In this document: positions 1 through 64,000 of the stretch, piece after piece
How positions within the stretch are numbered: the first letter of the stretch is position 1
Layout: each line of letters begins with the position of its first letter
Sequence record: OR167180
Direction: 5' to 3' (one strand)
Length of the DNA stretch: 64,000 nt
Source: Escherichia phage MIZ4
Notes under the pieces: model-generated
The model's input: the letters and a program-made list of their open reading frames with translations, nothing else
The model's database searches: none
What the model was told of the DNA's origin: nothing
Made by a program: the position numbers and the translations under genes

Positions 1-44
1 ATTAAGCAGGTTATTCGATCACTGTCACCAGTGAAAGCCCCATA

Positions 45-1283
45 TCAGTTTAGGGAAGTAAGGTCAAAGCTCATCATCCAACGGTAAGCATTCGGCACAG
101 GTTCTTTTACGAATGCGCCAGGATAAGTCTGCTTAGGCTGTATCTTGTTCTCCGGTACTACTTTACCCTCAGCTTTCAGAGATCCGAAGATAATAGCATC
201 CCATACTTTCATCGGGTTATAAACATGGTTAAATTTAATCTTTGCATAGAAACATAGGCTATACACCAGATCGATAAATCCACGCTTTTTATCAATCGCC
301 AGCACACGGTCAACGTCGCCGATGTTATAATCTATGTAAAGTTGATGGTTATCATCACGCAATTTCTTTAACGGACCATCATAATCAACCTTACCGATTC
401 CTGTCTCATATTCAGCAACATAATCTAACGCATATGTTGGTTGAGTCGTAAAGCTAAATTTCTTGTACAGGTCAATATAATCAAGGCTTTCGATCCCCAT
501 GATCGTAAATGCTTCACGCTCGTTGCCAAAATCATCCTGTGAGATTCGGGATTTAATCTTACCGCACGGGCTTAGACGGTTAGCGGTTCTACTTCCGAAC
601 TTATTACTGATACGTTTAATGATATATGGAATATCGAATGTTTCTGTGTTCCAGCCAGTGAAACCAACGGGTCGGTTTTCCTCAAAGAATCGGATGTATT
701 CTAACAGCAATTCATCTTCTGTGTCATAGACGTTATAAACAACGCGCTCTACAATATCAGGTCGAAGAATAGACTTGCTTGCTTCCCAGATTTCACCGCT
801 TTTTCCTTTCAAATCAAATACAAAGAAACGATCATGTACGGAATCATAATGCGTAATTGCATCGATAGGATATTTCGCTTCTTCTGGTTTAGGAAATTCC
901 GGTGCAGTGACCTCGATATCAACCCATGCTACACGGATTTTATTTCGGTCATATCGAATCTCGCCTTTATATGTATCGGACAGATAGGAGATGATAAAAT
1001 CATCCATCCCTAGTGCCTCCTGCCCCATTTCTCCCATCTTTTTACGCCATTTGTTGGCCTCGTTCATAGATGGGAATTTTTTAGCAATGCAAGGCTTGCC
1101 ATAGATATCTTTATAATTCGTAACCATACCAGGCGCGGCATGATGAAATAAAGTTGGCGTATATTCAACGTAACGCTCTTGTTCTTGTCCAGCATCATCA
1201 ATATAACGCTCGTAGATCTTATCACCCACTCGCTCACATGACAGAAAATACATAATATAAACTCCTTCACTTACGAAAGACAC
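45..1283 (-). CDS. 43: DNA polymerase (family B, T4 gp43-like), N-terminal exonuclease-domain fragment; frame ends at an in-frame TGA inside motif A
   Basis: Translation aligns by eye to the T4 gp43 N-terminus (KDIYGK, FPSM, LGMDDF, DAITHYD, LDYIDLYKKFSF, IDYNIGDV, MSFDLTSL); stop at 45-47 where T4 continues YPSII. Confidence 0.85.
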   Translation of the reverse strand: MSFVSEGVYIMYFLSCERVGDKIYERYIDDAGQEQERYVEYTPTLFHHAAPGMVTNYKDIYGKPCIAKKFPSMNEANKWRKKMGEMGQEALGMDDFIISYLSDTYKGEIRYDRNKIRVAWVDIEVTAPEFPKPEEAKYPIDAITHYDSVHDRFFVFDLKGKSGEIWEASKSILRPDIVERVVYNVYDTEDELLLEYIRFFEENRPVGFTGWNTETFDIPYIIKRISNKFGSRTANRLSPCGKIKSRISQDDFGNEREAFTIMGIESLDYIDLYKKFSFTTQPTYALDYVAEYETGIGKVDYDGPLKKLRDDNHQLYIDYNIGDVDRVLAIDKKRGFIDLVYSLCFYAKIKFNHVYNPMKVWDAIIFGSLKAEGKVVPENKIQPKQTYPGAFVKEPVPNAYRWMMSFDLTSLN

Positions 1284-1335
1284 TCATTATAGGGGAATCG
1301 ACTTAGTTTGTCAATACCCCTATCCCATCAGTATC

Positions 1336-1698
1336 TTAGCGTCCGATCTGATATTTCTCGATCAGCGTCCACTCTTCTTTCTGTTTGAAAGACAGTACAC
1401 GGAAATTATTAACTTCGGTAGTTTCAAAATCACTATCAATCAGGGTACACAGATTCCACTGCGCAAGAAGTTTTGCAATGTTATTACGGCGCAATTCATC
1501 TTCCCACGTCATTTTAACACTACGACCATCTAATTTCAACAACTCCTTGAAATGAACGATGTAATAGCGCCCTTTCTTCTGGAGAATATGACAAGACTGA
1601 TACAGCGTCTTGTCTCGATTGTTGGCAATGCCGCAGCGGGTTAAAGTTTCCTTAATTTTAAGGAAGTTTTCAGGACTAATCAAATTAATTTCAATCAT
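1336..1698 (-). CDS. regA: translational repressor RegA
   Basis: 120 aa; KETLTRCGIANN, LYQSCHILQKKG, YIVHFKE, NNFRVLSFKQK match T4 RegA; lies between 62 and 43 as in T4. Confidence 0.85.
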   Translation of the reverse strand: MIEINLISPENFLKIKETLTRCGIANNRDKTLYQSCHILQKKGRYYIVHFKELLKLDGRSVKMTWEDELRRNNIAKLLAQWNLCTLIDSDFETTEVNNFRVLSFKQKEEWTLIEKYQIGR

Positions 1699-1699
1699 T

Positions 1700-2278
1700 T
1701 TACCACCTTTCTATAATCTTTTTAAGTCGTTTCCTTTCTGTCTGATTCTTAGTAACACCCGCCAAAAGTTCATCGGTCGCATACGGTTTAATGTGCTTCA
1801 ATAACTTGTCCATATATCCCTTTTCATTAGCCAAATCGAGATAAAACCGGGCGTCATCCATATTTACACAATATGCTTTCGCCACTGCCATTAAAACCAA
1901 TTTTTGGTCCAATTCTTCTGTTAGTTTAGCCCATTTACCGTATCGTTTCCCCTTAGAAATACTCTGTAAGAGATAATCAAAATGCATTTGATCTGGGAGG
2001 CCATGACCGATTAAATTCATCACATACGCGCTATATAGGCAATCTGCGTGCTGGGAAAGAGCGGTGTTAATCCATCTCTGGTTATATGCAGAATTGTTTC
2101 CCACATTAACACGCTGTTTATCTAAGGTGATATGATCCATCAGAGCAAATAATGCATTGTCGGTTTTCTCGGTGAATGTGTCAGCTAATTCAGACACCTT
2201 TTCCCAATCACGAGAGCGCCATGCAATTTCATGCTCGTTTAATTGTGTATCATCTTCACCGAAAAATTGACCTAACAT
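1700..2278 (-). CDS. 62: clamp-loader small subunit gp62
   Basis: 192 aa; QLNEHEIAW, YGKWAKL and synteny 44-62-regA-43; start overlaps the gp44 stop. Confidence 0.8.
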   Translation of the reverse strand: MLGQFFGEDDTQLNEHEIAWRSRDWEKVSELADTFTEKTDNALFALMDHITLDKQRVNVGNNSAYNQRWINTALSQHADCLYSAYVMNLIGHGLPDQMHFDYLLQSISKGKRYGKWAKLTEELDQKLVLMAVAKAYCVNMDDARFYLDLANEKGYMDKLLKHIKPYATDELLAGVTKNQTERKRLKKIIERW

Positions 2279-3252
2279 TATACGAACTCCAATTCAACCA
2301 TTAATTGCATTAACAAAAAGACAATGTGAATCTCTTTATCAGCCGCGTGCGCAAACATCTGATTATTTTCACCGATAATCTCAGTGAGACGAATAATAGA
2401 AGCTGGCTTAACTTGAGTATACAACTCATTATAAAGTTTCTTGACAAATTGAGCGTATGTATTGGTATATCGCGGTGCAAGTTTACGTACATTAGCAAAC
2501 TGTTTAGTTTTAAGTGCTTCCACCACATCGGTTACTTCGGTATTGCTACTTTCGATAACCATGCTCAATACGCCAGCATCAATTTTACCATGTTTAGCGT
2601 AGCGGTCCAAAAGTTTCATTACGCGTCGGAAGTCTGGGAAGTTCTGCTTAACCAGTTCCGCTAATACGCGCATTTCTTCTACTGGCACACCTTCTTTATC
2701 AAGAATTGCTTTACACCGGACGATCATTTCTTTCATCATGCGAAGCTGATCATCTTTAGTCGGAGATCCAAACGTGATGGGATCAAATCGAGATCGTAAC
2801 GCTGGGATAATACCTTCTAGATCGTTTGCTGTGATAATGAATGTCACATTGTTTGAGTATGCCTCAGAGAAACTACGCAAGTGTCTTTGAGCGTCAGCTA
2901 GCCCCGCTCGGTCATACTCATCGATAATAACAACTTTGCCTTTTTCTCGTTTTTCTTCATCGAGTGATACACTCTGCGCAAAGCGTGTAATCTCATCGCG
3001 GATAAAATCAATCTTACAATCTGCGCCGTTAACAAACAGATAATCAACACCCACATCTTCGCAAAGTGCCTTAGCAACGGTTGTTTTACCAGTACCCGGC
3101 GATGGGCTATGCAGGATCATAGAAGGGATTCGGCCTTGCTTAACAATCTGCGCGAAGATCTTTTTATCTGCTTCCGGCAGAATACATTCAGAAATTGATT
3201 TCGGACGGTATTTCTGTTCCCACTGAAACTCATTTTCATTAACACTCAGCAT
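2278..3252 (-). CDS. 44: clamp-loader ATPase gp44 (AAA+)
   Basis: EQKYRPK, Walker A SPSPGTGKTT, VIIDEYDR; start taken at MLSVNENEF by comparison with T4. Confidence 0.85.
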   Translation of the reverse strand: MLSVNENEFQWEQKYRPKSISECILPEADKKIFAQIVKQGRIPSMILHSPSPGTGKTTVAKALCEDVGVDYLFVNGADCKIDFIRDEITRFAQSVSLDEEKREKGKVVIIDEYDRAGLADAQRHLRSFSEAYSNNVTFIITANDLEGIIPALRSRFDPITFGSPTKDDQLRMMKEMIVRCKAILDKEGVPVEEMRVLAELVKQNFPDFRRVMKLLDRYAKHGKIDAGVLSMVIESSNTEVTDVVEALKTKQFANVRKLAPRYTNTYAQFVKKLYNELYTQVKPASIIRLTEIIGENNQMFAHAADKEIHIVFLLMQLMVELEFV

Positions 3253-3317
3253 ATAATCACCTCTCACAAATTACATCATTAAAACGGGGAGTATTTACAC
3301 TCCCCACAAACATTATA

Positions 3318-4004
3318 TTAGTCGGTGTAGCTGGAGTCAAGGTCACACGCGATCATATAAGATACGGTTTCACTTGCCAGCCATACAGCCTTACGGCGAG
3401 TGAAGCTCAGTTTGTAATCGCCGAAGTCAGTAGCAACCAGTTTCATGTTATCTTTACGAATAAAGAAATGGAAGTCTGCGGTTCCGGTATATTCGCCCAT
3501 ATCAAGACAAAACATCTCATTAGGATTATTTTTGTCAATCTCTTCCCAACCTTTGATCATCAGACGACCATCAATCGGAAGAAATTCAAGGCGGTCCACT
3601 TTAAGCTGATTGCTCATTTTCATAAGCTGTTTCAGATCGTCGTTGCTCAGTTCGTAATCTACATCGCTTGCAGGTGGAGTAACTCGGCCTTTCGGTGATA
3701 CGATAGCGGCAGCACTAGCACCAGGATAATTAATTTTCAGACGATCATTAGACACACGAATGTTTCCGGTGCGGTCATCAACCGTAATATCTGCTTCATC
3801 GCCCACCAGATTCAGAATACCCAAGAAAGAGTTAAGATCATAGATCCCAATTTCGTGTTCCAGTTCTTGATTCAGAGTCGCTTCACCATATACAACGTTT
3901 GTCATGTTTTTGGTGATCAGGACGTTTCCTTTTTTCAGGATGATACCTGGGTTAATAGCGGAAAAGTTTTTCAGGGTAGCAATGGTTTCTTTAGTCAGTT
4001 TCAT
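3318..4004 (-). CDS. 45: sliding clamp gp45
   Basis: 228 aa; MKLTKETIATLKNFSAINPGI versus T4 MKLSKDTTALLKNFATINSGI; IYDLNSFLGILNLV. Confidence 0.85.
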   Translation of the reverse strand: MKLTKETIATLKNFSAINPGIILKKGNVLITKNMTNVVYGEATLNQELEHEIGIYDLNSFLGILNLVGDEADITVDDRTGNIRVSNDRLKINYPGASAAAIVSPKGRVTPPASDVDYELSNDDLKQLMKMSNQLKVDRLEFLPIDGRLMIKGWEEIDKNNPNEMFCLDMGEYTGTADFHFFIRKDNMKLVATDFGDYKLSFTRRKAVWLASETVSYMIACDLDSSYTD

Positions 4005-4034
4005 CAAATCACCTTTATCATGTTAATCAATTAA

Positions 4035-4412
4035 TTATGGGTTTACTGCGTGTTCGTTACGAATCTTGAGCATTTTGTTTTGGAAGTTTTCCGCAGCTTG
4101 CTCATCAATAGCATGAGTATACTTAAATCCAATGTATGCTGTCAAGTATTGTTGCAGAGCATAGACAGTAACAGGATTCTTTGCGGTCTTCTTGCCTTCG
4201 AGATATATCAGATCACCACGAACATCAAACGCAAGTTTACGACGAATCACATTATCAACAAACTCATCAACAACAAAATGCCAAATGTTGCTATCGGTTC
4301 CAATATCAAAATTAACCACACAGCCATGTTTGACATAATCAAACGGTATCGGGAATAGTTTATAGTCAAGTTCGATAAACATTAATTGTTCTTTTAAGCT
4401 CATACGTTTCAT
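4035..4412 (-). CDS. hypothetical protein at the rpbA position
   Basis: ORF with GGGAAGTG RBS before MKRMSLK; position between 45 and 46 as T4 rpbA; no motif recognised. Confidence 0.35.
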   Translation of the reverse strand: MKRMSLKEQLMFIELDYKLFPIPFDYVKHGCVVNFDIGTDSNIWHFVVDEFVDNVIRRKLAFDVRGDLIYLEGKKTAKNPVTVYALQQYLTAYIGFKYTHAIDEQAAENFQNKMLKIRNEHAVNP

Positions 4413-4416
4413 TCTA

Positions 4417-4794
4417 TCACTTCCCATCAGCAATTGCGATCAGACGAGTTACTACTACGCTAGCGGCTTCAATCAGCAGTTCATCAGTGTCAATCTGATA
4501 ACCCTTTTCGAGAATATCTTTACCTCGAATAGTTTTAGCGCCTTTAGCAATTGAATCATCGTAATACTTGCGCATTGCCGCGATCCATTCTTTTTGCACC
4601 ATATCATCAATATGCGCGTACAGTTCAAAGCGTGCTTGCTGCGGGATAACCTTCATTTTAGCTTTCTCGCTTTCCGGCATTTGTAGTACCCACGCTTTAC
4701 GGATCTTGTTCATTGCTCGGTCAAATTCGAGGCTGGTTTTCTTGTTCTGAATGTCTGCTACAGTAATTTTAGCCAGGTTTGCGGAAGTAGTCAT
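4417..4794 (-). CDS. hypothetical protein
   Basis: ORF with GGAG RBS before MTTSANL; tight packing. Confidence 0.35.
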   Translation of the reverse strand: MTTSANLAKITVADIQNKKTSLEFDRAMNKIRKAWVLQMPESEKAKMKVIPQQARFELYAHIDDMVQKEWIAAMRKYYDDSIAKGAKTIRGKDILEKGYQIDTDELLIEAASVVVTRLIAIADGK

Positions 4795-4824
4795 AATATT
4801 AATCTCCAAAATAAAATCAGTATA

Positions 4825-5055
4825 TCACGTTCTAAAGTTTGTTGCAACCCCAGCATCAGGGTAATCAAGTTTATCAAAGTTGGGGACCAGCATAAACTCA
4901 TGATGACGACAAGACAACATTTTTGTTATGTCTTCATCGCTGTATATGCTGTTTTTCATATCCCCCATACTAACTACATATTCTTCACCGGAATATAGAT
5001 TGATTAAGGTATACAATTCTAACTCCGGCTGCGTTACTCTGTCAAATGTTAACAT
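4825..5055 (-). CDS. hypothetical protein
   Basis: 76-aa ORF between 46 and 45, start overlaps the gp46 stop. Confidence 0.3.
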   Translation of the reverse strand: MLTFDRVTQPELELYTLINLYSGEEYVVSMGDMKNSIYSDEDITKMLSCRHHEFMLVPNFDKLDYPDAGVATNFRT

Positions 5056-6724
5056 TCATTTCAGTGAATCGCCCACGTTTAACCATCTTGAGATGACGGC
5101 TAAAATCATCAGGGTTATGGTCACGATGGCTGATAATATACACGTTATCATCTAACTTGTCAATGATGGAATCAAGTGCTTTTACGCCTTGAACGTCCGT
5201 AGCCCCATCATAAATTTCGTCGAGTACCAACAAAGAAATATTAGTACCAGATACCTTACCAGCAACATCACGCCATGTAAAGAGCATCGCAAGGTCAATA
5301 CGTGCTTTTTCTCCTTGACTGAATGATGTATACGAAAACGATTCACGCCCCCGTGATTTAATTGTTTCGTTAAACTCTTCATCTAACGTAAAGATATAAT
5401 CAGCTTCCATGATATCAAGATAATACGCAATCCGATCATTGAAATATGGAATATATTTCTTGACGATAGACGCCTTAACACCGGAATCCTTCAACATTTC
5501 TGTTACAAATCCACGGTGATATTTTTCAAGAACTAGCTTTGATTTTTCATTAGTAATCTCTACCAGTTCGTGTTCCAGTTTAGCAAGTTCTTCGGAATTG
5601 TCAACCCTTTCTTTTTGTAATTCCTGAATTGCTTTCTGGATCTGTTTAGCCCGACCTACAGATGCCGTTAAATTCGCTCTCTGTGACTCTATAGCGCGTT
5701 TAATTTCCAAGACCTTAGTTTGTGCTGTCTGGAAAGAATTGGCCTTCTCTGCGTATTCTACGCGTTTCTCGTCAATCAGAGACAGTTTATGTTCTGCTTG
5801 TGCTTTTTGTTCGCGTACAGCTTGATCATTACCCTGAATGATCGGTTGTGTGCACGTAGGACAGACCCCGCCTTTCTCATGCATATGAATAACACGGTCA
5901 AAGTTCTGGATCTGCGCACCAATCTGTGCGATAGCCGTATTAATTTTAGCCAATGCCGCGCTAGGATCTTCCGGCATAACAACAGCCAATAGCTCATCGG
6001 TCAAGCGCGTTTCTTCGGCTTTAAATGCTTTAGCCGATTCTACCTCTTTATCATACATATTCTGTAAACGCTGGAGATTCTCGGCACTCGCCTTGCTAGC
6101 GTCTTCTATGTACTTTTTATGAGTGTTGATTTGTTGCTGAACGTGATTAGCTTTCATTTCCTGCATTTGGATATTCTGGGTTATCTCGCGCACATACGCT
6201 TTATTCAGTTTATCCATTTCTCCCAATGTGGCAATATCAAGCAAATCCTCGACCAGCTTACGGCGACCCGCTGCCGGAAGACTCATAAACGGAACATAAC
6301 CAGCAGTGCCTAAAACAACGATCTGTTTAAAGCTGGCTAGGTTCATGCCTATGATACCTTCAAAATATTCCTGAAAGTCTTTGGTGCTTGCGCTCTCGTC
6401 GATCTTTTGTCCGTCGCGATGCACTTCGAATACTTCCGGCTTTTGTCCACGTTTAATATAAAATTCTTTCCCGTCCAGTTCAAACCAGACTTCGACTAAC
6501 AGTTTCTTTTTGTTGACGCTGTTAATCAATTGGCCTTTCTTGATACTACGAAACGGTTTACCAAACAATACAAAGCAAAGCGCCTCAATCATGGTCGATT
6601 TACCAGCACCGTTAACACCAGTGATTAGTGTCTTTTTGAATCCGTCTAGCTGAATCTCAACAGGTTCAGCACCCACGCTCATTATATTTTGATAGCGCAA
6701 GGTTTTAAAATTTAACTTTGCCAT
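5042..6724 (-). CDS. 46: recombination endonuclease subunit gp46 (SbcC/Rad50-like ATPase)
   Basis: NIMSVG, Walker A GVNGAGKST, long coiled-coil middle, C-terminal YIFTLDEEFNETIKSRGRE..FSQGEKARIDLAMLFTWRD..LVLDE matches T4 gp46 almost residue for residue. Confidence 0.85.
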   Translation of the reverse strand: MAKLNFKTLRYQNIMSVGAEPVEIQLDGFKKTLITGVNGAGKSTMIEALCFVLFGKPFRSIKKGQLINSVNKKKLLVEVWFELDGKEFYIKRGQKPEVFEVHRDGQKIDESASTKDFQEYFEGIIGMNLASFKQIVVLGTAGYVPFMSLPAAGRRKLVEDLLDIATLGEMDKLNKAYVREITQNIQMQEMKANHVQQQINTHKKYIEDASKASAENLQRLQNMYDKEVESAKAFKAEETRLTDELLAVVMPEDPSAALAKINTAIAQIGAQIQNFDRVIHMHEKGGVCPTCTQPIIQGNDQAVREQKAQAEHKLSLIDEKRVEYAEKANSFQTAQTKVLEIKRAIESQRANLTASVGRAKQIQKAIQELQKERVDNSEELAKLEHELVEITNEKSKLVLEKYHRGFVTEMLKDSGVKASIVKKYIPYFNDRIAYYLDIMEADYIFTLDEEFNETIKSRGRESFSYTSFSQGEKARIDLAMLFTWRDVAGKVSGTNISLLVLDEIYDGATDVQGVKALDSIIDKLDDNVYIISHRDHNPDDFSRHLKMVKRGRFTEMNVNI

Positions 6725-6968
6725 TAATCCACTCCGCAATCACACATTCCATAATATTAAATGCTAACACATCTTCATCAATGTTGTAAACACTTGCCGC
6801 CTTCACTTTAACTAATGTGTCTCTGCGATCTGGCAACATGATCACATAATCCAGTGTCGCCGGATCATATGTCATAAAGGGATCAACATAAATCCCTTTA
6901 TTCAATGCCAGATATTCGCGAAGACCTTCTATAACCCTGTGTCTAAGGTAGGTCATCGATAGAATCAT
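6705..6968 (-). CDS. hypothetical protein
   Basis: 87-aa ORF between 47 and 46. Confidence 0.3.
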   Translation of the reverse strand: MILSMTYLRHRVIEGLREYLALNKGIYVDPFMTYDPATLDYVIMLPDRRDTLVKVKAASVYNIDEDVLAFNIMECVIAEWINGKVKF

Positions 6969-7561
6969 TTTAGTTTATGTTCCTCTAAAAATTCTTCAAT
7001 TTCACCTTGCAGGTCTTCCGCTTGTTGTTCCAGAATATCGCGAAATTCACCTACAGTCAAGCGGTAATCACACTTCACTAGTCGATGCGGGAGAATATAC
7101 CCTTTATACATTGTCTCTGACGCTTCCAGGAATACCCCACTATGCATGACAGAGATCCAACCTGTTAGCGTCAATGGAGTATTCGGAAAATAATACTTGC
7201 TGGATTGTTTCCACTGGACGAAAGCACCATATACAATCGGATTATATTCACCAACCACACTCTTAATAATGGATTCTACTTTGTCTTTTACAAAGTCGCC
7301 AATGCCCATAGTCACCATCAACTCTTGTGGGTGAATCACTTTAAGGTAACGACGGTAGCCGTCATCATACCACAGCTTAACCACTGGCTGACCCCACATT
7401 TTAGCAATACGCGCTTTCAGATAACCATAGATCGGATTCTTGTAATATGATTGTTTTAGTGTGTATGCGTGCACCAATTCAATAAAATATTCCATTGCTA
7501 TCGAATCAGGATCAGCCGCGACCATAGTCGTATTCATAATATGTTCCTCGTTCAATTTCAT
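6965..7561 (-). CDS. hypothetical protein
   Basis: 198-aa ORF, overlapping start/stop with neighbours. Confidence 0.4.
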   Translation of the reverse strand: MKLNEEHIMNTTMVAADPDSIAMEYFIELVHAYTLKQSYYKNPIYGYLKARIAKMWGQPVVKLWYDDGYRRYLKVIHPQELMVTMGIGDFVKDKVESIIKSVVGEYNPIVYGAFVQWKQSSKYYFPNTPLTLTGWISVMHSGVFLEASETMYKGYILPHRLVKCDYRLTVGEFRDILEQQAEDLQGEIEEFLEEHKLK

Positions 7562-7829
7562 ATTGTTTCAGGTCTTCTAAAAGTTCATCCACTGCTTGTT
7601 TCAGTGTATGACGCAGCGTAAAGTAATAGCTTTCATCAAATTCTATTTCCGCGCGAGGAATAGAGCGAATCTTACACTTAACAGTAGTATCGGTGAGTCG
7701 CTTTTCGACCATCATCCGAACTTCTTCATGCTCTTTGGAATACCATACATCAACGGAGATTCCCTTACGGCGAGCGAACATAGGCAACGCTGCATTAAAT
7801 TCCATTACTTTTTGTGCAAGTGTTTTCAT
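7512..7829 (-). CDS. hypothetical protein
   Basis: 105-aa ORF. Confidence 0.35.
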   Translation of the reverse strand: MKTLAQKVMEFNAALPMFARRKGISVDVWYSKEHEEVRMMVEKRLTDTTVKCKIRSIPRAEIEFDESYYFTLRHTLKQAVDELLEDLKQYEIERGTYYEYDYGRG

Positions 7830-8089
7830 CGTACAGACTCCATAGATCCACGGGCAATTACATTCTGGGTAATATCAGCAATCTTACGGGATACGATATT
7901 TGTTAGCCCCTCTTTGGTGATATTTTCACGATCAAATGGGATTTCGTCATGAGTCCATAAACCATAGTTAGACCGAAATGATAGCATATACTGACCATCT
8001 CGCACAACCTCAAATACATGGATCTTAGTGAATTTCGATAAACCTTCGTTGATTTCTTTCAGTGCATTAGTAATCATAACAACCTCCAA
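7826..8089 (-). CDS. hypothetical protein
   Basis: 87-aa ORF immediately downstream of promoter cassette 8103-8131. Confidence 0.35.
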   Translation of the reverse strand: MEVVMITNALKEINEGLSKFTKIHVFEVVRDGQYMLSFRSNYGLWTHDEIPFDRENITKEGLTNIVSRKIADITQNVIARGSMESVR

Positions 8090-8102
8090 TCAATTTTTAT
8101 AG

Positions 8103-8131
8103 AGTATAACGGGGATTTCTCCCCGCGTCAA
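8103..8131 (-). promoter_or_regulatory. sigma70-like early promoter cassette, TTGACG-17-TATACT, spacer palindrome CGGGGAGAAATCCCCG
   Basis: minus strand reads TTGACG CGGGGAGAAATCCCCGT TATACT. Confidence 0.55.
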
Positions 8132-9157
8132 CTAACTTTTTGCGCTATTTACTTCGGCTAAAAGTTCATCAGAAATACGCTTGACCGCCGCAAGTTCTTC
8201 CGGTTCTAGGTTTTGTTCTTCCAGATATTCATAGACCATCTGAATAGTGCTTTTAACTTCAATAACACCTGTTTCCTGTGATGCGCTACTCTCCAGCTTA
8301 TGGACCACTTTTAGCTTGTGTACAACGGCCTCTAACGCGCTTTCTAACTTAGTTAACCCATTATCAGCGACCGTTGCGATAAGACGCACACTAAGCCCCT
8401 TAAAGCGTTCTACATCGATTTTATCATCTGACGGGTAAGTGATACGCACATGATAAGTTTTGTCATTCTGGATAAACTCTTTTTTGTGTGTATCGGTATC
8501 GAATACCCAAAACCCACGCGGATCGTTTTCGTCACCCGCCGTTAGTGTGTATGGTGTACCTATATACGTTACGTTACCGCCATCACTGATAGTATGAAAG
8601 TGACCCGAAAACACTTCACGGTATTTCTTTAGGAAGTCCGCGCTATAACCTTCGGATTTTAGCCCTTTATAGAAATAGTAACCGGACAATTCCCAATGGC
8701 CTACACAATATTCGCTGAATGAGTTTTGAATAAACTCTAAAATCTCTGATTTATTGTCATCACAAAACCACGGGAACAGATCAAATGATACACCATCAAA
8801 GGTGACTGTTTCCGGCTTATCAATAACCTTAATGCAATCATACTGGCTTAACACTTCACGCGGTGCGTTAGGCTGGATCTTGTTTCGTTTAAACATATCA
8901 TGATTCCCAACCGTGATATAACAAGTAATACCAGCCTCTTCCAGTAGCGGGATGATTTTCGTTCTATTAAAACGCATAGTTGCATGTGTGATTGCTTTTC
9001 GGCAATCAAACCAGTCCCCTGTCTGAATCCATGCCTTAATATTATGTTTTTTTGAATAATCGACTGCCTTTTTAATAGTATCAAGAATATACTCATGTAT
9101 CCACGGATCATCGTTGCCGATACCAGTATGCAGATCACCCAAAAGCAAAATTTTCAT
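8132..9157 (-). CDS. 47: recombination nuclease gp47 (Mre11-like phosphoesterase)
   Basis: MKILLLGDLH, TGDWFD, VGNHD, GHWE, GHFH, GTPYTLTAGDENDPRGFW match T4 gp47. Confidence 0.85.
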   Translation of the reverse strand: MKILLLGDLHTGIGNDDPWIHEYILDTIKKAVDYSKKHNIKAWIQTGDWFDCRKAITHATMRFNRTKIIPLLEEAGITCYITVGNHDMFKRNKIQPNAPREVLSQYDCIKVIDKPETVTFDGVSFDLFPWFCDDNKSEILEFIQNSFSEYCVGHWELSGYYFYKGLKSEGYSADFLKKYREVFSGHFHTISDGGNVTYIGTPYTLTAGDENDPRGFWVFDTDTHKKEFIQNDKTYHVRITYPSDDKIDVERFKGLSVRLIATVADNGLTKLESALEAVVHKLKVVHKLESSASQETGVIEVKSTIQMVYEYLEEQNLEPEELAAVKRISDELLAEVNSAKS

Positions 9158-9172
9158 ATTATACATAATCTC

Positions 9173-9727
9173 CTAAAAATTTTTAACACCATATTCACCA
9201 AAATAAAGATCAACCGCTTTGTCATAAGCTCTGGCCGCATCTTCTTCGTTGACATAATACCCAAGAGATATTAGTTTATCATTATTTCGTATTCTTGCAA
9301 CCCATTTCTTCGTATGTTTATGCCAGCTAACCCCTTTATACTTGCTTGCTTTATTCTTGTACTTTCCAACGTTACAAGCATTTTTCTTTGCGTCGGACTC
9401 TCTAAGATTGCGTGGTGCGTTGTTTAAAGGATTTCGGTCTATATGATCTATAATTTCTGGTTGTGTTCCATGCTCAAGAAACCATACAATACGATGTACA
9501 TATGGCTTTAAAACCCTCCCATTATCCATAACAATTGCAATTTGGAGATGATCCTGACTTTTAAAAGTTTTTACTTTATCTCCTGCCTTATAAAACTTTC
9601 CTTCGTAATTCTTTCCTCCGGCTCGGCTATTCTTTAAATGATAAAGAATACCATCGTCGTCATGTCTATATCTTTCTCGTATAATTCGTTGCGTTTCTTC
9701 ATCCCACAATTTGGAACGTCTACTCAT
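9173..9727 (-). CDS. freestanding HNH homing endonuclease with C-terminal AP2-type DNA-binding domain
   Basis: HNH motif IDHIDRNPLNN; AP2-like YKGVSWHKHTKKWVARIR..LGYY..EEDAARAYDKA; sits where T4 has a-gt. Confidence 0.75.
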   Translation of the reverse strand: MSRRSKLWDEETQRIIRERYRHDDDGILYHLKNSRAGGKNYEGKFYKAGDKVKTFKSQDHLQIAIVMDNGRVLKPYVHRIVWFLEHGTQPEIIDHIDRNPLNNAPRNLRESDAKKNACNVGKYKNKASKYKGVSWHKHTKKWVARIRNNDKLISLGYYVNEEDAARAYDKAVDLYFGEYGVKNF

Positions 9728-9817
9728 AGTCTCTTCCTCTCTTCGTTTTCGATGCTCTCACTATATCACAGAAAAATAAAAAGGGAAACCCCTTTCAGAG
9801 TCTCCCTTATAAAGCCA

Positions 9818-10105
9818 TTACAGCATACTTAATACCGTTTGCCGTGTACTAATCCACATAGCAGAAAGCAGTTCTGGTGTGTGTGGCTGTTTGTAGATAT
9901 CACGTAATTTTCCGATAGCGTAGATATACGCATCACGATTATCATCGATGATAGCTTGCTCAGCCCACCGCTTAAGTCGTGCAATCTCTCGCGAGTTCTT
10001 ACGCAAGATCTTTTCCGCTTTCTTAGCGGCTTTAGCCTCTAGTTCTGCTTGTACTTTGTCTACTTCATTCACTGCAATCTTGTCATGCTGTTCATTGCAA
10101 GTCAT
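9818..10105 (-). CDS. hypothetical protein
   Basis: 95-aa ORF. Confidence 0.35.
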   Translation of the reverse strand: MTCNEQHDKIAVNEVDKVQAELEAKAAKKAEKILRKNSREIARLKRWAEQAIIDDNRDAYIYAIGKLRDIYKQPHTPELLSAMWISTRQTVLSML

Positions 10106-10106
10106 A

Positions 10107-10340
10107 TTATTTTACCTCTGGGATATAATCAATTATTAAAGAAAATTCATCTTCTGATACATTATAGCTATGTGAGATTGTACCCGTCAAGACCTCAAGA
10201 TCCGGTGATTTGATATTGCACGGATCGATAATCACCGGAACGCCGCAATCTCTCAAAAATAATTTGGCGAAATACGGCACAAGGTCAGTTTCAAACTCTG
10301 CTTCTTCCAGCAAACGGGAAATGTTAATTTTCAATCTCAT
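10107..10340 (-). CDS. hypothetical protein
   Basis: 77-aa ORF. Confidence 0.35.
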
Positions 10341-10857
10341 AAAATTGGTCCAGGCTAGGCAATTCCTCGGTCAATACATCTTCAACCTTTGGCGCTTTCG
10401 GTTTATTGACCGATTCCTCGTAGTTGTTGATTTTATCGTAAATGTCCTGTATGAATGCCTCATCAGCAATCTGGCACATATCAGCGTCGCGTTCGTCATA
10501 TACATGATGCACAAAATATTTGTATTTTGCGGCTGTCGCTGTTCTTTCTTTTTTAATGCGCTGCACAAAAGCATTAAAGCACGCTTGCGTGATGTAAGCA
10601 TGAGGATTTTTATACTTTGTCTCGTCAAAATTAATCAAACCCTTGACCGCCGCTTCGATTCCATCGTCGATCATTTCTTCGCGCCATGTTTGACTATAGC
10701 CAGAAAAGTTAAAACGCCGTGATAGATTTTTAGAGATTTGCATAATTGCCAGGCCGATTTGGTCACTCATTGGCACTTGCCGACCTTCTGCTGCAATTCG
10801 TTGTTTCCAACGGCAAATTTCTTCGTAAAGCTCTTTATTGTTTACATAATCAGACAC
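10324..10857 (-). CDS. 55: late-transcription sigma factor gp55
   Basis: [70 protein letters not shown] match T4 gp55. Confidence 0.85.
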
Positions 10858-10897
10858 TTCGCACCCTCGCTATTATTTAGGAAATAACCCTTTCGGG

Positions 10898-12367
10898 CTA
10901 TTCCCCATTACCATTATACTTTCTTTGCTTAGTTATCCACACTCTAACCATCTCTACTGATTCACCGTCAGAGGGATCAAGAGTTTTTCCTTTTTTCTTC
11001 ATGCGGTACTTAAATCCGTTAAATCTTGCATTCTCTTGCTCGTTAAAGTCGAACATCTTTTTAAATGATTTTCTCCCTTTACGCTCACCGCATTCTAGCG
11101 GAATCATTCGGTCTGTTATTACATTGGCATTAGGTAGAAACGTTTTTAGATAATCTACCAACGCCCAATCAGGAACATATAGATTAACATTCTCCTTGCT
11201 CTCGTTGTCTCTCAGGTTACAACGCAAACATAATTGAAATGCTGGTTCCAGATAATCAGACACATGACGCGCTTTCAAAAACTCATTTGTCGGGAGATCA
11301 CAACTATTAGCAAGACCTTTTAAAATATCAATCTCCCATCGTTGAGGGTTAAAGCTGAACATCACAGCAACATTTTTATGATGAATGTAAGAGTTAAGAC
11401 CATAAGATCCGTAAGGTATCCGCTCACCAATACCATTTGTACACGCTTCACGGTCCCGATTCACGGTATAAATGAAGTCATCACCACATTCATTTTTAAC
11501 CATATCAACCAGACGTTCAAAGGTATTGTTTGTTTCTGACTGGTGACGCGACCATCGTTCGGAGTCCGTCATAAGGATGATGTTAACTCTATCTGTATTT
11601 TTATACTCTTTGAAATATAGTCTGGATTCTAGCGCACTCGGAACAAAATCGCAATTTGCATAGTATCGTAGATACTTCCCACTATATGTATCAAAGAGAT
11701 TTGCACATGCTATCGTAACCTTTTTAAAGTCTCCCCACGTACCGTGTTTGTTATCGTTCAAGAAAACAATTTTCGACCCATTCTTCCGGTGGCCTTCGTT
11801 ATGTTTTACCATAACGTTGATTTTCTTCTCTAATAACGCCTCATAAAGCCCTCTAAGAGAAGAATCGATCATATCAGTACCATCCTTTGCACTTTCTATC
11901 TTTTCTTTGATAGCGGCCTTCTCAGAGTCTTTTAGAACTAAGTTCTGTAGGCATTCCGATTCGTCGGCGATTGGTTCGCAATGCTTCGTGATAAGTTCAA
12001 GATTAGACTTAAACGGATACTCATTAAATTCAACCAGTTGAGGAACTTCATCAATGTAAAGAGCATAATCACCAAACATTTTTGAACGTTCCATATTAGA
12101 TAACGCTGTATGTGTAATGAATATCACATCAGCACCATCTTTAACTGATTGCATTATCGACGCTTGCACTGTCTTAAGGCTTCTTAGTCTTGTGCTATCA
12201 ATCAAGACAGCACGACCGCCCATTCTTTTAAACTTATTGTAAGATTGTTCACTTAAAACACGAGATGGCGAAGCAATAACCGCTTTTTCTTTTGTCTCTA
12301 GGACGTGGGAAAGTATAGCATCAGTTTTCCCCGCCGCTGGCAATGCGATTAATGTTTCAATCTTCAT
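10898..12367 (-). CDS. P-loop NTPase of unknown function
   Basis: 489 aa; Walker A-like LPAAGKT near N-terminus, Walker B-like LYIDEV; no T4 counterpart recognised. Confidence 0.5.
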   Translation of the reverse strand: MKIETLIALPAAGKTDAILSHVLETKEKAVIASPSRVLSEQSYNKFKRMGGRAVLIDSTRLRSLKTVQASIMQSVKDGADVIFITHTALSNMERSKMFGDYALYIDEVPQLVEFNEYPFKSNLELITKHCEPIADESECLQNLVLKDSEKAAIKEKIESAKDGTDMIDSSLRGLYEALLEKKINVMVKHNEGHRKNGSKIVFLNDNKHGTWGDFKKVTIACANLFDTYSGKYLRYYANCDFVPSALESRLYFKEYKNTDRVNIILMTDSERWSRHQSETNNTFERLVDMVKNECGDDFIYTVNRDREACTNGIGERIPYGSYGLNSYIHHKNVAVMFSFNPQRWEIDILKGLANSCDLPTNEFLKARHVSDYLEPAFQLCLRCNLRDNESKENVNLYVPDWALVDYLKTFLPNANVITDRMIPLECGERKGRKSFKKMFDFNEQENARFNGFKYRMKKKGKTLDPSDGESVEMVRVWITKQRKYNGNGE

Positions 12368-12672
12368 TAGAAACCCTTACGTCGTGCTTTCTGGCATTTC
12401 TTGATCATTTTATCAGAAATTTCGCGCTTAGGTGCAATCTCTTTCACACCGAAAGCACTAATGCCAAATTCAGAGAGAATATATTCAACTAACAATTCAC
12501 GCACACGCGCTTTACCGATATTCACGCCGTTATTTTTCAGATATGTCTGGCCTTCGACTTGCATCAGATCTAAATCAGCGTCGGTAATATTGATTTCTTC
12601 CATGCGCCCAAATCGAGAATAAACCATGTGTGCGATTGCATTGTGTACTAACATAATATATTCCTCACTCAA
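12367..12672 (-). CDS. hypothetical protein
   Basis: 101-aa ORF whose stop overlaps the NTPase start (ATGA). Confidence 0.35.
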   Translation of the reverse strand: MSEEYIMLVHNAIAHMVYSRFGRMEEINITDADLDLMQVEGQTYLKNNGVNIGKARVRELLVEYILSEFGISAFGVKEIAPKREISDKMIKKCQKARRKGF

Positions 12673-12834
12673 GAATTACTTAATGATACTTACTTTACCA
12701 GATCCATGACAATGAGCGCAACACCCATCACCACGCAATCCTGTTCCGTTACAGTGTTTACACTTCTTCAACGGTAAAGCCATTATAGCAAATAAAGCAA
12801 TAATGAACACCGAAACTAAATTCTCAATAATCAT
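12673..12834 (-). CDS. small membrane-anchored protein with CxxCxGxG zinc-ribbon repeats (not in ORF track)
   Basis: hand translation MIIENLVSVFIIALFAIMALPLKKCKHCNGTGLRGDGCCAHCHGSGKVSIIK; fills a gap between neighbouring genes. Confidence 0.35.
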
Positions 12835-13093
12835 AAATCTCCCTCAGTTCTTTATAGCCTCCAATGTGCTCGTTGTCAATGAATATCTGGGGGTATACAA
12901 ATCGGAGGCTCTTTGAGTTCAGCCTCCCCGCCAGTTCTTCAATCATATCACGGTCGGGAATAATGTCAACCCCAACCTGCTTGAATACTGGTTTAAGTGT
13001 ATACGGAATACCCAGATCATCCAGTAGCTTCATTGCACTAATACAACCATAACAATGATAAGCCTCTTTCGGTATGCCGTATATCTCGATCAT
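12824..13093 (-). CDS. glutaredoxin-like protein (NrdH-like)
   Basis: CxxC active site CYGC; glutaredoxin fold motif VYPQIFIDNEHIGGY. Confidence 0.7.
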   Translation of the reverse strand: MIEIYGIPKEAYHCYGCISAMKLLDDLGIPYTLKPVFKQVGVDIIPDRDMIEELAGRLNSKSLRFVYPQIFIDNEHIGGYKELREIYDY

Positions 13094-13587
13094 TTCTCAG
13101 CCTTTAATCTTTCTAGTTCTTCTTCCAGTTCCTTGATCCGTTGGTCACGTTCAAAGTCACGCTGCAACTTAGTGGCGAATACTCGTTTAAACTGATTGTA
13201 ATCATCGATTTTAAACACTTCTTCTTCGCCATAGCGACGCACAGAAACTTCGTAGTTGTTGAAAAATTGTTCCAACATTGCATCAGTAGTCAGTTCTGAC
13301 GACACCACTTTAAAATAACGTTCTTCGGATTGCAAAAACCAGTTGTGCGCGTATTCCCGTACATCATCAACATCTCGACAGGTGTATGTTTTTCCATCAA
13401 TTTCAATCGCAGAAACATATTCGATATCTGATGCAATTTTTTCAAAAGCGATAACTTTAAATGTACGGTCACCGATAAAGTCTGCTATTGCATCATTTGC
13501 AACACTGGTTGCAAAGGCTTTCCGCGCTCGCTCGTTTTTCCACTGATAGGTCATACCAACAACAAACATATTACCATCAACAAACAT
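13090..13587 (-). CDS. member of paralogous repeat-domain family (1 module)
   Basis: VGMTYQWK..F, IEIDGKTYT, ERYFKVV; C-terminal coiled coil. Confidence 0.45.
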   Translation of the reverse strand: MFVDGNMFVVGMTYQWKNERARKAFATSVANDAIADFIGDRTFKVIAFEKIASDIEYVSAIEIDGKTYTCRDVDDVREYAHNWFLQSEERYFKVVSSELTTDAMLEQFFNNYEVSVRRYGEEEVFKIDDYNQFKRVFATKLQRDFERDQRIKELEEELERLKAEK

Positions 13588-13588
13588 A

Positions 13589-14413
13589 TTACCATCCTCG
13601 CTCTTTACCAATCAAAAATTCAACTTCACGACGTTTAATGTCTTCTTGAAGGTCTTTAATCTTCTGGCGATCTTGCATTATTTCGTCCATCTTGTCAAGT
13701 GCTGCGATGAAATCATCGAAACGTTCAAAGGTTTTACCTTCATTTGCTTCGCCAAATTTAACCATTGTCAGGCCGTAACGACTACTAAACAGACGTTTCA
13801 ACTGTCCAACGATTTTAGAATCAGTGGTTATAACTTCCAATTCTTCTACTTCACGAAAGAATTTTCTATCAGAATCAATAAACCAGCTAGTTCCTTTATG
13901 GTTGCTATCTTCGGTTGCACTCATTAGAGTATGGTCTTTACCATCAATTTCAATTACATCAATTTGCCCACATGGACGAACATTTTTAACAGTAAAAGGT
14001 CTATAATTTATTGCTCGTGCAATAACATAATTAAGATTAGATACGTTTTCAGCATAATGGCAGAAGTCGGTCATAGCATTCACGTCTTTCCAAGTATAAG
14101 TTTTACCAACTTCCCATTTCTGGGGAACTTCTTCAACTTCACGAAAGAATTTTCTATCGAATGGACTAAAGAAATATGTTGCAGTCCAAATGTCTTTTCC
14201 TGTAGCAGTTTTCGCCGTATGATAAACACCGTCTAGCTCTATTGCATTAATCCAACCGTTGCCATCGATCTCGATGATGGTAAATGGCTTGTCACCAATA
14301 GCTGCACTAATATCGCTGTTAAGTGGAGAAAGAACACCTTCTCCGTTAGTAATAAACTCAGTTTTAGCGTTTACATCTTTCCAAGTGTAAGTTTTACCAA
14401 TTTCCCATTTCAT
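13589..14413 (-). CDS. member of paralogous repeat-domain family (2 tandem modules)
   Basis: MKWEIGKTYTWKDVNAKTEF..DRKFFREVEE and QKWEVGKTYTWKDVNAMTDF..DRKFFREVEE inside one protein. Confidence 0.5.
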   Translation of the reverse strand: MKWEIGKTYTWKDVNAKTEFITNGEGVLSPLNSDISAAIGDKPFTIIEIDGNGWINAIELDGVYHTAKTATGKDIWTATYFFSPFDRKFFREVEEVPQKWEVGKTYTWKDVNAMTDFCHYAENVSNLNYVIARAINYRPFTVKNVRPCGQIDVIEIDGKDHTLMSATEDSNHKGTSWFIDSDRKFFREVEELEVITTDSKIVGQLKRLFSSRYGLTMVKFGEANEGKTFERFDDFIAALDKMDEIMQDRQKIKDLQEDIKRREVEFLIGKERGW

Positions 14414-14425
14414 AATATATTCCCC

Positions 14426-14890
14426 TTAACCGATTTTATCAAGTTCGTTTAATGCTTTCTCAGCTTCCTGTATAGCTTGCACCCTTTCCGGCATTTTGTC
14501 AAGAAAATCTTTCAACTCTTCAAAACTGGAGATATGACGCAAGGCATTAGCACCGATAGCCGCATGTGATTTGCATTCAAAGCGAATTTTATAATTATCC
14601 ATAGCCAATTTGAGAAGATCAATTAATTTAGATTCTTCTGGAATAATAATTTCTTCAAATCTGCTACGGTCATGATCCAGAAACCAACAAGATAGACCTA
14701 CATCGGTTGAACTCATATAAGTTCCATCATGAAGATAAACAGACCGCACGTATCCTTTTTTCGCATCAACCGACGCAACTTTAAACGGTAATCGCAGATA
14801 TTTCAAATAATCAACATCATACCATTTAAAAAATTGATTTGCATCTTTTACATCTTTCCACGCATAGGTCTTACCAGCTTCCCATTTCAT
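14426..14890 (-). CDS. member of paralogous repeat-domain family (1 module)
   Basis: MKWEAGKTYAWKDVKDANQF; HDRSRFEEI. Confidence 0.45.
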   Translation of the reverse strand: MKWEAGKTYAWKDVKDANQFFKWYDVDYLKYLRLPFKVASVDAKKGYVRSVYLHDGTYMSSTDVGLSCWFLDHDRSRFEEIIIPEESKLIDLLKLAMDNYKIRFECKSHAAIGANALRHISSFEELKDFLDKMPERVQAIQEAEKALNELDKIG

Positions 14891-14894
14891 AATA

Positions 14895-15431
14895 TCATCT
14901 CTCATTTTTGATACGTGATTCTAATTGGATCATACGGTCGCGCGTTTGTTTGTATTCTCGGATAGCACCGATCCGGCTAGGCATACCATCCAGTACGCTC
15001 TTAATACCTTCTAGGGTAGTAATTTTGGCAATGCTATTATGTAACCCCATCTTATCGATCAACTGAATGTCGTAGGCTTCCATAAGCAGACCCAGGCGTT
15101 CTAAAGTTAGGTCTTCTTCTTTTTCTTCCGAATCTGGAATCTTATGTTCAATAGTAACTTCGGTAAAGAAACGACGCTCACCCGACCAAAACCACACGCC
15201 GGAACAGCCAATAGGGGATTCTTTTAACGTCATAGAGTCGAAATTACTACCAATAATAGTAATTTCTCTAACATCACCATCATCGTCAAGGTCTTCTACC
15301 CTAAACGGGCGACCAGCCAACAAGTCAACAATACATCTGTTAATAGACGACGAAAATTTAGTCAGTTCGGCTTTCGACGCTTCGCATTCAATCTTGTAAG
15401 TTTTACCAACTTCCCATTCCATAATAATCAC
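14895..15431 (-). CDS. member of paralogous repeat-domain family (1 module)
   Basis: EWEVGKTYKIECE; GERRFFTEV. Confidence 0.45.
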   Translation of the reverse strand: MIIMEWEVGKTYKIECEASKAELTKFSSSINRCIVDLLAGRPFRVEDLDDDGDVREITIIGSNFDSMTLKESPIGCSGVWFWSGERRFFTEVTIEHKIPDSEEKEEDLTLERLGLLMEAYDIQLIDKMGLHNSIAKITTLEGIKSVLDGMPSRIGAIREYKQTRDRMIQLESRIKNER

Positions 15432-15432
15432 C

Positions 15433-15942
15433 TCAAATAATTTTCACTGGAATACTATTAACAATCTTGTATTGTACTTGATTGTCAGACCCCCGCCACG
15501 GCTTCTTCGTTGGCATATCTTTAATATAACGCCCATCGATGAACATGTCAACTGATTCTACAATTTTTCTTTGCTCATCATTCAATTGGTCAAGGGTATA
15601 ACCAGACCATAGCCAAATATCTTTATTTGGCATCCATGATTTTACTTCATCGATGATCCGCTGTACACCCTTTAAATTGCGTTTATACAGTGGATCGCCA
15701 CCTAAGAATGTTAGCCCCTGAATAAAATCAGGTCTAAGCAGATCCAGAATCAATCCCATTGTATCATCGGTGAATGGTTCCCCGTTCTTAGGATTGAGTA
15801 GGCTAGCATTAAAGCAACCATCACATGCGTGTGAACATCCGGTAACGTAAAGGGAGACTCTCACTCCCTCACCGTTCACCATATCACAATCTTTAATATC
15901 GGCATAGCGTAGTTTGCCGTATGTATCAGAACTCATATTCAA
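15433..15942 (-). CDS. nrdG: anaerobic ribonucleotide reductase activating enzyme NrdG (radical SAM)
   Basis: radical-SAM CxxxCxxC (CSHACDGC); GLTFLGGDPLY, KDIWLWSGY, KKPWRGSDNQ match T4 NrdG. Confidence 0.85.
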   Translation of the reverse strand: MNMSSDTYGKLRYADIKDCDMVNGEGVRVSLYVTGCSHACDGCFNASLLNPKNGEPFTDDTMGLILDLLRPDFIQGLTFLGGDPLYKRNLKGVQRIIDEVKSWMPNKDIWLWSGYTLDQLNDEQRKIVESVDMFIDGRYIKDMPTKKPWRGSDNQVQYKIVNSIPVKII

Positions 15943-16078
15943 TTACCCCGAACTCGTTTACAATCTGCGCTTTATAGTAACCACCGCGAGATGCTAATAG
16001 ATAAGCTGGGCTTAGGTATTCGTATTCACGGATTTCTACTTGTGCGTTTTCAGTTTCCCAAATCAGTAAAGTCCACAT
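15926..16078 (-). CDS. small hypothetical protein
   Basis: 50-aa ORF starting at the cassette RBS (GGAGAATCAAAT ATG); the ORF-track N-terminal extension runs through the promoter. Confidence 0.3.
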   Translation of the reverse strand: MWTLLIWETENAQVEIREYEYLSPAYLLASRGGYYKAQIVNEFGVIEYEF

Positions 16079-16120
16079 ATTTGATTCTCCTGTAAAGTTG
16101 TATCTCGTCTTGATGAATAT

Positions 16121-16149
16121 AGTATAGGGGATCTCGTGATCCCCGTCAA
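16121..16149 (-). promoter_or_regulatory. early promoter cassette, TTGACG-17-TATACT, spacer palindrome GGGGATC..GATCCCC
   Basis: minus strand TTGACG GGGATCACGAGATCCCC TATACT. Confidence 0.55.
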
Positions 16150-16153
16150 GCAT

Positions 16154-16687
16154 TTATTTTAAATTTTTTCGAATGTATTCAGACCATTCCTTCCCTGTCA
16201 TTTCGGACCCATTCTGGAAACTGAAATATTCATACGGCATCGAGTCAAGATAAAACAGGATCATACATCGCGCCATATAATACCAATCACGATTAAAGTA
16301 AACTACGTTATCGCCAGTACCATCAACCCCTTTATCATAACCATCGCGGGTACGGGCGACCCATTGAATAGTATCAGTTTTCTCACGGATAGTAACAGGT
16401 TCCCAATATCCAGCACATCCAGCATGACCACACGAACAAGTAAGGAAATATTGACCTTTTGCTTTGTTGTCATCCCATTCACGATGAATTGGTTTGATTT
16501 CGTGAAACAGTGCCAAACAATCATGATTATGCAACACTGGCTTACCATCAATCAATGCATGGAATGTATACAAACGACCCGTAGACAAATAGCTATCCTC
16601 ACGCTCAACCAGTTCAATAGCAATCTTTTTAGCTCGTTCTTTGTGTCGTTGTGCTTTACGTTTACGGTTTAATGATTTCATAGTCAC
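16154..16687 (-). CDS. hypothetical protein
   Basis: 177-aa ORF. Confidence 0.4.
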   Translation of the reverse strand: MTMKSLNRKRKAQRHKERAKKIAIELVEREDSYLSTGRLYTFHALIDGKPVLHNHDCLALFHEIKPIHREWDDNKAKGQYFLTCSCGHAGCAGYWEPVTIREKTDTIQWVARTRDGYDKGVDGTGDNVVYFNRDWYYMARCMILFYLDSMPYEYFSFQNGSEMTGKEWSEYIRKNLK

Positions 16688-16698
16688 CTCACATTATT

Positions 16699-17238
16699 TC
16701 AAAGATCGCGATATTGTACATTATGAAAATGAGAACTTGCATTACCAATATTGTAGATAACAAATTCTTCATCCGGCGCTTGCGCTACAAATTGAGTATG
16801 AGCAACCGCTACGACTTTAAAAATACGATCCGTGATCTTGTGCTTAATTTCTGCCCCTACTTCCATAGGAACATATTCATTTGTTTCTGTTTCAGTCGCA
16901 AAACAGCCATCTTCTTCATAAGCACGAACAAATCGGTCGCAATCAGTACGCTTAACAAATTCAAGAGTATATAATTCTCGTGAATTGTCGGTATAGACCA
17001 ATACAGAATTATTATGATAGCGAATCACATACAGGTTATTATCATCGTCAATTACGCAAAAGCTACGGATTCCTTCGCCTTGACTCCAGCAGACATTAAC
17101 CACCGTTCCTCTAATAAAAAAACTTTCCTTTAAATTAAAACTAGTCAATGTGCTAGCGTGCATTTTAACAACAACACCATCACCAATTTCCAGTTTACGA
17201 AGTTTAACTTCTTTGCTCAGTACACAAAACATCATCAT
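16699..17238 (-). CDS. hypothetical protein
   Basis: 179-aa ORF downstream of cassette 17268-17295. Confidence 0.4.
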   Translation of the reverse strand: MMMFCVLSKEVKLRKLEIGDGVVVKMHASTLTSFNLKESFFIRGTVVNVCWSQGEGIRSFCVIDDDNNLYVIRYHNNSVLVYTDNSRELYTLEFVKRTDCDRFVRAYEEDGCFATETETNEYVPMEVGAEIKHKITDRIFKVVAVAHTQFVAQAPDEEFVIYNIGNASSHFHNVQYRDL

Positions 17239-17267
17239 GTTGTCCTCTCGTTGTTTTCGATGTGAGC

Positions 17268-17295
17268 ATTATACATTAGCTAATCATATTGTCAA
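17268..17295 (-). promoter_or_regulatory. early promoter, TTGACA-16-TATAAT
   Basis: minus strand TTGACA ATATGATTAGCTAATG TATAAT, directly after terminator 17311-17332. Confidence 0.55.
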
Positions 17296-17310
17296 CACCC
17301 CAAAACGAAA

Positions 17311-17332
17311 AGCCGACCCTTTCGGATCGGCT
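17311..17332 (-). terminator. rho-independent terminator downstream of nrdD
   Basis: AGCCGATCC GAAA GGGTCGGCT hairpin then T-run on the minus strand. Confidence 0.6.
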
Positions 17333-17337
17333 AAAAA

Positions 17338-19200
17338 TTACATGTGCTTAACGCGGTTTACCATCTCGGAGTGTTTCCCGTGGTTGAATGGACGCAGATC
17401 AACAGATCCAAGATATCCACTAACGCGACGGATAACATTCATCTTTTCCAGATTGTCATTGCCGCAATCAGGACAAACAAAACCAGACTCGGTCGCTCTC
17501 ATTTCCTTAGTAGATCCGCATACATGACATACATCAGAAGGAGTATTAACACCGAAGTAGTGCAATTTATCCATTGCATAATCGACTACAGTTTCAAGAC
17601 CTTTCAGGTTGTTTTTCATGTCTGGGAACTCAACATAAGAGATCATGCCACCGGACGCCAGCCAGTGATAATCTTTCTCAAAGTCGATTTTCTCAAATGG
17701 AGTGACTTTCCGGTCTACGTCAAGGTGGAATGAGTTTGTGTACCAGTCTTTATCGGTAGCACCCTTAACAATACCAAACTGCTCTCTGTCCAGTCGATTA
17801 AATCGATAGCAAAGGCTCTCGGCTGGCGTACCGTAAAGACTAAACCCAAGTCCGGTTTCGTCCTTCCATTTTTCAGTATAATGACGCAAGATCTTAAGAA
17901 TATGTTTACCGTATCGCTGCGCATCTTCCGAATCAAACGGATGAACACCAAACAGGACGCTCAATACCTCATGTAAACCAATATATCCAAGAGAGATACT
18001 AGCGCGACCATCTTTCAACACTTCCAAAATTTCATCGTTTTGATGAATACGGAAAAATGCACCTTCTGTATACAGCACCGGAGCAACATTGGCTTTAGCC
18101 CCTTTTAAAGCGTCTACGCGACTCATGAGCGCATCAAAGCAAATATGCATACGATTAGCTAGCTCTTGTTCGAATAGCTCAATTCTGCGCATTACAGACG
18201 CTTTACCAGCACGACGAGCGGCAATAAGGGCAATACGCGGAAGATTCAGAGTCACAACACCTAAGTTATTACGTCCGTCTAATACTTCCTCGCCTTTCTC
18301 ATTATGCCACACACCCAGGAAGCTACGACAACCCATCGGGCTAACCGGAACACTAGATCCAGTGATGCTACGGTTATTCTTCGCAGAGATATAATCAGGG
18401 TAAAGACGCTTACTAGAACATTCCAATGCAAGTTGCTTAATGTCGTAGTTCGGATCTTCCGGTTTAAGGTTTAATCCTTCTTCTAAGAACATCACCAGCT
18501 TAGGAAACACCGGAGTGATACCATCTTTACCTAAACCTTTAGTTCGAACGTTCAGGATCGCTTTCTGAATCAGTTTTTCTTCCCAGCTAGTACCCATACC
18601 AAAGGTTAAAGTCACAAAAGGCGTTTGACCGTTGGTGGAGAACAAAGTGTTGATTTCATATTCCAACGCTTGATACCCGTCTAGCGTTTCTTTTTCTGTC
18701 TTCTCTTGTGCATAGAGAGTATCAGCTTTGATTCCGTAGGTCTCGGCATCAGCAAGGTGTTTATGATATGTTTTCTCAACGTATGGCGCTAAAACCTGAT
18801 CGATGTTTGCAATTGTGGTCCCGCCATATTGATGACTTGCCACCTGTGCGATAATTTGAGCGGTTACAGCACAAGCAACGCCGATTGATTTCGGACTTTC
18901 GATTTGTGCGCTACCCAATTTAAAACCATTCTCTAACATGTCTTTGAGATTAACAAGACAGCAGTTAGTAAACGGCATAGCGGGTGCATAATCCATATCA
19001 TGATAATGAATGTCACCGTCTACATGCGCTTTATAGATGTGCTCAGGTAACACGGTTTTAGCAATCTGTTTAGACACAGCACCAGCAATCAGATCTCGAC
19101 GTGTCGGGAATGTTCGCGCGTCTTTGTTCGCGTTCTCTTTGCTTACTTCGTTTTCTTTACCCGTTGCGATCTCTGTAATGTCTTTGATTAGTTTTTCCAT
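17338..19200 (-). CDS. nrdD: anaerobic (class III) ribonucleotide reductase NrdD, uninterrupted
   Basis: 620 aa; C-terminal zinc ribbon CHVCG..CPDCG and glycyl-radical motif RRVSGYLG. Confidence 0.9.
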   Translation of the reverse strand: MEKLIKDITEIATGKENEVSKENANKDARTFPTRRDLIAGAVSKQIAKTVLPEHIYKAHVDGDIHYHDMDYAPAMPFTNCCLVNLKDMLENGFKLGSAQIESPKSIGVACAVTAQIIAQVASHQYGGTTIANIDQVLAPYVEKTYHKHLADAETYGIKADTLYAQEKTEKETLDGYQALEYEINTLFSTNGQTPFVTLTFGMGTSWEEKLIQKAILNVRTKGLGKDGITPVFPKLVMFLEEGLNLKPEDPNYDIKQLALECSSKRLYPDYISAKNNRSITGSSVPVSPMGCRSFLGVWHNEKGEEVLDGRNNLGVVTLNLPRIALIAARRAGKASVMRRIELFEQELANRMHICFDALMSRVDALKGAKANVAPVLYTEGAFFRIHQNDEILEVLKDGRASISLGYIGLHEVLSVLFGVHPFDSEDAQRYGKHILKILRHYTEKWKDETGLGFSLYGTPAESLCYRFNRLDREQFGIVKGATDKDWYTNSFHLDVDRKVTPFEKIDFEKDYHWLASGGMISYVEFPDMKNNLKGLETVVDYAMDKLHYFGVNTPSDVCHVCGSTKEMRATESGFVCPDCGNDNLEKMNVIRRVSGYLGSVDLRPFNHGKHSEMVNRVKHM

Positions 19201-19214
19201 TGTATCACCTATGA

Positions 19215-19236
19215 AAAAGCGGGATTTCTCCCGCTC
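19215..19236 (-). terminator. hairpin plus T-run immediately upstream of the nrdD RBS
   Basis: minus strand GCGGGAGAAATCCCGC TTTTTCA then AGGTGA RBS. Confidence 0.4.
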
Positions 19237-19244
19237 GTTGATAG

Positions 19245-19739
19245 TTATTTTACCAGTTCTGCTAATTCTTTTTCCGCCGCTTCCAGTTCAGCTTTAAGCT
19301 GTTTAATCTCTTGTCGCTTCTTATTAGCGGCTTCCTGCTTACTATTTCGGATAACCTGATCTAGATACAACTCCCAATCCTGAATATTTTTGATAATGTA
19401 TCCGTCAACATTAATTGGTCGGAGATTCAGTACAGCTTCCAGTTTAGTCGCAAAAACTTTAATTGCTGGTGTGAAGTATTCATATTCGTTATCTTCAAAC
19501 CAATAACCTAGACTTGCATTATCAATACGAAGACGAAGTTTAAGATCAAGGTCTTTATCGTCGGTGTAAAGATCTTTCACCTGCCCCATCGAGCTAACAA
19601 CAACTTTAAAACGAATTTTATCTACACCGCCAAAAACATCTTCAAGAATATCAGCAATTGAGCTATTAGCGCAAGATTGGTCGCTGAATGCGTCAAGGTT
19701 TTCTTTAGTTACAGTATACCAAACATCTTGTACCCACAT
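19245..19739 (-). CDS. hypothetical protein with C-terminal coiled coil
   Basis: 164-aa ORF downstream of cassette 19770-19797. Confidence 0.4.
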   Translation of the reverse strand: MWVQDVWYTVTKENLDAFSDQSCANSSIADILEDVFGGVDKIRFKVVVSSMGQVKDLYTDDKDLDLKLRLRIDNASLGYWFEDNEYEYFTPAIKVFATKLEAVLNLRPINVDGYIIKNIQDWELYLDQVIRNSKQEAANKKRQEIKQLKAELEAAEKELAELVK

Positions 19740-19769
19740 AATATAATCCTCTCGTTGTTAAGTGGGAGT

Positions 19770-19797
19770 ATTATAGCATACTCCCTTCGCATGTCAA
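19770..19797 (-). promoter_or_regulatory. early promoter cassette, TTGACA-16-TATAAT, palindrome GGGAGTAT..ATACTCCC spanning the -10
   Basis: minus strand TTGACA TGCGAAGGGAGTATGC TATAAT ACTCCC. Confidence 0.55.
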
Positions 19798-20972
19798 GCA
19801 CTAACTTTTTTCTTTACTGCTTTCACCTTCTGGCGAATTGCTCGAATCTCTTCGATCTCTTTTTCAGTATCTTTAACAATTTCTTTGCGATTCTGAATAT
19901 CTTTATCGAGATTATCATCAAGTTTAGGCAGCATGTCAATCAAGAACTTTTTAAGGTCTTTCAGGTTGCGAATAACAGTACCTTCACCCATTACCGCCAC
20001 GCCTACACCATCCGGCAGATCACCAAACAGTTTAACCAGTTCAGACAGATGATCATGATCTTCTAGTGCTTCTTCCGGTTCAGATGGCAGTTCAACAAAG
20101 TAATAACGTTCATCATTGCTGATCAGGTGATACCAGCAAAGCCCAAAAGATTTAGGAGTATATTCTACACCACCAACTTCAACTGCGTCAACACTTCCAT
20201 AATCATCTACTTTAGTTACCTTAAATCCTTGTCCCAGCTTTTGAACAATTTCAACAACATGACTTGATACAGTTTCAGCGGTAAACCAATATGGCAAATT
20301 ATGCTGATTTGGCTTGTAGCGTTCACCTACTTTAAATCTCTGACCAGCCGCTTGCATAGAATGAAATTGTTGTTTCGTGATTTCCGCGAAGTATTCAAAT
20401 TCGCCACCATCAAACACACAAGCCCATTGATCACAAAAACGATCTGCCTTAACAGTTTCACCTTTCGCGGTGATCATGGTAGCTGATCCGTGCAATTCTT
20501 CTTCAACTAAAAAGCCATATTCGACAAAATCAACAAGTTTCATAGCTTCTTTGTGATCTGGATCATGCTCTCCCCAGAATCGCTTAAATTCTTGCAAACC
20601 TTCTGGGGTAAACGAATAACATTTACCTTTTTCAAAGTAAGTCGGCATTGCATCCTCTTTCTTGTTCATCGCTTCGTATGCCTCTTTTGAGATGCGTTTA
20701 AAGTATTTACGCTCATTGTGCATAATCATAGTAGCCCAATAATCAACAATATCATTAGCGGAATAAACTACATCTCCAGCTTCAATAGTAATAACATGAC
20801 CGTGGTCATCTTTTTCTAATACTTTAAAGCCCTTTTCTACGATTTCAGCAACTCGAATATGACCACGGCGCGAAGCATCGGTCAGAATAATTGAATAGCG
20901 AGAAAAGTCTAGAAACTCATCTTTACCGCCTTCACGGAATGCATAGTAATGACCTTCAAAGAATTTAGCCAT
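19794..20972 (-). CDS. member of paralogous repeat-domain family (3 tandem modules)
   Basis: three modules each with F.xG.xY...F ... GFxVxxxD..G ... ERKYFKRI / EFEYFAEI / ERYYFVEL; C-terminal coiled coil. Confidence 0.5.
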   Translation of the reverse strand: MAKFFEGHYYAFREGGKDEFLDFSRYSIILTDASRRGHIRVAEIVEKGFKVLEKDDHGHVITIEAGDVVYSANDIVDYWATMIMHNERKYFKRISKEAYEAMNKKEDAMPTYFEKGKCYSFTPEGLQEFKRFWGEHDPDHKEAMKLVDFVEYGFLVEEELHGSATMITAKGETVKADRFCDQWACVFDGGEFEYFAEITKQQFHSMQAAGQRFKVGERYKPNQHNLPYWFTAETVSSHVVEIVQKLGQGFKVTKVDDYGSVDAVEVGGVEYTPKSFGLCWYHLISNDERYYFVELPSEPEEALEDHDHLSELVKLFGDLPDGVGVAVMGEGTVIRNLKDLKKFLIDMLPKLDDNLDKDIQNRKEIVKDTEKEIEEIRAIRQKVKAVKKKVSA

Positions 20973-21003
20973 AATATAATCCTCTCGTTGTTTAGATGGG
21001 AGT

Positions 21004-21032
21004 ATCTTACTACTCCCGTTTCATCATGTCAA
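21004..21032 (-). promoter_or_regulatory. early promoter cassette, TTGACA-17-TAAGAT
   Basis: minus strand TTGACA TGATGAAACGGGAGTAG TAAGAT ACTCCC. Confidence 0.5.
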
Positions 21033-21035
21033 GCG

Positions 21036-21596
21036 TTAAAGTGACTTTTTAATCTCTTTCAGTTCTTCCACTTTCTCGGCGCTGAATTTAGCGTAGGTAT
21101 CATGTCGAATAATTTCACTTTCAAGAAAGGTTTCCAGTCGAGATCTATTTTCAATAAGGAACTCTTTCAGGTCTTCCGCGTTCTTGACAAAGATTTTATT
21201 GTCGGTAATGTCATCTTCAATCGCAAAGGAGATAGAGCGAACTTTACCAAACAAGTTAATCAGATCTTCCAGAGATTCTTCTTTCTTAACTGGTTTCATT
21301 TCTTCAAACTGCTTTTTAGTGATGCGTTTAAAGTATTTGCGCTCGTTTGCAGCAATCAGAACAGATGCACCTTCATACCCATGAGTTTCTACCAGATACA
21401 CACGCCCCATCGCATCAACAGTGAGAACTTTAAAGCCGTTACAAAGCACGTCATACAAGAACTTATTATGTTGCGGACATCGTTTGATAAATTCTGCGGC
21501 TGTTTCTGCACTACGGAAAGTGTAATAACGACCTCGTTCAAAAACAGCATCATTTGAAGACTTAGCCGGATACAATTTATACATTTTCTGTACCAT
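21036..21596 (-). CDS. member of paralogous repeat-domain family
   Basis: FERGRYYTFRSAETAAEF, GFKVLTVDAMGRV, NERKYFKRITKK. Confidence 0.45.
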   Translation of the reverse strand: MVQKMYKLYPAKSSNDAVFERGRYYTFRSAETAAEFIKRCPQHNKFLYDVLCNGFKVLTVDAMGRVYLVETHGYEGASVLIAANERKYFKRITKKQFEEMKPVKKEESLEDLINLFGKVRSISFAIEDDITDNKIFVKNAEDLKEFLIENRSRLETFLESEIIRHDTYAKFSAEKVEELKEIKKSL

Positions 21597-21610
21597 AATA
21601 TAATCCTCTA

Positions 21611-21883
21611 TCATTTCACTAATTGAACAGCACGAAACAGAATGCGGTCACACGGAAGCAGCATAAATTCCCAACGCGGATCAAAGTCTTTAGCGGTGTA
21701 TGTTTTCCCATCAACAGAGATTTCACTTACATAACCAATAGGTGACACTTTAAGAACAGTAAATCCATTCTTGATTGCTTCGTAGGTATCTTTCAGACCT
21801 TCGTAGTCATCCTCTAGGAAGTCTTTACGTGCTTGCTCAGATTTAAAAACATAGGCCACACCAGCTTTAAACATCTTACGCAT
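21611..21883 (-). CDS. member of paralogous repeat-domain family (single short module)
   Basis: FKAGVAYVFKSEQARKDF, GFTVLKVSPIGYVSEISVDGKTYT. Confidence 0.4.
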   Translation of the reverse strand: MRKMFKAGVAYVFKSEQARKDFLEDDYEGLKDTYEAIKNGFTVLKVSPIGYVSEISVDGKTYTAKDFDPRWEFMLLPCDRILFRAVQLVK

Positions 21884-21914
21884 TGTTGATTCTCCTTCTT
21901 GATTAGATGGGAGT

Positions 21915-21943
21915 ATTTTACTACTCCCGTTTCATGTTGTCAA
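21915..21943 (-). promoter_or_regulatory. early promoter cassette, TTGACA-17-TAAAAT
   Basis: minus strand TTGACA ACATGAAACGGGAGTAG TAAAAT ACTCCC. Confidence 0.55.
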
Positions 21944-21946
21944 CTC

Positions 21947-22420
21947 CTATCTTAATCTTTGTATGAATTGTTTCTTATACTTCTTCGTGATTTCTTCTCG
22001 TGTATCAGCGTCGCAGTATTCGAAACCTTCTGCGTCCATAATATCAACCATCTCCGCGCGTGTCAAGCGTGAAAATCGTTTTACTTTATCAACAGCATAT
22101 TGAGGATGTAAATGATTGTTGGTGTAGTCTCCTTTGATGTAATTAACATAGTTTGTAGCCCAAACAACGAAATCAGCACCTAAAGCACCAACACCAAACC
22201 GTTTAAAGTCTCCGGTCAACGATCCTTCTAGGCGGTTGCAACACGAATGAAGCAATCCCCTTACGCGGCCTTGCCCTTTCCCATCTAGATCATGATCATG
22301 GTCAAGATGGTTTTTGCTCATATCCTCAAAAAGTGGCAATTGACAAAGGGGGCAAATGCCCCCCTGTTTTTCGAATAGTTCTTGTTTGTACTCTTTAGCA
22401 CTCTTAGCAGTCAGTAACAT
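21947..22420 (-). CDS. 49: recombination endonuclease VII (gp49)
   Basis: C.LCQ, HLDHDHDL.G, RGLL..CN, ADFVVW match T4 endo VII; start at MLLTAK as in T4. Confidence 0.8.
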   Translation of the reverse strand: MLLTAKSAKEYKQELFEKQGGICPLCQLPLFEDMSKNHLDHDHDLDGKGQGRVRGLLHSCCNRLEGSLTGDFKRFGVGALGADFVVWATNYVNYIKGDYTNNHLHPQYAVDKVKRFSRLTRAEMVDIMDAEGFEYCDADTREEITKKYKKQFIQRLR

Positions 22421-22444
22421 AAATTCACCCTCCAAAGAAGGTAT

Positions 22445-22726
22445 TTAACCATTAATCTTGTTTTTGACTACAAAGGATCTGAACTCATCAAAACCACCTA
22501 TATAATCACCATTATAGAAAATCTGCGGCATGGTGGCAATAACTTCTACCCCTGCGCGATCCTGAATGTCGGCAATGATAGAATCAATCTTTACCGGACG
22601 ACCGTTTTCGTCCACACCATCATTAACCGGAATGTAGATGTAAGGGATCTTACGCGATTCACAAAGGCGCTTTGCATTCTGGCAATACTTACAGTTGTAA
22701 CCTTCAAAACCAAAAATTTCTACCAT
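22445..22726 (-). CDS. nrdC: glutaredoxin/thioredoxin NrdC-like
   Basis: CKYC active site, MPQIFYNGDYIGGF. Confidence 0.7.
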   Translation of the reverse strand: MVEIFGFEGYNCKYCQNAKRLCESRKIPYIYIPVNDGVDENGRPVKIDSIIADIQDRAGVEVIATMPQIFYNGDYIGGFDEFRSFVVKNKING

Positions 22727-22734
22727 GTTATACC

Positions 22735-23547
22735 TCAATCTACGTTAGTTACATAAACTTCTTGCGTATCAGAAGACTTACCACCTGAACGATCTAGGCA
22801 ATAGGTCTTATTCAACAAGACGCAGTTTAAATCATTCCGCTTGATAAAGTCAAGAAGATGATCATTTACCTTTCCCTTATGATGTGTGACATTACTGATA
22901 CCAAACTGAAAACCACGCGCCATAATAGATTCTACCCACTGATAGAATTTAATCTCTTCTTCTTCACTCCAGAACTTATTATATTCTGCCGATGTGATCC
23001 AATATGGCGGGTCCAAATAAACGAAATCACCTGGCAAGATCTCGATCTCGTCATAGCGACCAGACGTAAAACTGATTCGACCGTCTTTGTTTTCTTCCTT
23101 AAAATTCAGGACACGCTCTACCGCGTTTTCGTTAAAAGTCCGGCGACCAAAATTAGCATTAAATTCTCCCTTCCTGTTATGGCGGTTAATGTTGCTAAAA
23201 CTGTGCTGAATCAGAACAAACAGAGATAGCGGATCTGGATTCTCATTATACTTCTTACGGAATGCCATGTAAGCGTCTTTATCTTCGCGAGACAAACCAT
23301 TTTCGGCAATAATACGCTTGATCGTAGAAACCGGATCAGGACACTCGTCAATCGCTTTGTACGCGTCAATTAAGCGGTGATCATAGTCATTAGCCAGCAC
23401 ATCCCCTTCTACGTACAGAGACACGCTCAAGCCACCACAAAAGGCATCGACAAAGCGGTTATAGTGCTTAGGGAAATACTTACTAACACCAGGCAATAAC
23501 TTTTCCTTATTGCCCGTATAGGGAATTAAACCTAATGCTTTCTTCAT
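22735..23547 (-). CDS. dam: DNA adenine methyltransferase Dam
   Basis: YTGNK, NRFVD.FCGGLSV, catalytic DPPY (FVYLDPPYWI), YNKFWSEE match T4 Dam. Confidence 0.85.
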   Translation of the reverse strand: MKKALGLIPYTGNKEKLLPGVSKYFPKHYNRFVDAFCGGLSVSLYVEGDVLANDYDHRLIDAYKAIDECPDPVSTIKRIIAENGLSREDKDAYMAFRKKYNENPDPLSLFVLIQHSFSNINRHNRKGEFNANFGRRTFNENAVERVLNFKEENKDGRISFTSGRYDEIEILPGDFVYLDPPYWITSAEYNKFWSEEEEIKFYQWVESIMARGFQFGISNVTHHKGKVNDHLLDFIKRNDLNCVLLNKTYCLDRSGGKSSDTQEVYVTNVD

Positions 23548-23978
23548 TATCCCTTCCTCAAATAAGTTCGCTCAATCTCTACCAGTTCGAAAAATTCATC
23601 CCAATCACACGGAAAGTTGCAGTTTCCAAAATGGTCTTCGTTATAGAGTTCTTTACCGGATGGCAGCTTAATATCTGTTACAGTATACCAACCGCAACAA
23701 TCGCAATCACCCTCAGCAACAGAAACCTTCGTAGGAATTTGCATCATTGCCAGATAGGTCGGTACGTCAGACTGCTCAAAGATCATGTAACCTTCATGGT
23801 CAAACGAGACAAAATTGTCATCACCCAAAAAAGGAATGTAATGGTCATAATCGGTTACAGGTTGACCGTGCAATTCCCATTCTACAATTTTAACATTACC
23901 ACTAAACTTTATACCCATCATATCAACCATAAAATGGGTATCATCAATGTAAATCTTACTAGGAGTTGGATAAACCAT
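23547..23978 (-). CDS. hypothetical protein
   Basis: 143-aa ORF. Confidence 0.35.
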   Translation of the reverse strand: MVYPTPSKIYIDDTHFMVDMMGIKFSGNVKIVEWELHGQPVTDYDHYIPFLGDDNFVSFDHEGYMIFEQSDVPTYLAMMQIPTKVSVAEGDCDCCGWYTVTDIKLPSGKELYNEDHFGNCNFPCDWDEFFELVEIERTYLRKG

Positions 23979-23988
23979 TATATAATCC

Positions 23989-24285
23989 TCATATCTCAGA
24001 GAATAGAATCTCTGTTAGCTTCACTGACTGCTCTCTGAATGTTAGCGTATACTCGAAAGGAAAGTCAACACCTAATTTCAGAAGAGAATAGCCTACCGCC
24101 TCTTTATGCTTATCGGTTAGGGCGATCCTAACCAATTCCCGTTGAATCTCTTTAGGAGGTGAATGGATAGTAACACGGGTATCATGCAATGTCCAGTCAC
24201 CATTACGAATCAAGATTAACGGTTTATCGTCATTGAAGATCACCGACCCCTTTCCGGTCGGTGAGTGTTTTATACTAATCATCAA
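23989..24285 (-). CDS. hypothetical protein
   Basis: 98-aa ORF. Confidence 0.3.
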   Translation of the reverse strand: MMISIKHSPTGKGSVIFNDDKPLILIRNGDWTLHDTRVTIHSPPKEIQRELVRIALTDKHKEAVGYSLLKLGVDFPFEYTLTFREQSVKLTEILFSEI

Positions 24286-24496
24286 ATTCTAAGAAATATT
24301 CTGGAACGATATAACCGTTAAAGTCATTACACTTATAAAAATGTGGTGCATTTAATGCTGGATGAGCATTAGTAAAGAGTTTACCCTCTAGAAACAGAAT
24401 GTAATTAATAGGTCTAATACCTACAGAATCAGGGTCTAAACCTTTTTCTTTCAGTTCAGCCAGCGTTAAAACTCGTCCAGATCGTAACTTAGCCAT
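24275..24496 (-). CDS. hypothetical protein
   Basis: 73-aa ORF. Confidence 0.3.
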   Translation of the reverse strand: MAKLRSGRVLTLAELKEKGLDPDSVGIRPINYILFLEGKLFTNAHPALNAPHFYKCNDFNGYIVPEYFLEFDD

Positions 24497-24782
24497 GATT
24501 TACCCCTAATTCATCAAGATTATGTCGCAGCATTTCAGAGTATTTTTCTACTTCCTTGATCTTAGTGTGGATCTCCACGATCTCATCTTCACTATCAGAT
24601 AGTTTAATGGCAATCGCGAGCGTGCTTTTACCAGCCTTGATCGCTTCTTTCAGTTCAACCAACATGTCCGCGTGTTTCAATAGCAATTCTTCACGTCGAA
24701 CATAAGCGACGGTCAAAGCCTCATCAGCGATTTCTAAAGCATTTTCAGCGACACCAACAACCATTTTACGAGTAGACAGCAT
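24489..24782 (-). CDS. hypothetical protein
   Basis: 97-aa ORF. Confidence 0.3.
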   Translation of the reverse strand: MLSTRKMVVGVAENALEIADEALTVAYVRREELLLKHADMLVELKEAIKAGKSTLAIAIKLSDSEDEIVEIHTKIKEVEKYSEMLRHNLDELGVNHG

Positions 24783-24796
24783 AAATTCACCTCACA

Positions 24797-25105
24797 TTAT
24801 TTCACATTAACGCCGTTATCAATCCAGCCGACGCTATTTGGTTTAACAGTTTTACCATAGGATGCATACTTAATCAAGCATGGTTTAACATAATTATCAA
24901 ATCTTCCTAAACGTACTCCCAAATCAGGAATATCCATGTATGCGGCTTTATATCCCCATGTGCCATATTCAGAATCAATCTCAACCGGACGGCCTTTAAA
25001 AGCATAAACTACACCGTGACGGTCAACGATAACATAACAATAACCAGCCGGAAGATACACAGTTTCGCCGTAAACTTTAACTGGAGTAGCAGAAGAGATA
25101 AACAT
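24797..25105 (-). CDS. hypothetical protein
   Basis: start set at MFISSAT after cassette 25140-25168; the ORF-track extension runs through the promoter. Confidence 0.35.
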   Translation of the reverse strand: MFISSATPVKVYGETVYLPAGYCYVIVDRHGVVYAFKGRPVEIDSEYGTWGYKAAYMDIPDLGVRLGRFDNYVKPCLIKYASYGKTVKPNSVGWIDNGVNVK

Positions 25106-25139
25106 AATATAATCCTCACATCGTTCATTTGATGCGGTC

Positions 25140-25168
25140 ATTATATGATAACCGCATTTTCATGTCAA
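25140..25168 (-). promoter_or_regulatory. early promoter, TTGACA-17-TATAAT
   Basis: minus strand TTGACA TGAAAATGCGGTTATCA TATAAT. Confidence 0.5.
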
Positions 25169-25174
25169 CAGTTT

Positions 25175-25549
25175 TTAAAAATCTTCTTCCGGTTTATATC
25201 GACCGTCATCGACTGGTTTTGGACTGAATCCTTTATGTGTGCGCGGCTTCGCTTCCGGTTTACCAGCAATCATCAAACCAAAACATTTCAGCCCTTTATA
25301 ACACATAACAATATTAACCACGGTCCAAGTTATAGGCCATATAATAGAACAAATGGCATATGCTCCAATATCGACCTCTTTGGTGTCCTTGTCGAATCTG
25401 GCGTACAAGCAAATTATAAGATAGGTGATCATTGCACCAGTAGGCCAAATATAAAGCACATTAACAATATCTTGTGTTGTCACGTTATCCTCCTTACATG
25501 TCTTGCAGTGCATAAAAGCATTTTTCTTCGTAGTCATAGAAAATGTCAA
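25175..25549 (-). CDS. hypothetical membrane protein
   Basis: 124-aa ORF with hydrophobic segments. Confidence 0.35.
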   Translation of the reverse strand: MTFSMTTKKNAFMHCKTCKEDNVTTQDIVNVLYIWPTGAMITYLIICLYARFDKDTKEVDIGAYAICSIIWPITWTVVNIVMCYKGLKCFGLMIAGKPEAKPRTHKGFSPKPVDDGRYKPEEDF

Positions 25550-25772
25550 AGTATGCTTTTTCTACATACTCACCATTGATCCAAGCGGCAGTAACAATCA
25601 GAGTGGTCCAGTTAGATCCGCTCTCAACGGTAAAGGTTTTAATACCCAGCTTAACAGCCAAGTCACGAGCAAACTGGTCGCAACCACGGCAGGAAGTGAT
25701 ATTGGAAGTTTTGATTTTAAAGCCACCGCGAGTTTTAGAAATTTCTACTTTAGCGAAAGACAGGTTGCTCAT
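25494..25772 (-). CDS. hypothetical protein
   Basis: 92-aa ORF starting at the cassette RBS. Confidence 0.35.
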   Translation of the reverse strand: MSNLSFAKVEISKTRGGFKIKTSNITSCRGCDQFARDLAVKLGIKTFTVESGSNWTTLIVTAAWINGEYVEKAYFDIFYDYEEKCFYALQDM

Positions 25773-25815
25773 TTTTGATTCTCCTTAAGAAAGTATGTTT
25801 CGTTTTGATGTGTGT

Positions 25816-25844
25816 AGTATAGGGGATACGTGATCCCCTGTCAA
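25816..25844 (-). promoter_or_regulatory. early promoter cassette, TTGACA-17-TATACT, spacer palindrome GGGGATCACGTATCCCC
   Basis: minus strand TTGACA GGGGATCACGTATCCCC TATACT then conserved leader CATCAAAACGAAAC. Confidence 0.55.
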
Positions 25845-25851
25845 CAACTTT

Positions 25852-26115
25852 TTATGATTTTAGTGAATTAACTAATACATCAAAATGATGTACAGAGCAC
25901 ACCTTATTAAACACATATTCATCATGTTTAGGAATAGCGCCTAACCGCTTTATTTCGCTCGTTGACACGATAAACCGTTTATCCGGTGCATTTACCTTAT
26001 ATGCTTCAACAACGCACGGGAAACGCGTTTCAGAGAGTTCTGGATAGTTTTCTGAATCCATCAGGACAATGAATACCCTGTTACATTGATTGTAGAATCC
26101 TGTTTTTGATTTCAT
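25852..26115 (-). CDS. hypothetical protein (start uncertain)
   Basis: ORF overlaps the next ORF by about 100 nt in the track; an internal start is more plausible. Confidence 0.25.
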   Translation of the reverse strand: MKSKTGFYNQCNRVFIVLMDSENYPELSETRFPCVVEAYKVNAPDKRFIVSTSEIKRLGAIPKHDEYVFNKVCSVHHFDVLVNSLKS

Positions 26116-26422
26116 CAAGTTTTCTTCTCTGTACAATTCGTGCAATCTTCCTTTCATGATTTCGTTGGTTCTTGTCTTCACAGTTTACCCACTCAACAAG
26201 ATCTTTACCTAACTCGAAAGCCCATTCTCGGTCTTGCTTTACATTTTGTAGGTATGGACTTTCCGACACTCGACGAAGTGATCTTGTCGTAACAAGAATG
26301 ATCCCAGGAATGTTCGGATGTTCCTTTCCATATACAATAGGACGCGAGTCACTATCAATACCCTGTAAGAAGGTGTATCCTGAATCACTTAGGATCATAT
26401 ACATTTTCATTTCATCCATCAC
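26081..26422 (-). CDS. small paralog family B member
   Basis: GYTFLQGI..PIVYG resembles the downstream paralogs. Confidence 0.35.
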   Translation of the reverse strand: MMDEMKMYMILSDSGYTFLQGIDSDSRPIVYGKEHPNIPGIILVTTRSLRRVSESPYLQNVKQDREWAFELGKDLVEWVNCEDKNQRNHERKIARIVQRRKLDEIKNRILQSM

Positions 26423-26676
26423 AGTTTCCTCAACCAGTTATTAAAGCGAGTAAACCATGATGCTTTTCGTGCTTCTTTTACTTTATATGCACGCAAACCA
26501 CTGAAACACCATTCATAATCATCACTGAAACATGATTCAACAGGAACACCCGCATTTCGTAGTTCTCTGGTCTTTATCATAAATCCTTGACATAAGGGGC
26601 GACCTTCAACAATGATAGGAAGTTTAACTTTTTCCATGAAAGTATACCCAGCACGGTCAATAATTTCAATCTTCAT
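26419..26676 (-). CDS. small paralog family B member
   Basis: MKIEIIDRAGYTFMEKVKLPIIVEGRP. Confidence 0.4.
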   Translation of the reverse strand: MKIEIIDRAGYTFMEKVKLPIIVEGRPLCQGFMIKTRELRNAGVPVESCFSDDYEWCFSGLRAYKVKEARKASWFTRFNNWLRKL

Positions 26677-26694
26677 AATATAATCCTCAATTGA

Positions 26695-26898
26695 TTACAC
26701 TTCCCAGGCTTCTTTGCTAAGAAAACACCATTTATACTCAGGAGAATAACCTTTAATCGGTACTCCAGCTTTTTGTAATTCCTGCGTTTCAACAACATAA
26801 TCATGCCCATACGGTCGGCCTTCCACGATGATAGGAAGTTTAACACCTTTCATGAAAGAATATCCACCATCGTCAAAAATTTCAATTTTAATTTTCAT
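26695..26898 (-). CDS. small paralog family B member
   Basis: MKIKIEIFDDGGYSFMKGVKLPIIVEGRP. Confidence 0.4.
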   Translation of the reverse strand: MKIKIEIFDDGGYSFMKGVKLPIIVEGRPYGHDYVVETQELQKAGVPIKGYSPEYKWCFLSKEAWEV

Positions 26899-27143
26899 TT
26901 TACATTATCTCCATAGATCTTTCCATCAATATCAATTTCACCAGCGCGAACATCTAGGATAAGATGCGGTAGGTGTATGCAATTTTCCCAACCAATGCGC
27001 TTCATTTCTTCTACGGTAACGTAAGCCCACCCGTTCGCTGTAATAAAGTCTACTTCAACCTTGAGAGGAAAGCAAGACTTTTCTATGTTTTCAAATCCGA
27101 TAATGTGTTTTGTCGTTGAATATGGAATATATCCGGTGATCAT
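26895..27143 (-). CDS. hypothetical protein
   Basis: 82-aa ORF. Confidence 0.3.
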   Translation of the reverse strand: MITGYIPYSTTKHIIGFENIEKSCFPLKVEVDFITANGWAYVTVEEMKRIGWENCIHLPHLILDVRAGEIDIDGKIYGDNVK

Positions 27144-27601
27144 TTTGTGATCTCCTTATACTCAACACACCATAAGCGGGTAGCCCATGATAAACGCTCA
27201 TAACGCTGGCAGAAATCGGACCATAGATATTGTTTACCGTCTTGCATAGTTGAAATATGCGTTTTCTCGCCTACTTTCACGAAAGAAGTATTCGATTTTG
27301 TGATCTCGACCGGAGTATATCCGAAAGCGGGTTCCAAGTCAACATCTAAACTAAATGCCAATTTAACAGAATTTGTTTTTCTGACCGCTGTCCGGTTTCC
27401 TTCTGGGTATAGCACAGCAGGTTTAGCGCCTAAGCGGATAAACTCAGTATTTTTAATGAACAGAATATCATGATCACCGTCATATTCCGACACTTCCATA
27501 GTAACAGGAAAATCGATATGTGCTAAACCTGGTAGATCTCGCATATCATGAAATGTAGCCATCAACTTTTTCATCCTGTATTCCTCACTCTTCTGTTTCA
27601 T
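27140..27601 (-). CDS. hypothetical protein
   Basis: 153-aa ORF. Confidence 0.35.
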   Translation of the reverse strand: MKQKSEEYRMKKLMATFHDMRDLPGLAHIDFPVTMEVSEYDGDHDILFIKNTEFIRLGAKPAVLYPEGNRTAVRKTNSVKLAFSLDVDLEPAFGYTPVEITKSNTSFVKVGEKTHISTMQDGKQYLWSDFCQRYERLSWATRLWCVEYKEITK

Positions 27602-27821
27602 TTCTTTTATATGGTACTATAACAGGATTAATACAGCAAGCACCAATTACGTTATGAGCACCACAATTTAAGCATTTATAATCATGGAACTTATTAAGGA
27701 ATCGCCCGAACTCATAACCGACTAACGCCGCGTGTACTTGAGTCTCGATCTCATCCATATCAGCCAATGTTTTAACCTTCATAATATAATCCTCAAATAC
27801 TGGTTTTGCGAAGATGGTCAT
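27585..27821 (-). CDS. hypothetical protein, possible zinc ribbon
   Basis: CLNCGAHNVIGACC. Confidence 0.3.
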   Translation of the reverse strand: MTIFAKPVFEDYIMKVKTLADMDEIETQVHAALVGYEFGRFLNKFHDYKCLNCGAHNVIGACCINPVIVPYKRNETEE

Positions 27822-28083
27822 TACATGATTTTAATGCATCAGTCGAGGTGTCATAGCGAGTATTATCATAGCACCAATAACCATCTGTCAACTGATAAAT
27901 TAATCCATCCTTTTTAGCGTCGATGAAAGACAATTCTTTGAAAGTTTCTACTTTCTTTGCTGATACTCCACGGTCACGGCGTTTATAGAGTTTAGCTAAA
28001 ACGCGTTCAGCTTGTTCCTCTTTATCGCCAGACAGATCCCAGATGACGTTTCTGATATGCTTGATTAATTGTTCAGTGGTCAT
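27793..28083 (-). CDS. hypothetical protein
   Basis: 96-aa ORF starting at the cassette RBS. Confidence 0.35.
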   Translation of the reverse strand: MTTEQLIKHIRNVIWDLSGDKEEQAERVLAKLYKRRDRGVSAKKVETFKELSFIDAKKDGLIYQLTDGYWCYDNTRYDTSTDALKSCNDHLRKTSI

Positions 28084-28113
28084 ATTTGATTCTCCTTAGT
28101 TGGTATGGTTATC

Positions 28114-28141
28114 ATTATACGGGGATTTCTCCCCGTGTCAA
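28114..28141 (-). promoter_or_regulatory. early promoter cassette, TTGACA-16-TATAAT, spacer palindrome CGGGGAGAAATCCCCG
   Basis: minus strand TTGACA CGGGGAGAAATCCCCG TATAAT. Confidence 0.6.
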
Positions 28142-28144
28142 CAA

Positions 28145-28368
28145 TTAAATGATCTCTGCTTCACCGTTAAGGAAGAAGGACCATGTTTTGTTAGGATAAC
28201 GAAGCGCCCATGATTCAGCAGTTTTAACACCAGCTTCGAACAATTGACGGCTGGTTACTTTAGCCATACCATCTTCGATGGCAACGTTTTCAATAATCAT
28301 CGGGTACTTAGCGCCACGCATGAAACCGAAGCCAGCGGAAGATTTGATAATTTTAACAGTTGCCATTT
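28145..28368 (-). CDS. small paralog family B member
   Basis: MATVKIIKSSAGFGFMRGAKYPMIIENV; start set at the cassette RBS. Confidence 0.4.
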
Positions 28369-28404
28369 TTGATTCTCCTAGAAAGTGTCGTGTTTCGATG
28401 GGTG

Positions 28405-28434
28405 TATTATGCAATAACACCGGATCGCTGTCAA
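28405..28434 (-). promoter_or_regulatory. early promoter cassette, TTGACA-18-ATAATA
   Basis: minus strand TTGACA GCGATCCGGTGTTATTGC ATAATA then leader CACCCATCGAAACACGAC. Confidence 0.5.
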
Positions 28435-28452
28435 CACTTTATAAGAAAAATT

Positions 28453-28737
28453 TTAAATTAATCGAATATAACCAAGAATTTCAGCGCCTTTAGCCAGTCC
28501 TAAAACTTCCCATTCAAGGTCGCCGTAGTCATAATTTGCAACCATCAACTGACCATTTTTCATGCAGCAATCATGAGAGAAAATTTGCCCAGCATAAACT
28601 ACGATAGTAATAAACTTTCCTGATTCTGGCGGTGTGGAAGACAAAGCGACCATATGACCATTCAGCTTAGTAACCAGTGATGGAACAATAAAATTCGGGC
28701 TTACCTTAATACCGTTAAATTCGTTTGTGTCTTTCAT
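28453..28737 (-). CDS. hypothetical protein
   Basis: 94-aa ORF. Confidence 0.3.
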   Translation of the reverse strand: MKDTNEFNGIKVSPNFIVPSLVTKLNGHMVALSSTPPESGKFITIVVYAGQIFSHDCCMKNGQLMVANYDYGDLEWEVLGLAKGAEILGYIRLI

Positions 28738-29084
28738 GCCAGACCTCGCAAAACACTAATAGCATAATCATGCTGGTTATTCATAATATCAATTGCATTG
28801 TGATAACGAGCTAAACCATCAAGGATAAATTCTTGTTTATCCTGTTTCAGTTTGGTATCACGCGCAGCCATAAGAGCATCGAGAACAGGTCCAAAGTGAT
28901 TATCTAATTCATCTTCGGTTGCAATGTTTCCTATTGCCTCGTCGATCCGTGATTCTAATGCTTGCTTTTCGTTGATCACTTGCTGGGTATATTCCAACAC
29001 ATCAAGAATATCGCGGGTAACGTCGCCATGATAAGGTATTCCCGCATGAAGATGATCAATTAATCGCTGAATATCAATGTTCAT
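28734..29084 (-). CDS. hypothetical protein
   Basis: 116-aa ORF. Confidence 0.3.
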   Translation of the reverse strand: MNIDIQRLIDHLHAGIPYHGDVTRDILDVLEYTQQVINEKQALESRIDEAIGNIATEDELDNHFGPVLDALMAARDTKLKQDKQEFILDGLARYHNAIDIMNNQHDYAISVLRGLA

Positions 29085-29419
29085 TTGTAACCCTCCTCTG
29101 AAAGCACATCCCAGATCGTTGAGTCAAGATGCATTAAATTCCACATAATAGAGTCATAACTACCGAAGCCAGAAGTAAAAATTACATCACACTGGCGATA
29201 GGTCTTATGAAAATCGGTGGCTGTCTCTGCATCAATAGGCATATCGTCACCGGAAAGCACCAGACATTTAAGAATCATAACTCTGTTAGCCGTTGGCGCT
29301 TGCTTAGTCTTTTCAGCATATTTTTCGATGATCCGTTTTGCCTTTTCTTCTTTGATACGTCCAGACCAAATCCGGTTTCGGTATTGATTCATAATAATTT
29401 CAATCACATCATTTTGCAT
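29081..29419 (-). CDS. hypothetical protein
   Basis: 112-aa ORF. Confidence 0.3.
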   Translation of the reverse strand: MQNDVIEIIMNQYRNRIWSGRIKEEKAKRIIEKYAEKTKQAPTANRVMILKCLVLSGDDMPIDAETATDFHKTYRQCDVIFTSGFGSYDSIMWNLMHLDSTIWDVLSEEGYK

Positions 29420-29618
29420 TCTTCACGGTCTCCATAATTGTTTTGTAAGCCAGTTTAAGATGATCACCGAAAAACTTTGCATTGTTACCCTTCGGATCGC
29501 GGAGCATGGTTTCTACGATCTCATAGGCAGTAACAATTTCTCCTTTCTTTGCTGCATGTTCTACCATATACTTCAAAGTTTCTTCGGAGGAAAGTGCTGC
29601 GGCTACTGGATTAATCAT
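29409..29618 (-). CDS. hypothetical protein
   Basis: 69-aa ORF starting at the cassette RBS. Confidence 0.3.
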   Translation of the reverse strand: MINPVAAALSSEETLKYMVEHAAKKGEIVTAYEIVETMLRDPKGNNAKFFGDHLKLAYKTIMETVKNAK

Positions 29619-29646
29619 TTTGGTTCTCCTTTGTTGTCGATGTGTG

Positions 29647-29676
29647 CATTATGCTATACCATATTCCGGTTGTCAA
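29647..29676 (-). promoter_or_regulatory. early promoter cassette, TTGACA-18-ATAATG
   Basis: minus strand TTGACA ACCGGAATATGGTATAGC ATAATG, directly after terminator 29693-29712. Confidence 0.5.
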
Positions 29677-29692
29677 CACCTAAAAACGAAAA

Positions 29693-29712
29693 AGCCACCC
29701 TTTCGGATGGCT
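29693..29712. terminator. bidirectional rho-independent terminator
   Basis: AGCCACCC TTTC GGATGGCT hairpin flanked by A-run and T-run. Confidence 0.6.
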
Positions 29713-29946
29713 TTTTGATTATATTTTATTCACGTCCATTTGTATAGTAGTGTTTGAATCGACCTTTGCTAAACTCGTTAAACATAGTAACCAATTCACC
29801 ATCCCTTTCCAATGATAAACCTTCCTCGTCTTAGACGGGTCTTCCGATTAGGTAGTAATTGAACACGCGAAAGTATGAGGAAGCCAAATAGTTGTGTTAA
29901 TGCTAGTATTCTTTTACTTCTGGTATGCATCCCACAGTGACTAACA

Positions 29947-30345
29947 TTAAGCCAGTCGAGTGAGTTTATAAATTGTTTTAAAGCATAGAGCTTTGATATC
30001 GTCTAAAACGCTCTGTAACGAGCTATCAACATCATTATAAATCTCACTAGCCATTTGCGTTAACTCTTGCAAATAGGCAATTTCGCTAATCTCCTTGCGG
30101 ACGACCAACTTTGGCTGATAACGACCAGTGATCCCAATATTGGTTTCAGTGAAATTATCAACCAATTCTTGCATTTCAAGATAGAACTCTTCTAGAGCCT
30201 TATGTTTTGCATAAGATCCAGGACCAGTTACCCCAAAATGCGCAGAATGCATATAAGTAACACTCATCAGACATTCACCGATAAAGCGGTCAACTTTATT
30301 AGCCTTTCCCTCTTCGGACGTCTTTAGAAAATCACTGAATTTCAT
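29947..30345 (-). CDS. hypothetical protein
   Basis: 132-aa ORF. Confidence 0.35.
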   Translation of the reverse strand: MKFSDFLKTSEEGKANKVDRFIGECLMSVTYMHSAHFGVTGPGSYAKHKALEEFYLEMQELVDNFTETNIGITGRYQPKLVVRKEISEIAYLQELTQMASEIYNDVDSSLQSVLDDIKALCFKTIYKLTRLA

Positions 30346-30634
30346 GTTCTCGATTCTCCATATTATTCAACAGAACAAATTGTTGTGCGGCATATCCCCC
30401 CATAATAAAACACTGCCTAGAATCCATACATTTACTACGAGCATACATCTTCATAATATGGGCATGAAATTTCTGGCTGGTTTCAATGGAAGGAGATATT
30501 TTGTTTACATATACTATCATTGCGCCGTCGAAATAATCAGTAAAGTCACCAGTTGGATCATATTGATCAGCACTGACACTTCCGACCGCAGTCAAGCATA
30601 TTGCCGCTGTTAGAGTTTTACGAATAAATGACAT
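30332..30634 (-). CDS. hypothetical secreted protein
   Basis: N-terminal signal-peptide-like MSFIRKTLTAAICLTAVGSVSA. Confidence 0.35.
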   Translation of the reverse strand: MSFIRKTLTAAICLTAVGSVSADQYDPTGDFTDYFDGAMIVYVNKISPSIETSQKFHAHIMKMYARSKCMDSRQCFIMGGYAAQQFVLLNNMENREHEIQ

Positions 30635-30702
30635 AAGTCATTCCCCCAGATTGAAAATATTCAATTATATTTATAATCTGGGGCTTTATTTATGATTAAC
30701 TC

Positions 30703-31299
30703 TTATTTGGTAGTACCGTCAATAAAATGTTTACGGCACACAGAAACATATTTATCCTCTGCACCAACTTCTATTTGAGCACCATCGCGAATAACATTAC
30801 CCTCTTTATCTACACGAAGGACCATTGTTGCTTTCTTACCACAATGACAAATACCCTTCATTTCGACCAGTTTATCAGCAAATGCCATTAATGCCGCAGA
30901 TCCTTCAAATAGATTGCCCTGAAAGTCAGTGCGAAGGCCATAGCACAGTACAGGGATATTAGCATCATCAACAAGCGCACACAAGCCTAAAACATGCTCT
31001 TTAGTCATAAATTGGGCTTCGTCTACAAAAACTGCATCTGGACGCCATCGATCCGGTCTACGCTTACCTAACGATTCACGATAAACCAAGTCGAAAAGAT
31101 CATCCGATTTAGTGAAGGTGATCGCTGGAGCACTTAGACCAATTCGGGAAACGACTTCACTTTCTGAATCTCGATTATCAATCGCTGGCTTAAGAATTAA
31201 TACTCGCATATCACGTTCGGTATAGTTATAAGCACTTTGTAACAGGGAAGTTGATTTGCCAGCGTTCATAGATGCATAGTAGAAATATAATTGCGCCAT
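30703..31299 (-). CDS. tk: thymidine kinase
   Basis: MNAGKST P-loop, VLILKPAIDNRD, VFVDEAQF, YGLRTDF, ICHCGKKA, CRKH match T4 Tk. Confidence 0.85.
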   Translation of the reverse strand: MAQLYFYYASMNAGKSTSLLQSAYNYTERDMRVLILKPAIDNRDSESEVVSRIGLSAPAITFTKSDDLFDLVYRESLGKRRPDRWRPDAVFVDEAQFMTKEHVLGLCALVDDANIPVLCYGLRTDFQGNLFEGSAALMAFADKLVEMKGICHCGKKATMVLRVDKEGNVIRDGAQIEVGAEDKYVSVCRKHFIDGTTK

Positions 31300-31592
31300 T
31301 AATTAATCTCCAAAAATCCAGCAAGACCTAAACCGATATAAGTCCAGATACAAAGGAAAAAGAAGCAAACACCCATAGCAAAGATAAATCCGCGTAGTGT
31401 CTTTGGATAACCTACCCAATATTCCCGACCATCTTCTAACCGGATCAGTTTATTTCCTTGCGAGTCCATATCAACTACAACATGTTTATTTCGAGATTGC
31501 AATAGATATTGTTTTACAATCTCAATACCCGCCATAATAACAATAACGAAAATAAAAGTCCACACAACAAGATTAATGATAGTCTCAAGCAT
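31299..31592 (-). CDS. hypothetical membrane protein
   Basis: 97-aa ORF with two hydrophobic segments. Confidence 0.35.
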   Translation of the reverse strand: MLETIINLVVWTFIFVIVIMAGIEIVKQYLLQSRNKHVVVDMDSQGNKLIRLEDGREYWVGYPKTLRGFIFAMGVCFFFLCIWTYIGLGLAGFLEIN

Positions 31593-31827
31593 TTTCTATC
31601 ACCTCCACCCAATCAGGTGTTTCCTGAAAGACTCCTTCACCTTCATGATGGTCACAACCTTTATTGCTGCAATACATCCACCAATCCCACATTCCCCACG
31701 GTAAACGCTGCATATCGTCGTTACAGCAAGTGAATATAATAGGCCAACCACATCTAACACATTGGCAGTTTTCTTTCATGTGAGCGGTATTCGGCTTCTT
31801 CATAGATGACTCCAATATAATCGACAT
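31585..31827 (-). CDS. hypothetical cysteine-rich protein
   Basis: 80-aa ORF. Confidence 0.3.
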   Translation of the reverse strand: MSIILESSMKKPNTAHMKENCQCVRCGWPIIFTCCNDDMQRLPWGMWDWWMYCSNKGCDHHEGEGVFQETPDWVEVIENA

Positions 31828-32030
31828 TTACATTTAGGGCAATGCGGTTCTTTAATATAATACCCGTCTGTCTTTGGAACACTAACAGGAGCGGTTTTTA
31901 TATTGTATTCAGTGAAACAACGAAAACAAGTTACGTTTTCTACAGACTGACGTTTCACCCAATCACCGGAATATAGATCATTTTTATTTGTCATATTCAA
32001 CCACCACAATGTTAATGTCTGGAGTAGCAA
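31800..32030 (-). CDS. hypothetical protein
   Basis: 76-aa ORF. Confidence 0.3.
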   Translation of the reverse strand: MLLQTLTLWWLNMTNKNDLYSGDWVKRQSVENVTCFRCFTEYNIKTAPVSVPKTDGYYIKEPHCPKCKCRLYWSHL

Positions 32031-32439
32031 TATTAATGATCTCTTCTACACATTCCCACTCAAGGCCACCGATACCGCAACCGATTTTAGGAATATAGAA
32101 AGGCTGTATAGCACCTTCAAAAACATCATTGATAGTCTCAAATCCTTTCAGGATAGCACCATATTCAGCATTTGGACCCGGTCGGAATTGGGTATATAGA
32201 TTCACCCCGCACCAGTTATAACCATTAACTTGATGCGTCCAGACACTAAACCAACCCAGCTTTTCTACCTTACCGCGAGAAGTTTGCTTGTCAATCTCTA
32301 ACGTTTGCGGGAACTCTTTCGCGATCTTTGCAGCAATACCAGCGCCCATAGTATGAAAACAATTACAACCATGAATTAAATGACCGTTTCCTTGTTTAAA
32401 CAGGGCGATGAGATCGCCCTTTACAGTATCAATAATCAT
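31984..32439 (-). CDS. macro-domain protein (ADP-ribose binding/hydrolase fold)
   Basis: HGCNCFHTMGAGIAAKI and a glycine-rich IGCGIGGL element typical of macro domains. Confidence 0.55.
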   Translation of the reverse strand: MIIDTVKGDLIALFKQGNGHLIHGCNCFHTMGAGIAAKIAKEFPQTLEIDKQTSRGKVEKLGWFSVWTHQVNGYNWCGVNLYTQFRPGPNAEYGAILKGFETINDVFEGAIQPFYIPKIGCGIGGLEWECVEEIINIATPDINIVVVEYDK

Positions 32440-32454
32440 AATATAAACCTCTCA

Positions 32455-32814
32455 TTAGTCACGGGAAGACAACCCAGCCATAAAACGGCTTAACAGTGTG
32501 TCGCGATAAGCAAAGCATAATTGCTTATCAGGGGCAGTATCACAAAGGTTGCGTTTTGTTTTAGCAAAGCTGGCAATACTCAGATCCCACGCTCGATTTT
32601 TTCGTTTTTCGTCTCGACCTTGTTTGTATGCTTCATCAAGTTCGAGCGCGATAAAATCACTACACATGTTATCATCATCACAGAAAGTTTTAATGATCTT
32701 TTTGTTGATCTCAAATCCTTTGTATTCAAACTTTGGATAAGGGCGCTCATTACTAGCAAGCGCACCAGCCGAGAACATCATAGCAATCATAGCAATTATT
32801 GTCAACTTTTTCAT
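32455..32814 (-). CDS. hypothetical periplasmic protein
   Basis: signal-peptide-like MKKLTIIAMIAMMFSAGALA plus several cysteines. Confidence 0.4.
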   Translation of the reverse strand: MKKLTIIAMIAMMFSAGALASNERPYPKFEYKGFEINKKIIKTFCDDDNMCSDFIALELDEAYKQGRDEKRKNRAWDLSIASFAKTKRNLCDTAPDKQLCFAYRDTLLSRFMAGLSSRD

Positions 32815-32821
32815 ATATTCC

Positions 32822-33412
32822 TCAATAGCGTTTAGTCTTAAGAATGCCTTTACTCTTTAGATGGTTAGCCTTTTTTAGTACGTCATCAGCATAACCTAAT
32901 CCGGCTTTATAGTTCCATCCAGCATTGTAAGAAGCTAGCGCGAGTCGGATATTACCGTTTCGAACATCCAGCCAGTATGCTAACTCATCCATCGCGTAGA
33001 ATGCAGAAACCTCGCGATTCATGATAAAGTTGATAGTCTGGCGATCACTCATTTTAACACCGCGCTTTGCATTTTTCGCTTTCACCGTTTTAAGGTAATT
33101 TTGAAATAATCCATAAGCATGATGATTTTTCTTTGGTGCTAAGTTTGCACCCGCGCTTGATTCTTGCCATGCGATACCCGCCAGGATGTGACCTAAACCC
33201 TTTCCGTTATAGCGAATATTCGGATGGTACTTTTTCAACTTACCGCTTTTCTCGAATTGCTCGCCGTATTGATAGGCGAAATGTAAATTATCTAGTTGGT
33301 GTGCTGTAAAGTTGTCTATCGGCGCTTTTTTGATCGGTGCGCTAGTCGATGCGTGTGTAGCACCAACGGCTAGTGACAGACTCAATACTATCGCTTTTAG
33401 AACTTTTAACAT
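32822..33412 (-). CDS. secreted lytic transglycosylase-like protein (SLT domain)
   Basis: signal peptide; SLT family motifs AWQESS, GLFQ, SYNAGWN. Confidence 0.55.
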   Translation of the reverse strand: MLKVLKAIVLSLSLAVGATHASTSAPIKKAPIDNFTAHQLDNLHFAYQYGEQFEKSGKLKKYHPNIRYNGKGLGHILAGIAWQESSAGANLAPKKNHHAYGLFQNYLKTVKAKNAKRGVKMSDRQTINFIMNREVSAFYAMDELAYWLDVRNGNIRLALASYNAGWNYKAGLGYADDVLKKANHLKSKGILKTKRY

Positions 33413-33497
33413 TAATTTCTCCTGTTTGGCTTAACTTTCTGATTCCATAATATAGCCCTATCACCAGAAAGTCAAGCATTATTTTAACCAATTTCCA

Positions 33498-33920
33498 TTA
33501 TTGGTCTACCTTCAAAACAACCGCCGACATTTTACCCGCCAGTCGTTTTGGATTCTCTATAATCATTCGGCAGCATAGACCGTGATATGGCTTACCCTCT
33601 TCGATTAGATCTACTGTCATCCCGATCCACATGTTACCGTCAGTAATTTCTAATCGATTCGGTCGGTCTTCCATTTTCAGGAAGTCGAAGATCTCCGGCA
33701 AACGAGTTTCTATCTTATTGAATAGTTCCATTGTCTTATGTTCATCGATATGACGATCGGTTAGACGGTCGATCATATGCGGACTAAATCGAATGAAAAT
33801 ATACTCACCGTAACCATCATTCAAGCACTTTTCTTTGATCTGCGCATTGGTTTTGCGCATTTCGGTTTCGAAGAATCTACGCAGCTTACTACGGCGAACA
33901 TGTACGTTAATTGTTTCCAT
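33498..33920 (-). CDS. regB: endoribonuclease RegB
   Basis: INVHVRRSKLRRFFE, RLEITDGNMWIGMTV, CRMIIENPKRLAGK match T4 RegB; start taken at METINV. Confidence 0.8.
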   Translation of the reverse strand: METINVHVRRSKLRRFFETEMRKTNAQIKEKCLNDGYGEYIFIRFSPHMIDRLTDRHIDEHKTMELFNKIETRLPEIFDFLKMEDRPNRLEITDGNMWIGMTVDLIEEGKPYHGLCCRMIIENPKRLAGKMSAVVLKVDQ

Positions 33921-33924
33921 TTTA

Positions 33925-34260
33925 TTATCCTTTCTTAAACAAATTGCGAAGCCAGTATACAAACGGGATTTCTTTAAACTTGAATTTCTCAATAGTTAAT
34001 TCTTTAGTAGCAAGATGAATACCATAAGCATCATGTGTAACTATATGCCATTTTCTATAGTCCAAATGTGAACAACCGTCTGGATCTAGGTTAATAAGAG
34101 TTTCTCGCTCACTAGGATTATTTTTCCACAATTTTGTAATAGGATCGCACATAATTCGACCTAGCGTACCATGAATAATCTCACAACGGTAAAGTTTTCC
34201 AGCAGTGAGATAGGCGCACCCGTCATAGTCGGTATAAACAAACACTTCTTTAACACTCAT
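33925..34260 (-). CDS. small paralog family C member
   Basis: DGCSHLDYRKW motif; start at the cassette RBS (MSVKEVF). Confidence 0.35.
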   Translation of the reverse strand: MSVKEVFVYTDYDGCAYLTAGKLYRCEIIHGTLGRIMCDPITKLWKNNPSERETLINLDPDGCSHLDYRKWHIVTHDAYGIHLATKELTIEKFKFKEIPFVYWLRNLFKKG

Positions 34261-34291
34261 TTTAATACTCCTTTGTTGTTTCGATGGGGGT

Positions 34292-34320
34292 ATATTACTA
34301 CCCCCGATCATGTGTGTCAA
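34292..34320 (-). promoter_or_regulatory. early promoter cassette, TTGACA-17-TAATAT, palindrome GGGGGTA..TACCCCC
   Basis: minus strand TTGACA CACATGATCGGGGGTAG TAATAT ACCCCC then CATCGAAACAAC leader. Confidence 0.5.
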
Positions 34321-34581
34321 CTACTTTTTCAAGATTTTTTTAATTGCATTCCAAAGACCTTTATTCCCAGGTTGTTTTGGTTCTTCGATCAGTGTCCATG
34401 TTCGACCGTCTAAGTGTGCACAATTTTTAAGACAAATAAAAATCTGGTGTCCTTTATCATCACGGATATAACCACTATTCGCAAATCTTTCATGTGGTGT
34501 ATATTCATACAGTGTATTTGGTGTAATATACTTGCGGTTACTATAAGGTGTCATCACATACATCATGGTACTAACTCCCAT
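34321..34581 (-). CDS. small paralog family C member
   Basis: YEYTP..GYIRDDKGHQIFICLKNCAHLDGRTW. Confidence 0.35.
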   Translation of the reverse strand: MGVSTMMYVMTPYSNRKYITPNTLYEYTPHERFANSGYIRDDKGHQIFICLKNCAHLDGRTWTLIEEPKQPGNKGLWNAIKKILKK

Positions 34582-34757
34582 TTATCACCGCGAAGATGAG
34601 AACATACACCATCAAGAAGGATCGTAATACGATAACCTATATCATCTTTGATGTAACCGATTGTCGGTGGATGTTCGTCGTCTCGTGCCGGGGTAAAATC
34701 ATACATCTTTCCAGGCGTAATATCTTGTCCTTTATTGCTATTGGTATAAACTTGCAT
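34563..34757 (-). CDS. small paralog family C member
   Basis: YDFTP..GYIKDDIGYRITILLDGVCSHLRGDKW. Confidence 0.35.
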   Translation of the reverse strand: MQVYTNSNKGQDITPGKMYDFTPARDDEHPPTIGYIKDDIGYRITILLDGVCSHLRGDKWELVP

Positions 34758-34778
34758 TTTCTTAATCTCCTATATTAA

Positions 34779-35477
34779 CTAACCACGGGTATAGTGTTCC
34801 AGAACAACTGTCAGATGAATATATTCTAATAGATCTTTCCAAAAGTCAACATCTGGTTCTTCCGGCATACCGTTTTTCTTTGCCTCTTCACGCGCGAGTT
34901 TAACACGCTCGTAGAGATCTTTCAATTCTTCCCGCACATTATCAAAGGTTCTTTCTCCTAACTTACACGCTAAAATAGAAGAACGTCGCGCGAGCGGGAA
35001 TTGTAGATCACCAGTTTGATAGATTTCAAGTAGCTGATAACCAACACGCAGAGCATGAGAAAGATCTTTCCAGTTACTGAAATACTTTTCAGATTTTGCT
35101 ACCTGTTTCTTGAGATAACCAGACAAACCCCACATCCCAACATGATAGAATTTATCGCGATGTGTTCGGATGTATTCCCATTCTCTGGAGGATTCAACCA
35201 ACATGTTACTAGGCGCGTGCACCATATCAATAGCGCCGATATCACCTTTACATGCCAGATTGATAAACCGTTTTAGACTGAACATATTAACGTCAATATC
35301 GTCTTTGGTGTTCTTGATACCTTGACCGCTAGTGCTTTGGTCATAGTGTTCTTTCATAGATCCTAAGATAATTTCTTTCGCAGTCGGAACAAAGATACCA
35401 CGATAATCTTTATCTGAATTTTCAGTATCAAGGCCGTACAAGTGAGATCCGAAGACCATTTTAACCATTGTATGCAT
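34779..35477 (-). CDS. nucleotidyltransferase (DNA polymerase beta superfamily fold)
   Basis: minimal NTase signature GSHLYGLDTENSDKDYRGIF (GS..x..D.D) near the N-terminus. Confidence 0.55.
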   Translation of the reverse strand: MHTMVKMVFGSHLYGLDTENSDKDYRGIFVPTAKEIILGSMKEHYDQSTSGQGIKNTKDDIDVNMFSLKRFINLACKGDIGAIDMVHAPSNMLVESSREWEYIRTHRDKFYHVGMWGLSGYLKKQVAKSEKYFSNWKDLSHALRVGYQLLEIYQTGDLQFPLARRSSILACKLGERTFDNVREELKDLYERVKLAREEAKKNGMPEEPDVDFWKDLLEYIHLTVVLEHYTRG

Positions 35478-35495
35478 AATTAAACCCTCAGTTGA

Positions 35496-36089
35496 TTAAA
35501 CGTATTCAGCAACAACATTATGTTTAAAATTACCGCTCCTTTTTGGATTTGGATTTTTCAATCGACTATGTATTAAATTTTTGTTGTATCCGGTTGCTTT
35601 AGACGCTTCGCCAATACTTTGATAAACAACACCATTAACACGAATCGGACGAGACTTATTAAACAGTTTATTCAATCCGGCATCATATGCATGGTTTTGG
35701 TTTTCTTGCCTCGTTGCGATCTCAAGATTCCAAACACAATTACAAGATTTTACCCCACTTTTATGATTAATTTCAAGACCTTCACAATCACCTATAAAGT
35801 GTTCAGCAACTAGTCTATGAATATAGCGATATTTCTTACTTTCCCCATCATGCAAGCATACATTATAATAACCATCACCAGCGCGTTTAGGTCGGAGTAG
35901 TTTACCTTTAACACGTTTTATAGTAGGGAACTCACCAAATTGATTTCTCTGGATAAACGGAATCTCGCGGTCTAATGAACGGATTCGACCATAGTTAGAC
36001 ACTTGATAAAAACTTTCATATCCTTTAATTGGCTTCCATATCTCAGGGATTTCTACACCATCAATAACAACAAGTTTAAATTCTTCCAT
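35496..36089 (-). CDS. freestanding HNH homing endonuclease (NUMOD4 + HNH)
   Basis: NUMOD4-like YESFYQVSNYGRIRS; HNH HRLVAEHF..INHKSG..CNCVWNLE..TRQEN. Confidence 0.75.
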   Translation of the reverse strand: MEEFKLVVIDGVEIPEIWKPIKGYESFYQVSNYGRIRSLDREIPFIQRNQFGEFPTIKRVKGKLLRPKRAGDGYYNVCLHDGESKKYRYIHRLVAEHFIGDCEGLEINHKSGVKSCNCVWNLEIATRQENQNHAYDAGLNKLFNKSRPIRVNGVVYQSIGEASKATGYNKNLIHSRLKNPNPKRSGNFKHNVVAEYV

Positions 36090-36109
36090 ACTTCACCTCA
36101 TAAAAATAA

Positions 36110-36131
36110 AGCCAACCCTTTCGGATTGGCT
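36110..36131 (-). terminator. rho-independent terminator
   Basis: AGCCAATCC GAAA GGGTTGGCT then T-rich tract on the minus strand. Confidence 0.55.
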
Positions 36132-36137
36132 TGTTGA

Positions 36138-36551
36138 TTACATAGATTCCGTAAAGGTACGGGTGATAATATCAAGTTGTTGTTCGCGTGTCAAGGCGTT
36201 GAAGCGGGTAGCATAACCACTGATTCGAATTGTAAGCTGCGGGTACTTCTCAGGATGTTCAACCGCATCAAGAAGAGTCTCCCGACGCAGTACATTCGCG
36301 TTGAGATGATGACCCGCGTTACTATTTACCCCGTTATCAATTGCTAAAGGACGGAAGCTAGTTGTGTGCAGTTCCAGCGAATCGACGTCTTCTGCGGTGA
36401 TCACATGATCTTCTGCGAAAGTTTTACTAACAATTACTTTAGCGCCGATCAGTGCTTTCGGTTCGGATACCAGAATCATAGGCGCGAAATGTCCACCGAT
36501 AATAGTACCTTTATGCTCACCTTTCATGATTTGAATTGCTTTAAATTCCAT
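36138..36551 (-). CDS. autonomous glycyl-radical cofactor (GrcA/YfiD-like)
   Basis: [57 protein letters not shown] closely matches E. coli YfiD, including the RxSGY radical motif. Confidence 0.8.
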
Positions 36552-36686
36552 AATTCACCTCTTATAGATCAGGACGTTCGTCATTAATTTTACCAACCAA
36601 AACCCCATAGAGTTTATCAGGTTGGACTTTACGATTCTTATTGATTGTAGCACGGAATCGACGAGCCACGCTATCTTTATTTTTCA

Positions 36687-37172
36687 TTAGTTGATACCTA
36701 AGCCAATGAAAATAGGTTGGTCTTCTACATTACCCATCCCAACACTAAGTCGATTTACTTCTAAAAACTGCAATACGCTGTCAGTAAATCCGCGCATGGT
36801 AGTATCTAGGATAAAAATTGTTTTGTCAAGACTACGACCTCGCCATGTGATCGGATTCAGGAAAGTTCGGATCGACGTACAATCTACATTTGAAATATTT
36901 ACATTTTCACCGCGACCGCGATCTCGGATCGTTTTTGCATGTTCCCGCGTCGTTGAAACGATAAAGACACTATAGCCTTTTCTCGTATAATGGTCATATA
37001 ACTTGATTGTAGCGTCTGTATGCCCTGTCTGACGGCCTAAATTGATTGAGACAATGGAATCTAGGTCATCAGCAAAATTGCGTCGCTTACGACGTTCTAT
37101 GATGCCATTTACGGCAGAAATACACGCAGCATAAATCAAATCTTTACTTTCTAATTTTACATCAATATTCAT
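36687..37172 (-). CDS. hypothetical protein
   Basis: 161-aa ORF. Confidence 0.35.
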   Translation of the reverse strand: MNIDVKLESKDLIYAACISAVNGIIERRKRRNFADDLDSIVSINLGRQTGHTDATIKLYDHYTRKGYSVFIVSTTREHAKTIRDRGRGENVNISNVDCTSIRTFLNPITWRGRSLDKTIFILDTTMRGFTDSVLQFLEVNRLSVGMGNVEDQPIFIGLGIN

Positions 37173-37234
37173 GGTAAAGTCTCCAGTGAACGGGGAGAGA
37201 TCCTTAGATTGTCTCCCCGTTGATGGTTAATATT

Positions 37235-37624
37235 TTATTTTGGATCTGGGTATTTGCTGTGTGGTAGCTGAAAATGAACACCGTCTTTAAAACTAGTCCA
37301 ATCCCCACCCCATTCAACAGGAACACCCAATTCTCGACCAGCTTGTTTAAATGCATCCGCGATCATGCGGTAGTATTTCATGTTCCATGTATCCTTATCT
37401 TTCGGATACGCTACAACGTCAACCGCGAAACCGTGAAGATGACGAGATTTCATAGTCTTAGATTTACCTTCCGCAACATATTTCTTTTGCGTTTCTAGAC
37501 TACGTACACCTTCCGTAATACCAAAATCGACCGGAGTCAGTTCTAACGCACGATGAACGACTTTTACCAGGTCAGGATGCACACCAACAAGCCGATCTTT
37601 GCTTCTTTGAGATAATTTAAACAT
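37235..37624 (-). CDS. endolysin, peptidase M15 family
   Basis: zinc-ligand motifs SRHLHGFAVDV and DGVHFQL; occupies the position of T4 e. Confidence 0.7.
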   Translation of the reverse strand: MFKLSQRSKDRLVGVHPDLVKVVHRALELTPVDFGITEGVRSLETQKKYVAEGKSKTMKSRHLHGFAVDVVAYPKDKDTWNMKYYRMIADAFKQAGRELGVPVEWGGDWTSFKDGVHFQLPHSKYPDPK

Positions 37625-37652
37625 TATTCACCCCCTTTGTGAGTGATAATAT

Positions 37653-37844
37653 TTAGATTCCGGCGATCCTGCATAGATTTCTTGTATTAGCACCAATCAG
37701 GATCGCATTAACGACAACCATTCCCCAATCAACCCACTGATTATTATAAATGCTAAACCCGTTTGCAAGACCAAATACAAGCATTCCGGTCCACATACTC
37801 AGAGCAATAATCAACATCAAAGTAAAACCAAATGCAAATTTCAT
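37653..37844 (-). CDS. small membrane protein
   Basis: 63 aa, two hydrophobic helices. Confidence 0.35.
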   Translation of the reverse strand: MKFAFGFTLMLIIALSMWTGMLVFGLANGFSIYNNQWVDWGMVVVNAILIGANTRNLCRIAGI

Positions 37845-37845
37845 A

Positions 37846-38112
37846 TTATTTTCCTTTTCTCTGTTTACGTTTATAAAAGTAATACATTACCTCATCACGT
37901 CCGGTGATCCAACATGCTAGGGCGGTAAACAGGTTTACAATTCCCAACACACCTACTGACGCGGCGCTGTCAACAGACATAGGAACAGTAAAGGCCATAG
38001 ATAACATAGCAACGCCACAAATGACATTAAGCACCATTATAATAAGACCGAAGAAAACCATTGTCAATCCTCCGACACAAGAAAACCAACAATCACGCCA
38101 GTGATAAGACAT
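37846..38112 (-). CDS. small membrane protein
   Basis: 88 aa, hydrophobic helices, basic C-terminus. Confidence 0.35.
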   Translation of the reverse strand: MSYHWRDCWFSCVGGLTMVFFGLIIMVLNVICGVAMLSMAFTVPMSVDSAASVGVLGIVNLFTALACWITGRDEVMYYFYKRKQRKGK

Positions 38113-38255
38113 GATGCGCCGCTAATCAGACAACCCGCACCAAGTGATTCCCACCAGATCAGAGAAGCGACAACAACACAGAATCCCCATACTACCGCAA
38201 TCACAACATAGACAAGGGTCGCCCACAACATATATTTGTTCATAATAAATCCCAT
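38064..38255 (-). CDS. small membrane protein
   Basis: 63 aa, hydrophobic. Confidence 0.3.
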   Translation of the reverse strand: MGFIMNKYMLWATLVYVVIAVVWGFCVVVASLIWWESLGAGCLISGASCLITGVIVGFLVSED

Positions 38256-38428
38256 TCACCAAACAAATAAGAAAAAAGCCATATCAACAGAAACGAGGCA
38301 ATTGATCCGGCAAGCAAAATGATATTAGAGAATCCGCCGTCTATCCAGGCGACAAAACAGAATACGCCAGTATAGAAGCATAAACCAATTACAAAGCATA
38401 CTATAAGCAACCATAGACAAAACGCCAT
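38240..38428 (-). CDS. small membrane protein
   Basis: 62 aa, hydrophobic. Confidence 0.3.
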   Translation of the reverse strand: MAFCLWLLIVCFVIGLCFYTGVFCFVAWIDGGFSNIILLAGSIASFLLIWLFSYLFGEWDLL

Positions 38429-38650
38429 AGAAAGCCCTCCATCGAGATAAATTAGTGCGGGTAGGGGACTGCACTACCCGCTTTGTTAATCATCGCAGAG
38501 CTTCTTCTAGCGCGATCCCAAACCATCCACAAACAACTCCCATACAGACAGCTACAAGAAGATTCATTCTCTCTTTAGGGATCATTGCAATCATAACAAC
38601 AACCATACAGAAAGCCATTACCATTGAAGTTAACATTTGTTCAACCATTA

Positions 38651-38989
38651 TCACACCTTTAAAGTCATAGACGCATAAACATTAATGCCAGGCCAGTTAG
38701 GATCGCAATTATACTCAACATCCCACAAATAAAGCGGTTTAGATGTATCAGCCAAGTTTTTAAAATCTTCTACCCACATTTCAAGGCTATATGATGGATA
38801 AACTAGGCTATCATATCCGCCGTAACGTTGGCCTACTGGTCGGTCAGTAAAAACTACATCAAGATCCGGTAATTCTTTTTCAAGGATAACCGCCAGCGCA
38901 TAAATCAGACGGTCTTCCTTGTTACGCTGCCGTAGGACCGTTGTCAGTTGGTTTTTCTGGTTCACTAGCAAGCACCTCCACATTTTCAC
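38651..38989 (-). CDS. hypothetical protein
   Basis: 112-aa ORF. Confidence 0.3.
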   Translation of the reverse strand: MKMWRCLLVNQKNQLTTVLRQRNKEDRLIYALAVILEKELPDLDVVFTDRPVGQRYGGYDSLVYPSYSLEMWVEDFKNLADTSKPLYLWDVEYNCDPNWPGINVYASMTLKV

Positions 38990-39242
38990 AGAATGAAATT
39001 TTCACAGACACAATTTTACCATAAGTGAAGAATGAATATACATTATCGATATATTCAACGTCACCTACAATCACATCAAACTGCGGATCAGCAACCGCCG
39101 CAACATATTCTACCAGTTCATCAAGAGAATGCAACTTAATTTCATCAATTCGGCTGTATTTGGTTGCATCTTTGATTTTAAAACCACGTTCTTTCAGCTT
39201 ATCAATTAGAATTTCACGCGGAGTTTCAAACAGTTTGCTCAT
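38922..39242 (-). CDS. hypothetical protein
   Basis: 106-aa ORF. Confidence 0.3.
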   Translation of the reverse strand: MSKLFETPREILIDKLKERGFKIKDATKYSRIDEIKLHSLDELVEYVAAVADPQFDVIVGDVEYIDNVYSFFTYGKIVSVKISFCENVEVLASEPEKPTDNGPTAA

Positions 39243-39264
39243 AGTATAATCCTCACATAGTTAA

Positions 39265-39459
39265 TCAATGGTCAATAATCTTGCACATTATAACAGAAAG
39301 AACAAAGACCGCAACCCACATATAGATCCCAGCAATCAATGCAATTTCAATATCACAATATCCAAGATATACAACAGGAATAAAAACAAACATACAGACC
39401 AGCGCAAAGAAACTAGCAAAGGCGCTAGAAAATCCGATAGCAGTATTAGTAATATTCAT
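39265..39459 (-). CDS. small membrane protein
   Basis: 64 aa, hydrophobic. Confidence 0.3.
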   Translation of the reverse strand: MNITNTAIGFSSAFASFFALVCMFVFIPVVYLGYCDIEIALIAGIYMWVAVFVLSVIMCKIIDH

Positions 39460-39460
39460 A

Positions 39461-39643
39461 TTAACAATCCTCGCGGCTTAAGTCAACAGCAATTGCATAC
39501 AGCATAATGAATATGCTAGCCGATCCGAGAATCAATACACCCTCACATTTTGAAACTCGCTCATCAAAATGTAACATTATCCATCCGAGGATGTTAAAGG
39601 CGCAGACCGCGCCTATGTTCGCTAACCAATTAATCTTTTTCAT
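39461..39643 (-). CDS. small membrane protein
   Basis: 60 aa, hydrophobic. Confidence 0.3.
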   Translation of the reverse strand: MKKINWLANIGAVCAFNILGWIMLHFDERVSKCEGVLILGSASIFIMLYAIAVDLSREDC

Positions 39644-39651
39644 AATATACC

Positions 39652-39978
39652 TTAGAAAGAAACAGTTTTCAAGAAATCCAGATTTTTAGTACCGAAAACA
39701 GAAAAGTAGTGTTTTCCTTTTTCGGTTTTAGAGAAAGCGATTGTCTTCTCTACATGGTGACGGAAGCCAGACAGACGATCACCCAGGTCAAGGCGGCAAG
39801 CGTAAGTAGTGCCGTTTTCGAAAGTAACCTCGATTTGAGTTTTGTCATATTCGCTTTCATAGGCTTTTGCTGCCGCTTCCAGTGCTTTACGCTCGAAGTC
39901 TTCGAAGTGGAATACTTCGTTTGCGTTAGCGAATACAGAAGATTCAGAGAAGATAACTTTAACAGATACTGGTTTCAT
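39652..39978 (-). CDS. hypothetical protein
   Basis: 108-aa ORF starting at the cassette RBS. Confidence 0.35.
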   Translation of the reverse strand: MKPVSVKVIFSESSVFANANEVFHFEDFERKALEAAAKAYESEYDKTQIEVTFENGTTYACRLDLGDRLSGFRHHVEKTIAFSKTEKGKHYFSVFGTKNLDFLKTVSF

Positions 39979-40019
39979 TTTGATACTCCTTAGTAGTTCG
40001 TGTTTCGTTTCGATGGGTG

Positions 40020-40049
40020 TATTATGCTATACACCCTCTCGCGTGTCAA
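40020..40049 (-). promoter_or_regulatory. early promoter cassette, TTGACA-18-ATAATA
   Basis: minus strand TTGACA CGCGAGAGGGTGTATAGC ATAATA then leader CACCCATCGAAACGAAACAC. Confidence 0.5.
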
Positions 40050-40057
40050 CAACTTTT

Positions 40058-40246
40058 TTAGTATTTTTTCATAATTTCTAGAGCAGTTTCTACAGCACCT
40101 TTCCAACCTTCCCACATAATGGACATAGTAAGGAAGTTAAAGCACCCGCAGGAATCAACCTTTTTAGAGATAAACCATTCTACAAACGCTTCGCTCATAC
40201 CATGCTCTTTAGCGGATTCGCGTAATTGTTCAATTTGGTCTTCCAT
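40058..40246 (-). CDS. hypothetical protein
   Basis: 62-aa ORF. Confidence 0.3.
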   Translation of the reverse strand: MEDQIEQLRESAKEHGMSEAFVEWFISKKVDSCGCFNFLTMSIMWEGWKGAVETALEIMKKY

Positions 40247-40255
40247 AGTATCACC

Positions 40256-40444
40256 TCAGCATTTAACATTATTCAAACGATTTTGAAAGTACACATAGCA
40301 AGCATAATTTTGCTTTGGCTGTACTGTATCAGATAAACATGCTTTTACAGCCTCGCGGTCCGATGGGTCTACACCCTCAGCTTTAAGTAATGCTAAAATC
40401 TGGTTATAGCGTACTCTTAGTTGCACTAATGGTTTCTCCCCCAT
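40256..40444 (-). CDS. hypothetical protein
   Basis: 62-aa ORF. Confidence 0.3.
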   Translation of the reverse strand: MGEKPLVQLRVRYNQILALLKAEGVDPSDREAVKACLSDTVQPKQNYACYVYFQNRLNNVKC

Positions 40445-40454
40445 ATTACCCCCC

Positions 40455-40676
40455 TTATAGTTGGTCAGCGATGTAAGCGTGACAAGCGCGGAGTTTCATT
40501 AATGCACTACCTTTCACTTCGCCTACGATGTTCATAACTTCTAAGCGGTCGGATGGATTCATCTTAGAGCACCAGATCTGGTTAGCCAATTCCAGTTTAC
40601 TCATATTTGGTTCCATCTCAAACAGTTCACGCTCAAAGTCGATAATTTCTTTTGCTGCGTCTTTAAAGTTAATCAT
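40455..40676 (-). CDS. hypothetical protein
   Basis: 73-aa ORF starting at the cassette RBS. Confidence 0.3.
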   Translation of the reverse strand: MINFKDAAKEIIDFERELFEMEPNMSKLELANQIWCSKMNPSDRLEVMNIVGEVKGSALMKLRACHAYIADQL

Positions 40677-40705
40677 TTTGATTCTCCCGTTTCGTTGATG
40701 GTTGT

Positions 40706-40734
40706 ATTGTAGGGGAGTTATCCTCCCCTGTCAA
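40706..40734 (-). promoter_or_regulatory. early promoter cassette, TTGACA-17-TACAAT, spacer palindrome GGGGAGGATAACTCCCC
   Basis: minus strand TTGACA GGGGAGGATAACTCCCC TACAAT. Confidence 0.5.
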
Positions 40735-40742
40735 CACTTTTA

Positions 40743-40928
40743 TCAGAAATATGCAATATAGTTTGCCAGTCCTACAGAGTCATCATTCGGCATTGCTTTT
40801 ACTGCCAGTTCAAACCCTGCTTCAACTTTCTGTTTAGCGGATTCTTCGTTATAACCCCAGATTACCAGAATAGCTACTACGTTTTCTTTGCTTACTGCTT
40901 TCAGTGCTTTAGTGATGCGACGTGCCAT
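40743..40928 (-). CDS. hypothetical protein
   Basis: 61-aa ORF starting at the cassette RBS. Confidence 0.3.
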   Translation of the reverse strand: MARRITKALKAVSKENVVAILVIWGYNEESAKQKVEAGFELAVKAMPNDDSVGLANYIAYF

Positions 40929-40973
40929 AATTTGATTCTCCGTTTAAGAAAGTGTGTTTCGTTTCGATGGGTG

Positions 40974-41003
40974 TATTATGCTATAGGCCGGATCTGGTGT
41001 CAA
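40974..41003 (-). promoter_or_regulatory. early promoter cassette, TTGACA-18-ATAATA
   Basis: minus strand TTGACA CCAGATCCGGCCTATAGC ATAATA then leader CACCCATCGAAACGAAACAC. Confidence 0.5.
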
Positions 41004-41036
41004 CAACTTTTTTAAAAAAATTTTAGGCAATAAAAA

Positions 41037-41056
41037 AGCCACTCCGAAGAGTGGCT
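41037..41056 (-). terminator. rho-independent terminator
   Basis: AGCCACTC TTCG GAGTGGCT then TTTTTTATT on the minus strand. Confidence 0.55.
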
Positions 41057-41204
41057 TATAGGGAAGGTAGCGAATCTTCCTTGTCTCCAACCTGCTAGCG
41101 GCCTAGCAAGTGAATGCTTTAGCGTACCGGGTCGCCCATACGCTGTAATAAATGCGGCTAGGTGACGTCCAAATCATTCTAACCGCGCTGTCTTTAGTTC
41201 ACTA

Positions 41205-41423
41205 TTATTTATATCGCTTTCTCTCGCGACGTTTTTGATCTTCTTCCTTGATAGAGTTAAATGCATCAAAAAGACACATGACACTAATAATAAACATAAC
41301 CGTATTTTCTACGATATCCCACGGCTTCGCATCAGTACAGATCCCCCAAACGGTAAGAAATGCAAATAGTGCAGAAGAGATCACAAGCATGATACTTGCT
41401 AAGATATAAAAAGTCATTTTCAT
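41205..41423 (-). CDS. small membrane protein
   Basis: 72 aa, hydrophobic N-terminus, basic C-terminus. Confidence 0.3.
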   Translation of the reverse strand: MKMTFYILASIMLVISSALFAFLTVWGICTDAKPWDIVENTVMFIISVMCLFDAFNSIKEEDQKRRERKRYK

Positions 41424-41614
41424 GGTTTTACCTCAATTCTTCGATATTCATCACACATCCACACAGTAAGCAAGAATCCCAACACATAAGCAACAAAATA
41501 CGTTAATACTTCTTCTGGTTCGGTGCTATGCGCCATCATCAGACCAGCGAGAAAGGTCTTAACAATTACATTTAAAATAATTAGCCACGCAAATAATTTC
41601 ATCGTTTGCCCCAT
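41420..41614 (-). CDS. small membrane protein
   Basis: 64 aa, hydrophobic. Confidence 0.3.
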   Translation of the reverse strand: MGQTMKLFAWLIILNVIVKTFLAGLMMAHSTEPEEVLTYFVAYVLGFLLTVWMCDEYRRIEVKP

Positions 41615-41838
41615 TTCGGTCGAGTCTTTTCAAACTTATACATTCCGTAACAATCTCGAATCATCCACGTAACAAGAGCACCAGTCAACACCGACAATAC
41701 ACAGAAGAAGTAAAACGGTCCGGTTGCATTATCAACATGAGCAAGCCAGGTAAAGAAAACACATGCTAAGAATGTAAAGAACATCATAAAGCACAAGAAA
41801 GCGAAATATTTTATACTACTCATAGCGCCACCATACAA
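41599..41838 (-). CDS. small membrane protein
   Basis: 79 aa, hydrophobic. Confidence 0.3.
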   Translation of the reverse strand: MYGGAMSSIKYFAFLCFMMFFTFLACVFFTWLAHVDNATGPFYFFCVLSVLTGALVTWMIRDCYGMYKFEKTRPKWGKR

Positions 41839-41926
41839 CAGATCATAAGAAACCCCAACGCAATAAGAATTGCATCAAATTTAGTGAACTCCGGTCCACC
41901 TATCAACATCATTCGTTCCTGTTCAT

Positions 41927-42124
41927 TCATAGATCACAGAGCCATCTTAAAGCACCACATAAAGCGAGCAGAATACTAGGTATAAACGAGACTAAAACAA
42001 GTTTACAAAAATCATCTAAGGTAACACCGGAATAGCTACCTACTGTAACAACACCGATCATCAGACACAGAAAGAAAACAAATGCAATCAGAAACAAAGT
42101 ATTGCTAAACAGTTTAGTGATCAT
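41927..42124 (-). CDS. small membrane protein
   Basis: 65 aa, hydrophobic. Confidence 0.3.
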   Translation of the reverse strand: MITKLFSNTLFLIAFVFFLCLMIGVVTVGSYSGVTLDDFCKLVLVSFIPSILLALCGALRWLCDL

Positions 42125-42329
42125 TAGACACCCCCACGACGATCAATTTCAAAAACTTTTTTTACCATCAACGAAGCATGTCACAACTGCCTCGTTGACT
42201 TCCGCAAATTGTTGTGTTACCCACTTAAGGTCAGATCGAAACAATGTTCTATTAATAACAAATGTTTTACCGCTCTTATCCTTACCCATAAATTTTGCTT
42301 TAACCATATCCAATTCCATATTATCACCT

Positions 42330-42488
42330 TATTTGCTAATCGCTAAACCTAATCCGAAGAGAGCACCCGAGGCTACAGTATACCCGAAAGTTTCAAAGGC
42401 AGTAAAGACATCTAAGCCACCAGCTAACAGAGTTGCAGTAAACAGAGTACCAGCTACGAACATAAAAGTTTTACCGATAAATTTCATT
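42330..42488 (-). CDS. small membrane protein (not in ORF track)
   Basis: hand translation MKFIGKTFMFVAGTLFTATLLAGGLDVFTAFETFGYTVASGALFGLGLAISK, immediately downstream of cassette 42519-42547 with the canonical AGGAGAATCAAA RBS. Confidence 0.4.
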
Positions 42489-42518
42489 TTGATTCTCCTT
42501 TCGTTTGTTTGTGGGGGT

Positions 42519-42547
42519 ATCTTACTACCCCCGTTTCATGTTGTCAA
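42519..42547 (-). promoter_or_regulatory. early promoter cassette, TTGACA-17-TAAGAT, palindrome GGGGGTAG..CTACCCCC
   Basis: minus strand TTGACA ACATGAAACGGGGGTAG TAAGAT ACCCCC. Confidence 0.5.
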
Positions 42548-42553
42548 CTATTT

Positions 42554-42931
42554 TTAAGAATATTTTACTTCGTCTACAATGTCTTTCATGACATTGATTT
42601 CCATTCCGGTCAGAACACGTTGGAACATGTGCTGCACATACGCTTTCAGGTATTCATTTGATGGCTTACTATCGAAAGTCTTTTTAGTGTAGTAGTCATC
42701 ACCGAAAGCTACTGTAATTACATTTTCGTCGTCGTTCCAAGCGATATAAGCAAATTTGCCGTTATCCCAGAAGCGAGCACTAATTGCTACTTTTGTTGAA
42801 TCGAATCCTACTTCGCTGTGAGATTCAAGAACTACTTGCGTACCAGTTTCTTTATGAATGTAGTAGCGGGATACTAAGTCAAAGTTACGGGTGTAGTGAC
42901 ATTCGAATTTATCTTTAAACATCATCATCAT
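42554..42931 (-). CDS. hypothetical protein
   Basis: start set at the ATG run after the cassette RBS; the ORF-track extension runs through the promoter. Confidence 0.35.
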   Translation of the reverse strand: MMMMFKDKFECHYTRNFDLVSRYYIHKETGTQVVLESHSEVGFDSTKVAISARFWDNGKFAYIAWNDDENVITVAFGDDYYTKKTFDSKPSNEYLKAYVQHMFQRVLTGMEINVMKDIVDEVKYS

Positions 42932-42967
42932 TTTGATTCTCCTAAGTGTGTTTCGTTTCGATATGTG

Positions 42968-42997
42968 CATTATGCTATAGTCGTTTATGGTTGTCAA
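42968..42997 (-). promoter_or_regulatory. early promoter cassette, TTGACA-18-ATAATG
   Basis: minus strand TTGACA ACCATAAACGACTATAGC ATAATG then leader CACATATCGAAACGAAACAC; directly after terminator 43015-43033. Confidence 0.5.
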
Positions 42998-43014
42998 CAC
43001 CTAAAAACAAAAAA

Positions 43015-43033
43015 CCCCGAAAAATTTTCGGGG
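43015..43033 (-). terminator. rho-independent terminator
   Basis: CCCCGAAAA/TTTTCGGGG hairpin followed by a T-run on the minus strand. Confidence 0.55.
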
Positions 43034-43040
43034 TATAAAA

Positions 43041-43511
43041 TTACAGTTTGGTCGTCCACTCCAGGTCTAGATCTTCGACATACTCATGAGATCGGACAAT
43101 CTCTAAATCGAACTCTAGGTCAGTGCCAAATTTACGCGCACCAACATCATAAGAAAGCGTGATATGCGGTACATATTCAGGATAATCCCACGTCGCACCT
43201 AAAGCAGTGCCGATATCGTGTCTGAATTGCATGTAGTCGCTTTCAAATGCCAGCACAAGCGCATTAGTACTGGATTGAGTTTCAAACACTTTCAGATGGC
43301 ATAGAGAGCCTAAGAACTTCTCCCCTTCTTCTGGGATAAACGGAACATAGACACGAGAATATAAGATAGTGCTATGCAGTTTATCACGAGGAACGGCATT
43401 AGGCAGATCGTAGAACTCCTGCAATTTTTCAATGCGGTCTAGTGTATCCTCAGTGAATTTAACCGCAGCATATGTACCTTTAACGGATTCTCGAAACGGG
43501 GTCATAATCAA
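43041..43511 (-). CDS. 57B: 2H-phosphoesterase-fold protein, T4 57B/Acb1-like (candidate anti-CBASS cyclic-nucleotide phosphodiesterase)
   Basis: two H-x-T-x motifs (KLHSTILY and VPHITLSY) in a 156-aa protein immediately before 57A, as T4 57B. Confidence 0.65.
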   Translation of the reverse strand: MIMTPFRESVKGTYAAVKFTEDTLDRIEKLQEFYDLPNAVPRDKLHSTILYSRVYVPFIPEEGEKFLGSLCHLKVFETQSSTNALVLAFESDYMQFRHDIGTALGATWDYPEYVPHITLSYDVGARKFGTDLEFDLEIVRSHEYVEDLDLEWTTKL

Positions 43512-43774
43512 GCCTCCGTGATCAGTTCTACTTCCTCTTCTGCTTCTTCTGCGGCTTCGTCTTTAGGGAGAAGTGCTTTCACTTCTTCGACGATAGCATC
43601 AAGGGAAACAGTCCCGTTTTCGTCTGGCTGAATACCCAGAATGCGTACCAGTTCCATCAATACACGCTCACGATCTTTCAGTTGGCCTTCTAAGAATGCG
43701 GCCTTTTCTTGAGTGTCAAACAGACGTACTTTCAGGACATTAATCATTTGTTCATGCTGATTGGACATATTCAC
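43508..43774 (-). CDS. 57A: tail-fibre assembly chaperone gp57A
   Basis: 88 aa, coiled coil with acidic C-terminus; LKVRLFDTQEKAA resembles T4 LKSRILDTQDQAA; synteny. Confidence 0.7.
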   Translation of the reverse strand: MNMSNQHEQMINVLKVRLFDTQEKAAFLEGQLKDRERVLMELVRILGIQPDENGTVSLDAIVEEVKALLPKDEAAEEAEEEVELITEA

Positions 43775-43800
43775 ATCTCCTACTTGTTGATAACTTTTTA

Positions 43801-44457
43801 TTAAATGTTCGCGAGAATCGCGCTTTCAAATTCTTCTAATGTACCATTATTTATGATAATGGTTTCACCGTCAATAGGCAAAATTCCTTTTTCGGTGGAG
43901 TGAGTCGATACAATACCAGTATCACGCTGAATATGCAACACCTTAGCACCCATAGCACGCACGAGAGCAATTTCAATAGGCTGACGCACATCAACCACTA
44001 CAAAATAACCTTCTTCATTTTTGCGCTTCATAAACTCATTCACGAAGAGATTACACCAATAAAGCGGATTGATCAAGTTAACCATTATATCAGTACCGAG
44101 AGTGGTTAACATGAGACGAATAGACCAGACGTTATTATGTTTTTCGCCGATCTCATTAACGACCTTGTAAATCTCAGCCAGACAATCACAAGTAAAGGAA
44201 CTACCGCCATACTTCGAATCTAGCATAAGCAGACACTGAATAAACCACTTATGCGCGGTATAGGTATCAATACCTAGATCGGCTTCTCTGTCACGCCCTA
44301 ACCCGTCAAAGTCAAGATAAGTCAGACCTAAGTCTGGTTGACATTCGCATAAGATTTCTTTGATCGGTGCTGCCAGTTGATAACTGTGTCCATCAATGAT
44401 TAACGCGGCAGTGTCTTTTCCTACTCGCTTTTTACCACAAAGTGCAATCAATTTCAT
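43801..44457 (-). CDS. 1: deoxynucleoside monophosphate kinase gp1
   Basis: MKLIALCGKKRVGKDT P-loop, LGTD, YW..LF, RAMGA.V.H match T4 gp1. Confidence 0.85.
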   Translation of the reverse strand: MKLIALCGKKRVGKDTAALIIDGHSYQLAAPIKEILCECQPDLGLTYLDFDGLGRDREADLGIDTYTAHKWFIQCLLMLDSKYGGSSFTCDCLAEIYKVVNEIGEKHNNVWSIRLMLTTLGTDIMVNLINPLYWCNLFVNEFMKRKNEEGYFVVVDVRQPIEIALVRAMGAKVLHIQRDTGIVSTHSTEKGILPIDGETIIINNGTLEEFESAILANI

Positions 44458-44472
44458 TATATAAGCCTCTTA

Positions 44473-45063
44473 TTACTTTCTAAAAGCAGGGTGCATAGCT
44501 TTAATACCTTCCACCCGCTGACGATCCGCCGCCTGAATTGCTGGGCGAGGAACGATCAGTTGACCATCACGTTCAATGCTCATTGTCTTAAATGGAAGAA
44601 TTGCAGTACACACCAGAGATTCATGCATATCATCGGTGTATGTTAACTCAAGTTCCCCCAATTGTGAACACCAACAACCATAAAAGTTAAAAGTGCACAC
44701 AATGTTACGTCGTTCATTGTCCATCATATGAACTTGAACGGCTTCCGGCATTGAATCCTTCCACGCTGTGGAGTTACCGTTATTATAGTCTACTATAGAA
44801 AGCATCCATGTGTAAAGGTTTAGATAGCTTTCCAAATGCTCATCGACAATAAACCGGACTACCAACGGGTCAAACTCCACATGACTAGACGGATAATCAG
44901 CGACCGCCAAACCATATTGACCAGCAACTTGCTTAGTCGGTGGAATGGTTATAGCCGGAAGTGTAACACCTTGACAGTTTAAAGTAAAGCCTTTTGTTAG
45001 TTGACCATCTGGAATGGCAATCTGCCAGTTGCTAGGGTTAGCATAGTTAAAGAGATTAGACAT
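44473..45063 (-). CDS. 3: probable tail completion / sheath stabiliser protein gp3
   Basis: assigned by position between 1 and 2 and by size; sequence identity not independently verified. Confidence 0.5.
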   Translation of the reverse strand: MSNLFNYANPSNWQIAIPDGQLTKGFTLNCQGVTLPAITIPPTKQVAGQYGLAVADYPSSHVEFDPLVVRFIVDEHLESYLNLYTWMLSIVDYNNGNSTAWKDSMPEAVQVHMMDNERRNIVCTFNFYGCWCSQLGELELTYTDDMHESLVCTAILPFKTMSIERDGQLIVPRPAIQAADRQRVEGIKAMHPAFRK

Positions 45064-45252
45064 TACTGATTCCTCAAATGAAAATATTTATTAACAATTG
45101 TCGCTTTGCGACGTGCCGTAGGCACTGACTACTTTTTAACCGAAACAAATTTTTATTATTCTAAAGATCTTTCTTCGTTTTGGTTATGTTTTAACCAATA
45201 ACTATATTTTTATACAGTAATAAATAAAACGGGTACTATACGAGGACTTCTT

Positions 45253-45507
45253 ATGACAGAAGACATTTTGTTAAAACTCTATGATCGTTTGGATAACGAA
45301 TTAGCAACATTGCGGGGTGAAGTTCTCTATTTGTCGAAATGCAATACAGATCTGCTTAAGCAGATTGCAGAAAGGGATGATCAAATAAAATCCCTTTCAG
45401 GTGCATTACGTGATCGCGACAAGGCATTAGAGATTTTACAGCGTGTTACCAATAAGGAAGAATTAAAAGACTTCTTACATGGTTATGCTCATGCCATCGA
45501 TCTATAA
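45253..45507 (+). CDS. hypothetical coiled-coil protein
   Basis: 84-aa plus-strand ORF between 3 and 2; followed by hairpin 45514-45532. Confidence 0.35.
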   Translation: MTEDILLKLYDRLDNELATLRGEVLYLSKCNTDLLKQIAERDDQIKSLSGALRDRDKALEILQRVTNKEELKDFLHGYAHAIDL

Positions 45508-45513
45508 TAAAAA

Positions 45514-45532
45514 AGCCCGTCATTGACGGGCT
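45514..45532. terminator. hairpin terminator between convergent genes
   Basis: AGCCCGTCA T TGACGGGCT with A-run on one side. Confidence 0.5.
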
Positions 45533-45537
45533 TAATC

Positions 45538-46359
45538 TTATGCATCCTTCCACACCTTCCTTGCATCATAGTTTTTACCTTTAGAAACAAATTTATATGT
45601 GTTAAGGTAGATAATATTGCTCCAGTCTTTCGGGCTAATCTCAACAAGTTTTGTTTTAATGTGTCCCGGTAGATATGCTTTGATCATGTGATCACTTCCA
45701 CGCATACCTTTTACATCGCTCCATTTGATTTTTAAGCGTGTTTTATTGCTCAAGGTAGGAGTAGATGCATATTGCTTTAAAAGTGCTTCCAGAAACTGCT
45801 GACGGGCTTTAGGCGTTACATAGTGTAAGTTAAGACCCAGCATTACAGTATTACCCGCCTTTGTCTTAGAATCACCCAGACAAATGATCAGCGGGAAAAC
45901 ATCCCAATATGGCAAAGTGTCTTTATACTTCGCATCATACATAAAGGTATAGATTCGCCCTACTTGCGGTTTTACAATCTGGTGTCCCTTTATTCCCGCT
46001 TTTATTGTTTTAGTAAACCACTCCTGTGATTTTTCTTTAGGACGACTCTTTGATACAGCACGCATAGACGCACGAAAATCATTAATCATCATCATTGCGC
46101 GTTGCTGCTTATTGAGACCCTTTGCGCCTTTCCCTTTTAGTTTTTCAACTTCTATTGCTGTTTTAATTTCGCTAGCATAACGAGACATACTTTTAGTGAA
46201 AGTCGCATAGGCTATTCCCTTAGAATCTGCAAATGCTTTAGCTGTCATGCCTTTGGCTTTTGCTTTCGCAAATTCTACACCCAATTCGACCCACTGTTTA
46301 GACTTTCGTTTTTGGGGAGACGGCTTTTCGTCTTCGGTGATTATTTCAAATACGCTCAT
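45538..46359 (-). CDS. 2: probable DNA end-protector protein gp2
   Basis: 273-aa lysine-rich protein at the T4 gene 2 position and size; identity not independently verified. Confidence 0.5.
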   Translation of the reverse strand: MSVFEIITEDEKPSPQKRKSKQWVELGVEFAKAKAKGMTAKAFADSKGIAYATFTKSMSRYASEIKTAIEVEKLKGKGAKGLNKQQRAMMMINDFRASMRAVSKSRPKEKSQEWFTKTIKAGIKGHQIVKPQVGRIYTFMYDAKYKDTLPYWDVFPLIICLGDSKTKAGNTVMLGLNLHYVTPKARQQFLEALLKQYASTPTLSNKTRLKIKWSDVKGMRGSDHMIKAYLPGHIKTKLVEISPKDWSNIIYLNTYKFVSKGKNYDARKVWKDA

Positions 46360-46370
46360 AATATTATCCT

Positions 46371-46844
46371 CTATTTGTTAAGCCCTTTAAAACCAAACAC
46401 TTTCTTTAATGCATGTTCGGTTATGATCTTAAACTCCATGTTATGCTTTTGGCATAATTTCACGGCAGCTAACCATTTTTCAGTATTTTTTGTGTACGTC
46501 CACACTTCATGCATATATCGTTGCTTTGTCTTCGCGGTCATTCTTTTTGGCTTTTCCGGTGGCCTTGTCTCTTTAGCTGGTTTAACTTCCCATAAATGCT
46601 CCTTGCCATCATCAAACTTAACGTAAAAATCCATAAAGTATCTGTGTCTTTTCCCGTCTGTTGATGACTCATAAGGAATTACTACGGTCTCAGATCCCCA
46701 TTTTGCAACTCTAGGATTGCGGTCTAGCCACTGCATGATCCATCTTTCCCAGCTTGAACGGTATGTGATCTTACGTATATCCCCTTTATACTTTTCCTTA
46801 TTCTCAGGAACATACTTGCCCTTATAAGTGTTAGATCCTCCCAT
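46371..46844 (-). CDS. 4: head completion protein gp4
   Basis: YKGKY.P.N..KYKGD...ITYRSSWE, YFMDF.VKFD, EVKP.KET.PP.KP.RMT, FKI.TE match T4 gp4. Confidence 0.85.
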   Translation of the reverse strand: MGGSNTYKGKYVPENKEKYKGDIRKITYRSSWERWIMQWLDRNPRVAKWGSETVVIPYESSTDGKRHRYFMDFYVKFDDGKEHLWEVKPAKETRPPEKPKRMTAKTKQRYMHEVWTYTKNTEKWLAAVKLCQKHNMEFKIITEHALKKVFGFKGLNK

Positions 46845-46859
46845 TTTAGCACCCTTTAT

Positions 46860-46867
46860 TATAAATA
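46860..46867 (+). promoter_or_regulatory. T4-type late promoter TATAAATA upstream of gene 53
   Basis: exact TATAAATA about 32 nt before the gp53 ATG in the divergent 4/53 intergenic region. Confidence 0.6.
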
Positions 46868-46899
46868 CATAATACTATTTATCAATTGAGGGTGCTAAA

Positions 46900-47454
46900 A
46901 TGCTCTTTTCTTTCTTCCCTGCCATTGAATACAACGGCAAGATGATTACTGACATTGTGCGCAATTACCGCGCATATTTCAACGCAATAATTTCTGATTA
47001 TAACATACAAACATATTACATTCAAGGTAGTCCACGACCGGAACAAGTTGCATATGAAGTATACGGAAACCAACAACTTTACTGGATCTTGCTGATGCTT
47101 AATGACGTATACGATCCGTTCCATGACTGGATCACCGATCAAGAGACAGCATATGAATCAGCCGAACAACGATATGCAAATGTAGGAGGAAATCAAGTAT
47201 TATACCACGTTGATATTGACGGAAACAAGTATTGGAATCTTACCGAATATCCGAAAGGATCAAGCAATTGGTATGATAAAGGGGATATTCATCATCGTCA
47301 TTTGCAGTTTCAAGGTGCATTATCGGCGGTAGACACACTGGAAGATGCGATCCTCCGCAATGAGGAACGACGCAAGATCAAGATCATAGATCCTACACAA
47401 ATTAAACAATTTATTAACGCATTCATACGAGAAATGGAAAAGGCTGATGTGTAA
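46900..47454 (+). CDS. 53: baseplate wedge protein gp53
   Basis: MLFSFF.AIEY, YYIQGSPRPE, QLYW.LLM.ND.YDP...WIT.QE.AY, KIKII match T4 gp53. Confidence 0.85.
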   Translation: MLFSFFPAIEYNGKMITDIVRNYRAYFNAIISDYNIQTYYIQGSPRPEQVAYEVYGNQQLYWILLMLNDVYDPFHDWITDQETAYESAEQRYANVGGNQVLYHVDIDGNKYWNLTEYPKGSSNWYDKGDIHHRHLQFQGALSAVDTLEDAILRNEERRKIKIIDPTQIKQFINAFIREMEKADV

Positions 47455-47465
47455 GGTGATTAATT

Positions 47466-49265
47466 ATGCTAATGTTTAATAACTCCGTTAAATGGTTTAC
47501 CGGAATTGTAGAAAACAGGGAAGACCCATTAATGCTGGGGCGTGTTCAGGTTAGGATTCATGGTATACATCCCTCGCTATCCGCACACGGTGACATTCAA
47601 GGTCTTCCAACCGAAGATCTATTATGGATTACGCCAGTACAAGATATTACAAGCGCGGCGATCTCCGGTATAGGTCAAAGCCCTACTGGTATTGTTGAAG
47701 GTTCAATGGTATTTGGTTTGGCTTTAGATGAACGTTATTTAAACTGCGTTATTCTTGGTACTATTGCCGGACAATATACAGAGAAACCACTTACTACAGA
47801 GGGTTTTTGCGACCCTTCTGGTGCATATCCTCGTTATATTGGTAATGATGTTAATATTCTTGCTCGTGGCGGTATTAACCCAGAAACCGGACAAACAACA
47901 AAACCTGATAGTGTCTATATTCGAGATGAAAACACTGGAGTTGCAGTAAATCCAGACGACGAGCCATTAGACCAAATTCCGGTTGATGATAATCCTGATT
48001 TTACAATCGAAAAAATGCTGCGGGGCGATGAGGGATATCGCGAGAAATGGTATCTTGATTCAGAAGGATATCCGACAATAGGCATCGGGCATTTGATCAT
48101 TTATAAGAAAACCAGTGATCTGGGTATTATCAATAATGAACTTTCTAAGCTGGTAGGGCGTGAAGTTACAAACGGAAGACTTACCGCCGAAGAAGTTAGT
48201 AAAGTATTTGCTGACGATATAGAAAAGACTCGTCGTGATATGCGCAAACATCCACGAATTGCACCTGTCTATAATAAATGTAATGCCTCACGTCGTATGG
48301 CATTAGAAAATATGGCGTTTCAAATGGGTGTTGGAGGATTGGGTAAATTTAAGAATAGTCTTGCTGCGATGTTAGCGGAAGAATGGAAACAAGCCTATGA
48401 TGGATTACGTCAATCGGTATGGGCTAACCAAACTCCAGGACGCTCCAGCCGTGTTTCTAAAATTATTTTAACTGGTAACTTAGAATCATATGGCGTAATT
48501 GCTCCAAAGAAAGAGGAATCAATTTCGGATGATCCGCGAGCACGTTTGAGAAATGCCCGTATTGCTGCCTATAAGACGCAGAGAGCAGAAGAAGACCCAG
48601 AAGCACCGTTTACCCCACAAGACACACGAATCATGTTTAAAGAGCCTAAGAGTTCGTATTCTGCGAGGTATCCTTATAACCATGTGTACGAGTCAGAGAG
48701 CGGTCATATTATCGAGATTGATGATACTCCTTCTCATGAGCGATATCATCGTAAACATCCTTCTGGTACATTTGAAGAAACCAGACCGGACGGAACGAGG
48801 GTAGAAAAGATTGAAGGTGATGACTATTTGATCGTTAAGCAAGGCCGCAAAGTCAACGTTAAAGGCAATCTGCAAGTTGTTGTTGAAGGTGACGCGCAAG
48901 TTTATTATATGGGTAATGTAATGCAAACCGTTGATGGTAACGTCACGGAATTTATTCGTGGCAATGTTAATCAGACCGTTGAGGGTACAGCTAATATGCA
49001 TGTTGTAGGTGATGTTACCGCACAGCTTGACGCTAATTTGACGGCTAACGTCAAGGGTAATGCTGAATTAATGATCGAGGGTAACACTACCGAAACAATT
49101 AAAGGTAACTATGATTTAACCGTTGAGGGTAATTTTAATATGACCGTCAATGGCACTAAATCAGATCAGGTTAATGGTGACTGGTCCCGTAATTGTGGTG
49201 CAAGCGTTAAAGATATTGCATCTGGTACAGTTAAAATTGATGGTAGCCGTATTGATCTTGGGTGA
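47466..49265 (+). CDS. 5: baseplate hub / tail lysozyme gp5
   Basis: N-terminal OB region, T4-lysozyme-like EGYREKWYLDSEGYPTIGIGH, C-terminal beta-helix with VxGN repeats. Confidence 0.9.
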   Translation: MLMFNNSVKWFTGIVENREDPLMLGRVQVRIHGIHPSLSAHGDIQGLPTEDLLWITPVQDITSAAISGIGQSPTGIVEGSMVFGLALDERYLNCVILGTIAGQYTEKPLTTEGFCDPSGAYPRYIGNDVNILARGGINPETGQTTKPDSVYIRDENTGVAVNPDDEPLDQIPVDDNPDFTIEKMLRGDEGYREKWYLDSEGYPTIGIGHLIIYKKTSDLGIINNELSKLVGREVTNGRLTAEEVSKVFADDIEKTRRDMRKHPRIAPVYNKCNASRRMALENMAFQMGVGGLGKFKNSLAAMLAEEWKQAYDGLRQSVWANQTPGRSSRVSKIILTGNLESYGVIAPKKEESISDDPRARLRNARIAAYKTQRAEEDPEAPFTPQDTRIMFKEPKSSYSARYPYNHVYESESGHIIEIDDTPSHERYHRKHPSGTFEETRPDGTRVEKIEGDDYLIVKQGRKVNVKGNLQVVVEGDAQVYYMGNVMQTVDGNVTEFIRGNVNQTVEGTANMHVVGDVTAQLDANLTANVKGNAELMIEGNTTETIKGNYDLTVEGNFNMTVNGTKSDQVNGDWSRNCGASVKDIASGTVKIDGSRIDLG

Positions 49266-49273
49266 GGTAACTA

Positions 49274-49843
49274 ATGGTTGAAATTCTTCCGATGAGTTCA
49301 AAATTGGAGGATATCAGCGAGCGAGAAATCTTTGAGGTGGTGTTCTCTTATAAAGCAACGCCACCGGATGCAAATACCACATACACGATTAAAGAGTTTA
49401 AGATCAGCGAGTATCGCCCTAATAAGGGCGTTACCGTTGAAGAAACTAAAATATCTGGTGAGTATCGGGATAGTTTTTCGCTTGGCGCGGATTCTCTTAA
49501 ATATATAACGAAAGATAGAATTAAAAAATCTGCCGGAAGTTTTGATGATTTACCAGATCCAACTACCGCAGATCTATATTATTTTAACGCTCCTACACGT
49601 CTACAGGAGGTTTATACTTATAAAGTAACCCTAACCTATATCCAATCTGTTTCAGAGTCTTCTGGTGGTTCTGATGAAGGAAATAGTGGTGGTTCCAATA
49701 GCCGAGAGGGTGCTGGTGAAACTAATCCGCCTCCGGTAGTAACCGAGCACACAATAGAGAAAGTTTATACTCAAACCGTTTTTGGAAATTGGGATGTGTG
49801 GAGTAAACAGTTAAGAGATTATGTTAGAAGAAGTGAGGGATAA
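49274..49843 (+). CDS. hypothetical protein (5.1 position)
   Basis: 189-aa ORF following gp5. Confidence 0.4.
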   Translation: MVEILPMSSKLEDISEREIFEVVFSYKATPPDANTTYTIKEFKISEYRPNKGVTVEETKISGEYRDSFSLGADSLKYITKDRIKKSAGSFDDLPDPTTADLYYFNAPTRLQEVYTYKVTLTYIQSVSESSGGSDEGNSGGSNSREGAGETNPPPVVTEHTIEKVYTQTVFGNWDVWSKQLRDYVRRSEG

Positions 49844-49844
49844 T

Positions 49845-50384
49845 ATGATTGAAGTAATTCATTACACCAAAGAAGATGAAATTTTATATAATAGACTACA
49901 TGAACTATTTTATGAAGTTGACGGAAAGGTTTATAGAAGGTTCTCTCGTGGACGTTCTAAAGCCGGAAGTCTAGTTGGTGGATTGAAGATAAATCCATGT
50001 GGATATAGATATTGGAGACTTGCTGTTGATGGTAAAGAGTTTCAGAGGTCTCATGTTGTTTATCATATGCATCACGGACACACTCCGAGAAAACCACTAC
50101 AAATAGATCATATTAACACAAACTCCCTTGACGACCGAGTTAGCAATTTAAGACCAGCAACCGTTACCCAACAAATGTACAACCAAAATAAACAATCCGA
50201 TTGCACATCTTCATATATTGGTGTTAATTGGAATAAAAATTCCAAAAAATGGGAAGCTAGAATTAGAGCTAATGGAAAACGAATCCGTTTAGGTCTATTT
50301 GATAATGAAATTGACGCTGCGATTGCCTATAACACCGCTGCATTATCTAGAGATTCAAAAGTTAACAAATTAAACAATGTATGA
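49845..50384 (+). CDS. freestanding HNH homing endonuclease with AP2 domain
   Basis: HNH QIDHINTNSLDDRVSNLR; AP2-like YIGVNWNKNSKKWEARIRANGKRIRLG..EIDAAIAYN; start at the second Met, which has the GAGGG RBS. Confidence 0.75.
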   Translation: MIEVIHYTKEDEILYNRLHELFYEVDGKVYRRFSRGRSKAGSLVGGLKINPCGYRYWRLAVDGKEFQRSHVVYHMHHGHTPRKPLQIDHINTNSLDDRVSNLRPATVTQQMYNQNKQSDCTSSYIGVNWNKNSKKWEARIRANGKRIRLGLFDNEIDAAIAYNTAALSRDSKVNKLNNV

Positions 50385-50399
50385 AGATGGGGGTGTTTA

Positions 50400-50693
50400 A
50401 TGGCTGGATTATCCTACGATAAAGCTAAAACTACAGGGCACGGAAACTACCCACCTACTGTAATTAATGCAACTCAATCTAAGGTATTTGTTGAGGGTAT
50501 CCCTGTATTAGTCGAAGGAGACCCAATTACACCACATACAAAAACAACAAAGCCTTATGATACACACGGGGGAACTACGGTCGCCAGTACCCCGAAAGTA
50601 TTTGTTACCGGAAAGAAAGCAATTCAAATGGCAGATCGTATTAGCTGTGGCGATACCGTCGCTATGGCATCACCGAAGGTATTCATAAAATGA
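50400..50693 (+). CDS. 5.4: PAAR-repeat spike-tip protein gp5.4
   Basis: 97 aa, same length and position as T4 gp5.4; PAAR-like alternation. Confidence 0.65.
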
Positions 50694-52594
50694 CAAAGCA
50701 AAAGATTACACAAATTCCTGATATTTTTAATGCTGCTACATTCGATGAAATTAAAAGCGCATTAACAGACTGGATGAGAAACCAGGAAGAATTTAAAGAT
50801 TTTGATTTTAATGGTGCTGGTATTAACGTATTGATGGACTTGCTCGCATATAATACCCTTTATATTCAGCAATTCGCCAACGCCGCGCTATATGAATCTT
50901 TTATCAGAACGGCAATTAAGCGTAGTTCAGTTGTTCAAGCCGCGCAAGATTTAGGATATTTGCCAGCAAGTAAAACTAGTGCATCGACTACAATTATGTT
51001 GCATGTATCACATCCGCGAAATCCGGCAAGTATTCGAATCCCACGAGGAACTAAATTTATTGCAAGTGTGGATCGCCAGACGTCTTATCCGTTTGTGACT
51101 ACAGAAGACGTTGTGAGCGTTTTAGGTTCAATTGGTTTATATACGCCTATGCTTAAAGTCGCACAAGGTCGTATTGTTCGTACAGAAATGTTATTTGATC
51201 CGAAGAAACAAATTCTGATCCGCGATCCTGATATTGACCGCGCTCAGGTTAAGTTGTGGGTAGACGGCGCTGAATGGAAAGACTGGACGCGAGAAAGCAT
51301 TGTTAATGCAACTGGCGCTAGTAATATTTTCTATATGCGTGAAACCGTAGACGGTCATACAGAAATCTTCTTTGGTGAGGGTGAATCAACTTTATCTGCT
51401 GCTGGCGGTGCACTGGAAGCAAATTATATTGGTGGACTTAAGCCGTCAACTGGCGCTAATATTGTTATCGAATATATCAGCACTAAAGGCGCGGAAGCAA
51501 ACGGTTCAGTTAATTTCACATACGCGGATACCCTTGCATCTATCTCTATTGTTAAAATTATTGAGAATCCGACAAATGACCGTGATTATGTCGGTGCGGA
51601 TGGTGGTGGTGATCCTGAATCAATCGAACGTATCCGTGAACTTGCTCCGGTAATGCGTGAATCTCAGCGTCGTTGTGTAACTGCTTCCGACTATGAGGCT
51701 TTTGTGTCTAGCCGTTTTGGTAGTATTGTTCAGGCGGTACAATGTTTCACCGACCGAGAAAAACCGGGTTATGCTTTTGTTGCTGTTAAGCCTAAATCTG
51801 GCTTGCGCTTGACAACCGTTCAAAAAGAAGATATGCGGGATTATCTGGCAAAATATAACCTTGCCCCTATCACGCCGAGCATCATTGACCCTAACTATCT
51901 GTATATTAAACAGAATATTAAAGTTTCCTATTCAATCAACGACTTGTCAGAATCAGAGCAGTGGTTGCGCGGTGCGGTTATTGATCAGATTGATGCATAT
52001 TATACCGACGAAGTGGAAATTTTTAACCAGACCTTTAGTAAGTCTAAAATGCTTGCGCGTATTGACAAAGCTGATGTATCTGTGATAGGTTCTAGTGCAG
52101 AAATCGAGATGGTGCGAGAGATCGACAACTTCTATAAAGCACCGATGGCTGGAATCAAGTTTTTAAACCAGTATAAGAGCGGAATCAAGTCTAGTTCATT
52201 CAACTTCGAAAAGGACGACAAGCAATATCCGATCCATTATGTAAGTACAGAAATGAACAAAGAATCCGGTTTAGCTAAATTGCTGGTTGGACCTTTCCCT
52301 GTTGATTCTACAATCGCTTTACCGCACTATTCCGGCACTGATTTTGATAAAGAGGTTATCGACGGTGCGGACCTATACTTTGAGGTTGGAGAGGTTCAGC
52401 ATTATGACGACCTTATTTCATGGGATCTGGGTAAACTGAATATCAATAGCGATCGCTTTACTGGTTCATATATTGAGTTGACAGCTAAACCGATTGCTGA
52501 TAACATCTTTACTAAAGACGGTTCTTTGATCGTGTTTGAAAACGATCTCCGTCCTCAGTACACAACTATTAGTCTGGAGGCAATTGCTCAATGA
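50690..52594 (+). CDS. 6: baseplate wedge protein gp6
   Basis: 634 aa in the T4 gene 6 position; overlapping start/stop with neighbours. Confidence 0.75.
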
Positions 52595-55500
52595 TTAAAG
52601 CGCCTAGTGTAACTAGCTTGACAATAGAAAAATTGTCTGCTAATCAGGCGTATATCACATGGGATGACGTAGGCGAAAACTTCTTTTATTTTGTGGAGTT
52701 AGCCGAAACCAGAACACGAGACGGGGAGATCATCCCCGTCGATGAGTTAAGCTGGGTAAACCTGGGATATACTGCCGAACAAAACTGGTTTGAGGATAAA
52801 AACCTTTTTCCAGAATATTATTACAAGTTTCGTGTAGCAGTAGCCGCAGAAGGATTTGAACAAAGTAAATGGGTTGAGACCGAAGAGTTTCAGACATTTA
52901 AAACAAACGCATATAATTTTTCTATGATGCGAGAGTTCAACCTTGCAAACGAGTTTATAAAGGAAAAATTTACATACGATAATCGAGAGTATGTCAAGTT
53001 TAATACCGACCTTATTCAAGCATCATTGATGAAGGAAGATTTTGTCTTTAGTCCTGAATATGCAAACATGACAAATATCTCAAACTACATTGTAGTTGAT
53101 GAGAACTTTCATGAAATACAGGACCACATAGAAAAAGTTTGTACTGATATAAACCGCACAATGTTAGCGGAAATGAACGGTGTTTTGTACCTTTTCGAAC
53201 GGTTCCAGCCGATCGTGAAAGTGTCAAATGATAAAGGTCAATCATGGAAAGCATACAAGGCTTTTAATGATCGTGTAGGCAATCCGGTTTCCCGCACATG
53301 CGTTTATCAGTCTAAAACCACTACTTACGTTTTAGGATATGACCGAATCTTTTACGGACGACAAGCTAGCGATACTCGATGGAGCGCGGACGATGTTCGA
53401 TTTAGTGATGATACGATCACTTTTGCAAAGGTTGGTGACGAGAACGATTTAGGATTTGACGTTGAGGTCTTTGGTGTATTTTCCAGATTAACAGGGGACA
53501 CCACAAAATACGCCGAAGCTATGGCGTGCAGTGATGACTATTTGTGGGTTGGTGCTAAAGATGTTATTCGCCGGATTCGTCTTAAGAATACTCCTGTTGA
53601 TACCGTACAGGGTTCTCCTACGTTTGGAGAAAAAATATTCGATCCTGATGTTATCCGAGTAACAGGAAATGATAAAGCTGTCATTCAGAAAATGGATGTG
53701 ATCGACGGTAAATTGCTTGTATTTGTTACTGGTGAAGTTAAACAGCGTTATCAAGATCCGACTAAACCTGAAAACGTTGTCCCGTCAGACGATGCGGGTG
53801 TATACTTAATTGGGAGTGATGGTCTGTCTTTTCAGAGAGTATTTGGCAACACTCCGCAGGAAAGGGAATATATTCAGCATGGGTTCAGTAATATGTCAAC
53901 AAACGGTGATGAGGTGTTCATAAGCCATTATAATCATCACTTCGAAAGCATTTTACCAGATCCAGAAACTGCCGCGAAATATGAATTAAGCGAAGCTGTA
54001 AAATATTCTCAGGAGCCAACTTATCTAACTGATAAGAAAATACATCAAACTACTTTCAGAGCAAGTTATGATGATTTGCGTATTTGGGAATTAGGACCGC
54101 AAGCGTATTATAATGAGGCTGATTATACATGGATGCGTCGAAACGGTGTTCGTGTATGGATCACAAATGATAATCGCCCGTTGGTTGTTTATCCAGAAGT
54201 TGTCTATACGCAGGAAGTTGATACTTCCGGCATTCTTGATAAAAACAGAATTAACCGTGAAGTTTATGATAAAGGGACCGTGACCTGTTATCTTAACAAT
54301 GTTAAATTTGAAGGATTCAAACAATATGCATCCGGTGTAATGTTCCATAAAAACACGGGGGAGATCATTGGGTTCTATCAATTTAACTATCGCGTTCGTG
54401 ATCAGGTTGGTGTATATTGGAAACCTACAAATGTAGCATTTGTAGCTGAATTGCAAAATCAGGTTCGGGAGGTTCCCTGGGTTCCGGTTCACTACGATCG
54501 AGAGCAAGATCCAGATTTGCGACCTTTACTGAATAAGATGACACCGGATAGCTTTTTACTTGAGAACGAAAATTTCAGAAAATTCTCTGAATATTATCTG
54601 CAATTCTTAAGTGATGGTTCAGGAACATATTATAATAAACTAAAAAATCTGATTAAAAACAAATATCCACGCGAGCAAGATGCATATGAGTATCTTTGGT
54701 CAGAGATGAACAAACGAAACATCTATGCAGATAAAAACAAGCGAGATGCGGTCGTAAGATTCTTTGAATCCCGCAAATCAGATTTTTATTCCACTAAGGG
54801 CGTGGAGGCTTCTTACAAGTTCTTGTTTAAGTTACTTTATAATGAAGATGTGGAAATTGAGGTTGAATCACAAGCCGGACTAGAGTATGATATTGTTGTT
54901 AGTTCAACGAACATTGACGAGGATATCGTAGGTCGCACGATTTATACTCCAACCGGACGGGCTAACGTGACGTATCTTGAAAGGGAATATGAAGGTGGAC
55001 GTCTACGCTGGCGAGTAACCATTCATAACCTGATCGGGCGGTTTGAAGAAGGTCAAGTGATCAAATCAGAGAAAACAGCGTTTGAGGGGATGATCCTTGT
55101 TGGTGTACGTGGTAAAGAGTTGTTGAGTAGTTCAATCGACTATATCAACCGCTCACGAAGCCAATACACCATGAAGATTAAAAGTGCATTGCCAGTTTCG
55201 CGCTATGCAAATGATGTAATGCGATTCGTTCATCCTGTCGGCTTTGGGTTTATCGGTGTTACCCTGCTTACGATGTTCATTAACAGTGGGTTGAGCATGA
55301 AGCACACCGAGACTATAATTCAATCTCTGAAAAATTATAAGTTTGACAGCGGATTGCCTAGCGTGTATCCTGATCGGGTGGCAGACCTTGACGTTGACGG
55401 AAACATTAAGAAAGACCCGCTTACCGGAAAAGCATTATACTTAACGTCACCGACAATGGGCGAAGAGTTCCCCGTTCCTCCTGAATATGATCAGGAGAAC

Positions 55501-55677
55501 AGCGAATTGTTCCACGGACTTAAAGCAAGCGAACGAAGATTTGCAATGAGTCCACTGTTTGACCAGTCGGCGGTAACATTCTCTATGTTCCGTGAACTTG
55601 TAGATAAACGGTTGAAGGATAATATAGGAAATCCACGCGATCCGAAGAATCCGACACAGAGGAAAATTAATGGCTAA
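52591..55677 (+). CDS. 7: baseplate wedge initiator gp7
   Basis: 1028 aa versus T4 gp7 1032 aa; position. Confidence 0.75.
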   Translation: MIKAPSVTSLTIEKLSANQAYITWDDVGENFFYFVELAETRTRDGEIIPVDELSWVNLGYTAEQNWFEDKNLFPEYYYKFRVAVAAEGFEQSKWVETEEFQTFKTNAYNFSMMREFNLANEFIKEKFTYDNREYVKFNTDLIQASLMKEDFVFSPEYANMTNISNYIVVDENFHEIQDHIEKVCTDINRTMLAEMNGVLYLFERFQPIVKVSNDKGQSWKAYKAFNDRVGNPVSRTCVYQSKTTTYVLGYDRIFYGRQASDTRWSADDVRFSDDTITFAKVGDENDLGFDVEVFGVFSRLTGDTTKYAEAMACSDDYLWVGAKDVIRRIRLKNTPVDTVQGSPTFGEKIFDPDVIRVTGNDKAVIQKMDVIDGKLLVFVTGEVKQRYQDPTKPENVVPSDDAGVYLIGSDGLSFQRVFGNTPQEREYIQHGFSNMSTNGDEVFISHYNHHFESILPDPETAAKYELSEAVKYSQEPTYLTDKKIHQTTFRASYDDLRIWELGPQAYYNEADYTWMRRNGVRVWITNDNRPLVVYPEVVYTQEVDTSGILDKNRINREVYDKGTVTCYLNNVKFEGFKQYASGVMFHKNTGEIIGFYQFNYRVRDQVGVYWKPTNVAFVAELQNQVREVPWVPVHYDREQDPDLRPLLNKMTPDSFLLENENFRKFSEYYLQFLSDGSGTYYNKLKNLIKNKYPREQDAYEYLWSEMNKRNIYADKNKRDAVVRFFESRKSDFYSTKGVEASYKFLFKLLYNEDVEIEVESQAGLEYDIVVSSTNIDEDIVGRTIYTPTGRANVTYLEREYEGGRLRWRVTIHNLIGRFEEGQVIKSEKTAFEGMILVGVRGKELLSSSIDYINRSRSQYTMKIKSALPVSRYANDVMRFVHPVGFGFIGVTLLTMFINSGLSMKHTETIIQSLKNYKFDSGLPSVYPDRVADLDVDGNIKKDPLTGKALYLTSPTMGEEFPVPPEYDQENSELFHGLKASERRFAMSPLFDQSAVTFSMFRELVDKRLKDNIGNPRDPKNPTQRKING

Positions 55678-56665
55678 TGAAAATAGTGTGATCTATCGCT
55701 CAATCATTACTAGCAAATTCAGAACAGAAAAACTTCTGAACTTCTATAATTCTGTAGGCGATGGAGCAAATCAAATTACAATTTATGGAACGTTTGGACG
55801 TTCGGAGCCGTGGTCAGAAAACGAAAAAGAGGTGGGCTTTGCCCCACCTTATCCGACCGATTCAACGGCTGGTGTTGTTGACATGTGGACCCATATGATG
55901 GGGGCGGTTAAGATTAACAAATCACTTCTTGATGCGGTTATCCCTCGTAAAGATTGGGGTGATACCGGACAGGATAACCCGCGCACGTTCTTTATCAATG
56001 ACATTGTTGTCGTAAACTCAGCACCATATAACCGAACTGATGTTGGTAGCGGCTGGATGGTGTATCGCGTAACCGATGTTCCTGATCGCGGTTACTGCTC
56101 GATTTCAAGCATTGACGCTAAAGTAGAGTGTTTGAAGTTGGGCGGAAAGTGGACCCCCACTCATGAATCAATTGCGCCACCTGTAGGAAAGGGCGATTCT
56201 ATTGATATGGGTGATGGGTATCGTTGGGAATATCTGTACACAATTCCACCTGATGCGGCGATCAACCGTTGCACCAATGAACATATTGTTGTACCGTTCC
56301 CCGATGAACTGCGACAAGATCCGGCGCGTTGGGGCTATGACAATGTGATCACCTGGTATAATGACTATAATCTGCTTTATCGGCTGAAAGTAGTAACTTT
56401 GCGTTTTCAGGCTTATATGGACTCTGCGCAATTCCCAACTACCGCGTTAGTGGGTAATACTGGTTTCCGTCAGTTAAGCATTATCCTTAACCCATTGGAA
56501 AAGAAAGCACGCCCTAGCGATCCAGACGTTAAAGCGGTCAAAGATAAGTACCGACCGCAAGACTTAGAGCCACACTCAGGCGAAATGATCTACATGGAAA
56601 ACCGACAACCTATCGTTCGGTCATTAGATCAAACAGAACTTGTTTCTGTATTGTTTGAGTTCTAA
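55670..56665 (+). CDS. 8: baseplate wedge protein gp8
   Basis: 331 aa versus T4 gp8 334 aa; position. Confidence 0.75.
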   Translation: MANENSVIYRSIITSKFRTEKLLNFYNSVGDGANQITIYGTFGRSEPWSENEKEVGFAPPYPTDSTAGVVDMWTHMMGAVKINKSLLDAVIPRKDWGDTGQDNPRTFFINDIVVVNSAPYNRTDVGSGWMVYRVTDVPDRGYCSISSIDAKVECLKLGGKWTPTHESIAPPVGKGDSIDMGDGYRWEYLYTIPPDAAINRCTNEHIVVPFPDELRQDPARWGYDNVITWYNDYNLLYRLKVVTLRFQAYMDSAQFPTTALVGNTGFRQLSIILNPLEKKARPSDPDVKAVKDKYRPQDLEPHSGEMIYMENRQPIVRSLDQTELVSVLFEF

Positions 56666-56679
56666 GTGTATGATTTTAA

Positions 56680-56703
56680 AAGCCAATTCGAGAGAGTTGG
56701 CTT
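56680..56703 (+). terminator. hairpin plus T-run after gene 8
   Basis: AAGCCAA..TTGGCTT followed by TTCCATTTTT. Confidence 0.4.
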
Positions 56704-56717
56704 TTCCATTTTTGGTG

Positions 56718-56745
56718 TTGACAATCTTATTTGGTAAGGTATAAT
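56718..56745 (+). promoter_or_regulatory. sigma70-like early promoter cassette on the plus strand inside the late baseplate operon, TTGACA-16-TATAAT
   Basis: TTGACA ATCTTATTTGGTAAGG TATAAT ACACACATCTAAACAACGGAGGATAAATT ATG, leader similar to the minus-strand cassettes. Confidence 0.55.
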
Positions 56746-56774
56746 ACACACATCTAAACAACGGAGGATAAATT

Positions 56775-57032
56775 ATGGCACGTCGTAAATTTACAGATAA
56801 TTGTGAAGCAATTCAGGTATCCCCTTGCGGTTGGGATGTGATCGCGAACGGTGAAAAGATTGGAGAGATCATCGATCATACTCATTCATCACTAGCCGAT
56901 TACACCGATGAACTATGGGAGGGTATCAACTTCATGAATGACACTAAACGATTCAAGACTATCGACGAAGCTATCTATTTTGTGTATAATCCAACTTTCG
57001 GTATGTGGGGAACTAGAAAATGGCACGCGTAA
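56775..57032 (+). CDS. hypothetical protein
   Basis: 85-aa ORF, first gene of the inserted cassette. Confidence 0.35.
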   Translation: MARRKFTDNCEAIQVSPCGWDVIANGEKIGEIIDHTHSSLADYTDELWEGINFMNDTKRFKTIDEAIYFVYNPTFGMWGTRKWHA

Positions 57033-57349
57033 ATATTAAACTGCATTATACAATGGGTAAACCAAAACATCCAATGCATAAAGTGTTTTGGGGCTTGCAT
57101 CTTCAAGAAAAATGGCATGATAACTATTGGTTTTGTGACCATGATAAGAAGTGGCATTCTCAAGATGAAGTTAATGCGATGATGGAACAGGGTATCAAAT
57201 TTAATTACTCTAATTATGACCATAGCATTACTTGTATTCGAAAATTGAAACGGTTTATTCGAAAGAATCCGCAATTTAAAAACTTTGTGTTCTTTATGTC
57301 TCATGTTTATTTGGGGCATAGCGTTACCGTAACAGTAAAGGTTAAATAA
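57020..57349 (+). CDS. hypothetical protein
   Basis: 109-aa histidine/tryptophan-rich ORF. Confidence 0.35.
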   Translation: MARVNIKLHYTMGKPKHPMHKVFWGLHLQEKWHDNYWFCDHDKKWHSQDEVNAMMEQGIKFNYSNYDHSITCIRKLKRFIRKNPQFKNFVFFMSHVYLGHSVTVTVKVK

Positions 57350-58188
57350 TGGCACGACTTTCTAAACAAGAGCAAAAATTACACGATCGGGCGATGGAGT
57401 TGATTAATTCAGATCGTCCATTGACATTTGAAGAAAAAGAATTTTGCTATAACAACTATCATGGCGATGGACTAGGTGGTTCCGGTGCATTCTTTACCCC
57501 AGAATGGCTTGCCTGGGATTTTACCATTGATGCATATTGCACCGGAAAAGTATTAGATCTTTGTGCGGGGATCGGTCGCTTATCTTTTTGTATGTTACAT
57601 CGTTGTAAGCCAGAAAAGATCGTATGCGTCGAACTCAATCCAGAATTTGCGCGGATTGGCAAGCGACTATTACCGGAGGCAGAATGGATCACCAGCGATG
57701 TATTCGAATTTGAGTCAAACGAAAAATTCGATGTGGTGATCAGCAATCCACCTTTCGGTAAAATCAATACTACAGACACAAAGGATGTATTTGAATATAC
57801 TGGCGGTGAGTTTGAATTTAAGGTTATGACGTTAGGCCAGAAGTTTGCCGATGTAGGTTATTTTATTGTTCCTGCTAGTTCCGCTGGGTTTGCTTATTCC
57901 GGCAGACCTTATTATGATGAATCAGTGAAGTCTAATAAATATCTAAAATGGAGCAAACAAACTGGTTTGGTGACTTACGCCGGATGTGGGATCGATACAT
58001 CAATCTATCGCGATGAATGGCATAGTACCAACGTTTTAACAGAAGTGGTTGAGGTTCGGTATTACGAGAAAGAAGCCGTAGAAGCGCCTAAATCACGTCC
58101 CAACGAACAAATAGAAGAAAGTAAGGAGATTACCTTACCGAAACAGGAAAGCGAGTCTGGGACGCTCTCAGATTTGTTTGACATTTAA
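57349..58188 (+). CDS. SAM-dependent N6-adenine methyltransferase (gamma-class motif order)
   Basis: motif X-like GAFFTP, motif I VLDLCAGIGRLS, motif IV ISNPPFG, in that order. Confidence 0.65.
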   Translation: MARLSKQEQKLHDRAMELINSDRPLTFEEKEFCYNNYHGDGLGGSGAFFTPEWLAWDFTIDAYCTGKVLDLCAGIGRLSFCMLHRCKPEKIVCVELNPEFARIGKRLLPEAEWITSDVFEFESNEKFDVVISNPPFGKINTTDTKDVFEYTGGEFEFKVMTLGQKFADVGYFIVPASSAGFAYSGRPYYDESVKSNKYLKWSKQTGLVTYAGCGIDTSIYRDEWHSTNVLTEVVEVRYYEKEAVEAPKSRPNEQIEESKEITLPKQESESGTLSDLFDI

Positions 58189-58194
58189 TTATAA

Positions 58195-58212
58195 GCCGTC
58201 CTTGTGGGCGGC
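58195..58212 (+). terminator. rho-independent terminator
   Basis: GCCGTCC TTGT GGGCGGC followed by TTTTTT. Confidence 0.55.
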
Positions 58213-58228
58213 TTTTTTGTATGTATTT

Positions 58229-58236
58229 TATAAATA
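58229..58236 (+). promoter_or_regulatory. T4-type late promoter TATAAATA upstream of gene 9
   Basis: exact TATAAATA about 27 nt before the gp9 ATG. Confidence 0.6.
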
Positions 58237-58263
58237 ATACATCATAACATGAGGAATTAAACA

Positions 58264-59118
58264 ATGGCACAAGTTCCAAAGAAAAGAATAGACACAGGTA
58301 CTGTCGGCAATCCATCGACTGGCGATATCTTATATGATGGCGGTAATAAAATTAACGATAACTTTGATTCAATATATGACGCATTTGCTGATCAACGGTT
58401 TAAAGACGTAGACCACGGCGTAGGAAGAATGGTTATTCATGCAACCGGATACTATCAGAAACATCCACGTCAAAGCTACGCTGGGTCCGCTGTTGAGATT
58501 GGGAGTCTACACGATATCGATACAACTCAAGGCGCACTTATTGCTATTCTACCTAAAGCAAAGGTTGGTGAGGGTGTTGTATTCATAAATAGTAACGGTA
58601 GCTTTTCAACGACGACACCGCTCAATATTAGAACTCAAGCAGGTGATTCTATTAGCGGGTATTCCGGTGATGCTATAATAACACAACCATTTTCAAAAGT
58701 CACTGTTTGGTGTACTGCCGTTGAAGGTAGTCGCGTAACATGGCGATTGGGTATCGAAAGTATGTTTACCGATACAACAACGCCATTAGATAAAACAGTT
58801 AACGTAACTGGAGTAGCAACAAACGTTGCTATTTCCGCAAAAACAGAATACGTTTCCATCAAATTATTAACTACCGCTAGCAATACATCCGGTTCAAAAA
58901 TGCGTTCAAGTGAAACGCTACTGATGATTGATTCTAAAGCCGGAAAAGTTTATGCGACGGAATATGCAGTTTTGCAGAAGACAGAAGATGAGCTATACAC
59001 GGTTCGTTATTTCATCGGTTCCGGCGATAAAGTATATGCAGAGTATAAGGCTACTGGCGAAAATATTCGTTTAGCAGTTAAAGCCGTAGACACTATTAAA
59101 ATCGGGGTTGCTACATGA
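58264..59118 (+). CDS. 9: baseplate wedge / long-tail-fibre socket protein gp9
   Basis: PKKRIDTGTVGNPSTGDILYDGGNKINDNFDSIYDAF, IHATGYYQKH, IKIGVA match T4 gp9. Confidence 0.85.
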   Translation: MAQVPKKRIDTGTVGNPSTGDILYDGGNKINDNFDSIYDAFADQRFKDVDHGVGRMVIHATGYYQKHPRQSYAGSAVEIGSLHDIDTTQGALIAILPKAKVGEGVVFINSNGSFSTTTPLNIRTQAGDSISGYSGDAIITQPFSKVTVWCTAVEGSRVTWRLGIESMFTDTTTPLDKTVNVTGVATNVAISAKTEYVSIKLLTTASNTSGSKMRSSETLLMIDSKAGKVYATEYAVLQKTEDELYTVRYFIGSGDKVYAEYKATGENIRLAVKAVDTIKIGVAT

Positions 59119-60917
59119 AACAATTAATTAATATCGGTAACGTTGTTGATGACGGTACAGGTGATTATCTAAGAAAAGGCGGTCAAAAGATTAATGACAA
59201 CTTTTCTGAACTTTATACTAAGCTGGGGGACGGTGATATCCCTCATGCATCCGGAGCGTGGAAAACTCACACACAACCAGTATTAAAACCAAATTTTGGT
59301 GATGCATGGGCGATTAATACAACGAACAACGCTGTTTCTGTTGAATTGCCTAAAGGAAGCGCGAGTGATTACAATAAAACAATTAAACTTCGTGATGTTT
59401 GGCGCTCATGGGCTGCACATAACGTAACATTGAAGCCAGCACAAGGTGATACCATTAAGGGATCTCCAATCGACCGTGAGTTGTATAAAGATTTTATGGA
59501 TGTTGAACTGGTTTATTGTGCGCCTGGACGCTGGGAATATATCGAAAACAAGCGAGTTGACACGATCACCACGTCTGACCTAAGCACAGTAGCTAAGGAA
59601 GTTTATATTGCCACAGAAGGGCAAACAGATTTCCCTAATGTATTTGGTTCTAACACATATAACACTCGAAATGTTGAAGTATATTATCGAGGAAACCTTT
59701 TATATTATGGCAAGTCTTTTAGTAATGACTCTAACTACGGTTCAATTGGTGAGGATGGATCACTTGTTGAACTTGATGGCAAAAGCATAAAACTTCGTTT
59801 TCCTTGTTCGGCTGGGGATACCGTTCAAATTATTACATATATGGACGGAATTGCATCATTCCGATCTAGTTATATCACACACACAATTAGAGTGTATGAT
59901 ACCGGAATGACAGCACTAGAAACTATTCCGGGTGAAGTGTGGGTAGGTGATTTATCGACGAAAAAAGAATTTACCAATGCTGATTTGGGAGTTAGTAAAC
60001 GTGATATAATTAACCCAAATTCATTTGAGTTATTAATAAATGGTACTCAAATGATTAAAGCTGGTGATGCTGATCTTCCTTCGTTTGTTTGTGAAGGTGC
60101 TGACGGAGAAACCGAAGAGAGTTGCGCACTTGCTGGCGGTCAGTGGGTACAGTCTGGAGAAGATTATTCACTGGTATTTGATGAGAATAGCATTGTAACA
60201 GGGATTAAATTAGCTAAAGCGTTGGACAATAGAGATACTATAACAATTCGTTGGTTTAATAACGATATCGGAACTCTATTAGAATGGGATGGTGTCGGCG
60301 GAATTAAAGAAAAAGCAGACAAGATTTATCTCAATAACGAAGACGAAGTTAATTTAACAAAACAAATTGAATATACTGACTTCCAGAATCCTAGCCAGAA
60401 AAACACTCGTCCGGCAGAAGAGTATTCAGGTCGAATTATGGATATATATGCACTGTTTGATATTTTCCATCCGATCGGCACGATATACGAAAACGCACAT
60501 AACCCAGCTAACCCAGCGACCTATATGGGGTTTGGTATCTGGGTTCGGTATGCGGAAGGAGAATTTCTTGCTGGTTGGTCTTCCGATGCCAACGACCAGA
60601 ATTTTGCATTAAACAATAACGATCTTGATATTCATGGACAACCTACACACACCGCTGGTGGTACTGGTGGTGAAGTTGCCTATCAAATCAAGAAAGATAT
60701 GATTCCTGAATTACAATCCAGCGATCGTGTTTTGGTGAAAGACGATACAGGGTCAATTATCATTGGTGGTTGTCAAGTTGATCCTGATGCGGCAGGTCCA
60801 GCGTTTACGAAATATAGAGAGGATATCGTAAAAGTTAATTCTGGAAATGCTGATCCATCAATGATGGGTATTCTTCCTCCATATCGCACCGTTCATCGCT
60901 GGTTAAGGGTAGGTTAA
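59115..60917 (+). CDS. 10: baseplate wedge protein gp10
   Basis: MKQLINIGNVVDDGTGDYLRKGGQKINDNFSELYTKLGDGD is near-identical to the T4 gp10 N-terminus. Confidence 0.85.
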   Translation: MKQLINIGNVVDDGTGDYLRKGGQKINDNFSELYTKLGDGDIPHASGAWKTHTQPVLKPNFGDAWAINTTNNAVSVELPKGSASDYNKTIKLRDVWRSWAAHNVTLKPAQGDTIKGSPIDRELYKDFMDVELVYCAPGRWEYIENKRVDTITTSDLSTVAKEVYIATEGQTDFPNVFGSNTYNTRNVEVYYRGNLLYYGKSFSNDSNYGSIGEDGSLVELDGKSIKLRFPCSAGDTVQIITYMDGIASFRSSYITHTIRVYDTGMTALETIPGEVWVGDLSTKKEFTNADLGVSKRDIINPNSFELLINGTQMIKAGDADLPSFVCEGADGETEESCALAGGQWVQSGEDYSLVFDENSIVTGIKLAKALDNRDTITIRWFNNDIGTLLEWDGVGGIKEKADKIYLNNEDEVNLTKQIEYTDFQNPSQKNTRPAEEYSGRIMDIYALFDIFHPIGTIYENAHNPANPATYMGFGIWVRYAEGEFLAGWSSDANDQNFALNNNDLDIHGQPTHTAGGTGGEVAYQIKKDMIPELQSSDRVLVKDDTGSIIIGGCQVDPDAAGPAFTKYREDIVKVNSGNADPSMMGILPPYRTVHRWLRVG

Positions 60918-60918
60918 T

Positions 60919-61563
60919 ATGATTTCTAAAACACGTTCTAAAGCAAGCGTATTTTCTAGCGACGCAGCATTCATTTCATACGATCCGGGGTCGAAAGACC
61001 CCATTATTGGTGACATTCGCCCAATTGGTGGATTAAACGTAGACCAATCTCGCAAAGGTTCTTTTATTAACAACGTACAATCAGCCATTGATGATTTGTA
61101 TAGCATTTCTATGCTTAATGTCGGTGATGTATTGGTAACTACAAATTCAACTCCACCGGAAGCGGCTGGACAAATAGAAACTCTTTCTTTCACTGGAACG
61201 GTAACAAATAAACACGATCCAGCCGCGACAAAAGTTGTAATTGAAGTTTTGGGTTATCCATTTGTTGTTAATGTTGGAACATCGAATGTTGCATTATGCG
61301 AAATGGTCACAACAAAATTTACTGAATTGAAAGACAAAAGTATCTTATTCTCTAAAGTTGAGAGGAAAGGTACTGGTAATGATAAAATAGAGATTCAGTA
61401 TATTGATTCAAACGCACACGAAGCAACGGTCGTAGAAAAATATGGTATTAGCGTTCGTGGGGAAATAAATTCCCCTGCTCGTTATGGTTATGGTGCATGG
61501 TCCAGATTGGGAACGGAAGAAAAATTTGATTCAACACTATTTTATTTTAAGCGTATTGCGTAA
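60919..61563 (+). CDS. 11: baseplate wedge protein gp11
   Basis: C-terminal half (GTVT, VEKYGISV, PARYGYGAWSRLG, TLFYFKRIA) matches T4 gp11. Confidence 0.8.
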   Translation: MISKTRSKASVFSSDAAFISYDPGSKDPIIGDIRPIGGLNVDQSRKGSFINNVQSAIDDLYSISMLNVGDVLVTTNSTPPEAAGQIETLSFTGTVTNKHDPAATKVVIEVLGYPFVVNVGTSNVALCEMVTTKFTELKDKSILFSKVERKGTGNDKIEIQYIDSNAHEATVVEKYGISVRGEINSPARYGYGAWSRLGTEEKFDSTLFYFKRIA

Positions 61564-61574
61564 GGTGTAAAATT

Positions 61575-62978
61575 ATGAATAACACTATTAATCACGTAAA
61601 AGACGATGCACAGTATGTTAAGTTTGACCCTACCGGAAATTGGCCTAGCAATATAAAAAACGTACAAGCGGCATTAGCCGCTATTCAGGGATTTGCTATT
61701 GCAGGTCTTCCAACGGCAACCGAAGAAACAGCGGGTATTGCTGAAATTGCTACTCAACAAGAAGTAGATGATGGGTTGGATGGAACTAAAATTGTTACCC
61801 CCAAAACATTGGCTGTTAAGCTGTCAAGACCGGACGCAACAAAACTTGTCAAAGGGATCACTCGCTATGCTAATAACGATGAAGCTATGGGCGATACTCC
61901 AAATATTGCAATTGGTCCTGATACATTAACCCATGTATTCGAGAACAAGAAAGCAACGGAAACCGTACAGGGTACAATTAAAATCTGTTCTATGGATGCG
62001 GCAAAAATAGGTAGCGATGACACTATGGCAGTAACTCCTAAAAAGATGCACGCTGCTATTGCTCAGATTGTTCCAGGGTTGATTCCAGAACAAAACACGG
62101 CGACCGAGTCCCGTGAGGGTTTAGTTAGACTGGCGACAAGCCAACAAACGCTTGCTGGTATTATCAGAGAAGGATTTGCCGTTAGTCCATATGCATTTTC
62201 CAACGCAAGAGCCAATGAAAATCAGGCGGGTACTGTTAAAATTGCCTCATCCCAACAAATGATTGACGGCAATGACAACACAGTAGTAGTATCAGCACAA
62301 AAATTTGCGAACACTAAAGCAACCACTGGACAATTCGGTGTTGTTAAGCTAACAGATAACCCAGGATCAGGCGAGGCAAACACAGCACTGTCGGCAAATG
62401 CTCGTGTATTGCCTCTAAGTGGTGGTGTCGTTACTGGTGATGTGTATCGTCATAGCGGAGGCGACGGAAACCAGTTTATCATTAAAAATGAACTGGATGG
62501 TCTTTGTATGCCTATTGGTGGCATCATTCTTACAGCATTTAACAGTTTCGACCACGCACAATTCAAAATCTGTAACGGTCAATGGTTAAATAAACACCAA
62601 TATCCAGTATTATTTTCACGAATCGGTTTCACTTACGGCGGAGATGGCGGAGACAACTTTGCTCTACCCGATATGCGAGGGCTTGTTGCTAGAGGATGCG
62701 ACCACGGTCGAGGACTAGACCCAGGTCGTGGATTTGGTACTTATCAAGACGACACCATGCAACATATGACAGGTAACTTCCCTGTAGCTAACCGTTGGCG
62801 CGGTTGGACTGGTGGTGCATTTACCATCACAGGTGGTCAATGGAGCACGAACTATAAAAACGGTGGTGGTGATGATTGGGGTAGTATTGTTAACTTTGAC
62901 AGCGCAAGACAGGTTAGAACGTCTGGCGAAACTCGCGTTAAAAGCCTTGCATTAAACTACATGATAAGGGTACAATAA
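61575..62978 (+). CDS. 12: short tail fibre gp12
   Basis: YVKFDPT, VQAALAAI, EIATQQEVDDG..TKIVTPKTLA, GITRYANNDEA match the T4 gp12 N-terminus. Confidence 0.85.
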   Translation: MNNTINHVKDDAQYVKFDPTGNWPSNIKNVQAALAAIQGFAIAGLPTATEETAGIAEIATQQEVDDGLDGTKIVTPKTLAVKLSRPDATKLVKGITRYANNDEAMGDTPNIAIGPDTLTHVFENKKATETVQGTIKICSMDAAKIGSDDTMAVTPKKMHAAIAQIVPGLIPEQNTATESREGLVRLATSQQTLAGIIREGFAVSPYAFSNARANENQAGTVKIASSQQMIDGNDNTVVVSAQKFANTKATTGQFGVVKLTDNPGSGEANTALSANARVLPLSGGVVTGDVYRHSGGDGNQFIIKNELDGLCMPIGGIILTAFNSFDHAQFKICNGQWLNKHQYPVLFSRIGFTYGGDGGDNFALPDMRGLVARGCDHGRGLDPGRGFGTYQDDTMQHMTGNFPVANRWRGWTGGAFTITGGQWSTNYKNGGGDDWGSIVNFDSARQVRTSGETRVKSLALNYMIRVQ

Positions 62979-64000
62979 TGATCGAACAGTTAAACATTCG
63001 AAAGATCCCTAACGTCGATGGTGTCCCTGGAGAGGGACAGCATTCTATTAGCTGGATTAAAAATGGTGAATGTCTAAGCGCAGCAACCACAGAAACAGGA
63101 CACGAGGGGACGCTTAACCGCGCCCCTTATGCGATTCAAGAAAATATTGTTCGTCTGGATGAAAATTCTAAGACAACGGTAACAAAAGTTAACGAAGTTG
63201 TTACAGCAGTTAATGATATTAAAACTACTTTAGGCGCGGTTGCTGATGGTAGTATTATTGATATTGTCAATCAAACTATTTCAAAGGTTGAGTCTGTAGA
63301 AGAAAATTTAGGAGAAACTTCAAGGACATTACAAACCACAGTAGATGAACTGGCGGAGACCGGAAAGAAAATTGGTGTTCGTCCGGCAGCAGATCCGAGC
63401 ACACGAACAATATATGGTGATATTTCTTTCATCAAACAAGAATTGGGCGCTTTCCCTAACTTCAATATCAACGGTTATCCAGATCCAGGTAGTTCCGGTT
63501 CCGGTATCAAATATCGAGTTATCCAGAATACGGAAGCATTAAACAACCACGGTCAGCGAATCCGCCAACTAGAAAACGACTGGCAAGATTCTGACGTTGG
63601 AGAGCTAACAGAACAAGTTAACAAAATGCGAAGCGAGCTAGGCGACACATCACTAGCAACACAGGACAATGTTTATCTTCGTCTTCGCACAAATACTCGC
63701 AATATCGCTAGTATATCAAACGAAGTTCAGGAAGTAAAGAAAGCGATTCGATTTGAATCAATTCCTGATATCGGTACTAAAGTAACTAAGCTACAATCTG
63801 ATTATACACAGCTTAATGATGAAGTCAACGGCGTTGACGCTGGTATCCGTCCTCGTTTAACTCTTCTGGAAAATACGATTGGCAGTCCTCAAGCCGCTGG
63901 AAGTATTGATTATCGATTGACTAATCAAGAAAGGGAATTTGTAGATCTTAAATCTATTGTCGGTGTTAGTGGTGCTGATGGCCTACGTGGTGAGGTTGCA
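62978..64000 (+). CDS. wac: fibritin (wac), 5' partial, runs off the window
   Basis: start overlaps the gp12 stop (TAATG); VDGVPGEGQHSISWIKNGE matches the T4 wac N-terminus; coiled-coil heptads; no stop before position 64000. Confidence 0.8.
   Translation, partial: MIEQLNIRKIPNVDGVPGEGQHSISWIKNGECLSAATTETGHEGTLNRAPYAIQENIVRLDENSKTTVTKVNEVVTAVNDIKTTLGAVADGSIIDIVNQTISKVESVEENLGETSRTLQTTVDELAETGKKIGVRPAADPSTRTIYGDISFIKQELGAFPNFNINGYPDPGSSGSGIKYRVIQNTEALNNHGQRIRQLENDWQDSDVGELTEQVNKMRSELGDTSLATQDNVYLRLRTNTRNIASISNEVQEVKKAIRFESIPDIGTKVTKLQSDYTQLNDEVNGVDAGIRPRLTLLENTIGSPQAAGSIDYRLTNQEREFVDLKSIVGVSGADGLRGEVA

Follow-up and report, generated by a model that had tools for sequence, protein, structure and literature searches.

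A role in reversing DarTG-type defence has already been published for the phage T4 orthologue of the macrodomain gene analysed here. In a preprint of November 2025 (bioRxiv 10.1101/2025.11.20.689424), T4 tk.4 was the only significant T4 gene found on a DarTG2 host and its clean knockout sensitised the phage to this system; the authors gave the gene the new name adfM (anti-DarT factor Macrodomain). The evidence for T4 adfM in this preprint consists of genetics only, and the enzymatic mechanism is graded there as "seems likely". A literature search for DarTG2 together with Krischvirus found no work, and a search for the biochemistry of T4-type AdfM, in which the term "AdfM" was confounded by DOI strings, found none.

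Several related macrodomains have been characterized. The AdfM of the chimallivirus PhiKZ (gp104) provides protection from DarTG2 and, in vitro, removes thymidine-linked ADP-ribose (T-ADPr), an activity that its N23A substitution reduces (Cell Rep 2026, PMC13309987). SCO6735 from Streptomyces coelicolor (PDB code 5E3B) cleaves DarT-made T-ADPr on ssDNA; the Q85A and Q85E variants are dead, N27S is nearly dead, and residue K89 of a mobile loop is reported to be important for the activity on DNA. Human TARG1 (OARD1; PDB codes 4J5R and 4J5S) removes T-ADPr from DNA and uracil-linked ADP-ribose (U-ADPr) from RNA. ALC1-like macrodomains are documented to act on protein ADP-ribose linked to Glu/Asp and on nucleic-acid ADP-ribose linked to T/U, and one proposal takes T-ADPr hydrolysis on ssDNA to be the activity that unites the class (PMC9411070). 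The anti-DarTG2 phenotype (T4 tk.4) and T-ADPr hydrolysis (SCO6735, DarG, TARG1 and PhiKZ gp104) were all established by others, on relatives of the protein described below.

The tk.4 homologue of phage MIZ4 and its setting

The window, a 64-kb stretch of DNA from Escherichia phage MIZ4, matches the RB49-like Krischvirus Escherichia phage MIZ5 at 100% identity, and RB49 itself shares 98% identity with the window across the tk.4 region. The open reading frame of interest has the coordinates given in the first-pass annotation (31984..32439); it lies on the minus strand and has an ATG start and a TAA stop. It encodes a protein of 151 residues (16.7 kDa, pI 5.3), the homologues of which are labelled "phosphatase" in MIZ5 (WNA15269.1) and "tk.4" in RB49. 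A Shine-Dalgarno-like GAGAGG, read from the sequence (32448..32453, minus strand), is located 8 nt upstream of the ATG, inside the 15-nt gap that follows the vs stop codon.

The MIZ4 protein and T4 Tk.4 share 44% sequence identity (151 of 155 residues aligned, E 2e-44) and both belong to PHROG 335, which the MIZ4 protein matches with an E value of 4e-60. The motifs HGCNCFHTMG, NLYTQF.PGPN and P.IG.GIG are common to the two proteins, which are of similar length (151 and 155 residues) and whose genes both lie between vs and the tk cluster. From rI.-1 through rI, tk, three small ORFs, tk.4, vs and vs.1 to regB, the window and T4 have their genes in one and the same order, and a tk.4 homologue is found between vs.1/vs and tk in about 20 of the best 80 viral loci. 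By sequence and gene order, the gene is the Krischvirus positional orthologue of T4 tk.4/adfM. The two proteins differ at 56% of their residues, and the anti-DarTG2 phenotype is that of T4 only.

The first-pass annotation described the gene as adjacent to tk (30703..31299). The gene is indeed nearby, within the tk cluster, but three small ORFs (31800..31994, 31585..31803 and 31299..31592) intervene, and it is flanked directly by vs (32455..32814) on its upstream side and by a zinc-ribbon ORF on its downstream side. The tk.4 stop codon overlaps the start codon of this zinc-ribbon ORF (31800..31994, Pfam PF23903) through the 11-nt stretch ATGACAAATAA (31984..31994, minus strand), a layout compatible with translational coupling. 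The whole vs.1-vs-tk.4-...-tk block is tightly packed, with gaps of 7, 15, −11, −4, −8 and −1 nt. A candidate sigma-70-type promoter (TTGACT-17-TATTAT; 33447..33475, minus strand), identified by consensus match only within the 85 nt that separate regB from vs.1, could drive this block; no promoter is annotated in the regB/vs.1 region of the RB49 record. The consensus scan returned 22 sites (15.2 ± 4.8 expected) and is uninformative beyond this one plausible site upstream of vs.1.

The composition of the three small ORFs before tk differs between the two phages, with zinc-ribbon families PF23903 and PF23895 plus phrog_16027 in the window versus the unrelated DUF7202 and DUF7438 in T4. It was considered whether the gene works together with the zinc-ribbon genes that follow it, and this idea was rejected, since T4 tk.1-tk.3 belong to these unrelated families. 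PF23903-like and PF23895-like neighbours are found at only two and seven, respectively, of the 80 viral loci, and an obligate partner is lacking. When the 1,154 ORFs that lie on the same strand and within 3 kb of the macro gene at these loci were clustered, only the T4-like synteny block recurred; NADAR, ART and other defence-related genes did not emerge as partners. In positions 1–50000 of the window (record positions 96001–146000), no ART-like gene is annotated and the tk.4 homologue has no paired darT. Members of the Tk.4 family are encoded within NAD+ salvage clusters in some unrelated phages, a hint that the family may not have one uniform role.

Macro fold and ALC1-like class

The MIZ4 protein matches the Pfam Macro family (PF01661) over the full profile (positions 1–118 of 118) with 27.0 bits (E 4.7e-6), above the gathering threshold of 22 bits. 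A sequence search of the PDB matched DarG, SCO6735, BT1257 and TARG1 at E values of 2e-8 to 5e-6, and these improved to about 1e-16 to 1e-13 when the family profile was used (BT1257 63 bits, SCO6735 56, M. tuberculosis DarG 55, TARG1 54, with Poa1p also among the matches). An AlphaFold2 model, calculated from an alignment from which the T4 sequence row was left out, has a pLDDT of 96.6 and a pTM of 0.91. Structure prediction had been named in advance as a possible refutation of the macro-domain proposal; the model instead returned a macro fold.

A Foldseek search of the PDB with this model gave 191 matches at E ≤ 0.001, the top 50 of which are all macrodomains or designs on a macro scaffold. 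TARG1, Poa1p and DarG occupy ranks 1–17, and TARG1 is the best structural match (E 7e-11, TM-scores 0.76/0.82, 28–29% sequence identity). T. aquaticus and M. tuberculosis DarG follow with TM-scores of 0.74–0.79, and the Thermosipho DarTG complex, BT1257 and SCO6735 are also near the top. ALC1-like structures outrank the MacroD-type viral macrodomains. As predicted, the protein has the three-layer α/β/α macro fold, and profile scores together with model comparisons place it in the ALC1-like class (TARG1/DarG/SCO6735), rather than with MacroD, PARG or macroH2A. The original macro-domain call is thereby borne out, and, as judged from both sequence and model, the assignment is well beyond chance.

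The protein resembles the DarG (DarG2) macrodomain (PDB codes 5M31, 5M3E, 5M3I and 7OMU) in fold, class, glycine-rich loops and a conserved asparagine, but lacks the C-terminal DarT-binding domain, the catalytic K80 (replaced by Q84) and an adjoining darT. DarG (NF048014) is the sole NCBIfam/PADLOC match, with 48 and 50 bits over model positions 2–141 of 338; the score of 48.1 bits is far below the curated cutoff of 250, and the protein is not a full-length DarG. The same model scores PhiKZ gp104 at 138 bits, compared with 48 for the MIZ4 protein. Like the MIZ4 protein, gp104 is a phage-encoded single-domain macrodomain, and its N23 corresponds to MIZ4 N26. The two are 26% identical (hhalign probability 97%), and gp104 differs in being of the lysine type (K78) and in being imported into a phage nucleus, a structure that T4-like phages do not have. 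T4-type AdfM and PhiKZ AdfM are probably separate acquisitions under one name.

A glutamine-type active site

Both motifs on which the first-pass annotation had relied are present on the minus strand: HGCNCFHTMGAGIAAKI at 32323..32373 (residues 23–39) and IGCGIGGL at 32062..32085 (residues 119–126). The first begins with H23-G24-C25-N26 (32362..32373, minus strand), which aligns with H24-V25-C26-N27 of SCO6735. N26 is invariant in the Tk.4 family and matches the conserved catalytic asparagine of DarG (N22) and PhiKZ AdfM (N23). The first glycine-rich loop, M31-G32-A33-G34-I35-A36 (32332..32349, minus strand), lies within the same motif, and its M31, G34 and A36 are invariant. The second, phosphate-binding loop (P117-K-I-G120-C-G122-I-G-G125; 32065..32091, minus strand) overlaps IGCGIGGL. 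In relatives, the two loops touch the diphosphate and the distal ribose; both are conserved here, and by analogy the MIZ4 protein is predicted to contact ADP-ribose.

The segment N80-L81-Y82-T83-Q84 (32188..32202, minus strand) places a glutamine at the position of the catalytic lysine. Q84 aligns with K80 of DarG, which is the catalytic lysine in both the T. aquaticus and the M. tuberculosis enzyme, with K84 of TARG1 and K78 of PhiKZ AdfM, and with the essential Gln85 of SCO6735. Residue numbering was checked for the alignment of H23, N26 and Q84 to SCO6735 and TARG1. Additionally, G124 occupies the position of TARG1 D125, such that the TARG1 Lys/Asp dyad K84/D125 becomes Q84/G124 in the MIZ4 protein. 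In an alignment of 69 Tk.4 family members, Q84 is present in all but one, which has lysine instead and suggests that the two residues may be interchangeable; G24, N26, M31, G34, G120 and G122 are invariant, G125 is found in 68 and H23 in 67. As read from the alignments, the active site is of the glutamine type (H23-x-C-N26 ... Q84), as in SCO6735 and unlike the lysine-type DarG, TARG1 and PhiKZ AdfM. This Gln-for-Lys detail of the Tk.4 family may be new.

SCO6735 is also a stand-alone protein of about 150 residues without a DarT-binding domain, and shares H-x-C-N, the glutamine at the DarG/TARG1 lysine position and a G-x-G-x-x-G loop with the MIZ4 protein, at about 26% sequence identity. Of the features that define a SCO6735-type site, the glutamine is present, as are the counterparts of Asn27, which positions it, and of His24 in H-V-C-N. 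The extended mobile loop is absent: in SCO6735 it is five residues longer than in DarG and TARG1 and carries K89 and K94, and the corresponding "GMKTG" insert is missing from both the MIZ4 and the T4 proteins. An electropositive DNA-binding surface also belongs to this definition, and the isoelectric points differ (5.3 for the MIZ4 protein versus 9.7 for the SCO6735 fragment). The acidity of the MIZ4 protein was considered as an argument against a DNA substrate and rejected, because PhiKZ AdfM, which is proven to act on DNA, is equally acidic (pI 5.05). SCO6735 further differs in being a bacterial protein tied to antibiotic production and DNA damage, and is not a phage counter-defence factor.

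Proposed function and alternatives

The present analysis establishes the fold and the class, shows that the gene is orthologous to and syntenic with T4 tk.4, and finds the active-site residues conserved. On this basis, the gene product is likely a stand-alone ALC1-like macrodomain ADP-ribosylglycohydrolase, the orthologue of T4 AdfM, that counters DarTG2. We infer the same activity and role for the MIZ4 protein by analogy with the 44%-identical T4 Tk.4 and the other relatives. The first-pass annotation had suggested that the protein could reverse a DarTG-type ADP-ribosylation defence, and the genetics of the T4 orthologue, both screen and knockout, support this suggestion.

In a DarTG2 host, DarT2 uses NAD+ to attach ADP-ribose to thymidines of single-stranded phage DNA, and replication is blocked. 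The defence requires slow growth of the host, as in M9 glucose at 30 °C or with sub-MIC chloramphenicol. The ADP-ribose would most likely be held by the two glycine-rich loops of the phage macrodomain, which would then, again most likely, hydrolyse the ribose-thymine bond, such that ADP-ribose is freed, the base is restored and replication resumes. Since the MIZ4 protein has no DarG-like C-terminal DarT-binding domain, it would act by catalysis alone, as an orphan enzymatic antitoxin. T4 AdfN depends on further phage factors. Points against this reading are the distance from Tk.4 (44% identity), the fact that the proven PhiKZ gp104 is only 26% identical and of the lysine type, and the absence of the SCO6735 K89 loop.

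Another reading, which we regard as unlikely, is that the Tk.4 family forms a distinct, phage-specific, glutamine-type branch of the ALC1-like class with a role possibly broader than DarT2 reversal. Its members could be general erasers of thymine- and uracil-linked ADP-ribose on DNA and RNA; alternatively, the homologues embedded among Prs and NampT genes could couple the removal of defence ADP-ribose to NAD+ regeneration. The paper on NARP3 (phage NAD+ rebuilding) nowhere mentions a macrodomain. If the role were broader in this sense, the T4-like and PhiKZ proteins named AdfM would be mechanistically different, independently acquired enzymes.

Slightly less probable still is that the protein counters broader or different nucleic-acid ADP-ribosylating toxins, acting on uracil in RNA or on other base or phosphate sites, with DarT2 as one target or as irrelevant for Krischvirus. 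TARG1, DarG and especially the glutamine-type SCO6735 also reverse U-ADPr on ssRNA, and the Tk.4 family is found in 2,725 of 50,697 phage records from many hosts, a spread that seems wider than one sporadic defence system would select for. Against this, T4 tk.4 was the lone and specific result of the DarTG2 screen, and no bacterial uracil-ADP-ribosylating anti-phage system was found in the literature examined, in which the U-ADPr writer is human PARP10.

A small-molecule enzyme, either an ADP-ribose-1''-phosphate phosphatase or an O-acetyl-ADP-ribose deacetylase that feeds NAD+ or nucleotide metabolism and takes no part in DNA repair, appears very unlikely. PHROG 335 and RefSeq carry the labels "phosphatase" or "A1pp phosphatase motif", and the yeast ADP-ribose-1''-phosphate phosphatase Poa1p is among the best fold matches. 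Moreover, Acinetobacter phage KissB and Vibrio phage Pontus each carry a homologue embedded among Prs/NampT NAD+ salvage genes, and Prs and/or NampT are encoded within 5 kb at five of the 80 viral loci. The phosphatase label is presumably a historical domain name that reflects no tested activity. NAD+ salvage neighbours are absent at the MIZ4 locus and at about 20 T4-like loci, the DarTG2 phenotype of the T4 knockout is specific, and NAD+-salvage and anti-ADP-ribosylation genes may merely share anti-defence regions of the genome.

The first-pass annotation had also suggested that the protein might regulate phage ADP-ribosyltransferases, and this part found no support. RB49 encodes alt, a second Alt-C-terminal-like ADP-ribosyltransferase and modB, which puts writers and a potential eraser in one phage type, and modifications made by these enzymes on host proteins or RNA could in principle be regulated or reversed. 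However, Alt, ModA and ModB make arginine-linked ADP-ribose, and the substrates of ALC1-like enzymes are Glu/Asp esters and T/U bases. The ART genes lie tens of kilobases away, outside the window, and the Tk.4 family also occurs in many phages of lineages that are not known to carry Alt/Mod homologues, such as the Felix O1-like, Vequintavirinae and T5-like phages. We consider this role highly improbable, and it was rejected as the primary function, with alt, modB and the Alt-like gene of RB49 distant and nothing tying them to tk.4.

Some macrodomains only bind ADP-ribose, two other phage factors, AdfA and AdfB, counter DarT by binding it directly, and the canonical DarG/TARG1 lysine is missing here, yet a non-catalytic reader or sponge, or a direct DarT inhibitor, is just as improbable, given that the SCO6735 catalytic essentials N27, Q85 and Gly-loop G128 have near-invariant counterparts in the Tk.4 family, that the lone member without Q84 carries lysine, the other catalytic option, and that the protein has no counterpart of the DarT-binding domain of DarG.

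The first annotations of T4-like genomes already recognised the product of this gene as a macro ("A1pp") domain protein. Biochemical documentation of macrodomain anti-DarT factors from phages now exists (PhiKZ), and the present assignment carries little weight as a discovery; its value is one of calibration, in that a reading from sequence alone reached a published function. The labels "phosphatase" and "hypothetical protein" are misleading, and "AdfM-like ADP-ribosylglycohydrolase" is a possible replacement. Because T4-type AdfM has a glutamine at the catalytic position, SCO6735 rather than DarG K80 would be the model for its mutagenesis and mechanism, with N26 and Q84 as the residues concerned. 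For phage therapy, the presence of the gene would predict resistance to hosts with DarTG2, provided that the function carries over.

Gene and locus

The tk.4 orthologue is encoded on the minus strand at 31984..32439, with an ATG start and a TAA stop, and its product contains 151 residues. Both motifs quoted for this ORF in the first-pass annotation were located in the product, HGCNCFHTMGAGIAAKI at residues 23–39 and IGCGIGGL at residues 119–126. The 15-nt gap behind the preceding gene contains a Shine-Dalgarno sequence, GAGAGG, 8 nt 5' of the ATG. At the 3' end, the stop codon and the start of the following ORF overlap (ATGACAAATAA). In G+C content (0.41), the ORF is in line with the window as a whole (0.40). 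Escherichia phage MIZ5 (OR167181; Straboviridae, Krischvirus) matches the region 30500–34000 (window coordinates, i.e. record coordinates minus 96000) with 100% identity, and RB49, JSE and relatives match it with ~98%; the gene is annotated as "phosphatase" in MIZ5 and as "tk.4 ... contains A1pp phosphatase motif" in RB49.

The window and T4 share the gene order rI.-1, rI, tk, three small ORFs, tk.4, vs, vs.1, regB. Directly upstream of tk.4 is vs (valyl-tRNA synthetase modifier), and directly downstream a zinc-ribbon ORF (Pfam PF23903). The earlier description of the gene as adjacent to tk is thus loose, since the three small ORFs intervene. These ORFs (31800..31994, 31585..31803 and 31299..31592, all minus; block 31299..31994) occupy the tk.1–tk.3 slots, each overlap their neighbours by 1–11 nt, and encode two phage zinc-binding proteins (PF23903 and PF23895) and a 97-residue protein that matches phrog_16027 only and looks hydrophobic by inspection. 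They have no homology to the proteins in the T4 slots, which are one DUF7202 and two DUF7438 proteins.

Intergenic spacings from vs.1 to tk are 7, 15, −11, −4, −8 and −1 nt, and such tight spacing suggests that these genes form one transcription unit. A candidate sigma-70-like site, a consensus match only, is present in the gap of 85 nt that precedes vs.1, where no promoter is annotated in the RB49 record. The top sigma-70-like match of the region (32777..32805, minus; TTGACA-17-TATGAT with an upstream TG, 11/12) is inside the 5' end of vs; if functional, it would give a transcript that starts in vs and reads into tk.4. The vs.1 gene (32822..33412, minus), annotated only as hypothetical, has a product that matches the Pfam PF01464 SLT lytic transglycosylase domain (25.8 bits, cutoff 21.3) and whose N-terminus is signal-peptide-like by inspection. 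In T4-like loci, vs.1 is the gene that most often neighbours the macro gene on its upstream side (22/80).

Fold and active site

The protein matches the full Pfam Macro profile (PF01661) with 27 bits (cutoff 22). A phmmer search of the PDB identified the Mycobacterium tuberculosis DarG macrodomain (5M3I, E 2e-8), BT1257, SCO6735 (5E3B) and TARG1/C6orf130, and the same matches rose to 48–63 bits with a profile of 69 family members. The AlphaFold2 model, with 68 homologues as input, has a pLDDT of 96.6 and a pTM of 0.91. Its top Foldseek matches are TARG1 (E 7e-11, TM 0.76/0.82), Poa1p and DarG from three species (TM 0.74–0.79), followed by BT1257 and SCO6735 (E <1e-6), which rank among the first MacroD-type viral macrodomains. 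The sole NCBIfam and PADLOC match is DarG (48 and 50 bits, far under the NCBIfam cutoff of 250), limited to its N-terminal macrodomain (positions 2–141 of ~330); the DarT-binding domain is absent from the window protein, and no darT gene lies beside tk.4. Therefore, the protein belongs to the ALC1-like (TARG1/DarG/SCO6735) class of macrodomains and consists of this one domain, and the macro domain proposed from sequence is borne out by Pfam, PDB and structural model alike.

Gln84 aligns with the catalytic lysine of DarG (K80), TARG1 (K84) and PhiKZ AdfM (K78), and with Gln85 of SCO6735. This placement is concordant between pairwise HMMER alignments and a MAFFT alignment with fragments of solved structures, which recovers TARG1 K84/D125 and SCO6735 H24/N27/Q85. 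Among 69 diverse family members, T4 Tk.4 included, Asn26, Gly120 and Gly122 are invariant, Gln84 and Gly125 are each present in 68, and His23 in 67. TARG1 D125 corresponds to Gly124. The sole member without Gln84, a metagenomic homologue (P0020, 49% identity), has a lysine instead (GLNLYTKYW), as in DarG and TARG1 catalysis, which may be a natural hint that Gln and Lys are interchangeable at this position.

[quoted passage not shown] Its Q85A and Q85E variants are inactive and N27S nearly so; in the water-mediated mechanism proposed for it, this Gln places the distal ribose in position. The T4-type AdfM family thus carries, by its alignment, an SCO6735-type signature (H-x-C-N ... Q) rather than a DarG-type one, although the window and T4 proteins lack the 5-residue longer "mobile loop" of SCO6735 that carries K89. 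In contrast, PhiKZ AdfM is a Lys-type protein of a DarG-proximal branch that shares 26% identity with the window protein (hhalign probability 97%) and scores 138 bits against the DarG model, compared with 48. Thus, the two proteins called AdfM are only distantly related, and were probably acquired separately.

Predicted role against DarTG2

Full-length identity of the window protein to T4 Tk.4 is 44% (E 2e-44), and the genomic slot is the same for both; the regB-vs.1-(vs)-macro-...-tk layout recurs in ~20 of the best 80 matches in a viral-contig collection. Fold, class, orthology and conserved catalytic positions were established in this analysis. In a T4 transposon library grown on a DarTG2-expressing host, tk.4 was the single significant hit, and a clean knockout rendered T4 sensitive to DarTG2; Tk.4 was found to be structurally similar to M. 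tuberculosis DarG and the gene was renamed adfM, with enzymatic removal of ADP-ribose from DNA stated only to "seem likely" (bioRxiv 10.1101/2025.11.20.689424, 20 November 2025). PhiKZ gp104, independently named AdfM, takes DarT2-installed ADP-ribose off the thymidine of a TNTC oligonucleotide in vitro, with reduced activity of N23A; it rescues DarT2 toxicity, and its deletion abolishes protection (Cell Reports 2026).

Phenotype is thus known for T4, and chemistry for SCO6735, DarG, TARG1 and PhiKZ gp104. By analogy we infer both for the window protein, which probably removes DarT2-installed ADP-ribose from phage DNA and so counters DarTG2, in support of the main interpretation of the first-pass annotation, reversal of DarTG-type defence. 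During infection of a DarTG2 host, DarT2 ADP-ribosylates thymidines in single-stranded phage DNA; the two Gly-rich loops of the macrodomain would bind the ADP-ribose, while Asn26 and Gln84 would position the distal ribose, and the enzyme would hydrolyse the N-glycosidic link to restore replicable DNA. The phage proteins are acidic (pI 5.0–6.3), unlike SCO6735, TARG1 and DarG; since the proven PhiKZ enzyme has a pI of 5.05, acidity is no argument against a DNA substrate.

A broader or different nucleic-acid target is a less likely alternative, as SCO6735, TARG1 and DarG remove ADP-ribose from uracil in RNA as well, and 2,725 of 50,697 phage records contain the family. A "phosphatase" or deacetylase function on small molecules, tied to NAD+ metabolism, would agree with the macro genes within NAD+ salvage clusters of KissB and Pontus, and with Prs and/or NampT within 5 kb in 5 of the best 80 viral loci, but the "phosphatase" label apparently just goes back to an old name for the domain. 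For regulation of ADP-ribosyltransferases made by the phage itself, also proposed earlier, RB49 does have alt, Alt-like and modB genes; however, nothing connects these to tk.4, and their chemistry differs from that of ALC1-like macrodomains. A non-catalytic binder is unlikely given the conserved catalytic positions.

Family members in other phages

When 1,154 ORFs neighbouring the macro gene on its strand in 80 loci were clustered, no partner recurred outside the T4-like block, which fits a self-sufficient enzyme. The closest relatives outside Krischvirus are found in Vequintavirinae (AlexBoehm, Bas59 and loci L011 and L012; 66–70% identity), whereas homologues from other T4-like phages share at most 52%. 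In the macro locus of the Vequintavirus AlexBoehm (MZ501048, 5001–5907), a zinc-ribbon gene (PF23903) follows the macro gene two ORFs downstream. Together with the high identity, this suggests that Krischvirus and Vequintavirinae have exchanged a small block of genes horizontally.

The cluster of Acinetobacter phage KissB (OZ038335, 1967–5471) comprises Prs, a small ORF, NampT and macro, whose start overlaps the NampT stop; that of Vibrio phage Pontus (NC_055801, 3132–6195) comprises Prs, macro and NampT, and here the start of macro overlaps the stop of Prs. In unrelated phages, loci L062, L072, L073, L080 and L085 likewise have Tk.4-family macro genes within NAD+ salvage clusters. An anti-defence region common to these genes may explain such clustering, or else ADP-ribose removal may be tied metabolically to NAD+ regeneration. 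The Salmonella phage Felix O1 homologue is a 786-nt "phosphatase" CDS (NC_005282, 2995–3780) with a macro match of ~465 nt (3001–3465); it may have a C-terminal extension or second domain, or be over-extended.

RB49-type phages also encode, outside the window, alt, modB, 30.3 and a further ADP-ribosyltransferase that is similar to the C-terminus of Alt (RB49p183) (RB49, NC_005066, 11490–14443 and 25610–26089; locus L007, 8917–9420). Their 30.3 (Pfam Phage_30_3, E 1e-38) belongs to the family of T4 AdfN, a NADAR enzyme active against DarTG1 and not DarTG2 in earlier work. As 30.3 is present besides tk.4, this phage type probably carries erasers against DarT1 as well as DarT2.

The main part of the finding is not new: the domain has long been annotated, and a function for the T4 orthologue was reported in 2025. 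The sole increment is the Gln-type, SCO6735-like site of T4-type AdfM, which may not yet be in print, together with the clear separation of this family from the Lys-type AdfM of PhiKZ.

Follow-up and report, generated by a model that had tools for sequence, protein, structure and literature searches.

Here, we report that two adjacent minus-strand genes of a T4-type phage, vs.1 and vs, form a cassette that is predicted to send two proteins to the periplasm, and we hold with moderate confidence that Vs.1 acts there as an accessory, pre-lysis remodeller of the sacculus with Vs as its likely partner or regulator. Gene identity, family membership, fold, the conservation of motifs and signal peptides, and the coupling of the two genes were established for this pair. 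The stretch of DNA analysed (the window) comprises 64,000 nucleotides of Escherichia phage MIZ4 (OR167180), a Krischvirus of the RB49/JSE-like T4 type with 100% identity to phage MIZ5. Both open reading frames (ORFs) are present on the minus strand; as judged from sequence, the one at 32822-33412 is orthologous to T4 vs.1 and the one at 32455-32814 to T4 vs (Table 1), and in phage JSE the two orthologous genes are annotated as vs.1 and vs. The gene order regB - vs.1 - vs - tk.4 is kept, according to the window ORFs with their Pfam matches and the annotations of JSE, MIZ5 and T4. The neighbouring tk.4 is AdfM, an anti-DarT macrodomain, and Acb2/Tad1-like genes lie close to regB in related contigs. 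The identification as such is ordinary, in that T4 vs.1 was found again and its SLT similarity is already known from publications and from some GenBank annotations; the similarity was reportedly pointed out by Miller in 2003.

Table 1. Features of the vs.1-vs region in the window
Feature	Position	Strand	Basis and remarks
Sigma-70-type early-like promoter candidate, TTGACT-17-TATTAT	33447..33475	-	regB/vs.1 spacer of 85 nt; consensus scan, 10/12 matches
vs.1 Shine-Dalgarno, AGGAG	33419..33423	-	6 nt upstream of ATG; read from sequence
vs.1, predicted periplasmic family-1 (SLT/GH23) lytic transglycosylase	32822..33412	-	196-aa precursor
vs.1 predicted Sec signal peptide, codons 1-21, MLKVLKAIVLSLSLAVGATHA, cleavage before S	33350..33412	-	hydrophobicity, -3/-1 rule
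vs.1 Glu84 codon GAA, predicted catalytic acid/base, E-S motif	33161..33163	-	homologue alignment, model
Junction: vs.1 stop TGA (32824-32822) overlapping vs Shine-Dalgarno GAGGA (32823-32819)	32819..32824	-	sequence
vs, predicted exported four-helix protein, two Cys pairs	32455..32814	-	PF26829 ValRS_modifier / phrog_1256
vs predicted Sec signal peptide, codons 1-20, MKKLTIIAMIAMMFSAGALA, cleavage before S	32755..32814	-	n/h/c rule

The sequence-only reading of this DNA had taken the longer ORF for a signal-peptide-bearing protein with SLT motifs, and this was borne out by a Pfam match above cut-off, by the location of the motifs and by a heuristic evaluation of the N-terminus. The Pfam SLT profile (PF01464, curated cut-off 21.3 bits) matches residues 76-167 of Vs.1 with E=8.1e-6 and 25.8 bits; T4 Vs.1 scores 25.1 bits, and the Vi01-like and FelixO1-like copies lie slightly under the cut-off. 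The phrog_600 profile matches with E=1e-59, residues 6-193 corresponding to profile positions 2-176 of 178. Since the Pfam score is barely over threshold and single-sequence and profile searches of PDB chains with Vs.1 gave no true match, it is mainly fold and motifs that carry the family assignment, and a fold search was needed. When the structure model was compared with the PDB by Foldseek, the best 18 matches were all GH23 proteins (lytic transglycosylases and one GH23 chitinase), and the model has the lysozyme-like GH23 fold. The motifs are AWQESS (residues 81-86), GLFQ (101-104; GLFQN 101-105) and SYNAGWN (161-167; SYNAG 161-165). In an alignment of 21 homologues with 40-89% identity to the window protein, E84, S86, G101, F103, Q104, N105, S161, Y162, A164 and G165 are invariant; the catalytic glutamate implied by the earlier reading is thus present on alignment as E84, which in the model forms the C-terminal end of helix 74-85. 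Vi01-like and FelixO1-like copies likewise have the predicted catalytic Glu-Ser and the two signature motifs that follow it. No conserved second acidic residue lies between E84 and G101 among the 21 homologues, which favours a predicted transglycosylase over a g-type lysozyme. The assignment of Vs.1 as an SLT-type (GH23, family 1) lytic-transglycosylase-like protein with the putative catalytic Glu in place is supported, and for the T4 protein the SLT similarity had been published by 2006 (Nolan 2006; PMC1524935). Enzymatic, localisation or interaction studies on Vs.1 from any phage were not found in the literature searchable here.

T4 Vs.1 (NP_049725; phrog_600) is 52% identical to the window protein over 158 aa and is alike in length class, signal peptide, motifs and gene position. 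Compared with the housekeeping family-1 enzymes Slt70, MltC, MltD, MltE and MltF of E. coli, Vs.1 consists of the catalytic domain alone, to which a single N-terminal helix is added; it has neither a lipobox nor superhelical or LysM modules, and a conserved H-H-A-Y-G stretch ahead of motif II is specific to the phage proteins. At the sequence level, no similarity connects Vs.1 with the lytic transglycosylases that serve secretion and conjugation machines, such as EtgA of the LEE type III secretion system. IpgF, IagB, VirB1 and P19 are further specialised small periplasmic enzymes of such machines. Those of the EtgA type associate with rod proteins of their machine, by which they are activated, whereas Vs.1 has no known such partner unless it be Vs or the spanins. 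A signal peptide and an SLT domain are also combined in the 188-aa Fletchervirus protein F352_101 (NCTC12673 gp11), which has a Pfam SLT score similar to that of Vs.1 and comes from a phage sharing many T4-like genes. However, that enzyme is the lysis endolysin of its phage, whereas Vs.1 is encoded alongside a separate endolysin and T4 can dispense with it. When the whole NCTC12673 genome was searched with a Vs.1 HMM and by BLASTP no homologue was found, the common Pfam family being the sole link.

Export of both proteins is predicted from a simple n/h/c-region rule (basic n-region, h-region of 10-15 residues, small residues at -3/-1, no lipobox) together with conservation, and both ORFs conform to this heuristic for SPase I signal peptides and have no lipobox. 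The N-terminus of Vs.1, MLKVLKAIVLSLSLAVGATHA followed by STSAP, has Lys residues in the n-region, a hydrophobic core of 12-13 residues and a T-H-A cleavage-type site, and that of Vs is MKKLTIIAMIAMMFSAGALA followed by SNE. By the same heuristic, signal-peptide-like N-termini are found on 18 of 21 Vs.1 homologues and 44 of 45 Vs homologues, including Vs.1 of T4, Vi01 and FelixO1-like phages and Vs of T4; what is conserved is the type of the signal peptide, not its sequence. As a background, six of 100 long window ORFs pass the heuristic, namely vs.1, vs, rI, one small membrane ORF and two probably spurious ones. The predicted mature forms are 175 aa for Vs.1 (19.8 kDa, pI 9.9) and, from a precursor of 119 aa, 99 aa for Vs (11.6 kDa, pI 8.3). 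A literature search found no report on experimental processing or periplasmic location of either protein.

The earlier suggestion that the neighbouring ORF encodes a second exported-looking protein with cysteines also held, both in the signal-peptide counts above and in four cysteines (C45, C51, C91 and C100) that are invariant in 45 sequences, but that reading left the gene unrecognised: it is vs, the 'valyl-tRNA synthetase modifier'. The phrog_1256 profile matches Vs over its full length (E=1.8e-33), and PF26829 is recorded on a protein 97% identical to the window Vs (P0024) and on all 49 profile matches. T4 Vs (NP_049724; PF26829; phrog_1256) has the profile family, the type of signal peptide, the four Cys and the position after vs.1 in common with the window protein, although the two are only about 29% identical and are not connected by tblastn. 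The AF2 model of Vs has helices at 28-45, 49-72, 76-86 and 97-115. The Vs family is closed, since its profile found only 28 matches, nearly all of about 80-135 aa, among 1.84 billion representatives. The known periplasmic inhibitors of lysozymes and transglycosylases (Ivy, MliC/PliC, PliG and LprI/DUF1311) were considered as relatives of Vs and rejected, as neither sequence nor fold similarity was found. Full-length, N-terminally His-tagged T4 Vs proved insoluble in the cytoplasm of E. coli (PMC8076793), and Vs has been described as a cytoplasmic binder of valyl-tRNA synthetase (ValRS) by Muller & Marchin, as cited there. A periplasmic location is favoured by the predicted signal peptide and the two Cys pairs, and the predicted export signal conflicts with the name 'valyl-tRNA synthetase modifier'.

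In the window the two genes are separated by 7 nt, and in 38 IMG/VR loci the gap ranges from -8 to +7 nt; vs directly follows vs.1 in every one of the 38 loci that carry it. An exact-protein look-up of four divergent Vs proteins led to six places, and in all six the gene ending at the start of vs belongs to the Vs.1 family (E 1e-80 to 9e-49). The pair is intact where regB or tk.4 is missing (Acj61, KARL-1), and vs was never seen apart from vs.1 in the loci examined. From sequence, vs.1 and vs are a tight operon-like cassette in which the overlapping stop codon and Shine-Dalgarno sequence constitute a predicted translational-coupling junction. The arrangement in T4 differs in that vs.1 directly adjoins regB and shares 8 nt with vs, whereas the window has the gap and, before vs.1, a spacer with a promoter-like site. 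This candidate promoter is a consensus match only, and sigma-70-type sites are not enriched across the region (10 found, 7.3 expected).

By tblastn, Vs.1 matches 2033 phage records and Vs 303, and homologues of Vs.1 range over Straboviridae, Ackermannviridae and Felixounavirus. A periplasm-targeted murein enzyme had been called unusual in the sequence-only reading, a description that does not stand for a T4 gene that has a published SLT similarity (PMC1524935) and counterparts in about 2,000 phage records. Aeromonas T4-like phages, Vi01-like and FelixO1-like phages and Cronobacter phage S13 have a Vs.1 homologue without any vs, and with so many phages of this kind Vs cannot be required for the enzyme as such. 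In S13 there is an overlap between the Vs.1-family gene and the start of an i-spanin/o-spanin pair, and one IMG/VR locus (L051) has the same arrangement. FelixO1-like copies carry the annotation 'putative lysin', and in one FelixO1-like phage the spanin comes three genes downstream of the Vs.1-family gene. That the Vs.1-like gene is the sole lysin of S13 was ruled out, as an e-type lysozyme and gp5 are also present.

Vs.1 is separate from the endolysin and the gp5 lysozyme, as had been claimed. The window endolysin is an M15 L-Ala-D-Glu peptidase (Peptidase_M15_4) at 37235-37624(-), in contrast to the lysozyme E of T4, and gp5 is at 47466-49265(+); the counterpart endolysin in RB49 is EndoRB49 (PMC8140593). 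A tblastn match of T4 lysozyme E at 48006-48491 was rejected as an e gene because it is the lysozyme domain of gp5. In T4 transposon data, insertions hit 4 of 45 TA sites in e, which is essential, and 46 of 52 in vs.1, which is not. Vs.1 is therefore a predicted accessory enzyme and not the lysin, and with a separate M15 endolysin in this phage it is not the enzyme required for host lysis. Mean insertion reads in T4 were 26.6 for vs and 22.6 for vs.1 but 179 for regB, 290 for tk.4 and 652 for vs.3, so that both genes lie about 10-fold under their neighbours; the low vs.1 counts could be polar effects on vs. In M9 glucose, vs insertions dropped with a log2FC of -2.19 (adjusted p 0), and those in vs.1 had a log2FC of -0.87 that was nominal and not significant when corrected (p 0.0055, adjusted p 0.155). 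T4 vs was the most depleted gene in minimal medium in this recent transposon screen. Beyond the T4 transposon data, no functional data on vs.1 were found in the literature searched.

From these observations we infer the following for export, enzymatic activity, timing, biological role and any contact between Vs and Vs.1. The Vs.1 precursor would leave the cytoplasm through Sec and lose about its first 21 residues. In the soluble mature protein, Glu84 would protonate the MurNAc-GlcNAc glycosidic bond and next assist the attack of the MurNAc C6-OH, leaving a 1,6-anhydroMurNAc end. The role of lysis endolysin would belong to the M15 peptidase here and to lysozyme E in T4, and the most likely role of Vs.1 would be accessory remodelling of the sacculus before lysis, in which glycan strands are loosened or shortened. 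Such remodelling may make later envelope events efficient, for example the threading of spanin complexes through the wall, or may aid the endolysin on the tightly cross-linked walls of slow-growing cells. Vs, translated in coupling with vs.1, would be an exported four-helix protein, probably doubly disulfide-bonded, and most likely a periplasmic partner or regulator of Vs.1.

The part of this scheme that concerns Vs has a competitor in the name of the protein. Vs could be a cytoplasmic binder of ValRS whose hydrophobic N-terminus is not used for export and whose adjacency to vs.1 is inherited gene order, and if this were correct Vs would not be located where a partner of Vs.1 is needed. Mutants in vs change growth on valS(ts) hosts, Vs.1 occurs without Vs in many lineages, and the top depletion of T4 vs in minimal medium fits a role in translation or amino-acid supply. 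A T4 factor that binds ValRS and alters its properties is also on record, as cited in PMC8076793; primary evidence tying that factor to the vs ORF was, however, not found in the literature searchable here, and modification of ValRS has been shown, if at all, only for T4 Vs. We regard this explanation as possible but rather doubtful, given that a canonical signal peptide persists in nearly all family members despite free sequence drift, that two Cys pairs typical of periplasmic disulfides are found in 45 of 45 sequences, and that vs was not seen without vs.1 and has its translation start embedded in the vs.1 stop codon. It is improbable, to a greater degree, that Vs.1 is a Sec-delivered endolysin that is exported in advance, kept inactive in the energised envelope and set free to degrade the wall once the membrane potential is collapsed by the holin, thereby serving as an additional or back-up lysin alongside the main endolysin. 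Its architecture (signal peptide and SLT domain, about 190 aa) matches that of the Campylobacter Fletchervirus F352 endolysin, which in E. coli requires Sec and is activated by holin (PMC7692668), and a small overlapping gene that delays lysis by the SLT endolysin of Firehammervirus (PMC7692668) is a precedent for a vs-like partner; the spanin genes immediately following in S13 and L051 and the lysin label of the FelixO1-like copies point the same way. Yet this phage has a dedicated endolysin, S13 has its two other lysozymes, and in T4 the essentiality of e beside a non-essential vs.1 means that Vs.1 cannot replace E. In addition, vs.1 stands among early/middle genes behind a sigma-70-type promoter candidate and outside the late/lysis cluster, and NCTC12673 gp11 is without detectable sequence similarity beyond the Pfam family.

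Two further alternatives appear weaker still. The pair might serve phage-phage or phage-host conflict, through an early wall change that blocks superinfecting T-even tails or through an altered muropeptide pool sensed by the host. Early-looking expression and a predicted periplasmic location would be shared with the T4 exclusion protein Spackle, an inhibitor of the gp5 lysozyme (PMC7677548), and there are counter-defence genes in the neighbourhood (AdfM, and the Acb2/Tad1-like genes of related contigs). This is nevertheless very unlikely, as sp had no effect in the T4 comparison of LB with M9 and vs.1 is conserved across phage families that differ widely and do not have the same tail lysozymes. 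Finally, the weak Pfam score and the lack of a sequence-level match to any solved lytic transglycosylase could be taken to mean that Vs.1 is a catalytically dead, peptidoglycan-binding remnant, an idea that is hardly credible when the catalytic Glu-Ser and both signature motifs are invariant at such divergence and recur in Vi01-like and FelixO1-like copies.

As an accessory remodeller, Vs.1 would bring the murein enzymes to three, the other two being the endolysin and the tail lysozyme; it is found in about 2,000 large virulent phages from several families with any type of endolysin, and Vs, its fixed partner, bears a name contradicted by its own sequence. A more specific version, in which an exported lytic transglycosylase and a dedicated, likewise exported and disulfide-bonded partner that tunes or restrains it make up a periplasmic module of two proteins encoded by vs.1-vs, is put forward only tentatively and is in itself unlikely. 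If it were true, the 'valyl-tRNA synthetase modifier', so named for 50 years, would in truth be a cell-wall factor of the periplasm that associates with ValRS only secondarily or once cells are broken, and the strong minimal-medium fitness defect of T4 vs would reflect the wall state of slow-growing hosts and not translation. The vs.1-vs pair could reveal the way in which phages make the wall of a slow-growing cell ready for lysis, and this has a bearing on how effective phages are against bacteria that do not grow.

The two minus-strand ORFs are vs.1 and vs of a Krischvirus genome, the window being a piece of an RB49/JSE-like T4-type coliphage, and the pair was known before and is conserved in many phages, with a solid biochemical prediction. 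Across 31900-34100 the sequence shares 100% identity with Escherichia phage MIZ5 and 95% or more with 57 further records. In JSE the same genes are annotated as 'conserved hypothetical protein' (vs.1) and 'valyl-tRNA synthetase modifier' (vs), with regB upstream and tk.4 downstream of the pair and tk and rI beyond, an order identical to that of T4. The sequence-only reading had described a lytic transglycosylase-like protein with a signal peptide and a second exported protein beside it. The motifs were located, both N-termini are of Sec type, and the reading of both protein types was right. Its description of this arrangement as unusual did not hold, as tblastn found Vs.1 homologues in 2033 phage records and the SLT similarity is published: Nolan et al. 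2006 described the vs.1 SLT match as conserved but marginal in six T4-like genomes and cited prior PSI-BLAST results for T4 (PMC1524935). Homologues are found in T4-like phages of Escherichia, Klebsiella, Salmonella, Aeromonas and Acinetobacter, and also in Vi01-like Ackermannviridae and FelixO1-like phages, where signal peptide and motifs are retained; a few GenBank records name them 'transglycosylase SLT domain-containing protein' or 'putative lysin'.

Features of the window discussed in the text
Feature	Position	Strand	Remarks
rI antiholin orthologue	30332-30634	-	Pfam Antiholin E=4.6e-23; passes the signal-peptide heuristic too
tk.4 orthologue, macrodomain protein	31984-32439	-	Pfam Macro E=4.7e-6; NCBIfam DarG-like E=9e-13; directly downstream of vs
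vs orthologue	32455-32814	-	119 aa
vs.1 orthologue	32822-33412	-	196 aa
Sigma-70-type promoter candidate	ahead of vs.1	-	TTGACT-17-TATTAT; consensus match only
regB	33498-33992	-	mechanical ORF, TTG start, 164 aa; annotated as 140 aa, 33498-33920, in MIZ5 and JSE
Endolysin, Peptidase_M15_4 protein	37235-37624	-	129 aa; annotated; EndoRB49 L-Ala-D-Glu peptidase type, not T4 e-type lysozyme
Small membrane protein candidate	41205-41423	-	72-aa ORF; strongly hydrophobic N-terminus MKMTFYILASIMLVISSALFAFLTVWGICT
gp5, baseplate hub and tail lysozyme	47466-49265	+	Gp5_OB, Phage_lysozyme and Gp5_C domains

By all available tests (profile, motif and fold) Vs.1 is an SLT-type lytic transglycosylase in its predicted activity. 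The protein scores 25.8 bits against Pfam SLT (PF01464; cut-off 21.3), is covered over its full length by PHROG family 600 ('unknown function'; E=1e-59) and carries AWQESS at residues 81-86, GLFQ at 101-104 and SYNAGWN at 161-167. Among 21 homologues with 40-89% identity, the catalytic Glu84, Ser86, G101, F103-Q104-N105, S161-Y162 and A164-G165 are invariant; the notion that Vs.1 is a dead enzyme finds little support. A plain sequence search of PDB chains gave no match, and the AlphaFold model (pLDDT 83.5) resembles GH23 enzymes in Foldseek, the best 18 matches being lytic transglycosylases or GH23 chitinase. No second conserved acidic residue was seen after Glu84 in the 21-homologue alignment, which speaks for a transglycosylase rather than a hydrolytic g-type lysozyme, a choice that sequence cannot decide. 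The N-terminus (MLKVLKAIVLSLSLAVGATHA, then STS) is predicted to be a textbook Sec signal peptide by a simple n/h/c-region rule plus conservation. No lipobox was found in Vs.1, and the predicted mature protein (175 aa, pI 9.9) is therefore expected to be soluble in the periplasm. We consider it very probable that Vs.1 is an exported and active lytic transglycosylase.

Vs.1 is not the endolysin, and its separateness from both endolysin and gp5 had been recognized correctly. The characterised L-alanoyl-D-glutamate peptidase of RB49 is in the same family as the endolysin (PMC8140593, PMC10487532); as that endolysin is not a T4 e-type lysozyme, vs.1 is the only gene for a glycan-cleaving enzyme identified in the examined part of the window besides that of virion gp5. 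With T4 lysozyme E as query, the sole tblastn match in the window, at 48006-48491, lies inside gp5 and was rejected as an e gene, since it is the gp5 lysozyme domain. The HIDEN-SEQ preprint, in its T4 transposon data, classes e as 'essential', with hits at 4 of 45 TA sites, and both vs.1 (46 of 52 sites) and vs (30 of 32 sites) as 'non-essential'. Cronobacter phage S13 has an e-type lysozyme and gp5 alongside its Vs.1-like gene. The retention of Vs.1 beside endolysins of differing chemistry suggests that it serves some purpose other than the final destruction of the wall. The same architecture is found in the signal-peptide endolysin of Campylobacter Fletchervirus, where holin activation was shown (PMC7692668), but that protein has no detectable homology to Vs.1, and a holin-activated endolysin function for Vs.1 is contradicted by the separate endolysin of the phage and by the dispensability of T4 vs.1. 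A role of the pair in superinfection or defence likewise has little support.

The two genes are physically coupled: the Shine-Dalgarno sequence of vs (GAGGA) and the stop codon of vs.1 overlap in the window, and the T4 genes share 8 nt. Among 69 IMG/VR loci with a Vs.1 homologue vs is present in 38, in every one directly after the Vs.1 gene on the same strand (gap -8 to +7 nt). When four divergent Vs proteins served as the starting point, a Vs.1 family member ended at the vs start in 6 of 6 places (E 1e-80 to 9e-49). The pair is retained where regB or tk.4 is absent, and Vs.1 occurs without Vs in Aeromonas T4-likes and in Vi01-like, FelixO1-like and S13-like phages. In the loci examined Vs is always accompanied by Vs.1 but Vs.1 often lacks Vs, an asymmetry to be expected if Vs is an accessory partner that the enzyme can do without; we give about even chances to Vs working with Vs.1.

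Vs falls in phrog_1256 (E=1.8e-33) and, as precomputed on a 97%-identical relative, in Pfam PF26829 'ValRS_modifier', named for valyl-tRNA synthetase (ValRS). Its N-terminus (MKKLTIIAMIAMMFSAGALA, then SNE; in T4 MTKILVLCIGLISFSASASA, then DTS) is also a predicted textbook Sec signal peptide. Across 45 aligned members, only 18-83% identical to the window protein, a signal-peptide-type N-terminus is found in 44, its sequence otherwise varying freely, and Met1, Cys45, Cys51, Gly66, Cys91, Cys100 and Gly114 are invariant. The model is a four-helix protein (pLDDT 76.9) in which cysteine pairs at the helix 1/2 turn and ahead of helix 4 would suit two local disulfides. No likeness to known families and folds was found, and the family is tiny (28 representatives among 1.84 billion proteins). 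Processed T4 Vs, with a predicted mature size of 11.0 kDa, would fit the purified ValRS-modifying factor of about 10 kDa. In vivo effects of vs on valS(ts) hosts support another reading, by which Vs may be a cytoplasmic ValRS binder and its adjacency to vs.1 merely inherited. Classical literature, to the extent cited in PMC8076793, stands behind a ValRS binder, a reading that does not account for the conserved signal peptide and cysteines; full-length T4 Vs with an N-terminal tag was insoluble in E. coli (PMC8076793), weakly consistent with a secretory precursor. By its sequences, a family that takes its name from binding a cytoplasmic synthetase has the look of a periplasmic one throughout, and its gene is tied to that of a murein enzyme. 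Discussion of this conflict was not found in the searchable literature.

A strong AGGAG ribosome-binding site precedes vs.1, and the pair is located among early and middle genes; given these neighbours and the promoter candidate, export would begin long before lysis. In S13 (L083:1501-2683, NC_028773) the Vs.1-family gene overlaps the start of an Rz-like i-spanin gene by 4 nt, followed by an o-spanin gene and pseT, and so adjoins a spanin pair in the alc-pseT block. The same Vs.1-like/i-spanin junction, with a 1-nt gap, occurs in an unclassified 166-kb viral contig from IMG/VR (L051:2929-3865), and in a FelixO1-like phage a spanin lies three genes downstream of the Vs.1 homologue, beyond a polynucleotide kinase gene and one hypothetical gene. 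Small Sec-exported SLT enzymes open local gaps for envelope-spanning machines, and EtgA is among the structural matches of the Vs.1 model. rI passes the signal-peptide heuristic and lies only two genes downstream of vs.1-vs in Acinetobacter-type phages and metagenomic contigs, so that periplasm-directed genes are loosely clustered here. T4 tk.4 is the anti-DarT2 factor 'AdfM' according to the HIDEN-SEQ preprint. The Pfam REGB_T4 match starts at residue 29 of the 164-aa regB ORF, whose longer TTG start is probably unused. Two metagenomic T4-like contigs (L092:1-127, L096:165-431) carry an Acb2_Tad1_hairpin gene (Pfam; anti-CBASS/Thoeris sponge family) upstream of regB, at a distance of one or two genes; small minus-strand ORFs of the window at about 34000-34760 are candidates for its counterpart.

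In the T4 LB-versus-M9 competition (HIDEN-SEQ), vs showed the strongest depletion of all genes (log2FC -2.19, adjusted p 0) and vs.1 was also down (log2FC -0.87, p 0.0055, adjusted p 0.155). Insertion read means of 26.6 for vs and 22.6 for vs.1 are about ten-fold under those of regB (179), tk.4 (290) and vs.3 (652). The low means and the loss in M9 fit a shared role; they could also come from a polar effect that vs.1 insertions have on vs, or from insertion being locally biased. The comparison of M9 with LB (Extended Data Table 6, sheet S8) further shows more insertions in nrdA, nrdB and td and fewer in regA; regB insertions were up about 2-fold, as context for the minimal-medium phenotype of vs.

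The analysis establishes the identity of the genes, the fold, the motifs and the coupling; export, activity, timing, role and partnership are inferred. We propose that Vs.1 would be exported early as an accessory lytic transglycosylase that conditions the sacculus. By cutting glycan strands or making them shorter it would help later steps at the envelope to proceed efficiently, candidates being the passage of spanins through the wall and its fast collapse once the endolysin arrives. Such conditioning would matter most in slow-growing cells, and Vs, held in fixed proportion to Vs.1 by translational coupling, would partner or regulate it in the periplasm. The specific link to spanins or to slow growth is a tentative suggestion, to which we give less than an even chance. 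As a known pair vs.1-vs would be of modest interest; the greater interest, if the proposal is true, would lie in a periplasmic module in which Vs is misnamed.

Follow-up and report, generated by a model that had tools for sequence, protein, structure and literature searches.

A compact RlaP-family nucleotidyltransferase of Krischvirus, counterpart of T4 NrdC.11, with a proposed role in tRNA repair

Introduction

RlaP, the "RNA ligase-associating Pol-beta" family of Pfam (PF10127), was the subject of a December 2025 preprint on two bacterial members, PfRlaP and PaRlaP, which add one or two NMPs to RNA 3′-OH ends and can also use dNMPs (PMC12776372). Both enzymes prefer Mn2+ and, given a tRNA mimic cleaved at the anticodon, act preferentially on its 5′ half; neither DNA nor protein was labelled. 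When RlaP acted before ligation, the aminoacylation of a tRNA missing one anticodon-loop nucleotide was partially rescued. In the crystal structure of PfRlaP, a cleft separates the NTase domain from a helical domain, and the last helix packs back against the NTase domain. What RlaP does biologically is put forward as a hypothesis (PMC12776372).

In phages, comparative genomics predicted that RlaP restores the nucleotides removed by RloC-type nucleases before ligation, and RlaP and RNA ligases are distributed alike across jumbo phages (PMC7824862). A similarity network of PF10127 has NrdC.11 of phage T4 in cluster 5 and PfRlaP and PaRlaP in cluster 1a (PMC12776372). The literature on nrdC.11 that we found consists of genome descriptions and one deletion study only. 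Among solved folds, the nearest described system is HalB, from the Hailong anti-phage system (PDB 9dbh); HalB is a tetramer that carries out tyrosine-primed poly-dA synthesis and acts as a host immune regulator.

Here, we analyse a nucleotidyltransferase (NTase) gene located in a stretch of 64,000 nucleotides from Escherichia phage MIZ4 (OR167180), hereafter the window. Public records already annotate this gene, its family is already named and partly characterised, and the literature has drawn attention to the T4 homologue. The modestly new elements are the existence of a compact NrdC.11 without its accessory domain, the apparent repeated loss of this domain within the clade and the identification of HalB as the nearest solved fold.

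Results

The gene and its family

Over the 5 kb that were compared, the window and Escherichia phage MIZ5 (OR167181.1; Krischvirus, Straboviridae) show 100% identity, and window coordinates are obtained by subtracting 96000 from those of the MIZ5 record. The preliminary description had placed a 232-aa ORF at this position and had given no strand; the ORF is borne out and lies on the minus strand (Table 1). Its CDS is identical (100%) to positions 130779-131477 of OR167181.1, where it is labelled "nucleotidyltransferase", as it also is in the RefSeq record of phage GEC-3S. The start codon is an ATG, and an 18-nt gap separates it from the stop codon with which the HNH gene upstream ends. Compared with GEC-3S, the gene carries 12 synonymous changes and a single non-synonymous one, and the resulting dN/dS of ~0.02 indicates that it is functional and under selection. 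We confirm this ORF as a real gene.

Table 1. Features of the NTase locus (window coordinates unless the MIZ5 record is named)
Feature	Position	Strand	Basis
CDS, RlaP-family nucleotidyltransferase, 232 aa + stop	34779..35477	minus	ORF listing; = MIZ5 WNA15276.1
Shine-Dalgarno-like GAGGG, 7 nt 5′ of the NTase ATG	35485..35489	minus	read from sequence
N-terminal Pol-beta-type NTase domain, ~residues 1-115	35133..35477	minus	AF2 strands 2-9, 24-30, 44-48, 62-67, 93-96 with interleaved helices, pLDDT mostly >90
G10-S11 ... D22-x-D24 motif (NTP-binding turn and first two metal-binding aspartates)	35406..35450	minus	invariant in alignments A1, A2
D60-I-D62 at start of strand 62-67	35292..35300	minus	both invariant; strand position from model
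C-terminal helical domain	34782..35132	minus	helices 116-131, 136-155, 165-172, 178-201, 210-229
Junction residues 128-136 (KSEKYFSNW), insert site of T4-type NrdC.11	35070..35096	minus	BLASTP vs RB32 NrdC.11; alignment A1
Free-standing HNH homing endonuclease gene, immediately upstream of NTase	35496..36089	minus	NUMOD4 E 1.7e-18, HNH_3 E 2.5e-10
Terminator-like hairpin after glycyl-radical ORF	36109..36132	minus	consensus scan
Three small paralogous ORFs, downstream of NTase gene	33925-34757	minus	64, 81, 111 aa as annotated
RegB	33498-33992		
M15 endolysin	37235-37624		
Pnkp	MIZ5 record 40183-41061		AAA_33 + HAD_PNKP
Rnl1	MIZ5 record 41878-42996		RNA_lig_T4_1 + T4_Rnl1_C

The protein almost certainly belongs to the RlaP family. 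Indeed, it matches PF10127 with 54.1 bits (E 2.3e-14; the curated gathering threshold is 23 bits), residues 7-191 running contiguously on model positions 24-198 of 249, and it matches PHROG 388 "nucleotidyltransferase" with an E-value of 2e-79. An NCBIfam search with the same protein gave no match, and PADLOC returned only a spurious CARF match (E 0.03), with neither a toxin-NTase nor a CD-NTase among its matches. Sequence searches of the PDB with the NTase protein, the clade profile, a canonical RlaP or a Bacillaceae RlaP as queries produced chance matches only.

Homologues of the NTase were detected by tblastn in 1620 phage records, and 3559 relatives were retrieved at E<=1e-3 from a library of 1.84 billion cluster representatives. 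Once Krischvirus is set aside, nrdC.11 of T4-type phages comes nearest, with ~45% identity (42-48%) over the shared parts, and from this comparison we conclude that the NTase corresponds to T4 NrdC.11, in a compact Krischvirus form. We found no orthology to a characterised housekeeping enzyme. The assignment to the Pol-beta superfamily that had been made from the sequence is correct and is supported by PF10127, PHROG 388, the structural model and the fold matches presented below; the homology to T4 NrdC.11, the existing annotation and the named family had been missed.

Several observations were made on these relatives. Many NrdC.11-type database entries, including UniRef cluster names, are called "thioredoxin" or "glutaredoxin", and one is called "HNH homing endonuclease". 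We considered and rejected a thioredoxin or glutaredoxin identity, no such domain being present: RlaP is the sole domain found in the proteins so labelled, and the misnaming probably spread from the gene name nrdC.11 or from adjoining genes. In a delta-proteobacterium MAG (CAVQBT010000021.1, our locus L007), a long NrdC.11-type RlaP (311 aa, 6001-6936) lies directly before a canonical RlaP (254 aa, 6963-7727; PF10127 E 5.9e-81), a tandem of two very divergent RlaP paralogues that suggests non-redundant roles. Short RlaP homologues of ~250 aa, 26-28% identical to the window protein, are found in Bacillaceae (Bacillus tequilensis, L021, 3606-9995, with similar loci in L013-L049). Their neighbours are prophage-like replication genes (SNF2 helicase, HTH_36 protein, IstB-like loader), and no RNA ligase gene adjoins them. 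Finally, a metagenomic protein of 94 aa (P0179) matches the window protein exactly over its first ~69 residues and continues with unrelated sequence up to a stop; either a frameshifted allele or faulty assembly of a Krischvirus-like contig probably accounts for it.

Catalytic motifs and predicted fold

Residues 10-27 of the NTase, GSHLYGLDTENSDKDYRG, carry the GS...D.D signature from which a nucleotidyltransferase had been proposed. The residues of this signature are invariant across homologues. More generally, G10, S11, D22, D24, D60, D62 and D84 are all invariant among the 19-25 homologues of alignments A1 and A2, so that the acidic residues expected in the catalytic centre are kept on careful alignment. 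The Pol-beta pattern, made of an hG[GS] turn, a Dh[DE]h motif after 9-13 residues and a third carboxylate on a later strand, is present as G10-S11, D22-K-D24 and D60-I-D62, and in the AlphaFold2 (AF2) model these residues sit on predicted strands and turns. In a pairwise alignment with the canonical RlaP of L007 (6963-7727), which spans NTase residues 5-89, GS, D22/D24 and D60/D62 fall on GS, SDYD and DDLDI. This alignment, together with the invariance, points to a predicted catalytic triad formed by D22, D24 and a third aspartate that we propose to be most probably D62 rather than D60.

The AF2 model is confident (pLDDT 92, pTM 0.88); in it, a helical domain follows the N-terminal NTase domain, an RlaP-like domain order, and the terminal helix (210-229) is long. 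Structure prediction and fold comparison, which the preliminary description had recommended, thus recover the minimal NTase alpha/beta fold, and the top matches are all NTases: HalB, 3c18, the kanamycin NTase (KNTase), LinB, AadA and DrrA. The size of the protein had been described as lying between a minimal NTase and the cGAS/DncV-like enzymes; this is accounted for by a helical domain that extends the minimal NTase fold at its C-terminus. A cGAS/CD-NTase-like signalling enzyme was considered and rejected, since no CD-NTase match was obtained with Pfam or PADLOC and none occurs among the top 50-60 fold matches. An antibiotic NTase was likewise rejected, as the similarity is one of general fold only.

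Probable loss of an accessory module

T4-type NrdC.11 proteins are 300-350 aa long, whereas the window protein, with its 232 aa, is devoid of a folded alpha+beta insert of ~100 aa (T4-type residues ~131-235). BLASTP and multiple alignments show that it aligns to the long forms over residues 1-128 and 136-222, and at the insert site it has 7 residues versus 83-130 aa in the long forms. In the model of a T4-type protein (P0009, pLDDT 87), the insert is a folded alpha+beta module located between helices 1 and 2 of the helical domain. The window protein is ~105 aa shorter than nearly all its close relatives, and contiguous short forms account for only 4 of the best 150 of the 3559 cluster representatives (P0002, P0141, P0154 and P0232). 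The Pfam core model (249 positions) does not include the insert: it is contiguous on the short forms and breaks at ~position 142 in the long ones. The prophage relatives of Bacillaceae likewise have no insert.

We addressed the origin of the short forms by a neighbour-joining analysis rooted on the Bacillaceae relatives, with 100 bootstraps. Neither the long forms nor the short forms were monophyletic in any of the 100 bootstraps. P0154 pairs with a long form in 98/100, the MIZ5 protein falls within a T4-like subclade in 65/100, and the long forms share conserved residues inside the insert. From this bootstrap pattern and the conserved insert residues, the simplest reading, at the level of neighbour-joining and not of a rigorous phylogeny, is that the NrdC.11 clade has dispensed with the ~100-aa module on at least two or three occasions, and that the Krischvirus protein would be a secondary, streamlined derivative. 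The short form is shared by P0002, which is 57% identical to the window protein, covers PF10127 model positions 23-229 and also keeps the gene order endolysin, 160-aa ORF, 39-aa ORF, glycyl-radical ORF, HNH and RlaP. As it is devoid of the ~100-aa module of the T4 enzyme, the short form may differ in its substrate range.

Genomic neighbourhood

The location of the gene in the regB-endolysin interval, flanked by an HNH gene and by three small paralogues, had been correctly described and is borne out by coordinates and domain matches. The HNH gene is a typical free-standing homing endonuclease gene, with no evident functional tie to the NTase. It is missing from most Krischvirus records, where 88% of a 5-kb query is covered in two pieces, and it is found at the same place in L052, a relative whose NTase is only 57% identical. 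In GEC-3S an annotated terminator directly separates the glycyl-radical ORF from the NTase gene; in MIZ5 the HNH ORF is placed between the equivalent hairpin and the NTase start. On the other side, the three small paralogues are ~41-42% identical and share invariant residues including C..HL....W; a Pfam search with them gave no match. An Rfam search over 30-40 kb returned nothing, and the base composition is unremarkable.

Other genes of the phage deserve a mention. Just upstream of the HNH and NTase genes, positions 36138-36551 (minus) encode a 137-aa protein in which only a C-terminal glycine-radical region is recognised (PF01228, E 9e-16); it resembles a GrcA/YfiD-like autonomous glycyl-radical cofactor. 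A distant relative has this ORF, the HNH gene and the NTase gene in the same order. A Macro-domain protein (PF01661, E 4.7e-6; 31984-32439, minus), annotated as "phosphatase", adjoins vs and regB; it could process ADP-ribose derivatives, with a bearing on RNA repair or on the reversal of ADP-ribosylation. The CDS at 43041-43505 (minus), called "RNA ligase" in MIZ5, in fact encodes an Acb1 anti-CBASS 2H phosphodiesterase (PF23474, E 5.8e-51) that matches the 2′-5′ RNA ligase superfamily only below threshold, and this annotation is misleading. Finally, the DNA polymerase gene is annotated as two CDSs (window 45-1253, minus; MIZ5 record 93461-95902) with an HNH endonuclease CDS between them (record 95078-95902), and gene 43 appears split by an intervening homing endonuclease.

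Discussion

Proposed function

The preliminary description had listed for phage NTases the modification of nucleic acids or proteins, the repair of tRNA and interference with nucleotide-based immune signalling. Membership of PF10127 and the biochemistry of the bacterial RlaP enzymes narrow this list to tRNA repair, which we favour, the options of immune signalling and protein modification being weaker rivals. We consider it probable that the NTase adds one or two nucleotides, in a template-independent manner, to damaged RNA 3′ ends and thereby feeds a tRNA repair mediated by Rnl1. Here, the activity and the substrate are extrapolated from the distant bacterial RlaP, while the gene, its family, the conserved residues, the fold, the selection and the co-occurrence with Pnkp and Rnl1 are taken from the present data. 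Indeed, MIZ5 encodes both Pnkp and Rnl1. No tRNA gene was found in the 160 of 165.5 kb of MIZ5 that were scanned, so that the phage relies on host tRNAs; with both repair enzymes encoded, the restoration of nucleotides during tRNA repair is the best reading. Moreover, counted by genus, phage records with the NTase and with Rnl1 run in parallel (606/636 for Escherichia, 285/287 for Klebsiella, 83/83 for Shigella and 69/69 for Acinetobacter), although these parallel counts may simply reflect a shared Straboviridae ancestry.

We can propose the following scheme. A host anticodon nuclease of the RloC type would cut a tRNA and also remove a nucleotide. The phage Pnkp would heal the ends, after which the NTase would bind the broken RNA by its 3′-OH end, in the cleft that separates the NTase domain from the helical domain. 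There, D22, D24 and D62, together with two divalent metal ions (probably Mn2+), would catalyse the untemplated addition of one or two NMPs. Phage RNA ligase 1 would then seal the loop, and a fraction of the tRNA molecules would be functional again.

Several findings count against tRNA repair. The characterised RlaP enzymes are only ~22% identical to the window protein, over the N-terminal domain only, and they fall in a different network cluster from the NrdC.11 clade. In MIZ5, the NTase gene lies ~90 kb from pseT and rnlA, so that the operon linkage behind the RlaP name is absent; its neighbours are the HNH endonuclease, the glycyl-radical protein, small ORFs and RegB, and no RNA ligase or repair gene adjoins it. 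T4 NrdC.11 is likewise not beside RNA-repair genes, yet it was included in the family (PMC12776372). In addition, T4 tolerates deletion of the fragment from nrdC.11 to mobD.3, and the closest solved fold, HalB, has a different chemistry.

The NTase might instead tail intact RNAs of the host or the phage at their 3′ ends (tRNA CCA ends or mRNAs, for example), leading to blocked charging or decay marking and to an early takeover of host gene expression; the outcome would resemble that of the MenT-type NTase toxins. The catalytic core and the family would be the same as for repair. Bacterial RlaP does label intact rRNA- and tRNA-sized species and also single-stranded RNAs, with little NTP specificity (PMC12776372). 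Moreover, the gene is unlinked to pseT or rnlA and sits in an early block near RNA-directed functions (the RegB endoribonuclease, vs, the Macro-domain protein and, further on, Dmd). Still, RlaP prefers the damaged-tRNA mimic over free strands (PMC12776372), the distribution of the NTase parallels that of Rnl1, and neither a toxin-like context, a partner gene nor a PADLOC match to toxin NTases was found, so we regard RNA tailing as unlikely. Another function would be that of a HalB-like, template-independent synthase of oligo(deoxy)nucleotides, possibly protein-primed, whose products would imitate or top up an inhibitory immune signal so that a Hailong-type effector stays off; more generally, the enzyme would interfere with nucleotide-based immune signalling. 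This is very unlikely. The identity to HalB is only 12-14%, the NrdC.11 profile and the canonical RlaP fail to detect HalB even at E<=10, and the kanamycin NTase, 3c18 and DrrA match almost equally well, which makes the likeness one of general two-domain NTase architecture. Furthermore, RlaP adds just one or two nucleotides and does not extend DNA (PMC12776372), PADLOC yields no family match, and the phage already has a dedicated anti-CBASS enzyme, Acb1.

An extension of this idea to the whole NrdC.11 clade, with a synthase making decoy or inhibitory oligo(deoxy)nucleotides against nucleotide-gated host immunity instead of repairing RNA, and the repeatedly lost ~100-aa domain tuning which host system is targeted, strikes us as highly improbable. 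We hold an equally low opinion of a transfer of nucleotides to a small molecule or a protein, be it a host protein or a metabolite, in the manner of the aminoglycoside ANT, LinB or the DrrA- and GlnE-type AMPylases: fold matches to such enzymes exist, but with 9-13% identity, TM-scores of ~0.4 and no sequence-level signal, whereas RlaP is the only family match and PfRlaP did not label E. coli proteins (PMC12776372). Finally, the scarcity of contiguous short forms among the best 150 representatives and the deficit of ~105 aa relative to nearly all close relatives could be read as signs of a decaying or non-catalytic remnant, inactivated by the loss of the module. This reading is largely refuted, and we give it hardly any credence: the dN/dS is ~0.02, all motif residues are kept, the model is confident and compact, the short form fits the 249-position Pfam core contiguously, as do the ~250-aa Bacillaceae relatives, and a 57%-identical relative has the same short architecture.

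If nucleotide restoration in tRNA repair is indeed the function of the NTase, T4-like phages would hold a third tRNA-repair component beside Pnkp and Rnl1. Such an enzyme would restore the nucleotides lost to wobble-excising anticodon nucleases such as RloC, a counter-move predicted by comparative genomics. In the NrdC.11 clade, no natural version is smaller than the Krischvirus protein, whose main value is that of a small and tractable enzyme with which to ask whether phages have an answer to anticodon nucleases that excise nucleotides; it is also a natural control for the role of the 100-aa module of the T4 enzyme. Its small size and the strong purifying selection acting on it make it convenient for biochemistry and crystallography.

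Comparison with known systems

The closest sequence relatives of the window NTase are T4 NrdC.11 and its Straboviridae homologues (PHROG 388), with ~45% identity over the N-terminal 128 and the C-terminal 90 residues. The window NTase has in common with this clade the GS, DxD, DxD, D84 and WK..H..R motifs, the fold outside the insert and the presence of one copy per genome, and T4-type nrdC.11 genes also often adjoin homing endonuclease genes (mobD or seg-like). The map positions differ: the window NTase gene lies between e and regB, whereas the T4-type nrdC.11 is found downstream of tk and mobD.

With the bacterial RlaP enzymes (PfRlaP and PaRlaP, encoded in rtcB operons), the window NTase shares the Pfam family, three conserved aspartates and the order of the NTase and helical domains. 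It is also near the family core size (232 aa versus ~250 aa), with no insert. However, the ~22% identity is detectable pairwise only in the N-terminal domain, and no RNA ligase gene adjoins the window gene. Furthermore, the latter belongs to a virulent phage, in which the repair pathway uses the 5′-phosphate ligase Rnl1 and not RtcB.

The two-domain layout is common to the window NTase, RlaP, HalB and the kanamycin NTase. HalB, with the identity given above, has no profile-level sequence relationship to it, and no gene for a HalA-like channel accompanies the window NTase. ANT(4′) and related antibiotic NTases (1kny, 6un8; LinB, AadA) share the combination of a minimal NTase and a helical domain, and ANT(4′) is the best Foldseek match (E 5.6e-5). 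These enzymes nonetheless differ by their small-molecule antibiotic substrates, their identity of 10-11% and TM-scores of ~0.4, and they have no sequence family in common with the window NTase. The class II CCA-adding enzymes, including phage-encoded ones, match the fold only weakly (3h3a, Foldseek E 0.12), are much larger, carry other accessory domains and act at the acceptor end with a defined CCA specificity. They are nevertheless the functional analogue of the proposed activity, as they restore nucleotides at tRNA 3′ ends, untemplated, by means of a Pol-beta fold (PMC7824862).
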